Below, one piece after another: positions 1 through 64,000 of a DNA stretch of 64,000 bases. A program made the position numbers and the translations under genes. Source of the stretch: Lophium mytilinum (lineage: Eukaryota). The DNA is taken from the NCBI GenBank assembly GCA_010093605.1, contig MU004195.1, forward strand, positions 558,001 to 622,000, given 5' to 3'. The first letter of the stretch is position 1, and every line of letters starts with the position of its first letter. The notes under the pieces are model-generated. The model did not search any database and had not been told where the DNA came from. It saw only the letters and a program-made list of their open reading frames with translations.

Positions 1-1097
1 CAAGATACTATTACGCCAAAGGCGAGGAGAAGAAGTCCCAAGAAACATTCATCCGATACCATGGCACCGATTCGGGACGGATGACGAAGCGAGCTGAACT
101 CGAATATGAAGGCATGAAGGCTGCTTTGGCTTATGATCGAGAGGCCAAGAATACGGGGTGGAGTGCATTCTACAGTAAGATCGCTAATGATCTATCTAAG
201 CCTCGACTGTTACGATTCTGACCAAATCCTCACAGACACCAAGGTTGCTCGTAAACGAACATTCATCGCGCTCTCCAGTCAGCTCATCTGGCCTTGGGCC
301 GGCCAGAGCGCTTGGACATACTACTTTGGCCGCATGTACACGTACGCAAACATCACCGATGTCCACACCCAGTTCGGCATCAACTTAGCTCTGACTGTTG
401 CTCAAATCTTCGCGGCCATCGGTGGTTCTTATCTGCTCGATCGCATGGGTCGGCGTCCTGCATTTCTCATCGGCATAGGCCAGGCAATCATCTTCTTGTT
501 CATCCAGTTCATCCTTGCCATCAAGTTCTTCGACACCAACAGCAATAACAAAGCCGCCGGCGCTGCTTTCGTCAGCTGCTACTTTATCAGTCAGACGTTC
601 TGGGTCATGTTCTTCAGCCCAGTCGTCTATCTGTATGTATGCGAGATCTTTGCAGGGCCGACTCGCGCGCGAGGGTTTGCTATTGGAAATGTTATTAGCA
701 TGTTGGGTGCGTTTCCACCCTACTTTTTCATTTATAAATCCTGCTAACGAATTCAAAGGTGGCTTCATAGCCTTGGTTTCTTCACAGCCTACATTTGATA
801 GCTTAAAAGGCTATGTGAGTTTGCGCGAACTCTTCCGTCCTCATAGACCACGCTAACATTTCCCGATTAGACCTGGTTGCTCTTCGCAGGCATTGAAACC
901 GTGCTCTTCATCAACATTTTCTTCATGTACCCGTGAGTTCACCCCTTGCGCTGCTCGCTCGAGAACCAACTAACGTGGCTCCTAGTGAAACTAAGGGCAA
1001 GACTCTTGAGGAGATCGAGACTGTACTTGGCTCTGAAGCTGGTGCTAGTTTCGCTCACCACGTGGCCGAAGTGCGCGCAGAGGAACACATGGATTAG
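1..1097 (+). CDS. MFS sugar porter (lactose permease/hexose transporter-like), 5' truncated by window edge, multi-exon
   Basis: Spliced translation gives PRYYYAKG...(intron)...LLDRMGRRPAFL...YVCEIFAGPTRARG...(introns)...PETKGKTLEEIE, which are sugar-porter signature motifs. Stop TAG at 1095-1097. Confidence 0.85.
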
Positions 1098-1678
1098 CAG
1101 TCGTGTAGCAGTCGATTCGGCCAACGGCGTGCGTGAACGTAGGACTTTACAGCAAGATTACGATGAAGAAGCGCATTTGAAGCTAACTAAAAAGGAAGAA
1201 AGGCAGAGAGCGAGCTAGAAGTTAGGCGTGGTCTTGGCCAGTTATCTGTCATGGATACAGCAATAGACACGACATATGTGTTTCAGAATAGTATGAGAAA
1301 AGACGGGGATGAATGAACCGAAGTGTCTCTCTGTCAACCTCCTCCTTCTTTCTCGAGAGGTCCACGGCAGCATGAGCCGCGTTGTATCACCTAAATAGGC
1401 CAAGCTCAAATGAGGAGACAAGAATCACGTGATCTTCACACTGATATGTGTGATAAAACGTTCTGCGCGTTTATGTGATACGTATACTCTTGTAACTCAT
1501 TAAGAACATCCGCTCATTGATATTCTTCACAAGTGCTGCGAAAAAAAAGAGGTTACTGCGGGGGACGTGGTAGCTAGCAAATAAAGTGCCACCCAGGGCC
1601 CAGGCCCTCAACATATCAAGAACACCGTCCTTCCCCTCTGAATACCACTCACGTCTGTCATCAACAACGAATTATACA

Positions 1679-3073
1679 ATGTCCGCTCCCTTTGATCGCT
1701 TATCAGCAGATCTTGTGCCCCAGATATTCCAGTTCGTGCACGAGCGAGATCATTATAAGCTTACACTTGTCTGCAAATCTCTTCACGCTGAAGCCACCAA
1801 GCTTCTCTATAGCGACCTCGATCTCTTGCTCCGCTTTGACAGTAACGTAGCGCTCTTTGTTCGCACAATTATAGATCACCCCAACCTTGCCGAGCATGTC
1901 AAGGTCCTGGACGCACGCGGAGAGGCGGTCTCAGAAAACCTCGCTCGGCAGAGGAAAATGGAAGTTCGCCAAATCTTGTCACCAAAGCAACTGCGTACCC
2001 TTAAAGGTCACCTCATCAACATCATCAACCTTGAGAGAGGGCTCATGGATTCTTACCATATTGTTGACCTCATGTTTGCATTCATCGTCTCCAAAGCCGT
2101 GAATCTAAACGCTCTGACTCTGTCTGGGTATTTCCAGGACCTCTGCACGCCAAAGATTGTCCGACGGTTAATCGAGTTCCCGATTGGGAAAACCCTTGCG
2201 TTTCAAAAGATTCAGAAGCTTCAAGTTTATGTCCCTTTTGACGGTAAACGTGTCGATTTTCCGATGTTGGAGGTCATGAATACGCTATTCAGTCTACCTA
2301 GCCTCTCGTATCTTGGCCTGGGCGGTACTCATGAAGGTTGGGAAAGCTACTTCGGCCACTTACATTCACGAACATCATCATCACTCACTGAACTCGTTCT
2401 CGGTACTCACATATTACAGGAGACGGTCTGTCAGATTCTGCAGTTCATGCCGAATCTCAAAAGGCTAAGTCACAAAGATTTCGGCCGTTGGAGGCTCTAT
2501 GGCGAGACTTTACAACTCGACCAGGCGCTCTTGCAGTTTCGCAAGACTCTCGAAAGTTTCGAACTCATCGCGGAAAACTATACACTCTACGATGGCATCG
2601 TAAGTAGTGTCGGGTCTTCTTTGAGCAGCATGAAGAAGCTTACGCACGTGGAACTTCCCCTGCACATCGCTTTTGGACTCCATGAGCTCTTCACGACGAC
2701 GCTCGAGCACACGCTTCCAGCTAGTCTCCGCTCCCTCACGTTAGGATGCGGCCTGCTGCCACACCTTGACAGAAACACGACGCCTTCATTCCAAAAAAGA
2801 TACCACATCGATGAGATTCTTAGGTTTTTTGAAAGAAAGACCGCGAGCGCCCCATTATTAGAGCGTTTCACGTTGACATTCTGGCACTCGTTGGAACCGC
2901 CTTCTATTCCTGACCAGCCGACATTCGACCTACTCTACACAACAGCGCGTGATCAAGGGGTTGCCTTTCAGGTTGAAGTCGCAACGTGGGATCGTAACCG
3001 TCGTGCTTGGGACAAAATCATCCCCAACGATATGCCGTATTTTATCCTCAAGTCTAGAGAAGACGAGTGGTAG
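1679..3073 (+). CDS. F-box-like domain protein with LRR-like C-terminus
   Basis: Intronless ORF from ATG 1679. N-terminal FDRLSADLVPQIF...LTLVCKSLHAEATKLLY and LFVRTIIDHPNLAEHVK, followed by repeated L..L..L.L segments. Confidence 0.7.
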   Translation: MSAPFDRLSADLVPQIFQFVHERDHYKLTLVCKSLHAEATKLLYSDLDLLLRFDSNVALFVRTIIDHPNLAEHVKVLDARGEAVSENLARQRKMEVRQILSPKQLRTLKGHLINIINLERGLMDSYHIVDLMFAFIVSKAVNLNALTLSGYFQDLCTPKIVRRLIEFPIGKTLAFQKIQKLQVYVPFDGKRVDFPMLEVMNTLFSLPSLSYLGLGGTHEGWESYFGHLHSRTSSSLTELVLGTHILQETVCQILQFMPNLKRLSHKDFGRWRLYGETLQLDQALLQFRKTLESFELIAENYTLYDGIVSSVGSSLSSMKKLTHVELPLHIAFGLHELFTTTLEHTLPASLRSLTLGCGLLPHLDRNTTPSFQKRYHIDEILRFFERKTASAPLLERFTLTFWHSLEPPSIPDQPTFDLLYTTARDQGVAFQVEVATWDRNRRAWDKIIPNDMPYFILKSREDEW

Positions 3074-3291
3074 TATCCAGCGGATCCCGATCAAGCTACC
3101 ACAACAAGCACTATTGTTAGATCGGTATTCGCACACGGAATTCCCTTCAAAAAAAAACGCCGTACTTCAAGACTTTCCACCTTGACTATCTTTACTCGAT
3201 ATCAATTCGAATGCACGCCATCTGAGAAACCACCGGCAACCACTATCATTGCGACAGATAACATCTATACATCAATTTCTTTTACCACAAC

Positions 3292-4464
3292 TTAGACCAG
3301 CTCAGCTCCTCCTACTACCTCCTTGAACCCGAACCGCCCACCTATCGCATCAAACGCGACCTCATACCCGAGCAAAAACCCCCTTCCAGTATTCACGAAC
3401 GGCACCCTCGCCTTCCCCTCCTTCTGCGTTTCAGGCACCACAAATACCGGCTCCATCTTACTCCCTTCCCCAACCACGAACTCATACCCCACCACGACCT
3501 CCTTCTTCTCGCCAACCCCCTCGCTACTCAAGAAATCAACAGCAATCTTCACCCCATCATCGACCCGCCGCCTCATCGGCTTCGACAACGTATGGTTCGG
3601 CGTCACCCTCCCCACGGCCCGCCGTAAATACATCTGCGCAATCCCCGTATCAATAAGAGCCGCGCCACAGTCTTCTGCCTCATCGTTCACCCGGACACAC
3701 ATAGACGGCATAGCCCAATCCCTCGGATCCTCAGCATGCGTGGTCCCCGGCTCTAGCATCGCCCACGCAAAGTCTTCGGTATTATTAGGCGTAAGACCAA
3801 GAGTCACGCCGGTCGTGTTGAGGATGTATCCCGTATGCCACGCTCCAGAGTCCACGGGGATGTCGTCAACGCTATCGAGGTTGAGAAACGGGTTCGCGGC
3901 GGGGATGGCTTTCGGCTGCTCGCCATCGCCCGTGTTCCGCCCGAAGCCGACGCCCATGTAGCTGATTCCCGCTGTGGGGAGTGCTGTGCCGGTGTCGGAG
4001 TGGTTGGAAGGGTTTGGTGGACAAGTGCCGGCGTCTGTGAGGGGGTTGTACCATGGGCAGTGGGTTTTAGCGTCGACTATCAATACCGGGACGGTGGATG
4101 TTGCGGTTGTAGAGGCGATGAAAGTGAGGGTGAGTGGGACTAGAGAGCCGGCGTAGAGGAGGTTGCTGCTTGAGAGATACGAGTGGGCGGGTGGGTAGCC
4201 GGTGGTGTTTAGGAAGGGGAGTTTTGGGTGGCCGAGGAGAATGCCGGTGCTGCCCGTGTCGATGGGGAAGATTAAGGGCGTGTTGGAGATTGTGGCGGGC
4301 AGTAAAGGGGGCTCGTTGATTTTGAGGGGGGAGACGAAGGGTAGGAAGACTGAAGATAGCTTCTCGGCTGGTATGAGAGGTTGTTGGTTTGATACACATG
4401 CAAAAGCACCGGGTATTATGAGCGTACAGAGGCATATAACGATAGACAAAGATATGAAAGACAT
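3292..4464 (-). CDS. Secreted pepsin-fold aspartic peptidase-like protein (bacterial autotransporter-passenger-like family)
   Basis: Signal peptide, two catalytic-type motifs (IDTGSTG and LIDTGIA), YMGVGFGR, NPFLN, and C-terminal NTGRGFLLGYEVAFDAIGGRFGF. Intronless. Confidence 0.7.
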   Translation of the reverse strand: MSFISLSIVICLCTLIIPGAFACVSNQQPLIPAEKLSSVFLPFVSPLKINEPPLLPATISNTPLIFPIDTGSTGILLGHPKLPFLNTTGYPPAHSYLSSSNLLYAGSLVPLTLTFIASTTATSTVPVLIVDAKTHCPWYNPLTDAGTCPPNPSNHSDTGTALPTAGISYMGVGFGRNTGDGEQPKAIPAANPFLNLDSVDDIPVDSGAWHTGYILNTTGVTLGLTPNNTEDFAWAMLEPGTTHAEDPRDWAMPSMCVRVNDEAEDCGAALIDTGIAQMYLRRAVGRVTPNHTLSKPMRRRVDDGVKIAVDFLSSEGVGEKKEVVVGYEFVVGEGSKMEPVFVVPETQKEGKARVPFVNTGRGFLLGYEVAFDAIGGRFGFKEVVGGAELV

Positions 4465-5366
4465 TTTGGTAAAGGAATTGCTACAAACGAGAAACAGTAT
4501 CTTGACTGGTCGCTTGGACGGAAATCAGGTCCTTCAGATCAGGCGTCACAAACGTGACACAGTACCACCTCCTCAATGTTCTTGCGAGGCACTTGCACAA
4601 CAACGGCCTCGTATACACCACTCTCCCGCGTTTCTCTGCTTGTCGTCTCAAGATGTTGCTGCGATTGGTGCTCGCGAATCTCGGTGTAGTTCAGCTGGCA
4701 CGCTAGGATGCTCAGCCGCACCGCAGAGCTTGAACGCAGCAAGCTCCAACCCGTTGATACGTAAAGCACAGACACTGGTGCTTCGAGAGGTGCCGTACTA
4801 GAGCATATGTGCTCCAGTCTATAATAGTTGATATGGACCTTGACGAATGGTGATGATTTGACGTTGGATTAGGTAGTCACAGGGGTGGGTTTGCCGTCAT
4901 ATAAATAGACTGATGTGTCAGCGGATATTCGTCCAAGTGGAAGATCTTCGCATGGCTCGGGTTTCAAGAATGTTGCACGGTACGCCACGAACGTCCGGCT
5001 ATCTTCTCGCTATCGAAGTCAGGGAGTGGAAAGACGATAAGATGCATACCCGGGGACATATTTCAGCTCAATTTAGGTGCTTGAAGGCGCAGCAGCTGGG
5101 AACCATCAGTCGGCCGGACAGGGTCGACAAATCAAGCTTCAAAGCTTGGACTAGTTCTAACGACGGGACCGTTGCTTGAGCTGAGCCCAGCCAGAGCTAG
5201 CCGTCAGCCCCAAAACCCCCCTCTACACCATCCAGACTACATATGGAGATAATGGCCGCCTCTCCTGCGGCCCGGTTGCTTCGCTTTCATTTCCTCAAGT
5301 CTTTTGAGTTTGGGTGAAGCTTCTTTCCTCCGGCCATCGTGCAAGAAGCATCCCTAAACCGCTATC

Positions 5367-6546
5367 ATGTCCAAGACAAGCACCTTCACAACCATCACGC
5401 CCCTCCCTTCGATTATCACCAGGGAGGCGGTTCTCTCGACGTACCATGACCACATCGCAATGATAGAGCTAAACCCACTAGTGGTGGAACGCTTCAAGTG
5501 CAAAGCACCGGCCTACGCAACAGCAGAGGAGTTCCACGCGACATGGTACACGATCAAAGGCATCTACCCCTCCTTCCCTTCACACCCTCTCATCTCTGAC
5601 CGTTGGACCAGACAAGATTCAATACATCCCCGGCACCTCGCTCGCCAATGGCTCCGTCTCCTACCACGCCTGCTTCCACGACCTCCCCGACGCCCTCCAA
5701 ACCCACGTCTACGCGCCCCTAGGGCTCGACATCAAAGCCAAATGGTCCGTCGGCGGCTCTCTCCCAGGCGAGCCCCCTCAGCCCGCCGAACTAGGCCTCG
5801 GAATACCAAAAGAAGGGCTATATCTACGCGAAGACGTCAAGATGAAGTGCAACATCATGATGATCAGCTTCGTGAAAAAGACATTCAAAGAAGCGCATTC
5901 AAAGCTCGTAGACAGACTAGTAGAAAAGACGCACCAGCTCGAAGCAAAAATGAAAGCAGAGAGAGCGCGAAACCCCCAGCCATCGCCGAGCCCGTATCAT
6001 CCCTCGCATACGCCAAAGCACGACTCGATCGCGCTGGGCAGTCCGATGTTCCAGCCAGGGACCGCGGGATACCAGCACCTGGCGGGGTACTCGAACTCGA
6101 ACTCGAGTAGTCCGATGACGAGCCCACAGCCGCAGCATGCGAAGACGTTTGGGGTTCCTGGGCTGCCGCCGTTTAATCCGTATGGGCAGAGTGGAGCGTA
6201 TCAGCCGCAGACGCCGCAGGCTCAGAATCCCTACGCTAGCGATCCGCGGTATTCACAGCATGGTCAGCAGCAGGATCCGCGGTACTCGCAATATAGCCAG
6301 CAACCGCAGTTTGATGAGAAGCCATTGCCTGATCCGAGGTTTTCGCAGTATCCGGATCCGAAGTCGGATCCGCGGTACTCGCAGCACGGAGATCATAGGG
6401 CGTCGATGCATCCGGCGGATCAGGGAGAGGATCGGAAGTATCGGTATGAGCCGAACCAGCCACATCCGACTCAGTTCGCGCCTGTGGAACTGCCTACGAG
6501 CTTTGATGGGAAAGGGGGACAGATGGAACCGGTTGAATTGGCTTGA
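5367..6546 (+). CDS. DUF7053-like (SRPBCC-like) protein with P/Q/Y-rich C-terminal tail; one GC-AG intron 5560-5611
   Basis: HDHIAMIELNPLV...WYTIK|DKIQYIPG...YHACFHDLPDALQTHVYAPLGLDIKAKWSVGG...GLYLREDVKMKCN is continuous only if 5560-5611 is spliced out. Branch site CTGAC at 5596. Confidence 0.75.
6241..6387 (+). repeat. Intragenic degenerate repeat encoding DPRYSQ/DPRFSQ (4 copies plus a partial DPKS)
   Basis: GATCCGCGGTA(C/T)TC-like units recur in frame. Confidence 0.8.
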
Positions 6547-7049
6547 ATTGGTAAAAGACGGGACAGACGAAGGTGTTCTGGGTTTGACTGTATAAAGACC
6601 CATTTTCGCAAATCACGAAGAAGCGACGATTTTACTCGGTTTTTAAACATCTTCGTATGCTTTGATTCTCTTTCTTTTCTTACGCGATACCCCGTGTATG
6701 GCTACATAGGCTTGCTATAAGGATAGCTTGGAAGGCCGATTGTTTGGTAACGCCAATTTTCAAGCTTCTTCGAACGAACTTTATTGTCAGTGGACATTAC
6801 CTGCAATTCGATCGTGCGTCTTTTCACTGTTAGCTTTCATTTCTTCGACGAATCTGCTAGCTAAGCGTGTCACTCGAAACATTCATAAAAACTCGATATT
6901 GATCTTCATTACAATTAACTTCCTTCTAGTATATAACGCAACGCCAATCTCAAAGTCTCAAACGTAAACCTACCCATCACTCCCCCCTTAAACGCTCAAA
7001 CAACCCTACCCCAAACGCCAAACCCCCCCCCCCCACTATCCCATCTCCC

Positions 7050-8187
7050 CTACCAAAACTCCACCTCCCCAACATCCACCCCCTCCCCACTCAACAGCCT
7101 TACCGGCTCCTCCATATCCACCCACCCCATGAACGGCTTACTCGCCCCAAACCCCGCCCACCGCTGCAACCCCACCGGCAACTCCCTTATCCGCTCTAGA
7201 TCATTCGCCAAATACTGGTTCTCCTCCTGCCGCAAATACCCCCGCGTCGCAAACGCCGCATACACCAGCCGCTCCTCCCCCTGCGTCGTGTTCGCCCCCG
7301 CGCCGTGGTACGTGCCGCCGAGCATCATGAAGGCGTCGCCGGGCTGCATCGCCGCGTGCGCGAAGAGCGGGTTGTCGGGGTTGTAGGCGGGCGGTGGGAT
7401 GCGGTAGTCCCAGAGGTGCGAGCCGGGGACGAAGCGGGTGGCGCCGTTGGCGGGAGTGCAGGGGGCGCCGGCGACGAAGAGGCACAGCATGGTGTCGCGG
7501 CCGAGGTGGTGCGTGGGGCTGGCGGGGTGCTGCGTGTGGTAGATGTCGTCGTCCCGGTGTAGGCCTTGGGCGGGCGTGCCGGGGGAGATGGAGAAGGTGA
7601 CGGTGGTGCTGAGTTGGGGGGCGGAGGTGCTGGTGCGGGATTGGGTGCCGTGCTGGTCGGGGTTGGGGTTAGTAAGAGGGTTGGTGGTGGGGAAAGGGTA
7701 GGGGGTAAGGGGTTAACGCACCCAGGAGTTTGAGAGAGTGCTGGTTAGAAAGTGGTCGCAGACGGTTCGCCAGGCTTTGTTTCCGGCTACTGAGAGGGCG
7801 TAGGTTCGCGATTTGCTGAGGAGGCCGGTTACTAGTTTTGTTGAGGAGGGGACGAAGTCTTCTCGCTTGTCTGCAGTAAAGGTTTAGATATGCGTTTTCG
7901 AATCTGATGAAAGACGTACTGGTTGCTTTTCCGGTTGCATTGATATATGGCCGAATCTCTTGCTCCATAGCGTCGAGGGTGGATTGCTGGTACATGTTGC
8001 GGATTATGCAGCCGCCGGAAACTTTTAGGCTTGATATGATATCGTCGGTCAAATGCTCTTCAGTTTCGTAGGTGTTAAGATCTATAACGGAAACTTTTGG
8101 TATAGAGTTGACTTTGCATCTCGAAGATGATGATGATACCCGCGGCACAAGGTCATAGGAATCGTTGCGAAGTAATGCGGGTGCCAT
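7050..8187 (-). CDS. Phytanoyl-CoA dioxygenase (PhyH) family Fe(II)/2OG dioxygenase, 3 exons
   Basis: SGGCIIRN, AQGLHRDD (HxD iron ligands), NGATRFVPGSHLW, YHGAGAN (distal His) and LRQEENQYL. Introns 7871-7919 and about 7654-7721. Confidence 0.9.
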
Positions 8188-9078
8188 GGTTAAATAAAGT
8201 ACTTTTGAACACGTAAAAGATTAAAGAAAGGTTGCTTTAGTGGCTTGAATGCGTGGTTGAAGAATGATGTATAGAGAGTTTAGAATAAAGGACTTGAAGG
8301 CAAGCTGGCAACATATAATCAAGCATCCGCAATAGAACTAAAAACAGCTCGGACACATTGCTTCGGCTAGAACATCATGAAATCAAAGCTTCTGGACCTG
8401 CACGGCTCCTGTCTCTCTACAACTGAGATGGCATTCGATATTGTGGCTGAGCTGTCGTAGTCCATGCTGTCCGTAGTGCAAATGTGAAGGCCTGAGCTTG
8501 GCGGTAGAATAGATCATTCAGCTTGGATCCCTCGTGCGATGGCTGGCCGTCAGGCTATGTCTTTCCTAGCGTGGCGGCTGGCCTCCGAAGCGTCTGAATG
8601 GGGAGAGCGGCGTTAAAGTGATTTCTCCGAGTGGGTGAAGCGTCAGGGGGAGATGCGATGGCCACTAGCCGCTCTCGGAGTCCGACCTAAACTAGTTTAG
8701 CTGCCCCTGGGTCCAGCCTTTTCGGCGGCTCCGGTGGCTTCAAAACATCAACCACAACCGTCGTGCGGCTCAAAAGCTAGAGTCTAGCCGCTATGTATTG
8801 GCTTCACTGCACCGCATCCGGTTACAGTCGACTCGTCAGCGATGGGTTGGCTTCAGCTTGCCCTAGTTACGCCACTGTTGATTCCCCCCGCGCGTCTTTC
8901 CCTGAAGCGATCTCCCCTCACCCTTCAAGCAAAGACTTGATGGTGCTGTCTACCAATTTTCCCTTGAGGTTTACTTCTACTTTAATTTTGAACTTTTTTT
9001 CGGTCCACGGTCTCGTCTTGACATTACGCTTTCTACACTCATTCCCCTGGAAAAGCCGCTCATTCATTCACTTTCGTT

Positions 9079-10929
9079 ATGGCATCTTCACTGTCTCTTT
9101 CTGATATCAGATCTTCAAAGGGCTTCATAGTCGCTACAATATGTATTGCAACCTTCACTGTAAGTACGCGACGAGTCTAGCGGCGTTTTCGCTCATGGCC
9201 AACAAATTCATCTAGGATGGTTTTATATACGGAGGTGAGCAAAGTATTGAAGTGAGCATGACTATCATATACTAAATGCTCGTTGTAGTCGTCGCTCCCG
9301 TAATTCCTTTCATTCTTCGAGACCAAGCGCTGGTTTCAGAACATCAGCGTACGCCCACCGTCCCCTGTATCCTTCGGAATGCGACGTGATATACTAATCT
9401 TTACAAAAGTGCAGATATCAACTTCCATACTTATCGCAACCTTCGCACTAGCAGATTTCTTTGGAGCACGTTAGTCTATACTCCGGCTTCCTTGAGATAT
9501 TCAGAATGTATCCTAATCCTTTGACGCAGCATTATGCGCATGGTATGTCGACCGCTATAGGAGTAAGCGAGTGCCTTGGTACGCCGGCATCGTCCTGATA
9601 AGCACGGGGACCATTTTCTTCGGATTCGCAAATCGATTTTGGATGCTAGTAGTCAGCCGCATACTGCAAGGTTTCTCTTCTTCGATCCTCTACACTGTCG
9701 GACTAGCCGTTCTCGTGCATACCGTAGATCATGATGAAGTGGGACAATGGATGGGTACGGCCATGTCGGCCAACAACATTGGCATGATCATCAGTCCTTT
9801 GATTGGAGGTATTGTCTACGATAAGGCGGGGAAGAGGTGGGTATTTGCTATCATGGTGGCTCTTGGTGCGATTGATGTTGTGTTACGTCTTTTGATGAAC
9901 GAGCAGAAGCGAGATACTAGCGGGGTCAATGGTTCATCGACCCAGTCTCACGAGGTACCACACGAAGCAGTACAAGAGAAGGAGAAGGAGAAACCTCAAG
10001 GCCACTACTTGGATGTCTCCCGTCCCCAGACCGCAGTCAGCGCTTTGTCGAAGGAGTACCTCTCACTCCAACTTAGCCTCCACGGCAACCTGTCCCAGGT
10101 TCCTATTGTTTCATCAAACACCGCCGGCTCCTCTACACCAGATACAATCCAGGCGGCTCCTACGCAATTTCGGCGCCTACCAGGGGTGCTCTCTCTTCTC
10201 AAATCTCCCCGCCTACTTGCCGCACTCTATGGTTGCTTCATCAACGAATGCATAGTGTCATCCCTATGCGCCGTCCTACCACTGTTCGTCAACGACACCT
10301 TCAACTGGACCTCCCTTCAAGCTGGTCTTCTCTTCCTCACAATCGCGATTCCTGCATTTGCAGGCCCGCTTGCGGGAGCAATGGCCGACAGACTCGGCGC
10401 ACGCTGGGTTGCCGTTGCCGGATTCCTCCTCACCGCGCCACCCCTTATCCTCCTGAGGCTCGTAGATCACAACTCCAAGGAGCAAATCATTTTGCTATGC
10501 GGACTACTCACGCTTGCTGGTAAGCACATTGCGCAGTCTGCGTTCTTTATAAAGCAGAATGATTGATTGACACCTACAGGCTGTACCATTATTCTCTTTC
10601 TATCGCCCCTCGGTGCGGAGTGCACATTCGTTGCGGAAGAGCTATCGAAAGACCAAGAAACGGATTTATACGCGAGCTCGTTTTCTCTCATGAACTGCTC
10701 GCTGGCGGCTGCGGCACTGCTGGGCCCTCTTGCCTGCGGCGGTCTGCAGCAGAGGTTTGGTTGGAAAGTCACAACCATTGCTCTAGGTATGCTGTGTGTA
10801 TCTGGCGCAGTCCCTTCGGTAAGTTAGATCCTTCTTGGGCGGGGCGTCCAACGGGAAACTGATACTCTACAGGCTCTTTTCACTGGTAGCGGGAGAGCTG
10901 TTAATGTTGATGATAAGGATGAAGTCTAG
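9079..10929 (+). CDS. MFS transporter (DHA1/vesicular amine transporter-like), multi-exon with micro-exons
   Basis: MASSLSLSDIRSSKGFIVATICIATFT|DGFIYG..., WYVDRYRSKR, SRILQGFSS, SPLIGGIVYDKAG, GAMADRLGAR. Stop TAG at 10927-10929. Confidence 0.85.
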
Positions 10930-12478
10930 AAAGTTTGGCAGATTTGGATATCGCGATACAAATGAATACAATACGAAAATAGAAATGTCTAATACTTCAA
11001 TACTCTACCAACAGCCTCTTCGGCCTTGCTACAGTGAAACAGGTTGCTTACGCTTTTACAGGTCCACGATGGAAGCTTCTCAGGTCAGGCCTAGTCTCCG
11101 CTCGGGAAGCGCGCACGCTCAGCTCAGCCTGAACTCAGCAGAAGATTTCTGAAGAAGTCTGCGTTCTAACTGAACTTTTACTCAACAGGTTCTGACCCTC
11201 GCGCCGGAAGCACCCCCTCAGTCCTCAACCATAACGAGATTCTGAAGAGCGTTTCACTATACTATCTCCCCAAATGCGTCGTCTCGTCCATGTATATATA
11301 TTTCCAGAACCCCACGGCGCTCAAAACTGTATACACGAAAGCGCGGACCGACGCACCCTTGCTTTTCAGCGGCTTCAAATATAATCCCGGGTTTTGGCCG
11401 CCTGCATTAGTTGCTCAAGTTGGGAACCTTGTTTTGTACAGAAGTAAGCGCATATGTCCACATGGTAGAATCAAGATGTTTTCCCCTAATCCGAATTCCT
11501 CTAGATCACGAGTTTGGCGGCCAATTCGGCTGGGGTAGACAACCCTCCGGCATTGATTGAGGATTTGAGGGAGATTGGAAGGTACTGGGCGTAAGAGTCA
11601 ACATAGGATATGTCAAACAGTCATGGGTTGTTTAGGAGAGATGGAGATCCTTGCCTAGGTAGGGTAGCACGCGGATGACAACAACGCGTACACCAAACCC
11701 CCAAATTCGCTTAGATCAGCAAAAGACATCTGAAAGTAAAGCGTCTTACAACCGTCAAAGTTATGTAGTATCATATAAAACCTAGATCACTGGGTAGAGC
11801 TAGTTCTGAAGATTATCTTTGCATATTTTCAGGATATTTGTTCTCTCAGAATGTGGCAGCTATATTGCCTACCGAAAGCGACAAGTGGTTTTGGTGCACG
11901 CGTTTTTTCTATCAGGGAGGGTAGGTTCTTCCTGCCGTCTAAGCGATAAAAGTTAACCTCCGCGCGGTTGTGCGGCCAAAGGGTACAAAGATACAAGGGT
12001 CAGGTCCGCGGAGAAGCTGATTTGGATCGTTCCCTGCAACACAGGGCATGCAATAAGCGAGTCACCAAAGACCGATATACAGCCTTTTCAGAGCCATAAT
12101 GTTATAATAATACATTTTTGGCTTGATGGCTGTAAAGAGCAGACATCTGTGGGTATAATAGGCTTTCCAGGAACTCAGTGTCTTCTCGTGGTGCCGAGAT
12201 ATAGAGCTGTGAAGTTTTTTATCTGGAATTCGAACCCTGGCACATGACTCTGTTGGTTGCACGCCCTTTGCAGTATATCCTTGAGCGTCGCATGTTCTTT
12301 CGGCATGCGGGGTAACCCATTATAAATCCTCCCCGCTACATGAGTGGTAGCTGGAGCAAAATACCGCAAACAATTGAATATAACTTGAATCTACCGCTTT
12401 AATTCCTCCCTTCCTCTTATTGCAGTCATTCAAATTCAACGATCCTAACCTCCTGATTTCAACCTCAAATCTAGCATC

Positions 12479-13354
12479 ATGTCTTCCCAGTCCCCAGTCG
12501 AGGCTCCAGAGCATGTCCTCCGACTCCTATCCCAGCTCCATAAAGTTTCCTTGGAGCAAGAAGCCACCATTACCAAAACCGGCAAGGTCACCTATTCGGG
12601 CGTCATTGACGAGTTAAAGGAAAGCCAACCAGACCGCGCCCCGAAAAGCGAGTTCGACACAATCATGCTTGACAAATTCATTGCTCTCGACGAGGACAAA
12701 TGCCACTTTGTATACCAGCTGATCAATGCCACTGGGGCCACGAACGTCGTCGAGGCAGGGACTAGTTTCGGGGTTAGCACGATCTACCTCGCGCTTGCGG
12801 TTGCGAAGACGAAAGCTGCTACTGGGAAGTCGGGAACGGTGATTGCTACGGAGAAAGAGCTGCAAAAGGCGGAGACGGCGAGGAAGTATTGGAAGCAGTG
12901 TGGGGAGGTGGTGGAAAGAGAGATTGATTTGAGAGTTGGAGATTTGCTTGAGACGCTGAAGGTGGATCTACCTGAAGTGGACCTGCTGCTGCTTGATAGT
13001 AAGTTAAAGCACCCTTCAAACCCCTTCACATGAGCCGACTTCAATTTGAAGAGACTTCAAGTTCGAACTGCTCCCTTTCACCCCAATACCAACTACACTT
13101 TCACATACTATATCGGGAAGCTGTCTAACGTGTTATACCTAGTATGGTCGGTGCTTGCTCTTCCAACACTCAAGACCGTTTTGCCCAAGCTCAGGTACGG
13201 TGCCGTTGTTCTTGCGGACAATACCATATCAGGCGCGAAAGGCTACGCAGACCTGCTAGCATTCCTACGGGCTCCGGAAAATGGCTTTCAGAACACGACT
13301 CTACCGTACACCAACGGCTTCGAGATGAGTGTGTACCTACCTAGAACGAAGTAG
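12479..13354 (+). CDS. Class I SAM-dependent O-methyltransferase (Methyltransf_3/24-like); intron 12999-13142
   Basis: NVVEAGTSFGVSTIYLA motif I, VIATE, LRVGDLLETL, and LLLLD|IW...GAVVLADN. Confidence 0.9.
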
Positions 13355-13740
13355 CTATAATGAGAGATTAGCCGGTGATAGTGGTCTGCTCTTCTGGTTC
13401 TATGGTTCTATGCAGCTGCATCCCTGCTCTACAAGGGGGTGTAAGATTCGCGAGTAGATAAAGTAGAAAGTGGGTGATGCATGACTATGTACGCAATCAT
13501 TATCGTTTATTCTTGATTGCTACGTCTTTTACAATGCTATAGTGAGTTTAAAATAGGTTGCTTCGACAGTGTAGGCTATTTGGTGCAAAATGCGGAGATA
13601 AAGCTCGCAAGAATGCCGACCAATGACGGCATGACGCCAAAGACGCCTCCTCCACCTTAGCCGCCAAAAGCAACCTTGATACCTCTATCCACCTCCTCCC
13701 ACCGCGGCCAGCTGCCCATCTTCACAACCCAAATCCCATC

Positions 13741-15172
13741 ATGGCCCCCGCTGGACTGCTCAATTCCTTCCTCGCTGCCATCCAGGCTAGCTTGTCTGTC
13801 TTACTGGTCGTATTCTATGGCGTACTCACCGCGAAGTTCAAGCTGCTGGACGGCTCGACCGGCAAGACGATATCGAAAGTATGCGTGAAAGTCTTTCTTC
13901 CAGCTCTCCTTCTTACCAAGATCGGGTCTGAGCTGCACGCCGGCTCTGCGCAACGCTATCTCATTATTCTCATATGGGCGTTCATCTGTCACATTATCTC
14001 GTTCCTAATTGGCATCTCCGCACATCTGCTCCTAAAATTCCCAGATTGGATCACTGCCGCCATCATGTTCAACAATACCACATCGTATCCCCTCCTCTTG
14101 ATTGTATCGCTGGACGAAACTGGAATCTTAAGCAATCTCGTTGTAACCGACGAATCATCCAAAGCCGCCATTGAACGAGCGAAATCATATTTCCTCGTCT
14201 TCGCCACCGTCTCGAGCTGCCTCACTTTCGCCGTTGGCCCCCGGTTGATGGACTCGGAGCACGCATACGAGCCGGATACAGACGACAAAGACTCCTCGGA
14301 CGAAATTGAGGACGACGAAGCTATCTCTCCCACACATGAAACGGAGCAGACGTCCCTCCTACGCGTACCCGACCAAATCCGCCGCAGGAGTTCTGCCGTT
14401 CCCACAACCTTCTTTCCTACTCGGCAGCGGGAAGGCTCCACGAAAGCCAGCTTCGATCGGCGTCCCTCATACATTCCCAAGCGCCGTTGGTACAACTTCG
14501 GCCCGCGGACGCAGTGGTGGCTACTCTTCCTTTATGACTTCCTCAACGCACCTCTCCTCGGTGCCGTGGCCGGCGCGATTATCGGTCTCGTCCCACCACT
14601 CCACCGCGCCTTCTTCTACGACACGTATGAGGGCGGCATCTTCAGCGCCTGGCTGACCGCGTCCTTCAAGAGCATTGGGCAGCTTTTCGTACCGCTACCC
14701 CTACTCGTAGCAGGCGTATCGCTGTATCTATCTCGCGTCGCGGCCAACTCGCCAGATGGGCCCCGGGAAGCTAAATTGCCCTGGCTCACGACGCTCTTCG
14801 TACTAGTCATCCGCTTCGTAGTGTGGCCTGTGGCATCGATTTCCGTCATTTATGCGCTAGCGAGTAAGACGAACATACTAGGAGATGATCCGATGTTGTG
14901 GTTTACGATGATGCTGATGCCGACGGGGCCGAGCGCGATGAAGTTGATTACGATGGTGCAGGTGAGCGATGCGGATGAGGCGGATGAGCATAAGATTGCG
15001 AAGATTTTGACGGTGAGTTACTAGTTTTTCTTCTGCTTGTTAGAGACGCTTAGCGTAGTAAATATGGACGAAAATGCTGACCTGGCAACAGATATCCTAT
15101 GCTATATCACCATTCCTCGCATTTACGGTCGTAGGTGCATTGCGAGCGAGCGTAGCTGCAATTGGTTCGTAA
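13741..15172 (+). CDS. Auxin efflux carrier family (PILS-like) membrane transporter; intron 15013-15091
   Basis: KVFLPALLLTKIGSEL, FNNTTSYPLLL, FLNAPLLGA, LVIRFVVWP, DDPMLWFTMMLMPTGPSAM. Last exon ISYAISPFLAFTVVGAL. Confidence 0.9.
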
Positions 15173-16876
15173 AAAGAGTTGCTTCTGGAAAAACTACAAA
15201 CTACTTTCTTTCGTCTACTTGCAATGCTCGACGAAAAAGAGCCCCTTCGGAAATGAGCAGTAAGTTCGTGTGAGCGCAAAATTGTGTATATATCAAGAAT
15301 GTTCGTCTTGCTATCTCAAACCTTCAATGTAATCAAATGCAACCTCATATATTCATGTTCACATCGTGCTCCTCCAAGCTACCTGGAGAGATCTTTGTCC
15401 CTTTCTGTGACAGATCTCAAGCCGCAAATCCTCTAATAGCCGTGGAAAGAGGATCACACGCGAAAGTCACGTGCCCTTGGCAATTCCTAGGTATAAAACC
15501 ATCACATCCACTCTCTTCCCATTTTACAAAGACGCGGTCGAAGCTGAGAATGAGCAAAAAGAAGCAGAGCATGGTACGATGGCTGTGGTGCTGAGCTAGC
15601 GTGAAAACTGCTCACGCAATTGACAATGGAATCCGCTGCTTCCTTCGTTTCTTTGCCAAATACCCATGGTGATGATTATCAACTCTCTTTTTCCACTTCG
15701 ACGCATATTGCCCACTTCTACCGCTGCCTTTCTTCACTTGGCATAAAGCTTCTAATCAGCATTGTCCAAATCGACGACCAACCACAACCTCACCCACCAT
15801 TTGAATCCGCCTTCAAGGTTTATAATCCTCCCGCCGCTCAGGACCGCTCATAGTCCCGTAAGTCTCACGCTTTTGCACCTACTGCATATCGCGTTAGGGA
15901 AGACGGTTTTGCTCGCCGACTCCATGTCATGATATCTGCGGCTGAGTTTGAAAGTGCCCATCCTACAAACTAGGAAGAAAACTAACTTTTCCAGCTCTGA
16001 GGCTGCTTATATACCTGGTTCTTGACGCGGAAGAAGTCGGATTACTTAGGCACGTGAGGTGGAGAATCGATACTCCCGTCCGGACGGCAAAGTGGGCCGT
16101 CTGCTGGCCGGGGGCGGGGGTGAGGAGCAAAGGAAGGCACATGACACTCCCGAATCCACGTGATTGCCGGAGATCTGCGCTGGGGACGGAGTATAAAACC
16201 TTCTGCCCCCATGAGGTTTTGAAGGCAGAGGTTGGAGGCGGAGGCTGGCTTGAAAATCGACTGCGGGTCTTCTGATGGGTGCGTAGCTATCAGTCGATGT
16301 CTGCGCCTGGGTGTTTCAATATCGCGCGATAGATAATATAATGGGAAGAGAAGCGGGAGCCTTTTGGTGCTAAGGATTAGGTTCAATGATAAGTAGCATC
16401 TATCTTACAAGCTCATGAAATTTAACAAGCTCTATGTGTACCGGAAGGCGGCGAGCTAAAAAGGTGATAGATACCACCACTAATCCAAGCATTAAGCGGA
16501 GCGCACACAAGCACTCCGAAGATCCCTCTTCCATTGCAAGCCATAGCCACAACTGTTGCACCCCTCCGCCTCCGATCGGTCATAGGTGTTGATGTGGCAA
16601 TGCTGTTGATCCAACTCCATTACGCTGTTTCTTCGTCACTTTTGAACTACCGCCTTCTATCCCCGACCATGGAGAAAAACAGTTGAGAGAGATGAAGGTG
16701 CTTAAGTGCTCTACGACGGGCTCGCTAAGTCAGCCGGAGAACCGAAAGGCCCGCTCCAACATAACTAGCTAGGATGGATGGAGCATGTGACATCTGCGAT
16801 CTGACTGCCTTCCTCGGGCACGCTCAGGTTTGAAAATGGCCGATCGGAAGGCAGCCGAACCAGAGCTATCATTCCA

Positions 16877-17781
16877 CTACGCACAAACCCCTCGCTGAAT
16901 CTCAAATGGCCAAGCTCTATCCCGATACGCCACTGGCGTCTTCTGATCCAGCACCCAAGAGGTAGCAACGACGAAGCTGTCCAACCCTTGAATAGCTGCT
17001 AGCGGTTCCAATAGCTGGCGCTCGATGCTGTGGTCCCTATACGGCACAGTCGAGTCGGTTGGGCGTGTTATATGCACACGTAGGCTTCTCAATCCCCTCA
17101 TGCCTGCAACCACGGCCCAGGTGGACTCCCACGTGGCTTCGTCGTTGGGCACAGAGTCTGGGAATGGATGGGTGTAGTAGATCCGGCGAACGTGACAGTG
17201 GAGACGGAGAGAACGGATCGCGTGGAAAAGCTGGGGTGCGAGAAATGACGGAAGCAAGAGAAGGGCGCCGTGATGAATAGTGCTAAAGGTGTTTAGCGAG
17301 TAGAATTCTCGGATCGACTCGGCGTATCTGTGGGTAGTCAGTAACCTTGAGACTTCTGAGAGCCCCGATGAGTACGGCACTTACGCTAGTCGACAGGTCT
17401 TTGGTAGGGAGAGTAGGCCGTAGCGTCTCCTCGATCGTGATCGTGGGGATGAAGTGTAACCATAAATAACCCTTAGAGTTGAGCGACTAGAGTTATCGAC
17501 GTGGGCTAGTCTGTGTGCGTCGCCCGGCTCGCCTCTCAACACTAGACCATTGATATGCAGCCTGATTCCGATGGGAGCATGACGAAGAAATTAGACTGCG
17601 ATTGGGTTGAGAGAGGTACACTGGACGTGGCAAGGCAGGGCTCCTCTTCAGAACGGCGGAGGGGCATCCGCGATAGCCAGCGTTGTTGCTTCTCTGCATT
17701 CTCGCGCTTTATCTCGTCGTACTTTTCTTTAAAATTAGTCCCATGGGGAGGGCTTGTCGGGCTTTCGAGGACTCTCGACAT
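16877..17781 (-). pseudogene. DUF7730-type (F-box-like N-terminus) gene with a 1-nt frameshift at about 17566
   Basis: QSQSNFFVMLPSE/(I)RLHINGLVL...LLSLPKTCRLA|YAESIREFYSLNTF...WESTWAVVAGMRGLRSLRV. The frame is restored only by adding one A (GAATC to GAAATC). Intron 17328-17384. Confidence 0.7.
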
Positions 17782-20116
17782 TGCTTGTACTTGTGTAAAG
17801 GCTTACAGCAGTGTCGAGAGTGAAAGGACACGGTGTGGAGCGAGGATGTTGTGCTACTGGCGCTGATGCACCGCACTGTAGGAGCAGGGATGAGTGAAAC
17901 ATGTGACTTTAACGTATTCACGTGATAATTAGAGCTTCGCACCTCAATTAGTGTATAAAAGCTTCCAGCTTGTTGAAGAAGCAAGACGCAGGTTATGCAT
18001 GCTGAACAGCTAGCAAAAAGTAGCAACCATTGGATCCAAGGGAGTGGGTGGGGAAAATCGTGGAACACTTTCGAAGATGTTGGTGCGCTGGTGGCAGTTC
18101 AACAACCCAGAGAATTGGATGAAATCGAAGGTGGAGGTTGTTGCAGACGACGGTGCTTTATATCAACTTCGTAAGCTGATGATGCCCAAATAACTCTGTG
18201 ATAGCGGTAGATTGGCAAGAAAAGCAAGTAATGGACACCACCGATACATAGTCTACGAAGACCAGCCCAAACACCTTCCCACGCAACCACCAACATGGAA
18301 CTTTGTCTCCCTTCGAGTTAATACCCACCCACCAGCCATGAAGAGAGGAGGTAAGTCGTCCTTGATACACTCCATAGGTCCTAAGCTTCTTCGTAGTTGC
18401 TCCCGACTCTAGGGTACTTCACGTGTTCCTTCTCAACCTTGAGAAGAGACTTTAGCAAACGGAGAAGAGGTTCATATACCCGTCCCTTGGCCGCCGGATC
18501 ATAGCATCTCCGTAATGCTGGCCAATACGAGCCTTAGGAGGGGCAAGAGCACATAGCCACCACTACTTCACGTGATAAACGTTTTTTCAACCTTTGCTAG
18601 AGTATAAAACGTCTCTCTCTTTCATTTCCCTTTCGATCCCCAGGCCAGGAGAGGTCGAAAGGACATCAAAACAGACAGGCGGAGGGGTCGCGGAGTTTGG
18701 GGTATAAAATCGCTGCAGTCACTCAGTCAATGTCTGGCGCGTGGGAAGTGCCTGCAGAATCCAAAGCGAAACAGCTTCATGGAGGGCGGAAGTTGGAGTG
18801 TGCTAAGACTGACGGGTAGGTTTGATGGTGTTCGCCACCATTTCCTCTCTTTGGTAAACCTCCACGTCTCGTAGAAATTCTCTCCTTTACTCACCACAAG
18901 TGGAGCAAAGAGTGCATCCACCCTCATTCATCCCGTTTACCATCACTAGGCGAACCCCTTCTCTATCATCGCCGACGCCGTTCGTCCCACCCAATCTCCC
19001 TAGACGACACCATCGGACAGTTCTTGTTGTTACTTCGCACGGCCCCTCCCCTCCCACCATTGGGGAATCTGACGAGAGTTTGTACACCCAGCGCCATTGC
19101 ACAGTGATCTTGCTCTGGCTGATCCACACCCACCACCATTGTGCTCGGTTCAAGATCTGAGTCGAACAAACACACACATCGAGGCGTGATCTATCGCGAT
19201 TTTGATCCAATCTTCCACTCCTGCACTCCTCCCACCATAGAAATGTTCTGCAAGTACTTTTGAACACCCACACCCATAGCACACGTCTGCTTCGTGGTTT
19301 TGATCCACACCACCCAACTTTCCACCCATGAGTCCGCGAAAAGGTAGGTTTTCGAAGAACCACACAGCCATCGGGCTGTCTAACATGGCCTCGCCAGACC
19401 CGCCATCAGTTTCATCTCTGTCCCGGGTTGAAACCCAAGACTCCACCTCCCTGATGTATGACAAGGAGATGTCGAGGACGGCGTTTTATACCCAGAAGAA
19501 ATCCAATCCTTGGCAAGGGCGTGCTGGGCACGTGAACGAGCCACCGGCGCGTGATAAAAGGTCGCACAGGACGCCTCAGGCATCGGGGGAACGGTGGGTA
19601 GTACGAACAGGGTCGAGAAATCGGACCGTTCAACCGTGTCACAGACGAGACAGACACCAAAGAATGAATAAAGTAGACAACACAACCAGCCCAATCAATA
19701 TTAAATCTATACCCCAGATCCACCCCCTACCCCTCATCTGCCCTAATAAAAGAATGAAGAGTATAATACAACATCACCACCCACACCCATAGCGAGTGCC
19801 CGGGCCCTTCCCCAGAGACAGCAAAAGAGTTTAGTAAGAGCAATAGCAACCAAGCAGGCGATCCGCATCGAGCCAACCGCACCACCACGAAGAGAAAAAA
19901 TCGAGTCCGAGAGACAGAACTGCAAAAAGGGAACTTTTTATACAACAGACCCCCAACCCATGATGAGTGATGACAAGACGAAAGAAAAGAGCTACGAGGC
20001 AAGGGAGGTATAATCCCGCACCCGCGGCCACAGCCTAGAAACACTGCCGGAACGCCTGTACCCAACTGAAGTCGACACAACTCAACCTCGCTAATATGAT
20101 GAGTAGTGGGGCGTGA

Positions 20117-23100
20117 TTACGAGCCCTGCGCCATAACATCAATATACCGCCCACCCTTCTTCTTATTCCGCTTCACAGTTCCGCCGGCTCTCGCCTGGGG
20201 CGCGCCGATCAGATCCTCGATACTACTCGCGGTGCTCATGCCCGTGCCCGGCCGAGAGGGCGGGCCACTCCCCGCGGGCAAGCTCGGCGGCATTAGCGTC
20301 GGCGGCAGCATCAACCCCTCGCCCTCCGCTCCCGGTGTGCCCACTCGTGCGGGTGTCCCCGCGCGACTCCCCGGCGCAGACGGCGGTGGCATGCTCGAAC
20401 TCCTCTGGTTGGGAGTGGAGGTAGGTGGGCGTGAGCTCGGCACGGAATACGAGTGCGGGAGGCTCGAGCCCAGCTGGCCAAGCGCATGATTCGCAGTGAC
20501 GTTGTTTCCGCTGACACTCCTGCTCGGGGGTCCGCTCTTGGGGGGCGGCGGGGTGGCCCTCGCCGCAGAAGGCGCATCGCTCCCACCCGCTTTCTTGTTG
20601 ATCCATTTGCCTAGATCGGCGTCGTAGACGAAGCTGTTCTCCTCGCCGAGCTTGGCCTTGATAGGGGCGGGTGCGGCGTTGGGGTCTTTCTTGAACCAGC
20701 CGGAAATCCAGCCACCTTTTGGAGCGGCTTTCTTGTCTTTCGCGGCGTCGGCCTCAGCGGCTTTGCGGAAGGCCTCGTCAGCCTTTTTGTCCGCCTCCGA
20801 CTTTTGTTTCTTCTTGAGGTCGGCGGCGCGACGGGCCAACTCGTCGTCTTCGTCGTCATCCATAAAGGACTTCTTCTTTTCGAGGACGGGAGAGGCGGAC
20901 TCGGCGTCGGGTTGGTAGGGCTCGTATGCGGGTGGTTCATAGGAGCTTGCGGGGGGCTCGTAGGCCATGGAGTTGGATTCGTAGCCCACTGGGGAGCGGT
21001 CTCCTGAAGGTGGACCCGAATGCTGTTGGAGAGGCTGATAGCCGGAGCCAGGTTCCGTCTCTTCTACTAGAGGGGCAGGCTGGTATGGATTCGCGTACGG
21101 TGTGTGCATGGATGTGACTTCTGGAGCGTTCGGCGAGTACAAAGACTGCGAGCGAGGCATTGCTGCGCGTTGAGGCGGGGACATAACACCTGGAGTGTAC
21201 GCGTTGACTAGCTGGGGAGACGGCATATAGTTTTCAGAGGCGCGTCGGAAACCTTGGGAGCCGTCCGAAGATTCCATCGATGGCCGGCTACCCTGGTATG
21301 GTGATTGGGCTTGAGGATCATACCGAGATCTTGGCTGCTCCGAGGACCCTCGAGGTGCTGCGGAAGTTCCTGGGGCGTATCTCGAGTTTGGTAAACCGGT
21401 TGTAGGAGGGGCACCAGGATATGCGCCGTATGTTCCATATATATCTGCATTGGATTGCACTGGACTTATTGCAGGCGTATTGCCTCCAATCCTAGCGAAA
21501 GGTCCGGCTTCCGCAGGTCCGTTGCCCGAGTGATTAGACACAGCATCGCTCTCGTCTCCAGCGACAAAGCTAGTGAATTTCGCGAAGAAGGATCCTGAGA
21601 CCTTGTCCATGCTTGGCTTGGAGATCCATGATGATGATCCATCCTTTGGAGAATGCGACAGCCGCTTAGTCAGATCTTCGAGAAGCATGATGAAGCTGTT
21701 GTTGTAGTAGGGCGAGACCCTTGTAGTAGCCTTGATAGCAGCGCCAATGGCATCGCAGTAATGTTGTGCTTCGCTGCGATAACCATACTCAGCCAGGGTG
21801 AAAGCGTGAGCTAGCTTGTAGTTTTGTAGGTGCGGTACGACAGCGGCACTCGGAGCGTGCAATGATAGGGCATATTCATAAATCTCGGTCAACATGACAG
21901 GCTCCAAGTCTTTTCCAATGCTCTCGGGGTTGGCTCGATGATCAGCTCCTACCAACACAAAATCGGACTGGGGATCGTCGAGGCCTCCAAAGTAAGCGGT
22001 AGATCGGGAAAACATGAAGCAAATGTGAGCTGCTTCGATGCGACCGTATCCAGCGAGCAACCTTCCAAGGGAGAGTAGTGCCTGCACGTCCCCTTCGCTT
22101 CGGTTGCTGAGGATAAGGAGGAGAGACTCCTGCCATCGGTCTAGGCCCTGGAGTGCATTCCTGGGCGCGCCATTTGCATCGGTGCTCATCATTTGGAAAC
22201 CTGCCCTCGCGGATGCGGGGACAAGCTCATCGATACAATCCTCCCAGTTTCCGGCAAATACTTCATACAGCACCGCCAAGGCCTGGGTATTTCCACCGAT
22301 TTTCTTCACCTCGTTTCGGACAAATTCTTGGACAACCTGCTTCCAGACTGACTTATCGAGAGTAGACGATAAAAGCATGGCATGAGCCCACAGACGCTGG
22401 TCGACAGCATGCCATACAGCCTTCTCGCGGTCTCCCCTTGTGAGAAGAGTTCGAAGCTCATCGACTGCTTTAGGGTCGATGGGCTCCGCTTGAACGTTTG
22501 TTGATGCCGATCGTGCTCGTCCGACTATGTCTGCAGCAGTGGAATATGAAGGAGTTGGCGGCTCTGATGAGTCCTCCACGCCGTGAGGGGACAGCACCTT
22601 CCGAACAGCTTGTTCGACGGCTGGATTTCCTTCTAATAGTCCGTCGTTGTCGACGAAAATTTGCATCACCTTCCACAGCAAGATTTTCTCCTCAAAGCGT
22701 TTCAGCTCTGCAGGGCTCATTGCGCGTTCCACGGCGGGGTTCTTGAAGTATGTCTCGAAAGCGCCGATCTTTCCAGCCAGCCATGTCGAAACCTCCTTCT
22801 TCTTGCTCTTGGCTTTGAGAGGACCAGGGAATTTGGCAACATCTTCAGTAAGAGGACACGCCTCCTTCACACTTTGAATTCTGACCTCACCAGCATTGGC
22901 TTTCATCATCGGGGATGCACTTCCGGTACCGTATCGTGGAACGTACTTGGGGAAGCTGGTGACAACAGTGCCTCCCACTCCCCATTGGAAGATTGGGTGG
23001 CCTTTCCATCGCTGCAGAGGATCAGCCGCGCGATCATCCGTGGGCTGGATGAAGTCGAAGTCGCGCGAGAATTGACGTCTATGGGGAATAATGGAAGCAA

Positions 23101-25534
23101 TGTTTTGCGTTGTGGGCCCAGCAGTCTGCACACTGAGGTCGTGTGCTGACGCTCGTCGTTCTATATTAGCACCTGCGATCATAGGATTCTTCATTGTCGC
23201 ACTCGGAGACTGGGTCTGAGACCTCCTAGGCGGTGACATGACAGCGTTTTGTGCAGGTTGCCCTGGCTGGTATTGTGGCGTGTAATTCGTTCTTTTTCTC
23301 GGCGATCCAACGGTGGAAGACGGGCTACTTCTCATAGGTGGTGTTGCTGATCTGGCTGTCATTGGCGGCCTTGATTGAGCCTCGAAAGGAGCGTGGCTTG
23401 GATCTTGCTCCTCGAGCTCACTGACTTCTTCCAATGGCTGCCTGAAGGTAGCTCTTGGAACAGCTGACTCTGAATGCATGGTATGATGGCCTTGCTCAGG
23501 AGCAGCATACTGACTAGGAGGATGGCTGTGGTCGACTTGATCCTGAGGTACCGTGTGGAACGCGAGAGGGCTGGAAGTGCGCGGCGCAAACGGTTGGGGA
23601 TGTGGTCTCGGCGGACCCGCTGGATCTGACACATATCGGGCATGAGTAGGAGCTGGAGGACCTTGTGAAGAGGGAGCAGGGGAATATCGTGGCACTGATG
23701 GAGCAGCTGTGGGAGGTGCAGGAGAGTAACGGGAGCCAGCCCCGGGAGCAGATGGTGGGGCTGGAGAATATCGAGATGGTGCTATAGGCGCCGGGGGTGG
23801 CACCGGGAGGCTGTTCGACCGAGTGGGAGACGTGCCTAGATCTGGGAAGGCAGGGAGTCTTTCGGGCGCTTGTAACTGGGCTATTAGAGGCGCAGATGGA
23901 GCTTGAGAGCCTTGTGATGCCCACGACTCTGTCCGCTGGTTTGGCGGGGGTTGAGGAGGGCCATAATTCCCAGGAGGAGGGGTCGGCATTCCGTGCTGCG
24001 GAGTGTAGCGTCCAGAGGGAGCATGATGCCTAGGCTTTGTAACGATGGGTAATTCTGCGAAGAAGTCATTGCTAGCGGGTTTTGCCGGTGGTGGTGGCTG
24101 CTGTGTTGGCGCAGAATTGAGTCCGTTCATTGGAGGTTGCATCGAGTGGCTAGACGACGGGGGTGACAGGCTGGCGGCCGACATGTTTGAATGAGGCGGA
24201 GGTCGCGCAGCACCGGTACTGTTGTTAGAATACATGCTACTGCTCCTGGGTGGCGGAAGAGTTGGCTGTGTAGTAGGCACAGAAACGTGATGTGGAGCCG
24301 CTCTCCTTCGGGGCTTGACAATATCATCCGGAAGATCATACGGGGAGTGATAACCTCCCTTGGCCTTGTCTGCAAAACTTAGGGACGAACTGGGCATCTC
24401 GGGTCGACTCGGCTGCTGGGGTATCTGTGGAGATTGGCCATATGCCCCGAAAGGGGTACCTGGTGAGGGTATCGACCTCTGATCCATCTGGGAAAAATCC
24501 GTGAACTGCGGCGCTTGCACCCCATAGGGGTTCGTGATAAGCTTTGGTGCTTGGGCTCCGGTGGGAGCATACTTGTTCGCTGAGCTCGACCCAGGACGAG
24601 TAGATCGCGTAACCGATGGTTCCGGTTGAGGGAGTTCATCTTCGAGGAAGCCAGGGTCGTCCTCAAATTCAAAAGGCGGGACGGTTTCCACATTCTCGGG
24701 TAGGAAATCGTCGTCTAGTGCAAGATCCCAAAGGCCTTGTTGGCTGCCACCGTCATTGTGCGACTCGTGGGTATGATCTGCCCCAGCACCAAACAAATCG
24801 TCATCCTCGGTCGTCCCCCAGTCGATCTCGGGAGTCTTTACTTCTCCAAACTTCTCTTGAGGAACATCCGGGCTTGCGACTGGGCCATCCTGCTGTTTGC
24901 CGCCCAGATCAAACACTTCACCGGATGTGCCCCAGTCTATTGATGGCGTTGCGGCTTGGGTGGCCAGCGGAGCCTCGGCATTTTCTTGAATTGCGTCGTC
25001 AAGGAAGGTTGATTCTCCTTGGTGCTCGTAATTCCCGGCGGGGGGATGCTCCGTTTCCGCATCGTGACTGGTGCTCTCCTCATTGTGTATCCCATTTGCA
25101 GCCTCTTGGGCCATCTCAGGCACCTCGACCGGGCTTGCGGTGCTATGTGTCGTTTTTGGGGTGCTCTCCGAACCCAACGTAATCTCAGCCCCGTTCGTTG
25201 CTTGTGTCCGAGACACCCCATTGCCCTGTCTTGTCCGATCTGAGATGCCTTGGGTACCAAAGAACTCGCCGTTGGCGGCTGGTTCGTCATCGAAGACGGC
25301 GAAGGGTGCTGCGGGGGGCGCTGCTTTGACAGCCGGAAGCTCGTTGTCCACCGCAGGCTTAGACTCAGGTTGCGACAGGGGTTCCTTCACGGCGCCGGAT
25401 GGATGTGATGGTAATTCCTCGGGAGCCGGGGACTGTTCGTCGTGATCTGGCCTCATTGCTGGATTCCATGCGGCTGATGAGGGGGTTCCGCCATAGGCAT
25501 AGGAGAAGTCCGGACCTCCATAGTCGCTTCCCAT
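20117..25534 (-). CDS. SEC16: COPII coat assembly protein Sec16
   Basis: 1805-aa ORF. Central conserved domain KFPGPL...GDREKAVWHAVDQRLWAHAMLLSS...AAHICF...LTEIYEY and C-terminal KAKLGEENSFVYDADLGKWINK...RYIDVM. Confidence 0.95.
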   Translation of the reverse strand: MGSDYGGPDFSYAYGGTPSSAAWNPAMRPDHDEQSPAPEELPSHPSGAVKEPLSQPESKPAVDNELPAVKAAPPAAPFAVFDDEPAANGEFFGTQGISDRTRQGNGVSRTQATNGAEITLGSESTPKTTHSTASPVEVPEMAQEAANGIHNEESTSHDAETEHPPAGNYEHQGESTFLDDAIQENAEAPLATQAATPSIDWGTSGEVFDLGGKQQDGPVASPDVPQEKFGEVKTPEIDWGTTEDDDLFGAGADHTHESHNDGGSQQGLWDLALDDDFLPENVETVPPFEFEDDPGFLEDELPQPEPSVTRSTRPGSSSANKYAPTGAQAPKLITNPYGVQAPQFTDFSQMDQRSIPSPGTPFGAYGQSPQIPQQPSRPEMPSSSLSFADKAKGGYHSPYDLPDDIVKPRRRAAPHHVSVPTTQPTLPPPRSSSMYSNNSTGAARPPPHSNMSAASLSPPSSSHSMQPPMNGLNSAPTQQPPPPAKPASNDFFAELPIVTKPRHHAPSGRYTPQHGMPTPPPGNYGPPQPPPNQRTESWASQGSQAPSAPLIAQLQAPERLPAFPDLGTSPTRSNSLPVPPPAPIAPSRYSPAPPSAPGAGSRYSPAPPTAAPSVPRYSPAPSSQGPPAPTHARYVSDPAGPPRPHPQPFAPRTSSPLAFHTVPQDQVDHSHPPSQYAAPEQGHHTMHSESAVPRATFRQPLEEVSELEEQDPSHAPFEAQSRPPMTARSATPPMRSSPSSTVGSPRKRTNYTPQYQPGQPAQNAVMSPPRRSQTQSPSATMKNPMIAGANIERRASAHDLSVQTAGPTTQNIASIIPHRRQFSRDFDFIQPTDDRAADPLQRWKGHPIFQWGVGGTVVTSFPKYVPRYGTGSASPMMKANAGEVRIQSVKEACPLTEDVAKFPGPLKAKSKKKEVSTWLAGKIGAFETYFKNPAVERAMSPAELKRFEEKILLWKVMQIFVDNDGLLEGNPAVEQAVRKVLSPHGVEDSSEPPTPSYSTAADIVGRARSASTNVQAEPIDPKAVDELRTLLTRGDREKAVWHAVDQRLWAHAMLLSSTLDKSVWKQVVQEFVRNEVKKIGGNTQALAVLYEVFAGNWEDCIDELVPASARAGFQMMSTDANGAPRNALQGLDRWQESLLLILSNRSEGDVQALLSLGRLLAGYGRIEAAHICFMFSRSTAYFGGLDDPQSDFVLVGADHRANPESIGKDLEPVMLTEIYEYALSLHAPSAAVVPHLQNYKLAHAFTLAEYGYRSEAQHYCDAIGAAIKATTRVSPYYNNSFIMLLEDLTKRLSHSPKDGSSSWISKPSMDKVSGSFFAKFTSFVAGDESDAVSNHSGNGPAEAGPFARIGGNTPAISPVQSNADIYGTYGAYPGAPPTTGLPNSRYAPGTSAAPRGSSEQPRSRYDPQAQSPYQGSRPSMESSDGSQGFRRASENYMPSPQLVNAYTPGVMSPPQRAAMPRSQSLYSPNAPEVTSMHTPYANPYQPAPLVEETEPGSGYQPLQQHSGPPSGDRSPVGYESNSMAYEPPASSYEPPAYEPYQPDAESASPVLEKKKSFMDDDEDDELARRAADLKKKQKSEADKKADEAFRKAAEADAAKDKKAAPKGGWISGWFKKDPNAAPAPIKAKLGEENSFVYDADLGKWINKKAGGSDAPSAARATPPPPKSGPPSRSVSGNNVTANHALGQLGSSLPHSYSVPSSRPPTSTPNQRSSSMPPPSAPGSRAGTPARVGTPGAEGEGLMLPPTLMPPSLPAGSGPPSRPGTGMSTASSIEDLIGAPQARAGGTVKRNKKKGGRYIDVMAQGS

Positions 25535-26417
25535 TATGCAAATTATCGTACGCGGTGAAAGGGGTATATGTAATTACTGCGGTGCGCGTTAGTCCGGCTT
25601 CATGTGCGCGTAATCGTGTCTGGTGTGCGGCATAGGCTTTGAAAGCTGGACGCGACCGTCGACGGTCTGTATTGTGACGGGAATGCTTCGAATATGCGTA
25701 GAGTTGATGGTAAAGTCGAATTTGAGAAGTATTGAAGTAATGGCGATGTCGAAGCGCTCTCGAACCGTGGTAGTTGACAGATTGACAAGGGGGAGATGAT
25801 GGCATCCCTTTCGCCATTCACGAGAAGAGTACGTACCAATACAAGAAGGCAGAAGGAGCAGCAGCAGTCAGGTCGCGCGCAATGCTGGCGGCGACGTACA
25901 AGGACCGCGAATTAGTAGAAGAGGCTCGCTGTGGTAGAAGAGGGAGCGTGGGGAGACATGCGGAGGGGGAATGGGGAGAGAGGTGGTGTTTGGGGGGAGG
26001 TGACGGGAGTCTTGGTGAAGCGTTCCGGCGGCCGACGAAAGGAGCAAGGTGGCTCGACTGCCCTGCTGCGATGACCCTATTGATCCGCGACGGGGACGAC
26101 GACGCCAGAATTATTGCACCGCCACCGTGATTGAAGAGAACCCCGTACGCCTCTGGATATCCCATACATACACTCCATCTCACTTCCGTGAACTTGGTGG
26201 CATAATTAGTTGCTGCTTACCCATATCTACCGCTGCCTGGAGGCCCCTCATACAGCCACCTGGACCCCCAACCACTACGCATAAAGAAACAATTTCGAGT
26301 CGAGATATTGCGAATACATTCTTGAGCCTCCGCAGCCCTCACCTCCATGCTTAGTGTATACAATTAATCCTCTCGACCCCTTCCGCGCCGGCCGCAACCC
26401 TCCTTTCATGAACCACC

Positions 26418-29400
26418 ATGTCCGCTCCTCACCAATACCACCAACCAAATGCGCCAGACGATAGCGACTCCGACCTCGAGCTCGACCTAGAAGAACTCGA
26501 TCCACTCGCCGCGTCCTCCAATTCGGCGGCCTCCCCGCCGCGCCGTCCTTCAAAAGAGCAACATAAGCCGTATCAGCTGGGGGCAAGGATACCTCTGCGC
26601 AATCTGAGGGTTGGCAGACTGCGGGGACTGAGGAGGAATACAGCATCACCAAGCTATGACGAGGATGAGGATCTCCGGGGCCTCATCGAGGACGACCATG
26701 ACACTCAGAGGAACTCCGCGGGTAGTCTTGGCACCATTGGGGACGACGATGCGCCGCTGCTCTCTTCTTCACAAGTTAGGAGGAGAACGCCCCGGAATCC
26801 AAGCGCAATGGCTAGGCTTGGATCAGCTCTCCGTCTACCCAGCTTCATGTCTGCACAGACTCAACCGATGACGCCGGGGGGGCATCCAGCTGAAGAAGAG
26901 GAAGAAGCAGAGGACGAGCACGATCCCAGCTCAAACAGGAACATCGCGGTCGGCCAACTGCAGGCGTCTCGATTTCCCCCAAACGCCGTTTCCAACGCCA
27001 AATACACCCCATGGAGTTTCCTCCCGCGCACCCTGTACAACGAATTCTCCTTCTTCATCAATATGTATTTCTTGCTTGTAGCATTATCGCAGATTATACC
27101 CGCATTACGGATCGGATACCTCTCCACCTATATTGCACCTCTCGCATTTGTCATATCCGTTACACTTGGAAAGGAAGCCCTCGACGATATTGCCAGACGG
27201 AGAAGAGACGCCGAAGCAAACTCGGAAGGATACACAGTTTTGCGATTTGAGGATAATCGACGAAATGGCGTAGCCAACTCCAGCAGGAGTGGGATGGGTG
27301 CACGCAGGCTGTCGGATATTGAGGACGAGGAACGAAATATGTCCACCACGACCGGAATGCCGACATCTAGCTATCAGGAAGTAGTGAAGCCATCTCGCAA
27401 CCTCAAAGTCGGTGATGTCGTGAAGCTGGGGAAAGATCAACGAGTTCCGGCCGACATGGTGCTGTTGAAGAGTTATTCCAATGAGGTCGCTGCATCTGTC
27501 CCCGAGCCCGCGCCGTCCGAGCACCCAGAGCTGTTAGATCTAGGGGCTGGTGCTGCGTCGGGATCATTGGAAAAGCCTCAAACTCCATCGAATGCCCCAG
27601 AGCCTACTGGAGAAGCCTTTATCCGAACGGATCAGCTAGATGGTGAGACAGATTGGAAGCTTCGGATTACATCGCCCTTGACTCAATCTCTTGACATTGG
27701 CGAATATACTAGGCTTCGGGTTGTAGCGGGAAAGCCAGACAAGAAAGTCAACGAGTTTATCGGAACGGTTGAGCTGCTCCCAAAATCACGCCGAGAGTAT
27801 GATCCACATATCAGTAGGGACGAAGAAGGAGGGCCATCCACAGCTACAGAACAAGTCAAGTCTGCTCCACTGAACATCGATAGCACGCTTTGGGCGAATA
27901 CGGTTGTGGCTTCAAGCTGTGCGGTGCTTGCCGTAGTGGTCTACACCGGCTCCCAAACACGCCAAGCTCTGTCTACGTCTCCTTCAAGGTCCAAGACCGG
28001 TCTGCTCGAGTACGAAATCAATTCGTTGACCAAGATACTGTGCATACTTACGTTGAGTCTCTCGTTCATTCTGGTAGCCGCGGATGGATTCCGCGCTCAA
28101 GATGGCAATCAGTGGTATGTCCTCGTCATGCGATTCTTGATTCTGTTCTCAACCATCGTACCCGTTGGGCTACGTGTCAATCTGGACATGGGAAAGTCTG
28201 TCTATGCCTACTTGATTGAACACGACAAAGAGATTCCAGGGACAGTGGTGCGCACAAGTACGATTCCCGAGGATCTTGGTCGGGTAGAGTACTTGCTAAG
28301 CGACAAGACTGGAACGCTTACGCAAAATGGTATGTATTCAGGCAGCATAGAAACTGTTCAACTTACTGATCGCTTGAAACAGAGATGGAAATGAAGAAAA
28401 TACATGTCGGGACTGTCTCCTATGCCAACGAGGCTATGGACGAAGTTACTTCATACGTCCGTCAAAGTTTCATCGTCCAGCCATCTGGTGACGCCACACC
28501 TTCTCCGTCGTTGATTACACCGTCTTCTACATATGTCGCTCCCCTGACATCCGCCACGAGGACGCGGAGAGAGATCGGGTCTCGAGTGCGCGACGTAGTC
28601 CTAGCGCTTGCGTTGTGTCATAATGTGACACCGACATCCGAAGAGAAAGACGGCGAAACTGTTATATCGTACCAAGCTTCATCTCCTGATGAAATTGCCA
28701 TTGTTCGCTGGACGGAGGCTGTTGGTCTTCGATTGCTGCAACGTGATCGGCACTCCATGTCTTTGCAATCAGTCGAAACCGGGAAACTCGTCGTGCGCGT
28801 ACGAATTCTCAACGTGTTCCCCTTTACATCAGAGGGGAAGCGCATGGGCATAGTCGTCAAATTTTACTCTGGCACCGCATCCTCGCCAACGGAAGATGAC
28901 GGAGACATATGGTTTTACCAAAAAGGCGCCGACACCGTCATGAGCACTATCGTCGCTGCCAACGACTGGCTCGATGAAGAGACCGCCAATATGGCCCGCG
29001 AAGGCCTCCGCACCCTAGTCGTTGGCCGCAAAAAGCTCTCTGCTGGCATCTATGAAGAATTTCTCTCCAAATACTCCCAGGCCGCCCTCGCCCTCCACAA
29101 CCGCGACACCGCCCTCGCGGACGTTGTCAAAGCCTACCTCGAAAATGACCTTGAGCTCCTCGGCGTCACCGGTGTCGAGGACAAGCTTCAGAAGGACGTC
29201 AAGTCCTCCCTCGAGCTCCTCCGCAACGCTGGCATCAAGATCTGGATGTTGACGGGCGACAAGGTCGAGACGGCGCGCTGTGTCGCTGTTAGTTCCAAGC
29301 TCGTCGCCAGGGGGCAGTACGTTCATACTATTGCGAAAATGAAGCGGAAAGACCTCGCGCACGACTCGCTCGATTTCCTCCGCGGCAAACCCGACGCATG

Positions 29401-30470
29401 CTTGCTGATTGATGGCGAGTCGCTAGCATTAATGCTAACGCACTACCGCGAGCAATTTATCTCCATCGCCGTCACCCTCCCCACCGTCGTTGCGTGCCGC
29501 TGCTCGCCTACCCAAAAGGCTGATGTCGCGAAACTGATCCGCGCATACACCAAGAAGCGCATCTGCTGTATCGGCGACGGCGGCAACGACGTCTCCATGA
29601 TCCAAGCCGCAGACGTTGGCGTCGGGATCGTGGGAAAAGAAGGCAGGCAAGCCAGTCTCGCAGCCGATTTCTCAATTGAGCAGTTCTGCTACTTGACTAA
29701 ACTACTCGTATGGCACGGGCGGAACAGCTACAAGCGCAGCGCGAAGCTCGCCCAATTCGTCATCCACCGTGGTCTCATCATCAGCGTTTGCCAGACCGTC
29801 TACAGCATCGCTACGAAATTTGCTCCGAACGCTCTCTACCGCGTTAGCTACCCCCTCCCTCATTCAAACACTCACTCGCTAACCGAAACCCCAGGACTGG
29901 CTCCTCGTCGGCTACAGCACAGTCTACACCATGGCGCCCGTCTTCTCCCTCGTCCTCGACACCGACATCCCCTCTTCCCTCGCTCACCTCTACCCGGAAC
30001 TCTACGCCGAGCTCACCACTAACCTCACCCTCTCCTACCGCACCTTCTTCATCTGGGTCCTCGTCTCCATCTACCAAGGCTCCATCATCCAAGTCCTCTC
30101 CCAAGTCCTCACCCCCTCCCCCACCCCCTCCGCAACTGACTCCACCGGCCTCGAAGTCGGCAGTCCCGGCTTCTCGCGCATGGTCGCCCTCTCCTACACC
30201 GCGCTCGTGCTCAACGAACTCGTTATGGTCGCCATCGAGATCATCACGTGGCATTGGGGGATGTGGTTGTCTATTCTGGGGACTGCGGGCGTGTTTTTCG
30301 CGAGTGTGCCGTTTTTGGGCGATTATTTCGATTTGGGGTATGTGGCGAGTGTGGGGTTTTTGTGGAGGGTGCTGGTTGTGGCGGGCGTGAGTTTGGGGCC
30401 GCCGTATGCGGTGAAGTTGCTGAGGAGGGCGTTGAAGCCGCCGAGTTATCGGAAGGTGAGGGGGGTGTAG
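26418..30470 (+). CDS. NEO1: P4-type phospholipid-transporting ATPase (Neo1/ATP9 class); introns 28330-28382 and 29843-29894
   Basis: FIRTDQLDGETDWK, DKTGTLT phosphorylation site, YQASSPDE, IWMLTGDK, CRCSPTQKA, IGDGGNDVSMIQ, C-terminal PPSYRKV. Confidence 0.97.
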
Positions 30471-31127
30471 GAGTGTTGGATGAGGGCGGATGGGGAGAGA
30501 AAGAGGGGGTTTGAGCGTGGCGTTTGGGGGTTTGAGGTTTGCATAGCGGATTTAATTCCTTTTTCAGGTTGGGCTTTTTGAGATTGTGAGTGCTCATCTA
30601 CGCTCGTGTGCTTTCCATTCATGTGAATGTGCAAGAAAGTCAATGAGGCGAGGTTTGCAGAAGTAGGAATCGAGTCTGTTAAAGTGAGGCTTTCGTAAAA
30701 CGGTAAAGTTTATCAGGATGTGTTTCAGCATGTGGCACGCGGAGATGAAGTCGTGTGTACGTATTCCAATTTCCGTTCCATTATGAACATCAGATCATGA
30801 CCTGAAGTCGGACAACAGAACGCTAATGTGAAGAAGTCAGGTTCCCCGTGCCAGCAGCTTTGCGTGATGGCGAGAAGTGTGTGTATAGTACAATGGTGCA
30901 TGAGGTATTGGGGAAGGCAGAACCAAAGTCTGTGATGAGGAAAGAAAACACCACAAGCCCTTCGCATAATGTGCTTCCTATCTTCCGCAGAACAAATGCC
31001 TTTCTCTTTGAAGGCCGAGAAGGTAAGACGAAGACTCAGTACGAGTACCGTGTCTGCATTTCGTTACCTGACTTCGAACGAATATAGTGGCATGTCTACC
31101 ACACTGACGATCGAAGACAGATAATCC

Positions 31128-32345
31128 TCAGCCGCTGGCTGAGCTAGCCAATCCTTGCGATACGTTCTGCGAGGTTCCTAGAAGACAACGCAGTTTCGCC
31201 TGTGCCAGGAGTGGAGCCGGATACCAAGGGGGATGATCGGCCGGTCGCAAGATATTGTACAGGTTTGTGAGGCTCATTTCAGTGAACCGTCTGGCGGTTA
31301 CAGTGTGCAAAACAAGTATGTCGGTCAACTCGGCAATGTACTGCAAACGTTCCTCCGGCGTCCTCAGCCCGTAGGCTTTCTCCCCATAGGGACTATCGAG
31401 TTCGGTATTCAGGATCCACTCCGCGAGCGTCTGGTAACTGGTGGAGTCTAGAGTTGGGGGTTGTGGCAAGTCTGGCATATGACTCCTGTCGGTTCCGCCC
31501 TTTGATGTGTTGTCTAACACGCATGTTAGCGGTGCTTTATTTTGCACGGTTGTATGAGCATTGCGCTGACCTTTATTATACTCTGACACCGTCCCCTCAT
31601 AGGCAAAGAAGAAAGCAGCCTCTTCTTTAGTCATGAACAGCCTGATGTCCAAGCTCTTGCACTTGCTATCTCTCTCCTCCTGGTCTTCAATCAAGCCTGG
31701 CAGATGGCGTAGTCTGTCGACTTCGTTGAGAACTAGTCCAACAACCTTCTTGCTCTTGAATTGGGTGTCGACCATCAAGAAGCGAAGCTGCAAAACATAA
31801 GAGAAACCGAGGTTGAGATCCAGTAGAATCTTTTGGATCGACCCAACTTGCTTGGGGCAGATCGCATCAACAACATACTGGACTTGGCGGCCGTACCCGT
31901 ATAGCTTCCAGACTTGGAGCCACTCAACATAGACCTTATTCCGGTGGAAGATGTTAGCGAAAGAGAAAACCGGCGCATCCTGCAGCCCTGGTAAAAGCGC
32001 CGATTGCAGAAGGCATGAGTCAATGCATAGAACGTCCTTCGCGAAGTCAAAGTATGCGAGGCGTTTCGGATGACCCTGTGCATCTTTGCCAGTACTCCGC
32101 AGGTTCAATGTCTCGTAGAATGCTTCCCGATTCGACAGAGCCGAGGTTGGCCATGTCCCTCCAATAGCAACAGCCTTGGAGGGAAGCTGGTATTGGGTCA
32201 ATTGAATAATCCGTCCGCGCTCTGGCAAAGCGGACCTCCAGATCCGAACTCGAATCTCGGGCGGTAGCTTGTCGAAGCAGGCGAAGCAGTCTGCTGCTTT
32301 CTCGAGGCAGTTCGGCGTAGCTGACGGGCTTGCAGGTAGGTCCAT
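31128..32345 (-). CDS. 2EXR domain protein
   Basis: FACFDKLPPEIRVRIWRSALP.R.I...NREA...YFDFAKDVL pattern. Intronless. Confidence 0.75.
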   Translation of the reverse strand: MDLPASPSATPNCLEKAADCFACFDKLPPEIRVRIWRSALPERGRIIQLTQYQLPSKAVAIGGTWPTSALSNREAFYETLNLRSTGKDAQGHPKRLAYFDFAKDVLCIDSCLLQSALLPGLQDAPVFSFANIFHRNKVYVEWLQVWKLYGYGRQVQYVVDAICPKQVGSIQKILLDLNLGFSYVLQLRFLMVDTQFKSKKVVGLVLNEVDRLRHLPGLIEDQEERDSKCKSLDIRLFMTKEEAAFFFAYEGTVSEYNKGQRNAHTTVQNKAPLTCVLDNTSKGGTDRSHMPDLPQPPTLDSTSYQTLAEWILNTELDSPYGEKAYGLRTPEERLQYIAELTDILVLHTVTARRFTEMSLTNLYNILRPADHPPWYPAPLLAQAKLRCLLGTSQNVSQGLASSASG

Positions 32346-33276
32346 AGTCGCTGAATTGCAGGACTAGTCAAGAGAGAAAGGCGACACGGGGGAACGCGAC
32401 GAGGTACAGGCCGATGAAAGGTGAGCGATAGGTTTCTGAACGTGGCTGAAGCTGGTGAACGAGTGAAGTGTTGATGAGACGTCAGGCGAGAAGGTTGAAG
32501 TTTGGAGGCGAGGTTGAAAAGAGACAGAGCTCCGCCGGGCCTTATAGCTCTCCGACTTCGGCACCTGCCCTCTCAATCTACAGAGGCCACCCAAGATGAG
32601 CGGCTGACATTCAGTACGAGAAGCATCAGAAGAACTTTAATTGGCTCACGTTGGCTTCAGCATTGTACATGGCGAAAACCGTTACGGTCTACTCCTATGC
32701 CATCATTGGTGCTTCAGTGGAGTCTGAGTATGCCACGAATCCAGAAGGGATACAGCTTGGATCAAAAGCAAATTCATGAGTCTGTTGGAAGCTTGTCCCG
32801 ATTATCTGCTGGAAGCACTAGCCTTAGTTCCCCGTTGACTACTCCTCCACCTTCCGGCATCAACACACTCGAAGACGTCGAAGATAATATTCATCAAGGC
32901 CAGTGCGGACCCTAAAGAACCGCTTTAACGTTACAGGGTCAATTATCTCCAGATTACGAGAGATCGAGCGAGATGAGCGAAGTCGTCTACAGGTATAGTC
33001 GTCAGAATTCGCAGTCAAGGTCGCGCGATTGCACACGACACTATAGACGGGAGGCTTATCCATAGGAGAATCCTTGTTGGCTGATCTCCGATCTAGAATC
33101 GTAACATGACGTCGTTGCGATGAAACTGCATTCCGAGCCGGTTGTATTCATGTGGGCATTCCCGCAGTGCATACATTCTTTTGGAGACGACCTTAAAGTC
33201 ATCCGCGGTATGTTGCTGCTCGGGCTCGCAGTCTAATCCAACCTTCAGTTAGCAACACTCTTTAGATTCACCAAAG

Positions 33277-33830
33277 ATGAAATATCTCATCCTTCCGCTC
33301 CTCGTAGTCCTCAGCACTGCCACCATCGCTTCTCCGGTAGCGCAATCAAACTTCCACACTCCCGACCAACTCTGGCCACCCTTCAAGAAGCCGACGACAA
33401 GTTTATCCTCTCGGTATCCTTATCCGACCGACGACAGCAACCGCCCAAACGGCGATAGCGTTGACAATGGGAATGGCAATGGTGATGGGAATAATTTCAG
33501 CATAAATGTAGACAACTACAGTAATAGCGTGGCGACTTGCCCTTCTAGTCCAGCCGGTAAGTAAGACCGTCTGAGCAGTGTCTCGGCGTAGTAGCGCAGG
33601 CGATTTGCTGATTTGGTTGAAAACCAGACGGGGCTTCAGGACGCTGTCGAAGCTACAAAGACTGCAACTTCTGCTTCTACAAGGACCGGTGCTGTTTCAC
33701 ACCAAAGCCGCCGCCGGGGGGAAACACGGTGCCGCTGCCCATCGTTCAACCGAACCAACCAAACCCGCCGCCGGAGGATCTTGGGTATTGCCTTTGTGGA
33801 GGGGAGGGGATCGAGGATCAGTGTTCCTGA
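33277..33830 (+). CDS. Small secreted Cys-rich protein (160 aa), effector/antimicrobial candidate; intron 33557-33627
   Basis: Signal peptide MKYLILPLLVVLSTATIA. The GTAAGT...GCTGAT...CAG intron joins to DGASGRCRSYKDCNFCFYKDRCCFTPKPPPGG...GYCLCGGEGIEDQCS*. Confidence 0.7.
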
Positions 33831-34012
33831 AACAGTGACTCCATTGGGGGCTTCATTGACTTTCTCACTTGTATGTACTAATAGAAGAGTAGAGTTTCGA
33901 ATTGGGATAATGAGAGTAATGTTTCTAAGCCGACGGCAACAAAAGAAAGTGCGGCCCATAGAGAGTCTTGCTGACACAATTTCATCCAAATAATCCAGTC
34001 ACCTCTCAGAGC

Positions 34013-35416
34013 CTATCTGTTTCCCAGAAGGCCTTCCGGGGTTGCGGCTTTGCTCGCGATTGCAGTGAAGCCACCTACCAAACACATGACACCACTAAAA
34101 ACGGACATTTCGAGAAAACCCCCATACCTTGCGACAAAAGCTCCATTGACCGGAGGGCCTATGAGGACTGCAAGAGAAGCAACAGCCATTCCCATTCCCA
34201 TGTACGTGCCAACGTCTCGGGGGTCATTGGTACAAACACTGAAGGCTGCGGAAGCTCCAGAAACTCTTTAAATAATCGTTAGTATATGTCCGTAATGTTT
34301 AGCAGGCCGAATACTCACATCGTCCCAGAAGAAAATCCAAAAGCAATCGAATACACCACCAACGCTGCTGTTGTTTCCGCCTTATTCATACATAGGATAA
34401 CGACGCCGGTCATTATGCCTCCAAGACCGAACATGTTCAGCTTCCCATACTTGTCTGCGAGGATACCTGGAATGATCCGGCCAAACGTAGAGGCCCCGTT
34501 AATAATTGCAAGCAGATACGAAGCAATTGCCGCATCCACCCCTCTAGAAACAGCATATGTCGGAATGAAGAACAGCGGAGTCCACATGCCTAGAAACATG
34601 AAGAACAACGAGACGATTATGAGGACAAAGTTGACCTCCTTGAACGCCGATCCAATAAAGAAGGTACTCGTCCTTGGCGGCAGGCGAGAAGTGATGGCCA
34701 CACATGAGAAGATCAAGAGCGGCAACATTACGAATCCCATAACTCGCACTGTCCAGCCAAATCCCAGCGAAGATTCGTTCAGCAGCTTCGAGAATGCGAT
34801 AGGGAAGACTATACCGCCGACGGAAGATCCGGATACCGCTATTCCCATGGCTGCGGCTCGTTTCTTGTCGAAGTACTGAGAAAGCGAGGCGATACAAGGG
34901 AACATGAGGAACCCCATGACTGTGCCCATTAGCACGCCTTGCGTGAGCATGAACTGCCAGTACCCAGAGCAGAGGCTCAACATCATCACGGCGAAGACGA
35001 AGAGAATGGCTGCAGGCCGGATAATCTGTTTCCAGTTAGTGATCTTGCTTTGCTTATGGAACTACCCGTTCACATACCCATGCGCCATGACGGTCAAACA
35101 GCGGTCCTGATATAACAGCTATTGCGAGCTGAAGGAAGGCCGAGAGGGATCCGATCCAGGCGACGTCATCCGGCGATTTTCCACGGAGCTGATGCGTCAT
35201 GAAATACTCTTGAAAGACGCCGAATGAATTCGCGAAGCCGAGACCGGAGAACCAGATGCAGAAGCTTCCAGCTGCAACAAGCCATGCTCGGAGGCCGCCA
35301 TCCGGTGCTTTGTCGAAGTTGGGAGGTGATTCAGTCCTTTTGGTATTGGAGGTGACGTTTGAGATCTTGCCTCCGCGTTCCCCAAGTTCTTCATATTCGA
35401 GAGTTTCGGATACCAT
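34013..35416 (-). CDS. MFS monocarboxylate porter family (Mch/MCT-like) transporter, 3 exons
   Basis: APDGGLRAWLVAAG, NSFGVFQEYF, WIGSL, GPLFDRHG, YWQFMLTQG, SQYFDKKRAAAMGIAVSGSSVGG, FGRIIPGILADKYG. Confidence 0.92.
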
Positions 35417-35797
35417 ATCGGAATTGGGGAGAGATGTGGTTTTATACAAGGTTCTTCTTGTAAGAGTAATGGAGCGATGGCCGGGTTAATCTAAGGCTGC
35501 ATGGGAAATAGACGCCTACTATATATATGGAAACAACCAAATCCAACATGATCTCGGAAATGAAGATGATACAGCGGATGGCGGACTGTAATTGTCGGTA
35601 TATTCCCGAACTAGCTTAACCCCGTGTTCACATACCTAGCGGCACGCTAGTCAGATCGACCGTCCCAACTGGCGCTCACCCACCTCATCATCTGGCCACC
35701 TCTCTTCGGCTTCTGCATCCTACAAGTAAAAGCCGTTAAGCTTCAACCATATTCAATGCATTTCCCGAACATTTAGTCTCGGTCTTACGAACTGGCC

Positions 35798-38374
35798 ATG
35801 GTGGAACACGAACGTCGGCGCAGAAGGCCGCCTATGTAATTTGGGACACTTCTATCTAAAATATCGTACAATGCTAATATTTGAGAGTTTTATAGTTCAT
35901 GCACTTTGTGCAGGAAACGTAAGATTCGATGTAATCGAGAAGCTCCCTGCAGCAACTGCGTGCGATCTAAGCATGAATCTTGCGTCTATGAAAATCATCA
36001 CGTTGGTCCGCGGCAACACGGGCAATTACTTGATCTAAGTGTGGCCCAAGGGACGAGACAGTCTCAAGAGTCTTTACCTGCTCGCACGACTTCCTGTCCA
36101 GGCGGAGAATCAACGACCGAAAGCGAACCGTCATCATCGATAGTGGCTTCTTCAACAAGTGCCTCAACTCCTGCTAGCCACGCATCTGCTTCCGACATCG
36201 AATTATTGAAGACAAAGATCAAACAGCTCGAAGACCAGCTGTCTCAAGCTACGCAGCACTCAAACCAGTCTCCGACGCTCGCTTCCGACATCGAGACGTT
36301 AGCTTCTACTATCAGTGGAACTTTCAACATTCATCACGAGAACAGTCTCTTTGGCCAAGCGCACATTATGCGCCATACTGTGATGCACAAGGCCCGCCTA
36401 TTTGGGCAGAGCCACTGGATCAATTCCGTCGCGTTGGTAAGTCGAACAACACCTCATACTGTACGCCCTTATGCCATCGTTTAGTCTTATGAACAATTCG
36501 TTGGAGGACCTCATACAGCGGTAAAGGAGTGTAAACAGATAGCGGCATGCCCATCTTCAAGCTGCGAACGTCCGGCTAAGCGATCTCTAGTTCCGAGACG
36601 TCATAGATATGAGCGGAATGATGGAGCCACATCTACGGGAAAATACCTCGAAAGCATTCGTTGGCCTCCAACGGTGCAAAGCGTTAGCAAAACTCATCAA
36701 ATCTCAGCGAGAGCCACCGTGGCCCTCGCCACCGACCTCGAAGGCCGACCTGCCACCAAAAGACCTTGCAGACAAACTAGTCAGCTGCTACCTCCGGACT
36801 ACTGAAACGGTTCATCGAATTTTGCACATTCCTACCTTCATGAAAGACTATGAGGCGGTCTGGATTTCAGAAAAAGAGCCCGATAGCTCATTCCTGGTGC
36901 AGCTCAAGTTGGTTCTTGCCATTGGAGCCACCACGTACGATGAGCAGTTCTCTTTACGCCCTTTGGCTATCAAATGGGTGTATGAGGCCCAAACCTGGTA
37001 CTCAGAGCCAGAGTTCAAGTCGAGGCTAAGTATTCAGTCGCTCCAGACTAACCTCCTGCTCCTACTAGCCCGAGAAACAGCAGGTGTAGGCGGGACTATG
37101 ATTTGGACTTCAGCGGGCGAATTGCTAAGAACAGCAATGCATATGGGCCTACACAGAGATCCTGCGTGTCTGCCAAAAATGTCGGTTTCTGGTACTGAGA
37201 TGCGAAGGAGGCTATGGAATACGATCTTGGAGGTAACGCTGCAGTCTAGCATGAGTTCTGGTGGATCTCCACTTGTCTCTCTTGACGATTTCAATACTGA
37301 ACCTCCACTTAACTTCGATGACGAGGAGCTTGTGGCTGAAAATGCGGTACCAAGGTCTGAAGATGTACTCACGCAGATGTCTATCGCGATAGCTCTTCGC
37401 AAAACACTTCCACTCCGCCTAGCAATCCTGAAGGTTTTGAACGATCTTGGCTCTCGTGGTACGTACGAGGAGACTCTACGCTTAGATACGGAGTTTAGGA
37501 CAGCCTATAGAGCGCTGTGTCAAACCCTTCAAAGATGCAGATTAACCACCGGAAACTCACCCTTTCAATTCGGGATACGCGCAGTCGATTTCATCATGCG
37601 TCGATATCTCTCCTCGCTTCACGTCCCCTTCTTTGGCTCAAAGTTGCACGAATCAACCTATGCGTACTCCAGGAAAGTCATCGTGGACACCTCCCTCCAG
37701 CTCTGGTGTGCAGCGTACCCGTCCTCGTCCAATATCGCGTCTCGGTCTCGCAGTGACGATGATACGACCTCCTCAGACCATGACGATTTTGCACGCTTTG
37801 TCGTCTGTGGATCAGGATTCTTCCGCACCGTCACCATCCAGGCTTGCTTTCTAATAGCAGCGGAGCTCAAGACGCAATTACAGGAGCAGGACAGCTTAGG
37901 CCCGGTACCTTTGCGACCGGACCTTCTTGCCGTAATAGATGATGGGAAAACGTGGTCTTTGCAATGTATGGAAGCTGGAGAGGCCAACATGAAGGGCTAT
38001 CTGCTCACGTGTTTGGCTGCTGCGCATATCGATGGCCTTACGAAGGGGATCGGAAAGGAAAACTTACCAGCATTGTTACTCAAAGCTGCGGAAGAGGCAG
38101 AAGAAAAATGCTTAGTGATATTCGAAGCGACGCTGGGTCAAGGACAGACCGAAACGAGTGTAGATGTGCTTGATGGAATGACATTGGGCACGCCGAGTGG
38201 GCTGATGGACGGCTGGGACTTCATGGTACGTGGAGAACATTGTTGCAAACCTACCTACTTACCCGTCACTTACATTCATTTTAGATGCTAGATGACCAAT
38301 TCAGTTTTGACAATGCAGACTCAATGAGCTGGGGGCTCAACGACGAGACTATCCAAGAGCCATCCCTTTGGTGA
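35798..38374 (+). CDS. Zn(II)2Cys6 transcription factor with fungal TF middle homology region; introns 35836-35895, 36437-36590, 38226-38284
   Basis: SCTLCRKRKIRCNREAPCSNCVRSKHESCVY binuclear cluster and AMHMGLHRDP...EMRRRLWNTILE. Confidence 0.93.
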
Positions 38375-38440
38375 TAGAGAGTATAGTACCATGTTATAAG
38401 TTTGAGCACACGGATCTGTAAACGCGTCATAAACGTCCAG

Positions 38441-38708
38441 CAGAGCTCAGAATTAATCAGCCAATCAATGAATCAATCGGGCCTTTTCGAATTGATTGAG
38501 TTAACAGCTTATTTGGCAGATATCTCCGTTCATTGAATTGACTGAAACCGACAATCATGACTACTTTTTATATGGACAACCGATTCAGTGCTTACGGATT
38601 GATTGATTGAACCAAAGGTTTTCCAGAGGCCGATTCATTGCTTCAATATGCCAAGACTTCAATCACTTCAAATAATCGGTTGACTCTGTTGATTGATTCC
38701 GAGCCCTG
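38441..38708. mobile_element. Non-autonomous hAT-like MITE (268 bp)
   Basis: Left end CAGAGCTCAGAATTAATCAGC matches the reverse complement of the right end, CAGGGCTCGGAATCAATCAAC, at 17/21, and all mismatches are transitions. Many AATCAAT/ATTGATT subterminal motifs. Flanks ACGTCCAG and ACGCCCCAG resemble a decayed 8-bp TSD. Confidence 0.7.
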
Positions 38709-39404
38709 ACGCCCCAGTTTGAGAGGGGTTTTGAGCAGAAACCTGTATACATTTGCAATGATACATTGATGGGCTGATTTGAGGATAGCTGTAATTAAAC
38801 AGCCCTGGAGGATGGCCTTCTCTCTACTCCTAAGGAGGAGGATACTTGTAGTAAAGGAATTGGCTTGTAAAACCGTGGTGATATGGTATATACGGCGATC
38901 TTTTTAATTAGCAGTTAAGAGGTAGTCATCCAGGCGCCTTTTTTGGAAGGAGGGAGGGGAGGTGATATGTAGCAAAGAGGGGAGTGATAATTAGGCTCGT
39001 CCTAACTATATGAATGTGTAATTGTTCGAGGCAACTCACCCTCAGGTTTTGGCGATTCCCGTTCCAGTTTAGCGTGTTTCTCTGCCTTTATGTAATCAAT
39101 CTTTGTACCCTCTCCGAGGGAGGTCGTGCCTCTCTAAAACTCCGCCACCCCTTCGTGCCACATTACCCTTGTGCCCCTTCCTTCACGTTTCAAATTGAAA
39201 ACACTACCAACCAGCCCCACGTAGTTCAGCTGAACCGACCTGATGGATTCGATACCGGGGGCTGGTTTCGAGTTCTAGTGGAAGTATCGGGAGTGGCGGG
39301 AGGCGCAGGCGGCACAGTAGGTGCCCTGGTGCCCAGAACTTGGACAGACTTCCCTTTCAACTCCACCGAGATTGCTTATAGCTTTTTTGTTCTACTCCGT
39401 CATC

Positions 39405-41054
39405 ATGAAACTTCATCTCGCGTTTTGTTCCAGTCTTTTCGCTGCGACGGTCATCGCCAGGGACGTGGCTCAGAGTCCCATAGACCTGCACAGCACCGAA
39501 GATCGACAGGACGGGCGCAAGAGGATAGCGATTGTCGGGGGAGGCATCGCTGCAGCGTCGCTGGCCTACTCACTGTATGCCAAACATGGCTACAGTCTAC
39601 CAATGGACCTTACCATCTACGAGGCAGCTGCTCGGGTCGGCGGCCGCGTAAACTCAACTCTCGTCGACAACTTGGCCTCCACGTATGGGGGCTTTGTCGA
39701 CACTGGGGCAAGCAAATTCTCCTCCGACGACTGGTGCTTGCAGGATGCGATCGATAACGCAGGACTACGCCGAGAAGTCTACGAGGGAGTGCCGTATTAT
39801 CAGCAGTCGCTCACGGCTGGTGTTTGGGATGGTCAAACCTTCGTCATACATCGAGATCGCGATCTCAAGTCACGGACTCAGCTAGATTTCGCCCGAGATA
39901 TACTAAAGTACGGATTTTCAGCGCGGAAGCTACAGAAGTTTATTCATGACAAGCTTCCGCTCTTTCACGTTCTATATGGCAACACTCAAAATCCAGATCC
40001 AAATCCAAATCTCCCTGATGCCATTCGGCGACTTGGCCTGGAGGAAGAAAGTAGAAGACCTGCCGACGAATATTTGATGGGGATTGGGGTACCACCGGAG
40101 ATCATACACGACATAATACAACCTACTGTTCGAGCTCTATTTGCGCATAACCTAAGCAACATTAATGCAGTGTCCGCTCTCATAGCAATGAATCCCGCTA
40201 CAACATATCGACTGAAAAGCAAGCCTAGAGGGAATTTAGAGCTTGTATCTCGACTTATCCGGCTATCGGAGGCACGAACACTACTAAAGTCGCCTGTCTC
40301 TAAAATCAGCAGATCCAGCAACGGAAAATATACCATTGTAGTATCAGACACCGATCCGCTAGCAGCCTCAGGGACGAAAGGCAACGACGGACATAATACC
40401 AAAGCAAATGATGAATACGACGCCGTAGTTATTGCGACACATTTGCATGGAGCCGGCATAGAACTTGACTTTCCAGCACCACTCCTGTCGACACCCGACT
40501 TCGTGGAGAGACATGTCACACATTTCAGCACTCGACAGGGACTTCGGCTTTCACCGAGCTTTTTCAACCTCACTTCTGCAGACGAGATACCGGATTTAAT
40601 CCTCACAACCTCGGGGTCACGAATTTGCAACGAAACCGACATTTTCACAATAGAGCATTATGACACCTACGATGGATTTCACGGCGATGTGATAGACCGG
40701 ATACATATCTTCAAAATTATATCATCGGGGCCTGTTTCAGACTCCATAATTTGCCATATGCTCGGAATATCTCCAGACAGCTTGTTGCAATTACCAAACA
40801 GCTTGTTGGATTTACAATCATCAGGAGTCAAATGGGTTAATCGTCAAATATGGCCCATGGCTTCGCTCAAGCATACCAGGGGCCCTCAACTTGACCACGT
40901 TGAAATCGCAGATGGCGTATTCTACACGGGAGTGTCAGATGAACTACTGAGTTCTATGGAAATGAGCTGCCGAATGGGACGCCAAGTTGCCCATATGGTA
41001 TACCCGAAGCTTAGCCCCCCGATGGGCCCGATGGGCTTTGCAGGTCGTTTGTGA
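39405..41054 (+). CDS. Prenylcysteine oxidase/lyase-like secreted FAD-dependent oxidoreductase
   Basis: Signal peptide, RIAIVGGGIAAASLAY and IYEAAARVGGRV FAD-binding motifs, GVWDG, EYDAVVIAT, and C-terminal SSMEMSCRMGRQVA. Confidence 0.8.
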   Translation: MKLHLAFCSSLFAATVIARDVAQSPIDLHSTEDRQDGRKRIAIVGGGIAAASLAYSLYAKHGYSLPMDLTIYEAAARVGGRVNSTLVDNLASTYGGFVDTGASKFSSDDWCLQDAIDNAGLRREVYEGVPYYQQSLTAGVWDGQTFVIHRDRDLKSRTQLDFARDILKYGFSARKLQKFIHDKLPLFHVLYGNTQNPDPNPNLPDAIRRLGLEEESRRPADEYLMGIGVPPEIIHDIIQPTVRALFAHNLSNINAVSALIAMNPATTYRLKSKPRGNLELVSRLIRLSEARTLLKSPVSKISRSSNGKYTIVVSDTDPLAASGTKGNDGHNTKANDEYDAVVIATHLHGAGIELDFPAPLLSTPDFVERHVTHFSTRQGLRLSPSFFNLTSADEIPDLILTTSGSRICNETDIFTIEHYDTYDGFHGDVIDRIHIFKIISSGPVSDSIICHMLGISPDSLLQLPNSLLDLQSSGVKWVNRQIWPMASLKHTRGPQLDHVEIADGVFYTGVSDELLSSMEMSCRMGRQVAHMVYPKLSPPMGPMGFAGRL

Positions 41055-42192
41055 TTTCCTAACAGTAGGAATCTATCACGTCTACACTTCAATCTCTACG
41101 AACCGAGAGTATTTTCCTCGGCAAAGAAGCGCAGATATGGGGATCAACTTCTCAACTCTCAGTATTTGCTCTCATTCCTGGTAAATTGGAGAAACGTTCA
41201 CTTTTGCAGATGATGTTTTTTTGAGGGGCTTTGCTGTAGAAAAGTTCTGAGCAGCCAAGGACTATATCTCCATTTTGAGAAATTGATGTTCTCTCCAGGC
41301 TTTCAACGGTGTAACGAAGTCTCGTACACTTAAAGTGTCTTTAGGTTGTGCCAAGGGCGCATCGACATTACTAATGAGGTGCTCGGCTTTTGGGAAATGA
41401 AAGCAGGATATCTGTACAGTACTAATTCCACATGATTTAGACTCCAGGAACCTTCCAGCTTGATCCCGTGGATTTGTGCCTGAAGCCTGGTGACCTGCAT
41501 CTACCTCGTTAGATGCACAGCATACCGCCCTGCTGGTATCTGTACCAAAAATAGATCAAGTTCCGTGGCAGTTGAAGCAGTTAAGAGGAGTACCTGCTAA
41601 GAGTTGTGAACGTACGAGTGGCGTACGAGCAACGTATGCGGGAGCAGTGCGGCGAGCAAAGAAGCCTTGTGGGGCCGTACAGGAAGTGGCTATGATAATG
41701 CCAGAGACAGCATTTCTGAAACAAAGTCTGACTGTGAGCCTTCACAAGCGCTTTCAATGACAGAGACGTTGAGCGGCACAGGAGTCTCCGTGCTAAATTT
41801 GATACGGGCGAGGTGTAACCGCTGTCATACGGCGGTCCACTATCTCTGATCATAAGTATGGTATCCAAATCTACACACTGCCACTTTCCTTAGCACTTTC
41901 GCCTCACGGCGCAGACTTTTCAAAGAGTCAGACTCGGGGACTCCTTGTCGAGGAGGTTTTGGCCACCATATTTCGACTCCACTTCGACTCCTTCGACCCC
42001 AAGTTGTCCTTGCCGCAATTGGATCCTGGGGGGTCATTTGTTTGTGCCTACGTGGAAGTAAAAGCATATGCTACGAGTACGGTAGATGCCACCTAGCAGG
42101 CATATACAGCAGTGATTTAAAAGAACGTAGCTCGCTAACATCTTTCCATCCTACGGTGTTTGCAGTTATTCTTCCAATATCTATCTTCCATT

Positions 42193-43811
42193 ATGATTCT
42201 CGCTCTTTTCCTTCTCATTCTTCCGGCGCTGGCTTATCCCCGAAGGGGTGCCCCATTCATCAATCGGCGAGATGGCCCCGTTGACCCATTGACAAGTTTC
42301 GTCGGCTATGCCGGGTGCGAAAGCAACAAAGTGTCCGTTCTGAAGCAGACTATGAAGGACGTTATCAGGCTAGCTGACGCAAGCCTTGACTCAATACATG
42401 ACGAACTGATATCAGATGTGTATCCATCACGTAAAAACCAGCAAGTTGACTTCTCGAAACAAGCCGCCATAGAATTCTTTGGTCCGGAGAGCGAAAATGC
42501 CCCTGAGCAGGCTAGAATTTTTGGTATGGCCGATATCTTATTACAATACGACGCACGCTAAAGTGCTTCCAGATACCATGTACAATGCCGCTCAAGCCTA
42601 TCCAGGCTGGGGTTTCGATGACTGGTGGAACAATCGCGGTATTTTCGTTAGCTGTCTCGACGAACACGAAGTTAAACCATGTGAGAATTATGGAGCGTAT
42701 GCATATTACGACCCGGACCACAAATACGACTATCCTTTGCTAGTCTTTTGCGATAAGTTCTTCACCGAATTGAGGTCACTAGACGATGTTATAAAAACGA
42801 TCGATGACAACGCGGATCTGCAACAGAATTGCTTAAATATGAACTCGCGGGCCACAGCTTTTCTGCACGAGCTCACCCATATCGCTTGGGGCACTGCAAA
42901 AGTGTGTCGAGGAGTAAAAGATGACGATGCCTGTGTTGATCACTTCTATATCCTCGGAAATAAACCAGAGAGAGTCTACGGGCCCGGATACGCAAAGCTG
43001 GTAGCCAAAGTCCCATTCGACAAGGATAAGATTTTCATCCCGGCCACAAACAGCGACAACTACGCATACTACGCAGCGTCAAAGTTTATGCAAAAGCGTT
43101 GGAAGCAGTATCCAAAGTACCGCTCGGCGTGGGACCCTAACTTAGACTTTGTGCACAATTGGCACGCGCAGAAGAGTGAGCCTGGGTTCCCGCCAGAGCT
43201 CAAAAACGCAGCTGTCCCCAATCCTGTCGATTATGACGTATTCCAGGAGGGCCCACCTGCGGATTTGAAGAGTGGTGTTTATATTCCCGTGGAATCGTAC
43301 CCGGAGTGGTATCAACCCGTAATCAAAGCCGCACCTGGTAACCCTGTCCCAGATGTTGCGGAGCCTGCCGGTGTGCCAACCTACAACGGTCCAGGAAACG
43401 ATGATATTGTGTGCGAGACGTCAGATGGATCGCCAGAGATCACTGACTGCTACCACGCGTTTGGATCGTTGAAGACGTCTGGGGCCTTGGGAGCATTACA
43501 CGGCGAGAAAGATGGGACTTGGTGGGCAGGTGTAAGTGTCATATCATCCTAGCACCCAGCGAGCGAAGTCTAACGCATATCTTTAGTACGTAGAGTCTTG
43601 TGCTTTGGCAATCTACTACACGGAAAACTGGGGAGATGATTGTAAAATGACGAACAAGGATATCGACGACTATGCGACAGCCATTCTGGAAAAGTGCTCG
43701 AAAGGTGATAAGAATGTGGTTGGCGGTCACGCGTTTATCAAGTTGCCAAATTGCCCGGGGCAAGTCCAGATTTCTCATACTGGGGATGGGCCGCCGCCAC
43801 AGGGCGTTTGA
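42193..43811 (+). CDS. Secreted M35-like (aspzincin) metalloprotease with C-terminal Ecp2/Hce2-like Cys-rich domain; introns 42524-42572 and 43532-43586
   Basis: Signal peptide and dibasic RR site. LVFCDKFF, FLHELTH (HExxH), YG...NSDNYAYYA, then CETSDGSPEITDC...ESCA...DDC...EKC...VGG. Confidence 0.8.
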
Positions 43812-44145
43812 CAGTGAAGTTTCCAGCGCTTTCAATTCACATTACATTCAGAGTTCCAGAAGCCCGTATTCTAGGCTGACGATAAGGACTTCGGATTTTC
43901 AATATTGCTAAGTGACTTGTATGCTAAATAGTATGCAAATAACCGAATTTCAAGCCGTGAGAATGAAAGAGCCATGCACTCCTACCTGCTAGTGGCAGGA
44001 GCTAAGCAGCCGCCCAACGAGACGCTTATTATCAATCTGTAATTGAACCCCCTATGAGCCCTTTGTCTTGACAAGGCCAAGTCCACGGCTAGCGCCTCTG
44101 AAGCGGCGGAAGTCCTATACCGCAAGAAGGTGATACGAGAAGTTT

Positions 44146-45102
44146 TTACGACTTCTCGGCTTCCACCTCCTCCTTCTCTGGAGACTCTCCTTCCTCAACC
44201 TCCTCCACCAAGTCCTCTGCTGAGCATACTGCGCGGACTTTCACAAGAATAAGTCCTGGAATATCCCCAGTGGGATTCTGGACATTATCGTTAAGAGAAT
44301 GGAACGACCGCACCTCCTCATTGAGCCTGAAGAACATCAAGGTAAGCTCAAGCACACGATACTCGATGTATCGCTGCTGTCCCTCGGAAGGAGTAAAGCG
44401 CTCGATAGACGGTACATAGATGAGATCTTTGAGTCCCTTGAACCGAGAGAATCCGTTCGGCTCAATGATACGATCCGATTCTATTGGGTGCCACGCCAAC
44501 TTCTGGACTTTTTCGATCTCCTTAGCTTGAAAGAGATCATTGATAGCACGGTGGCGGTACGTCTCAGTGAGCCTGTAAAGGAAGCCGAAATCGTCATCGG
44601 CGAACTCTGGAGCCAAGCTTCCGTAGAAGTCAGGAGCAAAGCGGCTGGTGGTGAGGAGCGTATCGAGCTTATAGTTGAAGTAGAATGTTCGCTCGACAGG
44701 CTGGCCGTATTTCTCTTCCGCATTCAAAGTCATGGTGTGCCCCCGCTGCTTGGCTAGCTTGAAGGCTTCCTCTCGGGACTCATGGGTCGAGTGGAAGATA
44801 GCGGGGAAGCTGGGAGTGACTCGAGCCTCCTTGTAGCTATAGACTTCGACTACTCGAGGAATGATGTCGTCCATGGTGTGCATCCAGATCTTGACCCGAA
44901 GTTCCGGAGGGAGTTCGTTGAACTTCGGGAACTCGGTTGGGATGATCGTCGGCTCTTCATGGATGGTTAACTCGGCGTCATTCGCCTTAGTAACGGTGGT
45001 TGTGAAGGCGAAGGCGCTGTCCTGGACCTGAGTGGTAGCCCCGAATCCCTTTGCTTCAGTGGCAGAGACGGTGTCGTTGGTCGGAGTTAGGGAAGCAGAC
45101 AT
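44146..45102 (-). CDS. 2EXR domain protein
   Basis: EFPKFNELPPELRVKIWMHTM...PRVVEV...PAIFHSTHESREEA...YFNYKLDTL. Likely ATG at 45102. Confidence 0.8.
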   Translation of the reverse strand: MSASLTPTNDTVSATEAKGFGATTQVQDSAFAFTTTVTKANDAELTIHEEPTIIPTEFPKFNELPPELRVKIWMHTMDDIIPRVVEVYSYKEARVTPSFPAIFHSTHESREEAFKLAKQRGHTMTLNAEEKYGQPVERTFYFNYKLDTLLTTSRFAPDFYGSLAPEFADDDFGFLYRLTETYRHRAINDLFQAKEIEKVQKLAWHPIESDRIIEPNGFSRFKGLKDLIYVPSIERFTPSEGQQRYIEYRVLELTLMFFRLNEEVRSFHSLNDNVQNPTGDIPGLILVKVRAVCSAEDLVEEVEEGESPEKEEVEAEKS

Positions 45103-45570
45103 CTTTTGTGTTGAAGTGGACTCTACGAAAAGATTGTAGAAGAGGGCAAGTAGCAACTGAGTTGAGAAAATGGAGTGTGGTTGTTTTGATGGTGGGAGTC
45201 CAAATTCTGTGGTGGAAGTTGGTTGAAGATGGAATACCGGATCTCTGAGACGCTCTTTATAGGTCTGTGAAATTGTTTTTGGCAGTGAATGAGCGAGGGC
45301 AGCGTTGTGTATGCACGCTACATTCACTGTGTGCCATGTTTCCTTCACATCTTTTTCAGCGGTCTTATACTTACCCAAGGCACCTCTAGCGGTGTGGAGA
45401 GCTTATCAGGTTTCCACATTGATTCCAGGTTTAGTAGACGTCGCATTTTTTACATTGTATTGAGACAAACGTATATCTGGTGGCCACCGCCAGCAGTGGT
45501 AAGCATCGCGCATACTTCAATAATAGTACATGTTATCTCCTGTCACCAGTCCAATCAGCCTGATCTAGTC

Positions 45571-47195
45571 CTACCTATTGGCTCTCTGGTTGGCCGCAGC
45601 CTGTCTCGCGCCTCTCACACGTTTGGTCTGGCCCTGCCCAAAAGGCCGAGCAGTTGACTCCATACCAGCATACACCCTTCCAGCAGTTGGGTGACTACTG
45701 CCTGATTTGATGTAGAACGCGAAATAACTCTCGGCATTATCCCCGCGATATATCTTCGGATCCTGTGAAAGCATCTTGTGCGTTGAATTTCTGACCCTCC
45801 AATCCGAAATCTCGTAGACCGGAGTTCTACCACGGATCACAGGCCCAGTCGTATGAGCGATGTAATGACCTTCGGTAATATTAGCTCCTATGTGTGACAC
45901 AACACCAGAGAGCTCGTAAATCAGGGTCAGATCCTTGTTCTCCTGGAAGTCAGTCAGGTTCAGCGTCTTATTGACTTTAATCTGGTCAAAGTTTTTGAAA
46001 ACAACACCGGTGCTCCCTGCGTTATCTCGCCTAATCTTGACGACCAGTATCTCAGGCGCGGAGACGATCCGTTCGGCCGAGGCTTGGTCTGTGGTTCTCG
46101 CGCAATTATCACAGTTGACTTTTATACTCTGGTCTGTGAACTTGTTGGCAACAACAGCTTGAAGGTTAGTGTCTGGTGTTGGGAATACTACGAGGGGAAA
46201 CTCATCGTCTGCACCGGCAGCTGATGGGCGCGTGGTAGAGCATACTTTGCACGTGTACCGTTGAACGATGCGAGTTGCAAAGAGGCCTTCGTACTGTTGT
46301 TGCCATGTTGGAATACCCACACTAGAGATGGTCAGCTATAGTATAAAGGGGAGGGAAAGATGATTCCGGGTCATGAAGTTCTAGGCACTCATTTACCACT
46401 ACTTAAAGTGCCCCAATTGGGGCCTTATATTTCCACGTGCCATGTCAAGCTTGACTTAGCGGAAACTGAGCTCCCCTTTGACTAGCCAGCTTTCTGCCAA
46501 GGCGGACACTCCCGACAGTATTGTCTAGTCATCAAAAGGAGTAATCAAGCGGTGGTAACTTCGTTTCCGGACTTATGGACTGGACGTAAAGAGAAAATGG
46601 AACTTACGGTCTCAAAGTGTGTAGCATTGCTCGTGAAACAAGCCATTCGAGGAATTCAGCAGCGTCTTCTTGCTGATTCCGGCTCAAGTCATGCCTCATG
46701 TTTGCGCGGCGTCTGATTCCCCATACGGCAGCATCAAAACTAACCACGTGGCTGTCCACACCTCTGCCATCCCAATACCGTTGTGCTATCCTTTTAAGAT
46801 TACAAATTGGGCAGTTCTGAGCTCTGGAGGTGGGGCTGCGAATAGCGCAAGCTGATGCGGGCGTTCCATTGTGCTGCTCTATCCAATTCAAGAATTGTGG
46901 AATATTGAGCAAGCCTTGCATAGTCGAGAGGCGGTAGCACTTTTCTCCGCCATTGGGGAGGCCTCTACTGCGACGGTTGAGGCAGCGAGCGGGCCATTGC
47001 TTAGATATTCCTGCAACCTGTGAGGTGTATTAGCTTATAAAACATATATACGAGATCAAATTGTCTTACATTCGCGGATCGGGTATTTTGTACAGCGTGA
47101 CCCAGGCCGCCAACTCGTCGCTGGCGTAAATCGCGTACTCGATTAGGGAGTGTGGCTCCCGGCTCCAGCCCGTTCAAGATGTTTGCTGGGGCCAT
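45571..47195 (-). CDS. Ubiquitin-specific protease (peptidase C19) paralog 1, 428 aa; introns 47018-47069 and 46322-46607
   Basis: Cys box GLPNGGEKCYRLSTMQGLL, QQEDAAEFL, fingers CKVC/CDNC, SAPEILVVKIRR, His box YELSGVVSHIG...GHYIA...ISD. Confidence 0.85.
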
Positions 47196-47510
47196 GACAG
47201 TATGTATTTTACAGAACTCTAGAGGTCTGAACTGATGTGATATTATTGGCCTTGATGTCTAGGAAACTTGCACCTTTTGAAAGGCGCGACTATCTATGTA
47301 CTTACATGAGTTAAGAGCATAAAGAAACTTGGCCGGCTCTCTTTGTTCTAGCAAACAATATAATTGTTCCTAAGTGCAGACAAAGCTACAGCTTGAATAA
47401 AGCCATCAATGAAAGCTGGATGGTTGCAAAAAATGGCAAATATCTACCAGAACTACGATCATTTGGTTTAACGTGTGAAAGTATGCTGGGCGAGTCATTT
47501 TGGCCTCTTA

Positions 47511-47895
47511 CAGTGACGGGCCACAAGTTTGGGCACACCGGGTCGCCACTGCTAGGCCCCCCCGCCCCCCCAAGGATTCAGAAGATCTATCGGCGATGTC
47601 GGTTTTTAAACAGTGCAGATCAGACTGCCTCTTAACTAACTAGCTGCTTTGCAGCCAGGCTACCCCCTACAGTAGTGTTAAGTAAGCAATATTAGAGCCT
47701 AGCAGTAATAGATCCACGTGTTATAGGATTTCAAAGAACTAAAGGCGATGTTAAGTTTTAAGCAGTGCAGGTTAGACAGCCTCTTAACTACGTAGCTCCT
47801 TAGCAGCCAGGCTACCCCCTACAGTGGTGTCGAGTGAGCAATACTAAAGCCAATCAGTGACAGTTAGGTGTGCCCAGACTTGTGGCCTAGTACTG
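47511..47895. mobile_element. Tc1/mariner-like MITE (385 bp) with internal ~150-bp tandem duplication
   Basis: TA|CAGT...ACTG|TA ends. The 29-bp TIRs CAGTGACGGGCCACAAGTTTGGGCACACC and CAGTACTAGGCCACAAGTCTGGGCACACC match at 24/29. Internal direct repeats at about 47574-47711 and 47726-47863. Confidence 0.85.
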
Positions 47896-48022
47896 TAAAC
47901 ACTCTATCTTGACTCAATCTTATATTCATTTGCTAGGTCTAAAACTTGGGACTTTTTGTACATGTAGTCGCATCAATAAATGAGCGTGTAGCAAAAACAG
48001 AAGGACTACTAGTTAGTTTTAC

Positions 48023-49425
48023 TTATGCTTTCCCTTTGCCGCGCTTTTTCGCGACTCTTCCCCCCATGACTCTCTTGTCTTTTCGCTTCTCCGGCACCGC
48101 CAATTGCGAATAAAGGCCCGTGTTTGTAGCCCGGGTGTAGAATAGTATGTAATTGTGATACGGCGCCGACTGTCCTCCCGGAGGAAAAGTATGTACCTTC
48201 GGATCCCGGCGAAGTGTGGCGGCATTACTCAGAAGGCAGTGACGATCCGAAATTGCGGTAACAACATGATTTTCCGGAGGGCCAGTAGTATGGGCAATAT
48301 AGTGTCCTTCTTGCATGGTCGCCCCGGCATGTGAAATAACACTTGAAAGCTCGTAGAGCAAGGGCATGCTCTTGTCCTCTTGATATGTAGTAAGATCCAA
48401 TTGCTGGTCAGCTCTGACACGGGTCGTTATTTTGTAAGCGCAATTTTTCTTCCTATCCCACCCCGTTCGTCGTAATTGAATGATCAAGATTTCCGGCGCG
48501 GACCTTATGGACGTCACTTCCGAGTGGTCTGTGTTCGCATTACATCTTGCATCCTGACAGTTTATCTGTTGAGTTGTTTGAGGCCTGAAATAATCGCGTA
48601 TACATCTCTGAAGACTGGTACTTGTCACAGTCATGTTGAGAATTGGAGCTTCGTCTATGCTTGGTGCGGTGGTACGCCGCGTTCCGCAGCCACCACAGGT
48701 TGCGTCTCTTCGGACCGTCGTAGCTAATAAGCCTAGGTATTGATCTTGCCAGCTCGCATTTGCCGTAGATTGGCGAACAACACTATGTAAGAGCCATCGG
48801 AGGAACTCTTCTGCATCTTCTTGGCTGGAGTCATCCACTCCGACAGGATACCCATCTTGATCGTTTTGCAAAAAGTGGAGGGGAAAGGGTGGAAGTTGAG
48901 CAAGATGCCAAACCGCACGGTCGAAGTTCCGAAGAAGGCGCTGGAAATTCGCGGGAGGAACAACACCAAGCGCACCACTCCCCCAATACAAATTAGCGAT
49001 GATTTTGAGTTGGCAAACTGGACAGTTGACGTTCTGTGGTAGTAGGCCATCCAGAGAGCATGTGTGAGGGCCCACGTTGTGCTGCTTTAGCCAGTCTAAG
49101 AACTGAGGAATGTGCAACAGGCTTTGCATGGTACATCTGCGGTAACAAAAGTTTCCCGGGTTGCTGAGGCCTCTACTAGGCTGATCATAGTAAAGGATAG
49201 GCCATTTCTTGGAGTACTGTGTGACCTGTGAAAAGCGTCAGCGAATCTTGTCCCTCAGCTTTGAATGTCAATACTTACAGAGCTCAAACGCGCTTGCTGC
49301 AGAAGACTACCTCGGCCCCTAATGTTCTGGGCAGGTCGTTGCCGGGCGCTGCGGCGGAGACGATCAGGAAGCTCGAACTCAGGCTTCAGGCCGTTCGTTA
49401 TGTTTCGTGGTATTCCTCGTGCCAT
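48023..49425 (-). CDS. Ubiquitin-specific protease (peptidase C19) paralog 2, 449 aa; intron 49226-49278
   Basis: Cys box GLSNPGNFCYRRCTMQSLL, SQEDAEEFL, CGGC/CQDARC fingers, SAPEILIIQLRR, YELSSVISHAG...GHYIA...ISD, and a basic C-terminus KKRGKGKA. Confidence 0.87.
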
Positions 49426-49687
49426 GATGAGTGTCTTTTTGTTAAGAAGGGATGAGGATGTTTACGAGAATTCTCAGCCTTCCAGAGGGCACGTAGTGTC
49501 ATTTATGAATGGCCATTTTTGCTATTGTCCATTGCTATTGTCCGAAAGAATAGAACAAAGATTTGGCCGGCTGGGATCTTTATTATACGGAAACAATAGC
49601 ACAATGGCATTATCGTACGAGAAGACAAGGCGAATTGTGGACAAAGAATTAGGGCTTAGAGTGAGACGATGCGTATTATCGTGTTCA

Positions 49688-49764
49688 TCGTGAATAATCA
49701 GTCACGTGATCTGATCTGATGAAATTTGCTGCCAAAATCATATCACGTGACGAAATCTTCACGA
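49688..49764. repeat. Imperfect 28-bp inverted repeat, each arm with a TCACGTGA E-box palindrome
   Basis: 49688-49715 TCGTGAATAATCAGTCACGTGATCTGAT versus the reverse complement of 49737-49764, TCGTGAAGATTTCGTCACGTGATATGAT. Loop of 21 nt. Confidence 0.75.
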
Positions 49765-50000
49765 AAAACACAGTGGGTAGAACATCATGATGTGCAGCAA
49801 GTGAAATCCCTCTAAATGACGATTTTACATGACAGCTCGATGTCATTTCCAGAAGCTGCATATTGAAAGAGTGATTAGACGTATTTAGAAAACCCTACAG
49901 ACCATGCATCACCCTCCATTATTACACCTTTGTCCAACCAAAACGCAGTACACATCTCCGTGATGAGCAACACCACAAAGTCGCCGATTTCGACCTGAAC

Positions 50001-50588
50001 TTAAGACACTGTAATGAACAAGCCGAGAGGCGGGCTAATCCCCTGAAAGAACCTCATATCCAGCCCATGTGCCGAGTCAATCCGGTAGCCAAGCGTCGTC
50101 CCCGCTGCACACGGCCCGCTGTAGATGGTGTAGTCCTGCCCAGCATCGAGATGCTTCACGTCGCCGAAAATCTTTCCAGCGGGAGCATTCGAATAGGTCG
50201 TGCTTGTAGACGCGGGCATAGCCAGTTGCTGAACCGTGATGCCGCCATCGGAGTCAGCCGTGTAAACTGGCCATCGTTGTTGAGATCCGTCCGGGTAGAG
50301 AAAGACGAGATTGCATGTCTTGCCCGCGTAGCTCGTGGGGATGTCAAAGTTGAAAAGGCTGGACACGGTTGGCGAGACTATGCCTTCATAGCTCGTGCCC
50401 ATAGCCGTTTCAGGGTGCGAACTGTCAATCGGAATGATGAGGTGCGGGACTTGGTAGCTCCCAGATAGCTCGTCCGGACTGGACGTTGGCACAGTCGTTA
50501 CAGTCGGCGTGGTTTGACTCGTGATCCTGGTGATGATTGGGTTGGATGTGGTGATAGTATGGATGGAGAAATGCACGGTGGTTCTCAT
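50001..50588 (-). CDS. But2-like C-terminal domain ORF, probably the 3' part of the upstream GH17 gene
   Basis: Thr-rich linker then LSGSYQVPHLIIPIDSSHP...VSSLFNFDIP..YAGKTCNLVFLYP...FFQ...PPLGLFIT. No signal peptide of its own. Confidence 0.7.
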   Translation of the reverse strand: MRTTVHFSIHTITTSNPIITRITSQTTPTVTTVPTSSPDELSGSYQVPHLIIPIDSSHPETAMGTSYEGIVSPTVSSLFNFDIPTSYAGKTCNLVFLYPDGSQQRWPVYTADSDGGITVQQLAMPASTSTTYSNAPAGKIFGDVKHLDAGQDYTIYSGPCAAGTTLGYRIDSAHGLDMRFFQGISPPLGLFITVS

Positions 50589-50761
50589 ACGGGTTAACGT
50601 GCCTAGACTCGGGTTAGAAAGGTTGCTTGCGATGATTTAGAAGTTCGCTCAGCTACTGATCAAAAGCGCTCCACTGCTGCTCGAATTGGACTTGCTACTG
50701 TTATTCTTCACCCCCATTAGCAAGGAAAACGGAAGCACACTACTTTTAGTTGAGCGGTGCT

Positions 50762-51858
50762 TCAGTCTTTATTGCCTGGGGGCAGCAGAGTGGCAATGTC
50801 GCATCCAAGGAGCTGTAGCGATCAGTAGCAAACGGGAACCAGATTACTTACAGCACCGCTGCTCCCTGCTGGGCAGGTCAAATCGAACAAGGGGGTGGTT
50901 GATAGTGTAGGGCCACCAACAAGACCAAAACTTGGGCTAGGCGTATTCGGCTCAGCATCTTGGAGGGTATACCAATACGTGTTGATATTGCCAAGGAGGC
51001 TGCACGCAGTTTGCTTCCAGTATGTCTGGGCATTGTCGATGCTGGCCACAGCCAGATTCTCCGTTGGTCCGCTGACGGGCCAGCCGGTTTCTGTCACCCA
51101 GACAGGCTTTCCTTGAGCAGCGCCCACGGTGGCGTCATAGGCATCGAAAAATGTGGCATTGGAACCCGCAATGTCATTGTCGATGGTGTTTTGAAAGTAT
51201 GGGTACTACACAATAATTAGCGTTATACGCAGGGTGAACGGTACCTACTCACAGCATCTACTCCTAGAAAGTCGCAGGCAGAGATCAGGGCGTTATTGGA
51301 GGCGTTGACGTATGCCGTCCAGGTGTCAACATGGCCGATCACCGCTCCACTGGCTCCAGTTCCCTGGACTGCTTGTCGGACCTGGCTGATGTAGCTCACA
51401 AGCTCATCGGGCTGAGCACCAACCCCGGACTTGTTGATGATTCCCGTAGGGGAATTGCGGTAAAGGTCCTCGCTGCCAACAGAGATGCCAACTATCAAAT
51501 CGGTAAGAGATGTTCCGTATTGGCTGATCGCAGCGTTGAGAGCAGCAATCTCGTTGTTGAAAGCGGCTGATCCCGCGGAGGCCCAGAGGCCTAGGAGGAG
51601 AGTTGTTTTAGTGGAAATGGCCGCGGGAATAGCTGAGATGGGCGTATTTGTCGTTCCGCCCTGGATCATAGTGTACAGGCGTGCACTAGTGAAACCGCTC
51701 GCGCCAACGAGACCTTGTGCAGTCGTGAATTCGGCCTCAAAGTCCGATTGCTGTTTGTTGGCTCCGTTGTTGAAGGTGCTGCCATAATTGAAGCCGCGCA
51801 GCTGAGCATTAGCGGTTGCGAAAGCGGCAGTAAAGCCAAATGCGAGTGAGACGCGCAT
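50762..51858 (-). CDS. eglC: GH17 endo-1,3-beta-glucanase (EglC-like); intron 51206-51252, 3' end uncertain
   Basis: Signal peptide, [77 protein letters not shown]. Confidence 0.88.
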
Positions 51859-52736
51859 GTTGAAGAAGGAAGCGCGAAGAAGAAGTTTTATCGAATTAAA
51901 TGAAGAGTTGAAAGGGCATTCAAGGTATCAAAGGTAGGCGTTGAGAATGCGGAACGTAAGAGGAAAAACTCGTTGCTTAAGAAGTAAGTAGTAGGTGACG
52001 TATAAAGCTGGCCAGGCACAAGACGGCGGATTCTAGCTTGCAAACATTTTGAGAAGTGGAGACCCCAACCTCAACCTCCAGGAAACCGCAAGCCGGGGAC
52101 CGCCCACACGCCGGAGAGAAGTAGTACATGAGCAACTTTTTGTAAGCGACCGCCCGACCTCACCTGTGGATCGCCACCAACGATTTACGGGATTCAATGA
52201 CACAGATTCGCCACACGCGAGGCTCGTAGCCATTGAAATTTCTGTAACTGCCACGCTACGGATCATACGTAGCAGCTGCGCAAGCCGTGTGCGTGTTCCA
52301 CTCATATGCAGATATACTACGGCACACCGGCCGGGGTACAATGCTGTCTTACGAACGAACATCAGGGACATACGTGTTCCTGATGATCGCTTCCGTTCGG
52401 TTGCGGGAGTCAATAGAGCCTTCCGTCATCAAGCTCGAGATAAGATTTGTCCTCTAATTTACGGAACAAAAGAGGAAGTCCTATTGATACTCGTGGCTAG
52501 TCAACAGCTGCGTCGTGGGTTGAACATTAGCTGGGTGTGACCGGGTGAAGTTGAGCCTTGACTCTCCATAAGAGTCACTGAGAGCTACCAGATATTTGCT
52601 AGCGAAACATTTGAGAAGAAAACAGCGACCAGATCCTCATGAAAGATGAAATATGATGGAGATCGATGAAAACGCGTGTCTACGTTGCTTCACGGAAAAG
52701 AGAGGGGTGCCGTCAACCTAAAGTAGTCGGTGACAA

Positions 52737-53372
52737 AATAATCATTCCCCGAACTAGTCCAGTTACAGCGTAGTTTTCTCCCCACATGTTAGACATGCAT
52801 ACGAAGTAGTCCTCCAGGCCTATCCATCTTTCAAGATTGTATGTTGTTATTTCCGGGTGGCCAAGATTAGAGCACTGGTCTCGAGGGCACATGGGGCAGA
52901 GAGAAATCTTCCTTCTCTCCCAATTGGAAGTTTTTGTGCACGCTTTTAGCGAACTGGGCACACGTCTGTAGTCCCTCCAAACCTATTCATCTCTCGGGCT
53001 GACCCGATGTCATTTCCGAGGGCACCCAGATTAGGAGCAGCTTCTTCCAGGGCTCTCATGCCTCTTCATCGTTCATAGTCTTACGATGCCATTACCGGGG
53101 CTCGTAAACCTGGCATCCGTCATTTACATATCGATATCTCCTCTCTCTAGCCTATAAGCGGAAACTAGACGTGTCGAGTCGATTGTTTGACAATGTGCAC
53201 AACTATCTGTAGCCTCTCAGGCCTATTCATCGTTTGCAATGTTGGATGTCGAGCCCGTGGAGGCATAGTATAGAACGTCGCGTTTCCAGCCACGGTCAGC
53301 TATATGAGGACTCTTACGCCTATCCAACTTCTTAATTCTCACGACGAATTTTCTAGTTTCCAAGATCTAGCT
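52737..53372 (-). repeat. Array of degenerate repeats (minus-strand copies), core GGAAATGACATC...GATGAATAGGCCTGAGAG
   Basis: Cores at about 52843, 53006, 53085, 53245 and 53343, with a weak one at 52737. Spacings 163, 79, 160 and 98 nt. Confidence 0.75.
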
Positions 53373-53393
53373 ATATATCGTGTTATAACGGAG

Positions 53394-55048
53394 TTAATAT
53401 GGTAAAGGGCACTGATACCTCCCAAACACTTTCTCCTCTGCTTCTTCAAATTCCCTCATGATCGTCTCTAGTCTCTTTTCGGAACGCGGTACTATCTCAC
53501 ATGCAAAGTCGACCGCGCCCACCAAGAAGCCAGCACTATACCCTGACTCGCTACTAACATCAATCTCAATCTCGCGACCCTCTTCATCTCTCGCAGCCTT
53601 GATGTCGAAGGCCCACAGTATTTTTACCATTCCAATGAACAGGTTGCGCTCTGCAAGGTGCATCCCCGGGCAAATCCGACGACTGGCGCCATACGAATAA
53701 TGATCGCGGTCCCTAGGATTGGCGGCTGTGGCAAGGTGGGAAGCCAGAGTCGCGCAGCCCTCAAAGTGCGACGGATCGAATACATCCGGATCTGGGAAGC
53801 GGACCGGGTCGTGGTTTAGGCCGTAGGCATTGAGAAAGATGGTGCTACCTTTCGGAATACGGTATCCATCAACAACGTCGTCCTCGGCCAAGACATGCGG
53901 AAAGGCTAAAGGGACGACAGGTCGCCATCGCATGGTTTCTTTGACGATAGCCGCGACGTAGGGGAGGTGGGTGCGATCAGCCCAGCCGGCGGACCTGTCT
54001 TCTCCGACAACAGCGTCGATTTCGAGGTGTGCTCTCCTTTGCACGGCGGGCCATTTAGCCATGGCGTTGATGAAAGCGATGATCATGGACGAGGAAGTAT
54101 CCGACCCCCCTTCCATGACTGTTCCGCAGAGAAATGCGGTTTGGTGTTCGTTGAGACCGAGATTTTCTTTCTGATCGAGGACATTTTCCATGAAAGATTG
54201 CTTGTTTCCCTCGATGCCGCGGCGTTGGATGACGAGGTCGATATACTGGGAGTAAAGGGCATTCATTTCTTTGTGAACGCTTCTAGCTCTTGAGGCCCAG
54301 TTGCCAAGGAACCGCTCTGGTATCCAGCGAAGGAACGGGAAGATATCGACTGGAGGTGTATTCCCAGGTTCCATGACCTGAGACCAATTTTCCATCAGGG
54401 CGTAGAGTTTCTTCATATGAGGAGTTTCTATATTGGGAGTGCGGATGCCGTAGACTGCAGACCATGCTCAACTTAGGAAGCAATAGCGAACGAATGAAAT
54501 ATCTTACTGAGGCTCATGATGATGCTGTTGCTAAAGCGCTTTGAGTGCAGCATATGACTACCTGGGGAGACGCACATGTCTCGAAGCATCTGGGTTGCCT
54601 CAGCGTTCACGAGAGTGACGTAGCTCTTCTCTACTACGCTTTCGTTGAAGAACTGGTGGACGAGCTTTCGGTAATTCCTCCATAGGCTTCCGTAATTCAT
54701 TGTCAGAATGTGATCCCCATCCGTAATGAGTGTATGGCCGACGTGGGAAACCGGTCTTCCACTGTAGATGGAGCTTTTCTTATCCAGCATCTCCTTCACC
54801 AGTCGCCGGTCCGTCAAAACAATCGCAGTCGTAGAGCCCAATTTGAGAGAATACATTCCGCCGTAATGTCTTGCCCATTCAGTGAACTTCAAGTGGGTTC
54901 TTCTCACTGCTATCTGGTGTAAATTCCCGATAATGGGTAGTGTCGGAGGGCCTGGAGGTAGATTGCCGGTCCTCCTACCCGACCAGAGTAGGGCATAAGT
55001 GATAGAACTAAAGACGACTATAAGAACGGCAGTGTTGATATCATACAT
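53394..55048 (-). CDS. Cytochrome P450 monooxygenase (CYP619/CYP620-like); intron 54455-54507
   Basis: N-terminal anchor, PPGPPTLPIIGNLHQ, EGGSDTS (I-helix), KETMRW (ExxR), FDPSHF, heme motif YGASRRICPG. Confidence 0.95.
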
Positions 55049-55080
55049 GTTGATGGTGGTAAAGACGGGGTCGGCTTAAA

Positions 55081-55133
55081 CACCGACGTGAGAGGCACCG
55101 ACGTGAGAGGCACCGACGTGAGAGGCACCGACG
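55081..55133. repeat. 15-bp minisatellite (CACCGACGTGAGAGG)x3.5 in the P450 5' UTR/promoter
   Basis: Three perfect units plus CACCGACG, starting 33 nt upstream of the P450 ATG. Confidence 0.95.
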
Positions 55134-55359
55134 AAGCTAGGAAATGGGAGATTGAGAGGAAGAGGAACTTTGATTGCGAGGGAAGACATTCGGAACAAGC
55201 GGGGGTGCATCGGTTGAAGGCAAATAAGCTGTGAGACATGCGGAAGGGACTCGTCCGAATTGTCTGAGTTGTACATGCTGTGCTACAAGCTGGTCCGGCA
55301 ATGAATGGCCTTTTGATTGGCTACCTCATATGCTTATATCCCAGCCCCACCCGGCGATG

Positions 55360-55915
55360 CGATGCTCTAATTAAAGACACTGGAAATGATATCATGAGAT
55401 CTTGGACGGTTAATGGACCTCAGAGGCGACAGATGGTTATTTGGGGTGTTAAAATGGCAGTCCTACACGCCCGCTTGATGATGCAAAGCCACAGAGAGAA
55501 AGCATTGCCTTAGAGAAGAGAGGCGTCCAATCTGCAGGCTATGGAAATGACATCGCAGGCATCAGGAAGATGAGTGGGCCTGAGAGGCTCTTTATAGTCA
55601 CCTGCGGCGTCAAAACGGTAGTCTCGCACCCCTAACTAGAAGATAATACAACGTCAAAAGGATGAGGGATTAGGCTCGAGAAGAGGGTCGTCCAGTTTGC
55701 CGATCGCCGGAAATGGCATCATGAGAATTGGAAGGCTGAACAGGCAGGACAGTCCTCAGATGGTTAACCCATTCCTGGACAGACGTGCTCCAGTCTGCAG
55801 CCCCCGGAAACTACATCGTGAAAATCAGGAAATTGGATAGACAAGAGAGTCTTCAAACAGCTGAACACGACTAGAAATGCAGTGGTCTAATCTACACCTT
55901 CACAGACTTGACATG
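55360..55915 (+). repeat. Array of the same degenerate repeat family (plus-strand copies)
   Basis: Cores GGAAATGATATC 55382, GGAAATGACATC 55543, GGAAATGGCATC 55709, GGAAACTACATC 55806, and a partial at 55904. Spacings 161, 166, 97 and 98 nt. Confidence 0.8.
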
Positions 55916-56083
55916 TGGTTTTTCAAAGGATTTTCAATCAAGAGAGAGAAAAGAACGCATTCACACTACAAAGGTATCTCGTACGATCCAAGACAGTTCT
56001 CAGACTTCACCAACGAGACACCACAATACCTCTAGTCGTTACGCCAGTGGAAGCAAAGCCTTTCCGAGGAAGATCTCAACCCT

Positions 56084-57343
56084 TCAAATAGAAGACGGCA
56101 GCGTAAATTCCATCCGGACGTTTTTCAAGGCAGACCGCTCCGCAATTTTGCGCAAGTGATAGCCAGCAATTTCATCCTGAACAATGCCCTCTCGCAGCAT
56201 AGTCATCTGAACGTTGACAGTTTCCAAATTTGGTAGCCATGTAGAATCCGCATCCGCCAGGTCATCAAGATGACCTATGATCGCAAGATTGCAATTCTTT
56301 AAGACAAGCGACACGAGCGACGACGGTAGATGGTCCACGAGACGCAGTCCGGTTCCGTGCCTCCATGCGGAAAGTTCGCCTAGTTGGAACTGGTCCCAGA
56401 TCAATGTGTGTAGCTTTTGAAAGTCCCTCATCGAGCCCTTCTCATTCGAAATTAGATCAGCTTGAAAGTGCGAGTCACTCAAGCTCCAGTGAATTGTCTC
56501 GAGAGAGCTGCGATGCTCCAAAAGATATGTTCCTGGAGAACGGGCACACCATGACGTGTTGCCGACAGAGACGAAATTCCTTAATGCTTTGCTAGAGCTA
56601 ATCAGTTTACTGAAGACGCCGGCAGAGAACGAACCCTCTTCAAGTATGATTGAGGCGACTGAGGAACTCCTTACGGGGCATTTCCATTGGGAGGCATCAA
56701 TAATGCTATGTACTGCACCCCTAAGTTGAAAAGTCTCCAGCGAGGGTAAACAAAGGAAGCCAGAGACAGTAATAATATCGATATTCCATTTCGAGTCTCG
56801 GCAGTCAAGATCAACAATCTTCAAATAACCGAAAATTCCCGGTATTTCCCTAGGAGCCTTTTGCAAGACCAAACTCAAAATGAGCCACGAAACGCGAATG
56901 AGGTCCATTGATTCGAGATGAAGGTATTCTAATTTTGGAGCAAGAGTCATAATGAGAAAGAAGGCCACTGCCTCCTGCGGGCGACCCTCGGATACAGAAG
57001 TTGAAGTTCGAGGAAAGTCCTTGGTGTCGACAAGGCGTAGGATGGTATCAAGCTCGCCGTTGTACACTCGCTTTACTCCACGTAGTGCAAGCCTCCTCAC
57101 GTGCGCAGCCAAGTCCGGCCGATCAATGATGGTGTTGGCAAACGGTGAAAGTTCACGACGCACGTCAAGATTGACATATTCATGGTAGAGGAAAGGGTTT
57201 GCGAGAGTGTTGAGTCTCTTCGAGGTGAGTGAAAGAGCGAAGAACGTGGACTTTTGGAGGCGGGCGGAAAGATTCAAAGTTGTACGCACAAAGGAAAGAA
57301 TATCCAAAAGAAGTTCCGAGGGAAGATCTAGCAGCACGGCCAT
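56084..57343 (-). CDS. F-box-like domain protein with LRR-like C-terminus
   Basis: MAVLLDLPSELLLDILSFV...LSLTSKRLNTLANPFLY...FANTIIDRPDLAAHVRRL. Intronless. Confidence 0.75.
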   Translation of the reverse strand: MAVLLDLPSELLLDILSFVRTTLNLSARLQKSTFFALSLTSKRLNTLANPFLYHEYVNLDVRRELSPFANTIIDRPDLAAHVRRLALRGVKRVYNGELDTILRLVDTKDFPRTSTSVSEGRPQEAVAFFLIMTLAPKLEYLHLESMDLIRVSWLILSLVLQKAPREIPGIFGYLKIVDLDCRDSKWNIDIITVSGFLCLPSLETFQLRGAVHSIIDASQWKCPVRSSSVASIILEEGSFSAGVFSKLISSSKALRNFVSVGNTSWCARSPGTYLLEHRSSLETIHWSLSDSHFQADLISNEKGSMRDFQKLHTLIWDQFQLGELSAWRHGTGLRLVDHLPSSLVSLVLKNCNLAIIGHLDDLADADSTWLPNLETVNVQMTMLREGIVQDEIAGYHLRKIAERSALKNVRMEFTLPSSI

Positions 57344-59347
57344 GGTCTCGTGGAGCAAACGCTTCCGGTCAATACGGTGTTGGTGGATGTGGTGAAGTCT
57401 CACCGCCTCAATGCTTCATTTCGGAACGAAGAGGGGAACCAAGGCGCTAGTCTAACCTAGACCTAGCACGATCTGTACAAAAATAGAATCCTAGACCCCG
57501 GTTTCCTGGTTTGCGAGCCCACCTACTGCATACCCATGTCTGATCTCTAAATTTGCTACTGAAGAAGCCCTGAACGATAAATATACTTTCTTGAGCTTGA
57601 ATTCGGGGACCATTGATCTTTTCTTGGGGAGTGGCGTTAGTTGCAAGTTTAGAACTTCGGCCTCGGATGCAAGCACTCGCAATGCCCTCTTTGAGATCTT
57701 TCCCTTGCTAGGCAGTCCAAAAGGCGTCGTTAGTAATCGATCCGAGGTCTGCTAATTGCTTTCTAACCGCCCTGTTTAACTGGCAGGTGGAAAGGGGCTG
57801 CTTCTTAAGAAACCCGAGAGGCCCGGTGCTCTCACACACTTCTTCAGCATCGCTTTGCCTTGACTACTGTCCTCACAGTCCTCCGAATCATGATATCGGG
57901 TCATTTCGAGCTAATGTAGGTGGCTGGGCCGGGAACAACGACGCCGAAGCGAAGGAGCTTACCCCTGTTCAACCTCATCCCTATCAGGATATCGCGCTAT
58001 ATGGGAAGCAACTAGAGGAGCTAAAATAGTCACGGAGACGTCACATTGAGCTTTTATCTGATCTGGATTCTGGATGCAGTCATGAATTACGATGTCTGAA
58101 TCGAATAGTGGGGGTTCACGACGATATGTGGACGTGGGAATGGGCATACGCAGTGCTTTGCAAGCTGACCTCCTGTACGTCTCCTTCCTCGCTGACCACC
58201 TGACACGAGAAAAAGTGGCTTGCAGCAATCTCTTGTACATAGCCCGTGTGGCGTGACGACGAGGAAGGGAGGTAAGGTTGACAGGCCGCTGAGGACGCTG
58301 ACGGAAACTGTACTCGGGCTATCCTAACCGAACGTTTTGCATGCAGGTCGTAATTGAATGGAGAGGGCTCATGGCTCTGTGCTCCCTATTGGAGACCTCG
58401 CTTTCACAGGCCTACGTTGGGTTAGCTGTCCTGGCTGTCCAGGCGACCGAAAATGCACATATACCCGACAGCTGTGCTCGCCGTACTGATATGCGGACCA
58501 CACGGAAGCCTTTCAGTCTATCCTTCATGAGCCAAGCGAGGATGAAAATCAGATCAGAGAAGCCCTATTGCTTGGACGGTCAATCAATTCCATCAACCCA
58601 AGTATACGCAGGAAGTGTTGATCCAGGCTACAAAAGCCCTTCCGCCGTTCGTGAGCTTAAAGCCCACCCAACTCTAGAAAGCAGCCACTATTTTTTCATG
58701 CTGCGGAAGGACCGAAAGAGATTCTATGTGGCTTCCAAAGCCCTGAGCACCAAGACGTCTTTCCAGCCATAGGTTCTGTAAGCACATTCTCTCGCCTGAT
58801 TGCATCGATCTTCGACGACAACTATCAACTCCTTGTCACGCCCCGCAGCTGCCCTACCTCATCCCGGGTGTGTCAGCCGCCGGCTGCTATCTAATAGGCG
58901 ACGGCTCCGGCGACTTTCCTGGCGGATTGGGCTATCCACTCGCTCAGAAGAGAAGTGACGGGGCCGGAGGCTGATAGCGCCGCGTTGCGCAGAAGATCCA
59001 GACCGTCAGGGCCGTGAAAGAGAGCCCGGGTTCCCCGTCCTGCCAGACGGCGCCAGTCTGCACGCATGGCGAACTCGCAGCTCGCATGCAAGCCGCCCAA
59101 ACGTGCCGCTGGTAGTGCACCTTGATCACGAGTAAAAAGCAACGATTAGCTTGCGCGCATAGCGACATACCGTATGCGGAGAGTAGTGCTTCGTGCTGTT
59201 GCGCAACATACTTTACCTTTAGTAGAGCCCATGGCCGCGCTAGGAGGTAGACCATCGAACAACCGCAGACAAACCGGCACTCTGGGCAGCCTTCCGAGGT
59301 TCATTTAAGCCTTGCAAGATTCCCATCTCCCGGGTCTTGAGTGCCAG

Positions 59348-61404
59348 ATGGCTGCCACACGCCTACGCATATTAGTGCTTAGCACGGCAAGCCTTCTGGC
59401 AACGGTTTCAGCAACAATACCAGCAGTCTTCGAGCCACTCGACGCGATAACATACTTTTGCGGGCGGTGGGAGCACTCCTCCATTGTCAAAAATGATATA
59501 CTTTACATCAACGGCGGCGCCGAGACTTTCAATTATCCTTTGGCCTTTCAGCATGGAAACTGGAGCAACAATACTTACGGGCTCAATACATACCTCCTTG
59601 AATATGACCTGAAAACCTCCTGGGACTGGAAGACCAATATTAGCTACTCCGCCTTCGAGAAGACGCCGAATCCCGGCACTGGTACTCTGCCTCCGAATTT
59701 CATTCGCGGAACCATGTTTCAAGGGCCTGCGAATGATTCAGAACTTTATACATACGGCGGCACTACGTTTCGTGGGAACATGTCAGTCGCGAACCGGAGC
59801 GCAAGCTATTCGCAACAATATTCTCTGTGGTCCTTCGACTCCGCCAGCAACGCGTGGGGTCAGTACGACCTCAAGCAAAACTGGAGGCCCAATTTCGGCG
59901 CGGCTGCGGAAGCGTATGACCAAGGCCTCGCGTTTTATCTCAATGGCCAAATCGATGTCGGTACAGATCAAGGAACCCTAGACTTTGGAAACACCACCAT
60001 ATATATAGATGGTATGCTTGTCATTGACCTGGTAAGACAAACCGCGGTGAACATCTCTACTACTGGGATGAAAGACTATATCCCAAGAGTCGGAGGAGCT
60101 TTACAGTACGTTCCCGGAGTAGGCGACGACGGCGTCTTGGTGGCAATTGGGGGTCAAGTAGATGAGAAGTCTAGAGTCAGCACTCCCACGAGTGGGCAGT
60201 TGGTGAGTTCTCTTTTTTTATGCTTCAAGACGTCAACCTGGTGGTACACGGACAGTTTAGCGCTAGGAATGCGTAAGCACCAGACCCACTATTGCCCTTA
60301 CACTTGCATTGACGCCTTCCCGTACGATTGGCTAATACGCTCTACCAGCTGAACTTTACAGCCGTCGATGTTTTCGATATTGGGTCGTACCTAACTGATC
60401 CATCCAAAAATGGTACTTGGTATAGCCAAATCACGACCGGCGAAATACCTCTTCCACGTACCGAGTTCTGCACCGCCATAGTCTCCGCGCCGGATAACTC
60501 CAGTCATAATATGTACGTCTATGCTAAGCGAAGACATGCTCTCGCGGAGCACTGCCTTGGTTCTACCTCTCTTCCCGTTCGACTTGCGCTAACACCACTT
60601 TACAGCTACGTCTATGGTGGGCACAACCCTCTCACCGCCGTAATATACGACGACATCTACGTTCTCTCCCTGCCTACATTCACTTGGACACAGATCTTCA
60701 CAGGTAAGTCTCCACGCTGGGGCCACACCTGCCACATCGTCGGGAACCGGCAACTCCTCACAGTCGGCGGCCAAACACATACCAGACCCGAAAAAGGCTG
60801 CGATTGGGAATACAGATCCGTCGCCGTCTACGACATGACAAATCTCACTTGGGGCAGTATATACAACGCGGAAGCCGCGCCATGGGAAGTCCCAGGTGTC
60901 CTGTCGAACACGTTGAACGGCAAGAACTCCGAGCCGGTTGGCGGCTGGGATGAGCCGGGCCTCGAAGCCATAATGACAAAAACGCGTATCTGGTCAGCCG
61001 GCCCGGTAACCTCAACACCACAAGGCCGCTCCAGCAGACATCACATCCCCAAAGCCGTCATCATCGGCGCAACAATCGGGGGCATCATGGGTCTTGTTCT
61101 CATAGGTTTCGCCGTGATGCTCTTCCGCCGGGGCCACTTCATACGAAGAGCGAAGGAGCGCTTCGAGCTCCAAGGAGTGCATAAGCTGGAGATGAGCCAA
61201 GACTCCGAGAAGAAGAAATACGAGCTACAGGGCACGTTCGTGTGCGCGGAGATGGACGAGGTGTGCTCGCCTGCTGAGGCACCGCGTGATACGGTCACGT
61301 ATGCGGCAGAGCTGCCGGCTACGACTGTGCAAAAAGGAGCGCTGTGGGGGGTACCGATCGTGCGCACGCCAACGGAGGAGAATGCCGAGTTTCAGGCGCC
61401 GTGA
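59348..61404 (+). CDS. Kelch-repeat type I membrane protein; introns 60203-60348 and 60513-60605
   Basis: Signal peptide, Kelch blades (LYINGG, LYTYGG, LVAIGG, YVYGG, LTVGG), PRWGHTC, TM helix AVIIGATIGGIMGLVLIGFAVMLF then RR, and cytoplasmic ELxG/ELP motifs. Confidence 0.88.
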
Positions 61405-61678
61405 TCTGAGTTACCTTTTGACTGGCTGAGCTCCTGGCCATGGGGGCGCCCCTCACGGTGGTGTTGGGCGAGCAAGGCTGAAGCCGAAGTGGCTAGATAT
61501 CTGTAGATGGGATAGGTTATGAGAAATGACTACATATAAAGGGCCAAGTTTCATGCTCTGTAATCTGATTTACCTTTTGACTGGCTGAGCTCCTGGCCAT
61601 GGGGGCGCCCCTGACAGTGGTGTCGAGCGAGTAAGGCTGAAGTAAGTCGAAGCGGCTAGATATCTGTAGATGGAATAG
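61402..61678 (+). repeat. Direct repeat of ~115 bp (61402-61515 and 61561-61678)
   Basis: TTACCTTTTGACTGGCTGAGCTCCTGGCCATGGGGGCGCCCCT...GGCTAGATATCTGTAGATGG occurs twice. Confidence 0.95.
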
Positions 61679-61851
61679 ATAATTAGAATCTCTACATATT
61701 AGGGGCCTCAGGGGAAAAAAGGTGGATTTTCTCATCTCTATTTTGTTTATCCGAAGACTTTCTATTGGTTAGTTTTCGCTGACTCAGCATCAATGCCGAG
61801 AGATGCAACGTCCGCCCAATGATTCCTAGAAACACAACGTCAACCCACAAG

Positions 61852-63791
61852 ATGGGGCCATCACGCACCCTCACCTTCTTCGCTTTGTTTTTGCCTGCCT
61901 TTGCAATGGCAGCTTGGTGGTGGTTTCAGGCCTTGGTTGGCTTTGGAGTCCTCCAAACTTCAATTGCTGTCAACAGTCCGCGAGGCGTGGACATCTGGTG
62001 TGGGAAAGCCTATCGGAACACGTGAGCCGTCTACTTCTTTACGCTTTCTTAGGGGCAATCAATAATACTACAATTAGGGACTCTTCTTTTGATCCTGGTG
62101 GATTTCTAGAAGAACCAAGAACGACCTCGAAGACGCCTCTTTTGGACCTCCGTGTTTATCCTCGAATGGACAGATACCTAGAAAATGATGTTGATGGATC
62201 CTTCATCGTTGATGCACCTCTTTCCTACGTTTACGGGACACCTTTCTCTAATTCCACGTTTCTACCCGGGACCAACAATGTCATTCCCCTCACCACACTC
62301 AAGATCCAAATCATAAGCTCAAATACAGGAGACGTCCTCGTCCCTTGGACTGATGTGGGGGTCAACACTACTGCAATTGAGATCCACTTTCCCCTTCACC
62401 TTCTCCCCGCAACCCATGTACCATATCCTATCAGCGTTATATGTGCCTCTGCCGATGGTCTTCAAACGTTCCAGACCACAACGCTAGTGAGAGTACTCCC
62501 AGCTCGTAACGATACCGGTAGCGTCGTCCGAGTAGACCAGAGGTACGGCGGCCTAGAGGTCCGTTCTTCACGTACGCTTGGTCTCTGGAAGGGCGTCCTC
62601 CCCTTTTCCTTCTACACCAGCTGGGACTGGATCTCCTCAACCATCACCAACAGCTCGTCCCCAACCAACCTCACCGACTTCCGCTCCAAAGGCTTCAACT
62701 TAATTCATCCCGTACCCCCCGGCGGCACCGACCCCTTCAACCACACCGTCTTCTCCCGCTTCCTCGACATCTGCGACGAGCTCGAAATCTACGTCATGTA
62801 CGACATGCGCCACACGTACCAAAACCACTCCTCTCTCACCGCGCAAATCGCCAGCCTGCAATCCCACCCCTCGCTCCTCCTCTACTACACGGCCGACGAG
62901 CCCGACGGCCAAACCGACCCGCTCAATGCCACCTCAACCGCGTACGGCTGGCTCCAGGAGGCAGACCCCTACCACCCGGTTTCCCTGGTGCTGAACTGCG
63001 CGAACTTCCACTTCGGCGAGTACACCGCCGGTGCCGACATCATCCTCGAAGACACGTATCCTCTGGCTACGAACAACACCTACAGTGTCGTGTACGACAC
63101 GGCTTGTAACACCACCTACGGCTGCTGCGGCTGCGACAACTGCCACGCATACGACGCCGCGTATCCGGCGTACGTAGCAAACCCATTCCTAGATGTCTCG
63201 AACCGAATACAAACCTACGGGAAGTACCAAGAATGGCTCGGGCTCGCGGCGTTAGCGGAGCAGGGCAAGGGGCGGAAGAGTATCTGGGGCGTGCCGCAGG
63301 CGTTCTACGACCAAGGGAGTTTCTGGAAGCGGTGGCCGACGGGGAAAGAGGAGGCGGTGATGGCGGCGCTAAGGCTGAATCATGGGGCGAAGGGGGTGGT
63401 GGCGTGGATTTATCCGACGGATGGGGCGGTGGAGGAGGCGATGAGTGGGTTGGCGAGGGTGGTTACGGGGGATTTGGTGAAGGCGTTTTTGCTTTATACG
63501 ATGCCGGTGGATGGGGTGGTTGAGGGGGTTGGTGCAGGGTTGGTGGATGTGAAGTTTTGGTGGGGTGGGGAGGTGGGTGGGAAAGCGCTGGTTACGCTGA
63601 TGTACATGGGGTATTCAAGCACAGCTAGCGGAGTTGAGCTGTCATTGCCAGGGAGGCGGGTGGGAGTGGTAGAGAGTGTGCTCTATGGCTCTCACGGATG
63701 GAGTGTTGAGGATGGGAAGCTCATCAAGCAAGGCGGGCTTGAGGCGCTGGAGGTCGGCATCTTCCTCGTTGAAATTAGGGGTGGGTATTAG
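61852..63791 (+). CDS. Uncharacterised glycoside hydrolase superfamily (TIM-barrel) protein with N-terminal hydrophobic segment; intron 62022-62077
   Basis: DIWCGKAYRNT|DSSFDPGG, YVMYDMRHTYQN, LLYYTADEPDG, DPYHPVSLVLNC, GADIILEDTYP, CNTTYGCCGCDNC, WGVPQAF, NHGAKGVVAW. The start could instead be 61819. Confidence 0.8.
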
Positions 63792-64000
63792 GTAAGATGC
63801 AGTAAGCTAGCATTAGTCGCTGTAAACTTCCCACTCCTTTTGAAAGCATGTTGAAAGTATGCAGTAGACGTAAGTTAAAGACTCTCAACACGAGTACTGA
63901 TTGGCAAGCGATTTCGGACAATGCAGAGAGAAACAGTGAGAAGGTTTAGGTGAGTTCATTGTTCGTTTCCAGGAACTCTAGCTACTGTTTGGGATGCTCT

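Follow-up and report, generated by a model that had tools for sequence, protein, structure and literature searches.

Tandem monomers scattered through a genome in short arrays are known from TIR-220, a repeat of the foldback element Tetris of Drosophila virilis (PMC4079207); its monomers have a stretch in common with a DNA-transposon family and may be found in either orientation at a single locus, and for foldback elements target duplications of 8-10 nt are given. Short arrays with variant units in recurring order, neighboured by other MITE-like repeats, are likewise described for the tandem-repeat-containing MITE DTC84 of Donax trunculus (PMC3879986), while in Meloidogyne a satellite library (PMC3694981) comprises monomer families that have little identity to one another yet retain a short conserved box and are shuffled between arrays. 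Gene order in Dothideomycetes alters mainly via intrachromosomal inversion, being locally reversed between related species, a pattern termed mesosynteny (PMC3516569), and inverted duplications can be left behind by staggered breaks (PMC1885836).

Here we describe a locus of Lophium mytilinum at which a cytochrome P450 gene is bracketed by two oppositely oriented arrays, within a window (the whole stretch of DNA analysed) of 64,000 nt. Like TIR-220, the arrays are short and scattered, with tandem monomers of 150-220 nt, a likeness of 30-45 nt to a DNA-transposon family and, at some loci, both orientations; unlike in Tetris, neither a complete element nor a terminal inverted repeat nor a target duplication of 8-10 nt was found, the copies are far more decayed (mean identity 0.51) and the host is a fungus. 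They resemble DTC84 in their neighbours and in a long-then-short unit order, seen at the P450, C6:231 kb and C12, but no conserved cassette, microsatellite or target duplication flanks them, and their units group mostly by locus rather than position. The shuffled, low-identity monomers with a conserved box recall Meloidogyne; here, by contrast, the arrays are short and intergenic, with no sign of the box marking junctions. Finally, the block is flanked on both sides by copies of a 108-125 nt inverted duplicate, which, together with a local reversal of gene order, matches the staggered-break inversions and the mesosynteny of the sources, with the differences that the duplicate here lies within an older repeat array, that repeat DNA goes on beyond the right junction, and that the breakpoint repeats of PMC3516569 are simple repeats rather than 161-nt arrays.

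Structure of the P450 locus

The P450 gene (53394..55048, minus strand; Pfam p450) is intact, encoding 533 aa with one 53-nt GT..AG intron (54455-54507); a 533-aa record matches its exons at 55048-54509 and 54461-53397, and relatives at 57-59% bear the source label 'family 619'. A perfect 15-nt tandem repeat of 3.5 copies (55081..55133, plus strand), unrelated to the arrays, lies 32 nt upstream of the start. Domain matches identify the right neighbour as an F-box gene (56084..57343, minus strand) and the left as an EglC-type GH17 glucanase gene (50843..51858, minus strand).

A preliminary description of this DNA had proposed at least five minus-strand units to the left of the gene and four or five plus-strand units to the right, with spacings of about 160 and about 98 nt recurring on both sides. 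Both points are borne out by an independent profile which, built from 49 copies outside the window, recovers all ten units, of which the minus strand carries five (52772-53353) and the plus strand the other five (55363-55931), spaced by 97/161/78/164 nt on the left and 160/165/98/97 nt on the right. The 60-90-nt unit proposed at that time corresponds to the conserved head of the monomer, the full repeat being about 161 nt long with a short form of about 97 nt.

The outermost unit of the left array, L1 (52772..52874), consists of the head and an internally deleted remainder, and groups with the array at G000:C15:253.4-254.3 kb (hereafter C15:253 kb; support 99/96). It is followed towards the gene by the long monomer L2 (52875..53038, 164 nt; 0.67-0.69 identity to five C15:253 kb units), the short monomer L3 (53039..53116), which is cut to 78 nt and best matched by R3 (0.68), the long monomer L4 (53117..53277, 161 nt) and the short monomer L5 (53278..53353), all on the minus strand. 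L5, which begins about 40 nt past the P450 stop, is 5'-truncated, the profile matching only from model position 31-32 (53344), and in the unit tree it is the sister of R4 (support 86/88). L3 forms the border between units like those at C15:253 kb and units like those of the right array. On the plus strand, 314 nt upstream of the P450 start, the right array opens with the long monomers R1 (55363..55522, 160 nt) and R2 (55523..55687, 165 nt), continues with the short monomers R3 (55688..55785, 98 nt) and R4 (55786..55882, 97 nt), which like R1, R2 and L4 are defined by profile match and spacing, and closes with R5 (55883..55931), a profile-matched head 3'-truncated at model position 47-49. Beyond R5 an alignment identifies a tail (55932..55985, plus strand) that matches the unit closing the C15:253 kb array at 23/26 nt.

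Tandem Repeats Finder was blind to both arrays. It is extremely improbable that the units derive from a former repeat-protein gene, represent a structured RNA or arose as an artefact of assembly. One frame of the box does read G-N-D-I in several units; against this, neither 161 nor 97 nt is a multiple of three and the box lacks a codon rhythm, Rfam gives no match for the units up to E=1, and contigs of two DNA runs (50000-55110 and 55104-59000), possibly the assembly source and not independent, span both arrays unchanged. In a further run, X3, which is RNA only by guess and skips two introns, one contig extends from 56591 to 55700, covering part of R3 and R4-R5, and another, on the EglC side, reaches 52678; X3 is thin over the P450 and has a gap over the left array, neither of which counts as evidence.

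A family of dispersed satellite-like arrays

The unit is in no way peculiar to the P450 gene; it belongs to a genome-wide family. At least 78 copies are present at the P450 locus, as one lone fragment elsewhere in the window and at 15 loci outside it, on 10 contigs: 56 copies were found in 260 kb searched, against none in a shuffled-plus-reversed control of twice that size, and 22 more at 7/7 further loci. These numbers are lower bounds that refer to about 0.29 Mb of loci, the genome having been profile-searched in part; word-based DNA searches across the genome detect the family poorly, returning 1 to 4 outside places per query. Pattern matches at C3:1700 kb, C10:1159 kb, C20:701 kb and C23:153 kb were left out of the counts, and one at C1:460 kb was dropped, there being no profile match at that place.

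Spacing is closely maintained in the long form (n=36, mean 161.7, SD 1.3) and amounts to 96-98 nt in the short form, the mean pairwise identity across the family is 0.51, and a tree of 59 units groups them mostly by locus. The largest cluster among the loci covered contains 12 units. Fixed-length, non-coding, head-to-tail monomers thus form short arrays at many unlinked loci, as is characteristic of dispersed satellites, and the repeats beside the P450 are remnants of an old family of such arrays. Of the 15 outside loci, 13 have a single orientation and the other two are back-to-back pairs with a centre of 61-68 nt and no gene between, in which the reversed units group with the local ones.

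No common termini were found among 28 flanks and centres. Helitron-like ends, seen by eye, were rejected, no termini being common between loci. The head also contains a branch point and an AG that could be read as intron-like, a reading set aside since inspection by eye showed no 5' splice consensus. Immediately 3' of the arrays at C12 and C18, though not at the P450, there is a palindromic family (B), whose profile misses the units. A pattern scan of metagenomes gave two matches, which, both falling outside arrays, are taken as chance, and a full-text search of the literature retrieved no description of the family or of comparable fungal arrays, although it could be an unclassified repeat in the libraries of genome papers.

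The 13-nt box and a possible MITE origin

Within arrays, a 13-nt box decays about three times more slowly than the rest of the monomer. Among 21 position-defined monomers from five arrays the box deviates by 0.07 from the array consensus as against 0.21-0.25 elsewhere, a contrast equalled in 0/20000 column permutations; six further monomers give 0.10 against 0.21, whereas the corresponding motif enjoys less protection across 27 dispersed MITE copies (0.17 against 0.22). The arrays, whatever their origin, might accordingly be kept as phased binding sites that control or insulate the P450, which is compatible with the origin favoured below and which we regard as rather unlikely. A period of about 161 nt is close to one nucleosome repeat, so that the box would recur about once per nucleosome repeat, and some arrays whose bodies can no longer be aligned keep the common head and a 161-164 nt period. 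Yet the loci were recovered via the box, which biases its conservation upward, only 2/10 boxes at the P450 are perfect while 3/10 have 4-5 changes, and amplification dependent on the box would give the same pattern without host function. Nor does the constant length require selection, given that the gap rate per substitution in the monomers (0.033) equals that in the MITE copies (0.039), by which a length constraint is ruled out. Zn2Cys6 half-sites contain conserved CGG triplets, and an array of such half-sites, advanced earlier on the strength of a CGGAAAT motif, is rejected: CGG precedes the box in only 13/59 units, TGG in 11, and the best-kept letters are ACAT. What stands of that regulatory proposal is the unusual conservation of the box. 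Still more doubtful is the wider idea that a superfamily of transposon-derived arrays, their bodies by now too diverged to align, might keep the 13-nt box at a period of about 161 nt because they serve the fungus as nucleosome-phased protein-binding arrays, of which the P450 pair would be an insulating or regulatory bracket made by inversion.

Judged by its sequence, the head module probably derives from the interior of a Tc1/mariner-type MITE, a family marked by a TA duplication and CAGT ends, and such an origin for the repeat family as a whole is plausible, if only indirectly shown. The likeness is confined to the 30-45 nt head (p about 0.008), and the MITE profile has no significant direct match among the 59 units (best E=1.3), but intermediates matched by both the MITE and the monomer profiles occur at C1:2047 kb, C15:1262 kb and C13:541 kb. 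The MITE profile also finds matches around MITE-interior arrays elsewhere, e.g. at 47506-47900 and C13:541 kb; in 52-56 kb it finds none, and neither MITE terminal repeats nor a TA duplication surround the P450 arrays.

Gene order and the origin of the bracket

The P450 is an ordinary resident gene, as shown by its link to the F-box gene. An 84% orthologue in Mytilinidion resinicola adjoins the same F-box gene, and JGI contigs with an identical length of 5840 nt, probably one and the same contig, carry homologues of the two genes. In the window the genes succeed one another as F-box, P450, EglC, But2 and UCH, whereas the M. resinicola accessions run F-box KAF2811936, P450 ..937, UCH ..939 and EglC ..943; this order, inferred from accession numbers and carrying no strand, places an interspecies breakpoint within 51.9-53.4 kb and suggests that the DNA to the left of the P450 is an inversion breakpoint between the two species.

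The two arrays share an inverted duplicate, segment A, of which alignments place the left copy, comprising the 3' part of a short unit and the head of the next, at 53229..53353 (minus strand) and the right copy at 55807..55931 (plus strand). Identity is 70.4% over 108 nt (53246-53353 / 55807-55914, E=6e-8), or 68% over 125 nt under softer scoring. The gapless 48/71 match of the reverse complement of 53245-53315 to 55845-55915 given in the preliminary description is exact, with 17 of its 23 mismatches being transitions by hand count, and the best gapless 108-nt score between left and right, 76, exceeds that of shuffled controls (mean 46.9, maximum 52 in 200 shuffles). A starts at the L5 truncation and ends at the R5 truncation, and thus lies as an inverted duplication at both proposed breakpoints, as staggered-break inversions would leave it. 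Its transition share (24/30) is the highest among 49 family alignments at >=64/100, the others pooled giving 0.58 (p=0.04 for the top-ranked pair, uncorrected). RIP mutation of the repeats is ruled out by the context of these transitions, mostly CpG (9/24) with three at CpA, and by the indices TpA/ApT and (CpA+TpG)/(ApC+GpT), which are 0.80/1.18 on the left, 0.59/1.46 on the right and 0.76/1.18 in the window.

We consider it probable that old dispersed arrays, a resident P450 and the splitting of a single ancestral array by a local rearrangement of inversion type together account for the bracket. An array of the order R1-R2-R3-R4-L4-L3-L2-L1-tail would have grown upstream of the P450 through unequal exchange or slippage; either a local staggered-break inversion or an inverted duplication with subsequent deletion would then have moved the L block, reversed, to the 3' side of the gene, leaving A at both junctions, after which the arrays would have decayed. 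The earlier suggestion of an array split by inversion fits best in this form, with A at the truncations, L5 and R4 as sisters, and L1-L2 and the right tail both resembling the C15:253 kb array, as expected if once contiguous; a single clean staggered inversion misfits, because repeat-derived DNA continues past R5, and a second step is needed. A weak tail-like remnant that L1 itself bears also counts against the model, though it is not significant.

That two arrays of one family instead arrived or grew independently, their orientation being a coin toss and A a family resemblance, is unlikely, if by no means negligible. Mean left-right identity (0.53) is below that of the left array with C15:253 kb (0.59) or of the right with C8 (0.56), the best gapless scores for other pairs of loci are on a par with A (76/108, as against 78 for left and C18, 73 for left and C15:253 kb, and 73 for right and C6:231 kb), and at least 15 other loci exist. 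Nevertheless, two of about 17 known loci only 2 kb apart are improbable without a local cause, the ends of A coincide with both truncations, A is rich in transitions, and the C15:253 kb-type units on the left complement the tail of that type on the right. We regard as very improbable the proposal that the arrays are inverted arms of a foldback- or MULE-like element with a captured P450 as cargo. Tandem repeats do occur in the arms of foldback elements (PMC4079207), the units point outward on both sides, the two back-to-back loci offer a parallel, and L4-L3 and R2-R3 can be aligned in mirror register (62% over 190 nt). Against this, R2-R3 are closer to the unlinked G000:C6:231 kb (68% over 212 nt), the mirror pairs show identities of 0.45, 0.58, 0.68, 0.56 and 0.48 around the family mean, and the outer ends, L1 and R5 (0.45), are not inverted repeats. 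Target site duplications of foldback or Pack-MULE-type elements are 8-11 nt long; none was found at the outer ends, whose longest direct and inverted repeats are 7 nt, a chance level (for direct repeats, <=7 in 258/300 random pairs), though an old one may have decayed. The absence of common termini among the 28 flanks and centres also counts against a cargo element, as does that of a donor, since the genome contains no further close relative of the P450 (next best 48-58%), and the P450-F-box adjacency in M. resinicola largely refutes capture. There is no sign of movement of the block or of a function of the bracket as a pair.

Significance

The result is a modest one, namely an undescribed family of dispersed repeats, of great age, in the genome of a Dothideomycete, situated at a likely inversion breakpoint. 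It provides a concrete case in which to ask whether decayed arrays, besides simple repeats, mark the inversions behind mesosynteny and, if the box is under selection, it would represent a rare instance in which satellite-like DNA of a filamentous fungus is bound by a factor.

Repeat arrays beside the P450 gene

In the window (G000:C15:558001-622000, in a genome of 43.4 Mb) an intact, minus-strand P450 gene (55048-53394, one 53-nt intron) is flanked by two arrays of a degenerate repeat, of which the left has five minus-strand units (L1-L5, L1 outermost; 52772-53353) and the right five plus-strand units (R1-R5, R5 outermost; 55363-55931). These arrays are a real feature, since all 10 of 10 units are recovered by a profile trained on 49 copies outside the window, and gapless alignment over 108 nt scores up to 76, whereas 200 shuffles never exceed 52. 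Contigs of two DNA runs, which may be the assembly's own source, span both arrays unchanged. The gapless 48/71 match given in the preliminary description is exact; counted by hand, 17 of its 23 mismatches are transitions, and a longer version covers 108 nt with 70.4% identity.

A dispersed repeat family

Searching the genome by DNA sequence and by pattern led to further loci, the three patterns giving 0 or 1 control matches. Over 260 kb, iterated profiles detected 56 copies, and zero in a shuffled-plus-reversed control twice that size; all seven of the loci fetched later added copies (22 in total), while one fetched pattern match, at 460 kb of contig C1, held none. The monomer is about 161 nt long (36 spacings, mean 161.7, SD 1.3), with a short form of 96-98 nt, and 59 units have on average 0.51 identity to each other, versus 0.39 for random pairs. 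In a tree of these units clustering is mostly by locus, as local tandem growth would give. The preliminary description proposed to check whether copies recur in inverted pairs around other genes; 13 of 15 loci outside the window are single-orientation, and at the other two, C8:2037.6 kb and C11:1285.5 kb, units stand back to back, 61-68 nt apart around a geneless centre. The reversed units at both group with local forward ones, and local unit inversion therefore appears habitual in the family. Common to all of several further arrays (L069, L070, L072, L075) are a head of about 33 nt and a period of 161-164 nt, their bodies being unalignable. A lone minus-strand head module lies at 49836-49867, adjoining a 91-nt imperfect palindrome (49681-49771). 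A second, palindromic family of about 130 nt is arrayed in tandem immediately 3' of the units on contigs C12 and C18 (L057:2313-4570 and L058:2705-3159) and is also scattered elsewhere.

The genome also contains a MITE of about 237 nt (52 matches in one search) with terminal inverted repeats and TA-CAGT ends, which we take to be a Tc1/mariner mark. Its remnants occur in the window at 46381-46583, 47506-47900 and 61381-61707, two of the three being tandemly duplicated internally, in segments of about 150-160 nt, and its interior forms tandem arrays of period 145-172 nt at the latter two places and at C13:541 kb. Since a MITE copy interrupts one unit at C6:231 kb, the arrays predate that insertion. 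Monomer and MITE likely descend from one ancestor, to judge from sequence comparison: they have in common a head of 30-45 nt (p ~0.008 with a pooled consensus; of nine consensuses from single arrays, four fall below 0.05), and both profiles match units at C1:2047 kb and C15:1262 kb, the MITE profile having no direct match to the 59 core units. Two past waves of transposon expansion, including DNA transposons, are described for L. mytilinum (PMC12910237). We found no published description of the family, which genome-paper supplements or repeat libraries may include; its arrays are dispersed, satellite-like and probably transposon-related, a known kind of sequence.

A conserved 13-nt box

Within the head, 13 positions ending in TGACATC differ by 0.07 from the consensus of the array they belong to, compared with 0.21 over the remaining head and 0.25 over the tail (21 of 35 long monomers, omitting six from the window, three from C12 and five terminal ones). 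Such conservation was reached by 0 of 20000 column permutations. The effect is inflated because the loci were located through the box, although in-array neighbours were taken by position. Six further monomers, from two of the seven later loci, give 0.10 versus 0.21, and the corresponding motif of the MITE, over 27 copies, is less protected (0.17 versus 0.22); at the P450, 2 of 10 boxes are perfect. Constant monomer length does not speak for selection, since monomers and MITE acquire gaps at equal rates (0.033 versus 0.039). The proposed Zn2Cys6-type half-site does not fit, CGG being retained in 13 of 59 units, whereas deviation at ACAT is 2-12%. Most simply, array turnover would have required the box to be intact, for example as a transposase or recombination site; turnover sites of this kind have been proposed for nematode satellites (PMC3694981) and for foldback arms (PMC4079207). 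Binding by a putative host factor is possible.

The P450 gene and its neighbours

The P450 protein is identical to a Lophium mytilinum record and 84% identical to one of Mytilinidion resinicola. The gene is resident and not cargo, because it and its right neighbour, an F-box gene, have orthologues with consecutive accessions in M. resinicola (F-box KAF2811936, P450 KAF2811937) and the genome holds no second close copy. JGI contigs of equal length carry homologues of the pair at 41% and 72-73% identity, probably on one contig. The P450 C-terminus (53394-53405) has three residues more than the M. resinicola and JGI homologues, which could stem from a stop-codon point change or from the nearby junction, and the leader contains a perfect 15-nt tandem repeat of 3.5 copies (55081-55133), recent and unrelated to the arrays.

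To the left lies an EglC-type glucanase gene. The order in the window is P450, EglC, But2, UCH, and in M. resinicola the accessions after P450 run UCH (..939), then EglC (..943), an opposite order (window 45571-51927) implying local inversion. If accession number tracks position, the two species carry the EglC-UCH block in opposite gene order, and one breakpoint would fall within 51.9-53.4 kb, the interval of the left array. EglC and a But2-domain ORF (50004-51858) are fused in one 536-aa record, and run X3 splices them together at 50601-50851, the M. resinicola EglC having 323 aa without But2. The two tandem UCH-family peptidase genes (45571-49237) are fast-evolving, the left one lying in two reading frames, which an intron or a break could explain.

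Origin of the bracket

The preliminary description considered a foldback or MULE-like element with the P450 as cargo. Mirror pairs, from outer to inner, have identities of 0.45, 0.58, 0.68, 0.56 and 0.48; the only mirror-register alignment, of L4-L3 with R2-R3 (62% over 190 nt), is bettered by that of R2-R3 with the unlinked C6:231 kb (68% over 212 nt). Direct and inverted repeats between the outer ends reach at most 7 nt, which is chance level, and 28 flanks and centres have no common terminus, so that such an element is very unlikely. The suggestion of one array split by inversion fits best. An inverted duplicate of 108-125 nt, segment A (left copy 53229/53246-53353, right copy 55807-55914/55931), starts at the 5' truncation of L5 and ends at the 3' truncation of R5; L5 and R4 are sisters (support 86/88); and segment A ranks first among 49 family alignments in transition share (24/30; 0.58 for the rest taken together, p=0.04 without correction), its transitions falling most often at CpG. 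RIP indices of the arrays are the same as those of the whole window. In the tree, L1 and L2 fall with the units of the C15:253 kb array (99/96), to whose end 23 of the 26 nt following R5 are identical, with no other genomic match, the search pattern having been built from those two places and its control giving 3 matches. Against a split array, the identity of segment A is equalled between unlinked loci (78, 73 and 73 of 108), and the right junction is not clean.

Combined, the truncations at segment A, the sister units, the transition share and the links to C15:253 kb suggest a single ancestral array, R1-R4, L4-L1 and tail, which would once have lain upstream of the P450. A staggered inversion or inverted duplication would have carried the L block, reversed, to the 3' side of the gene, and a later deletion or second inversion would have followed. 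Inverted duplications can arise at staggered breaks (PMC1885836), and intrachromosomal inversion is described as frequent in this fungal class (PMC3516569). The bracket is thus probably the product of local rearrangement around an ordinary P450 gene.
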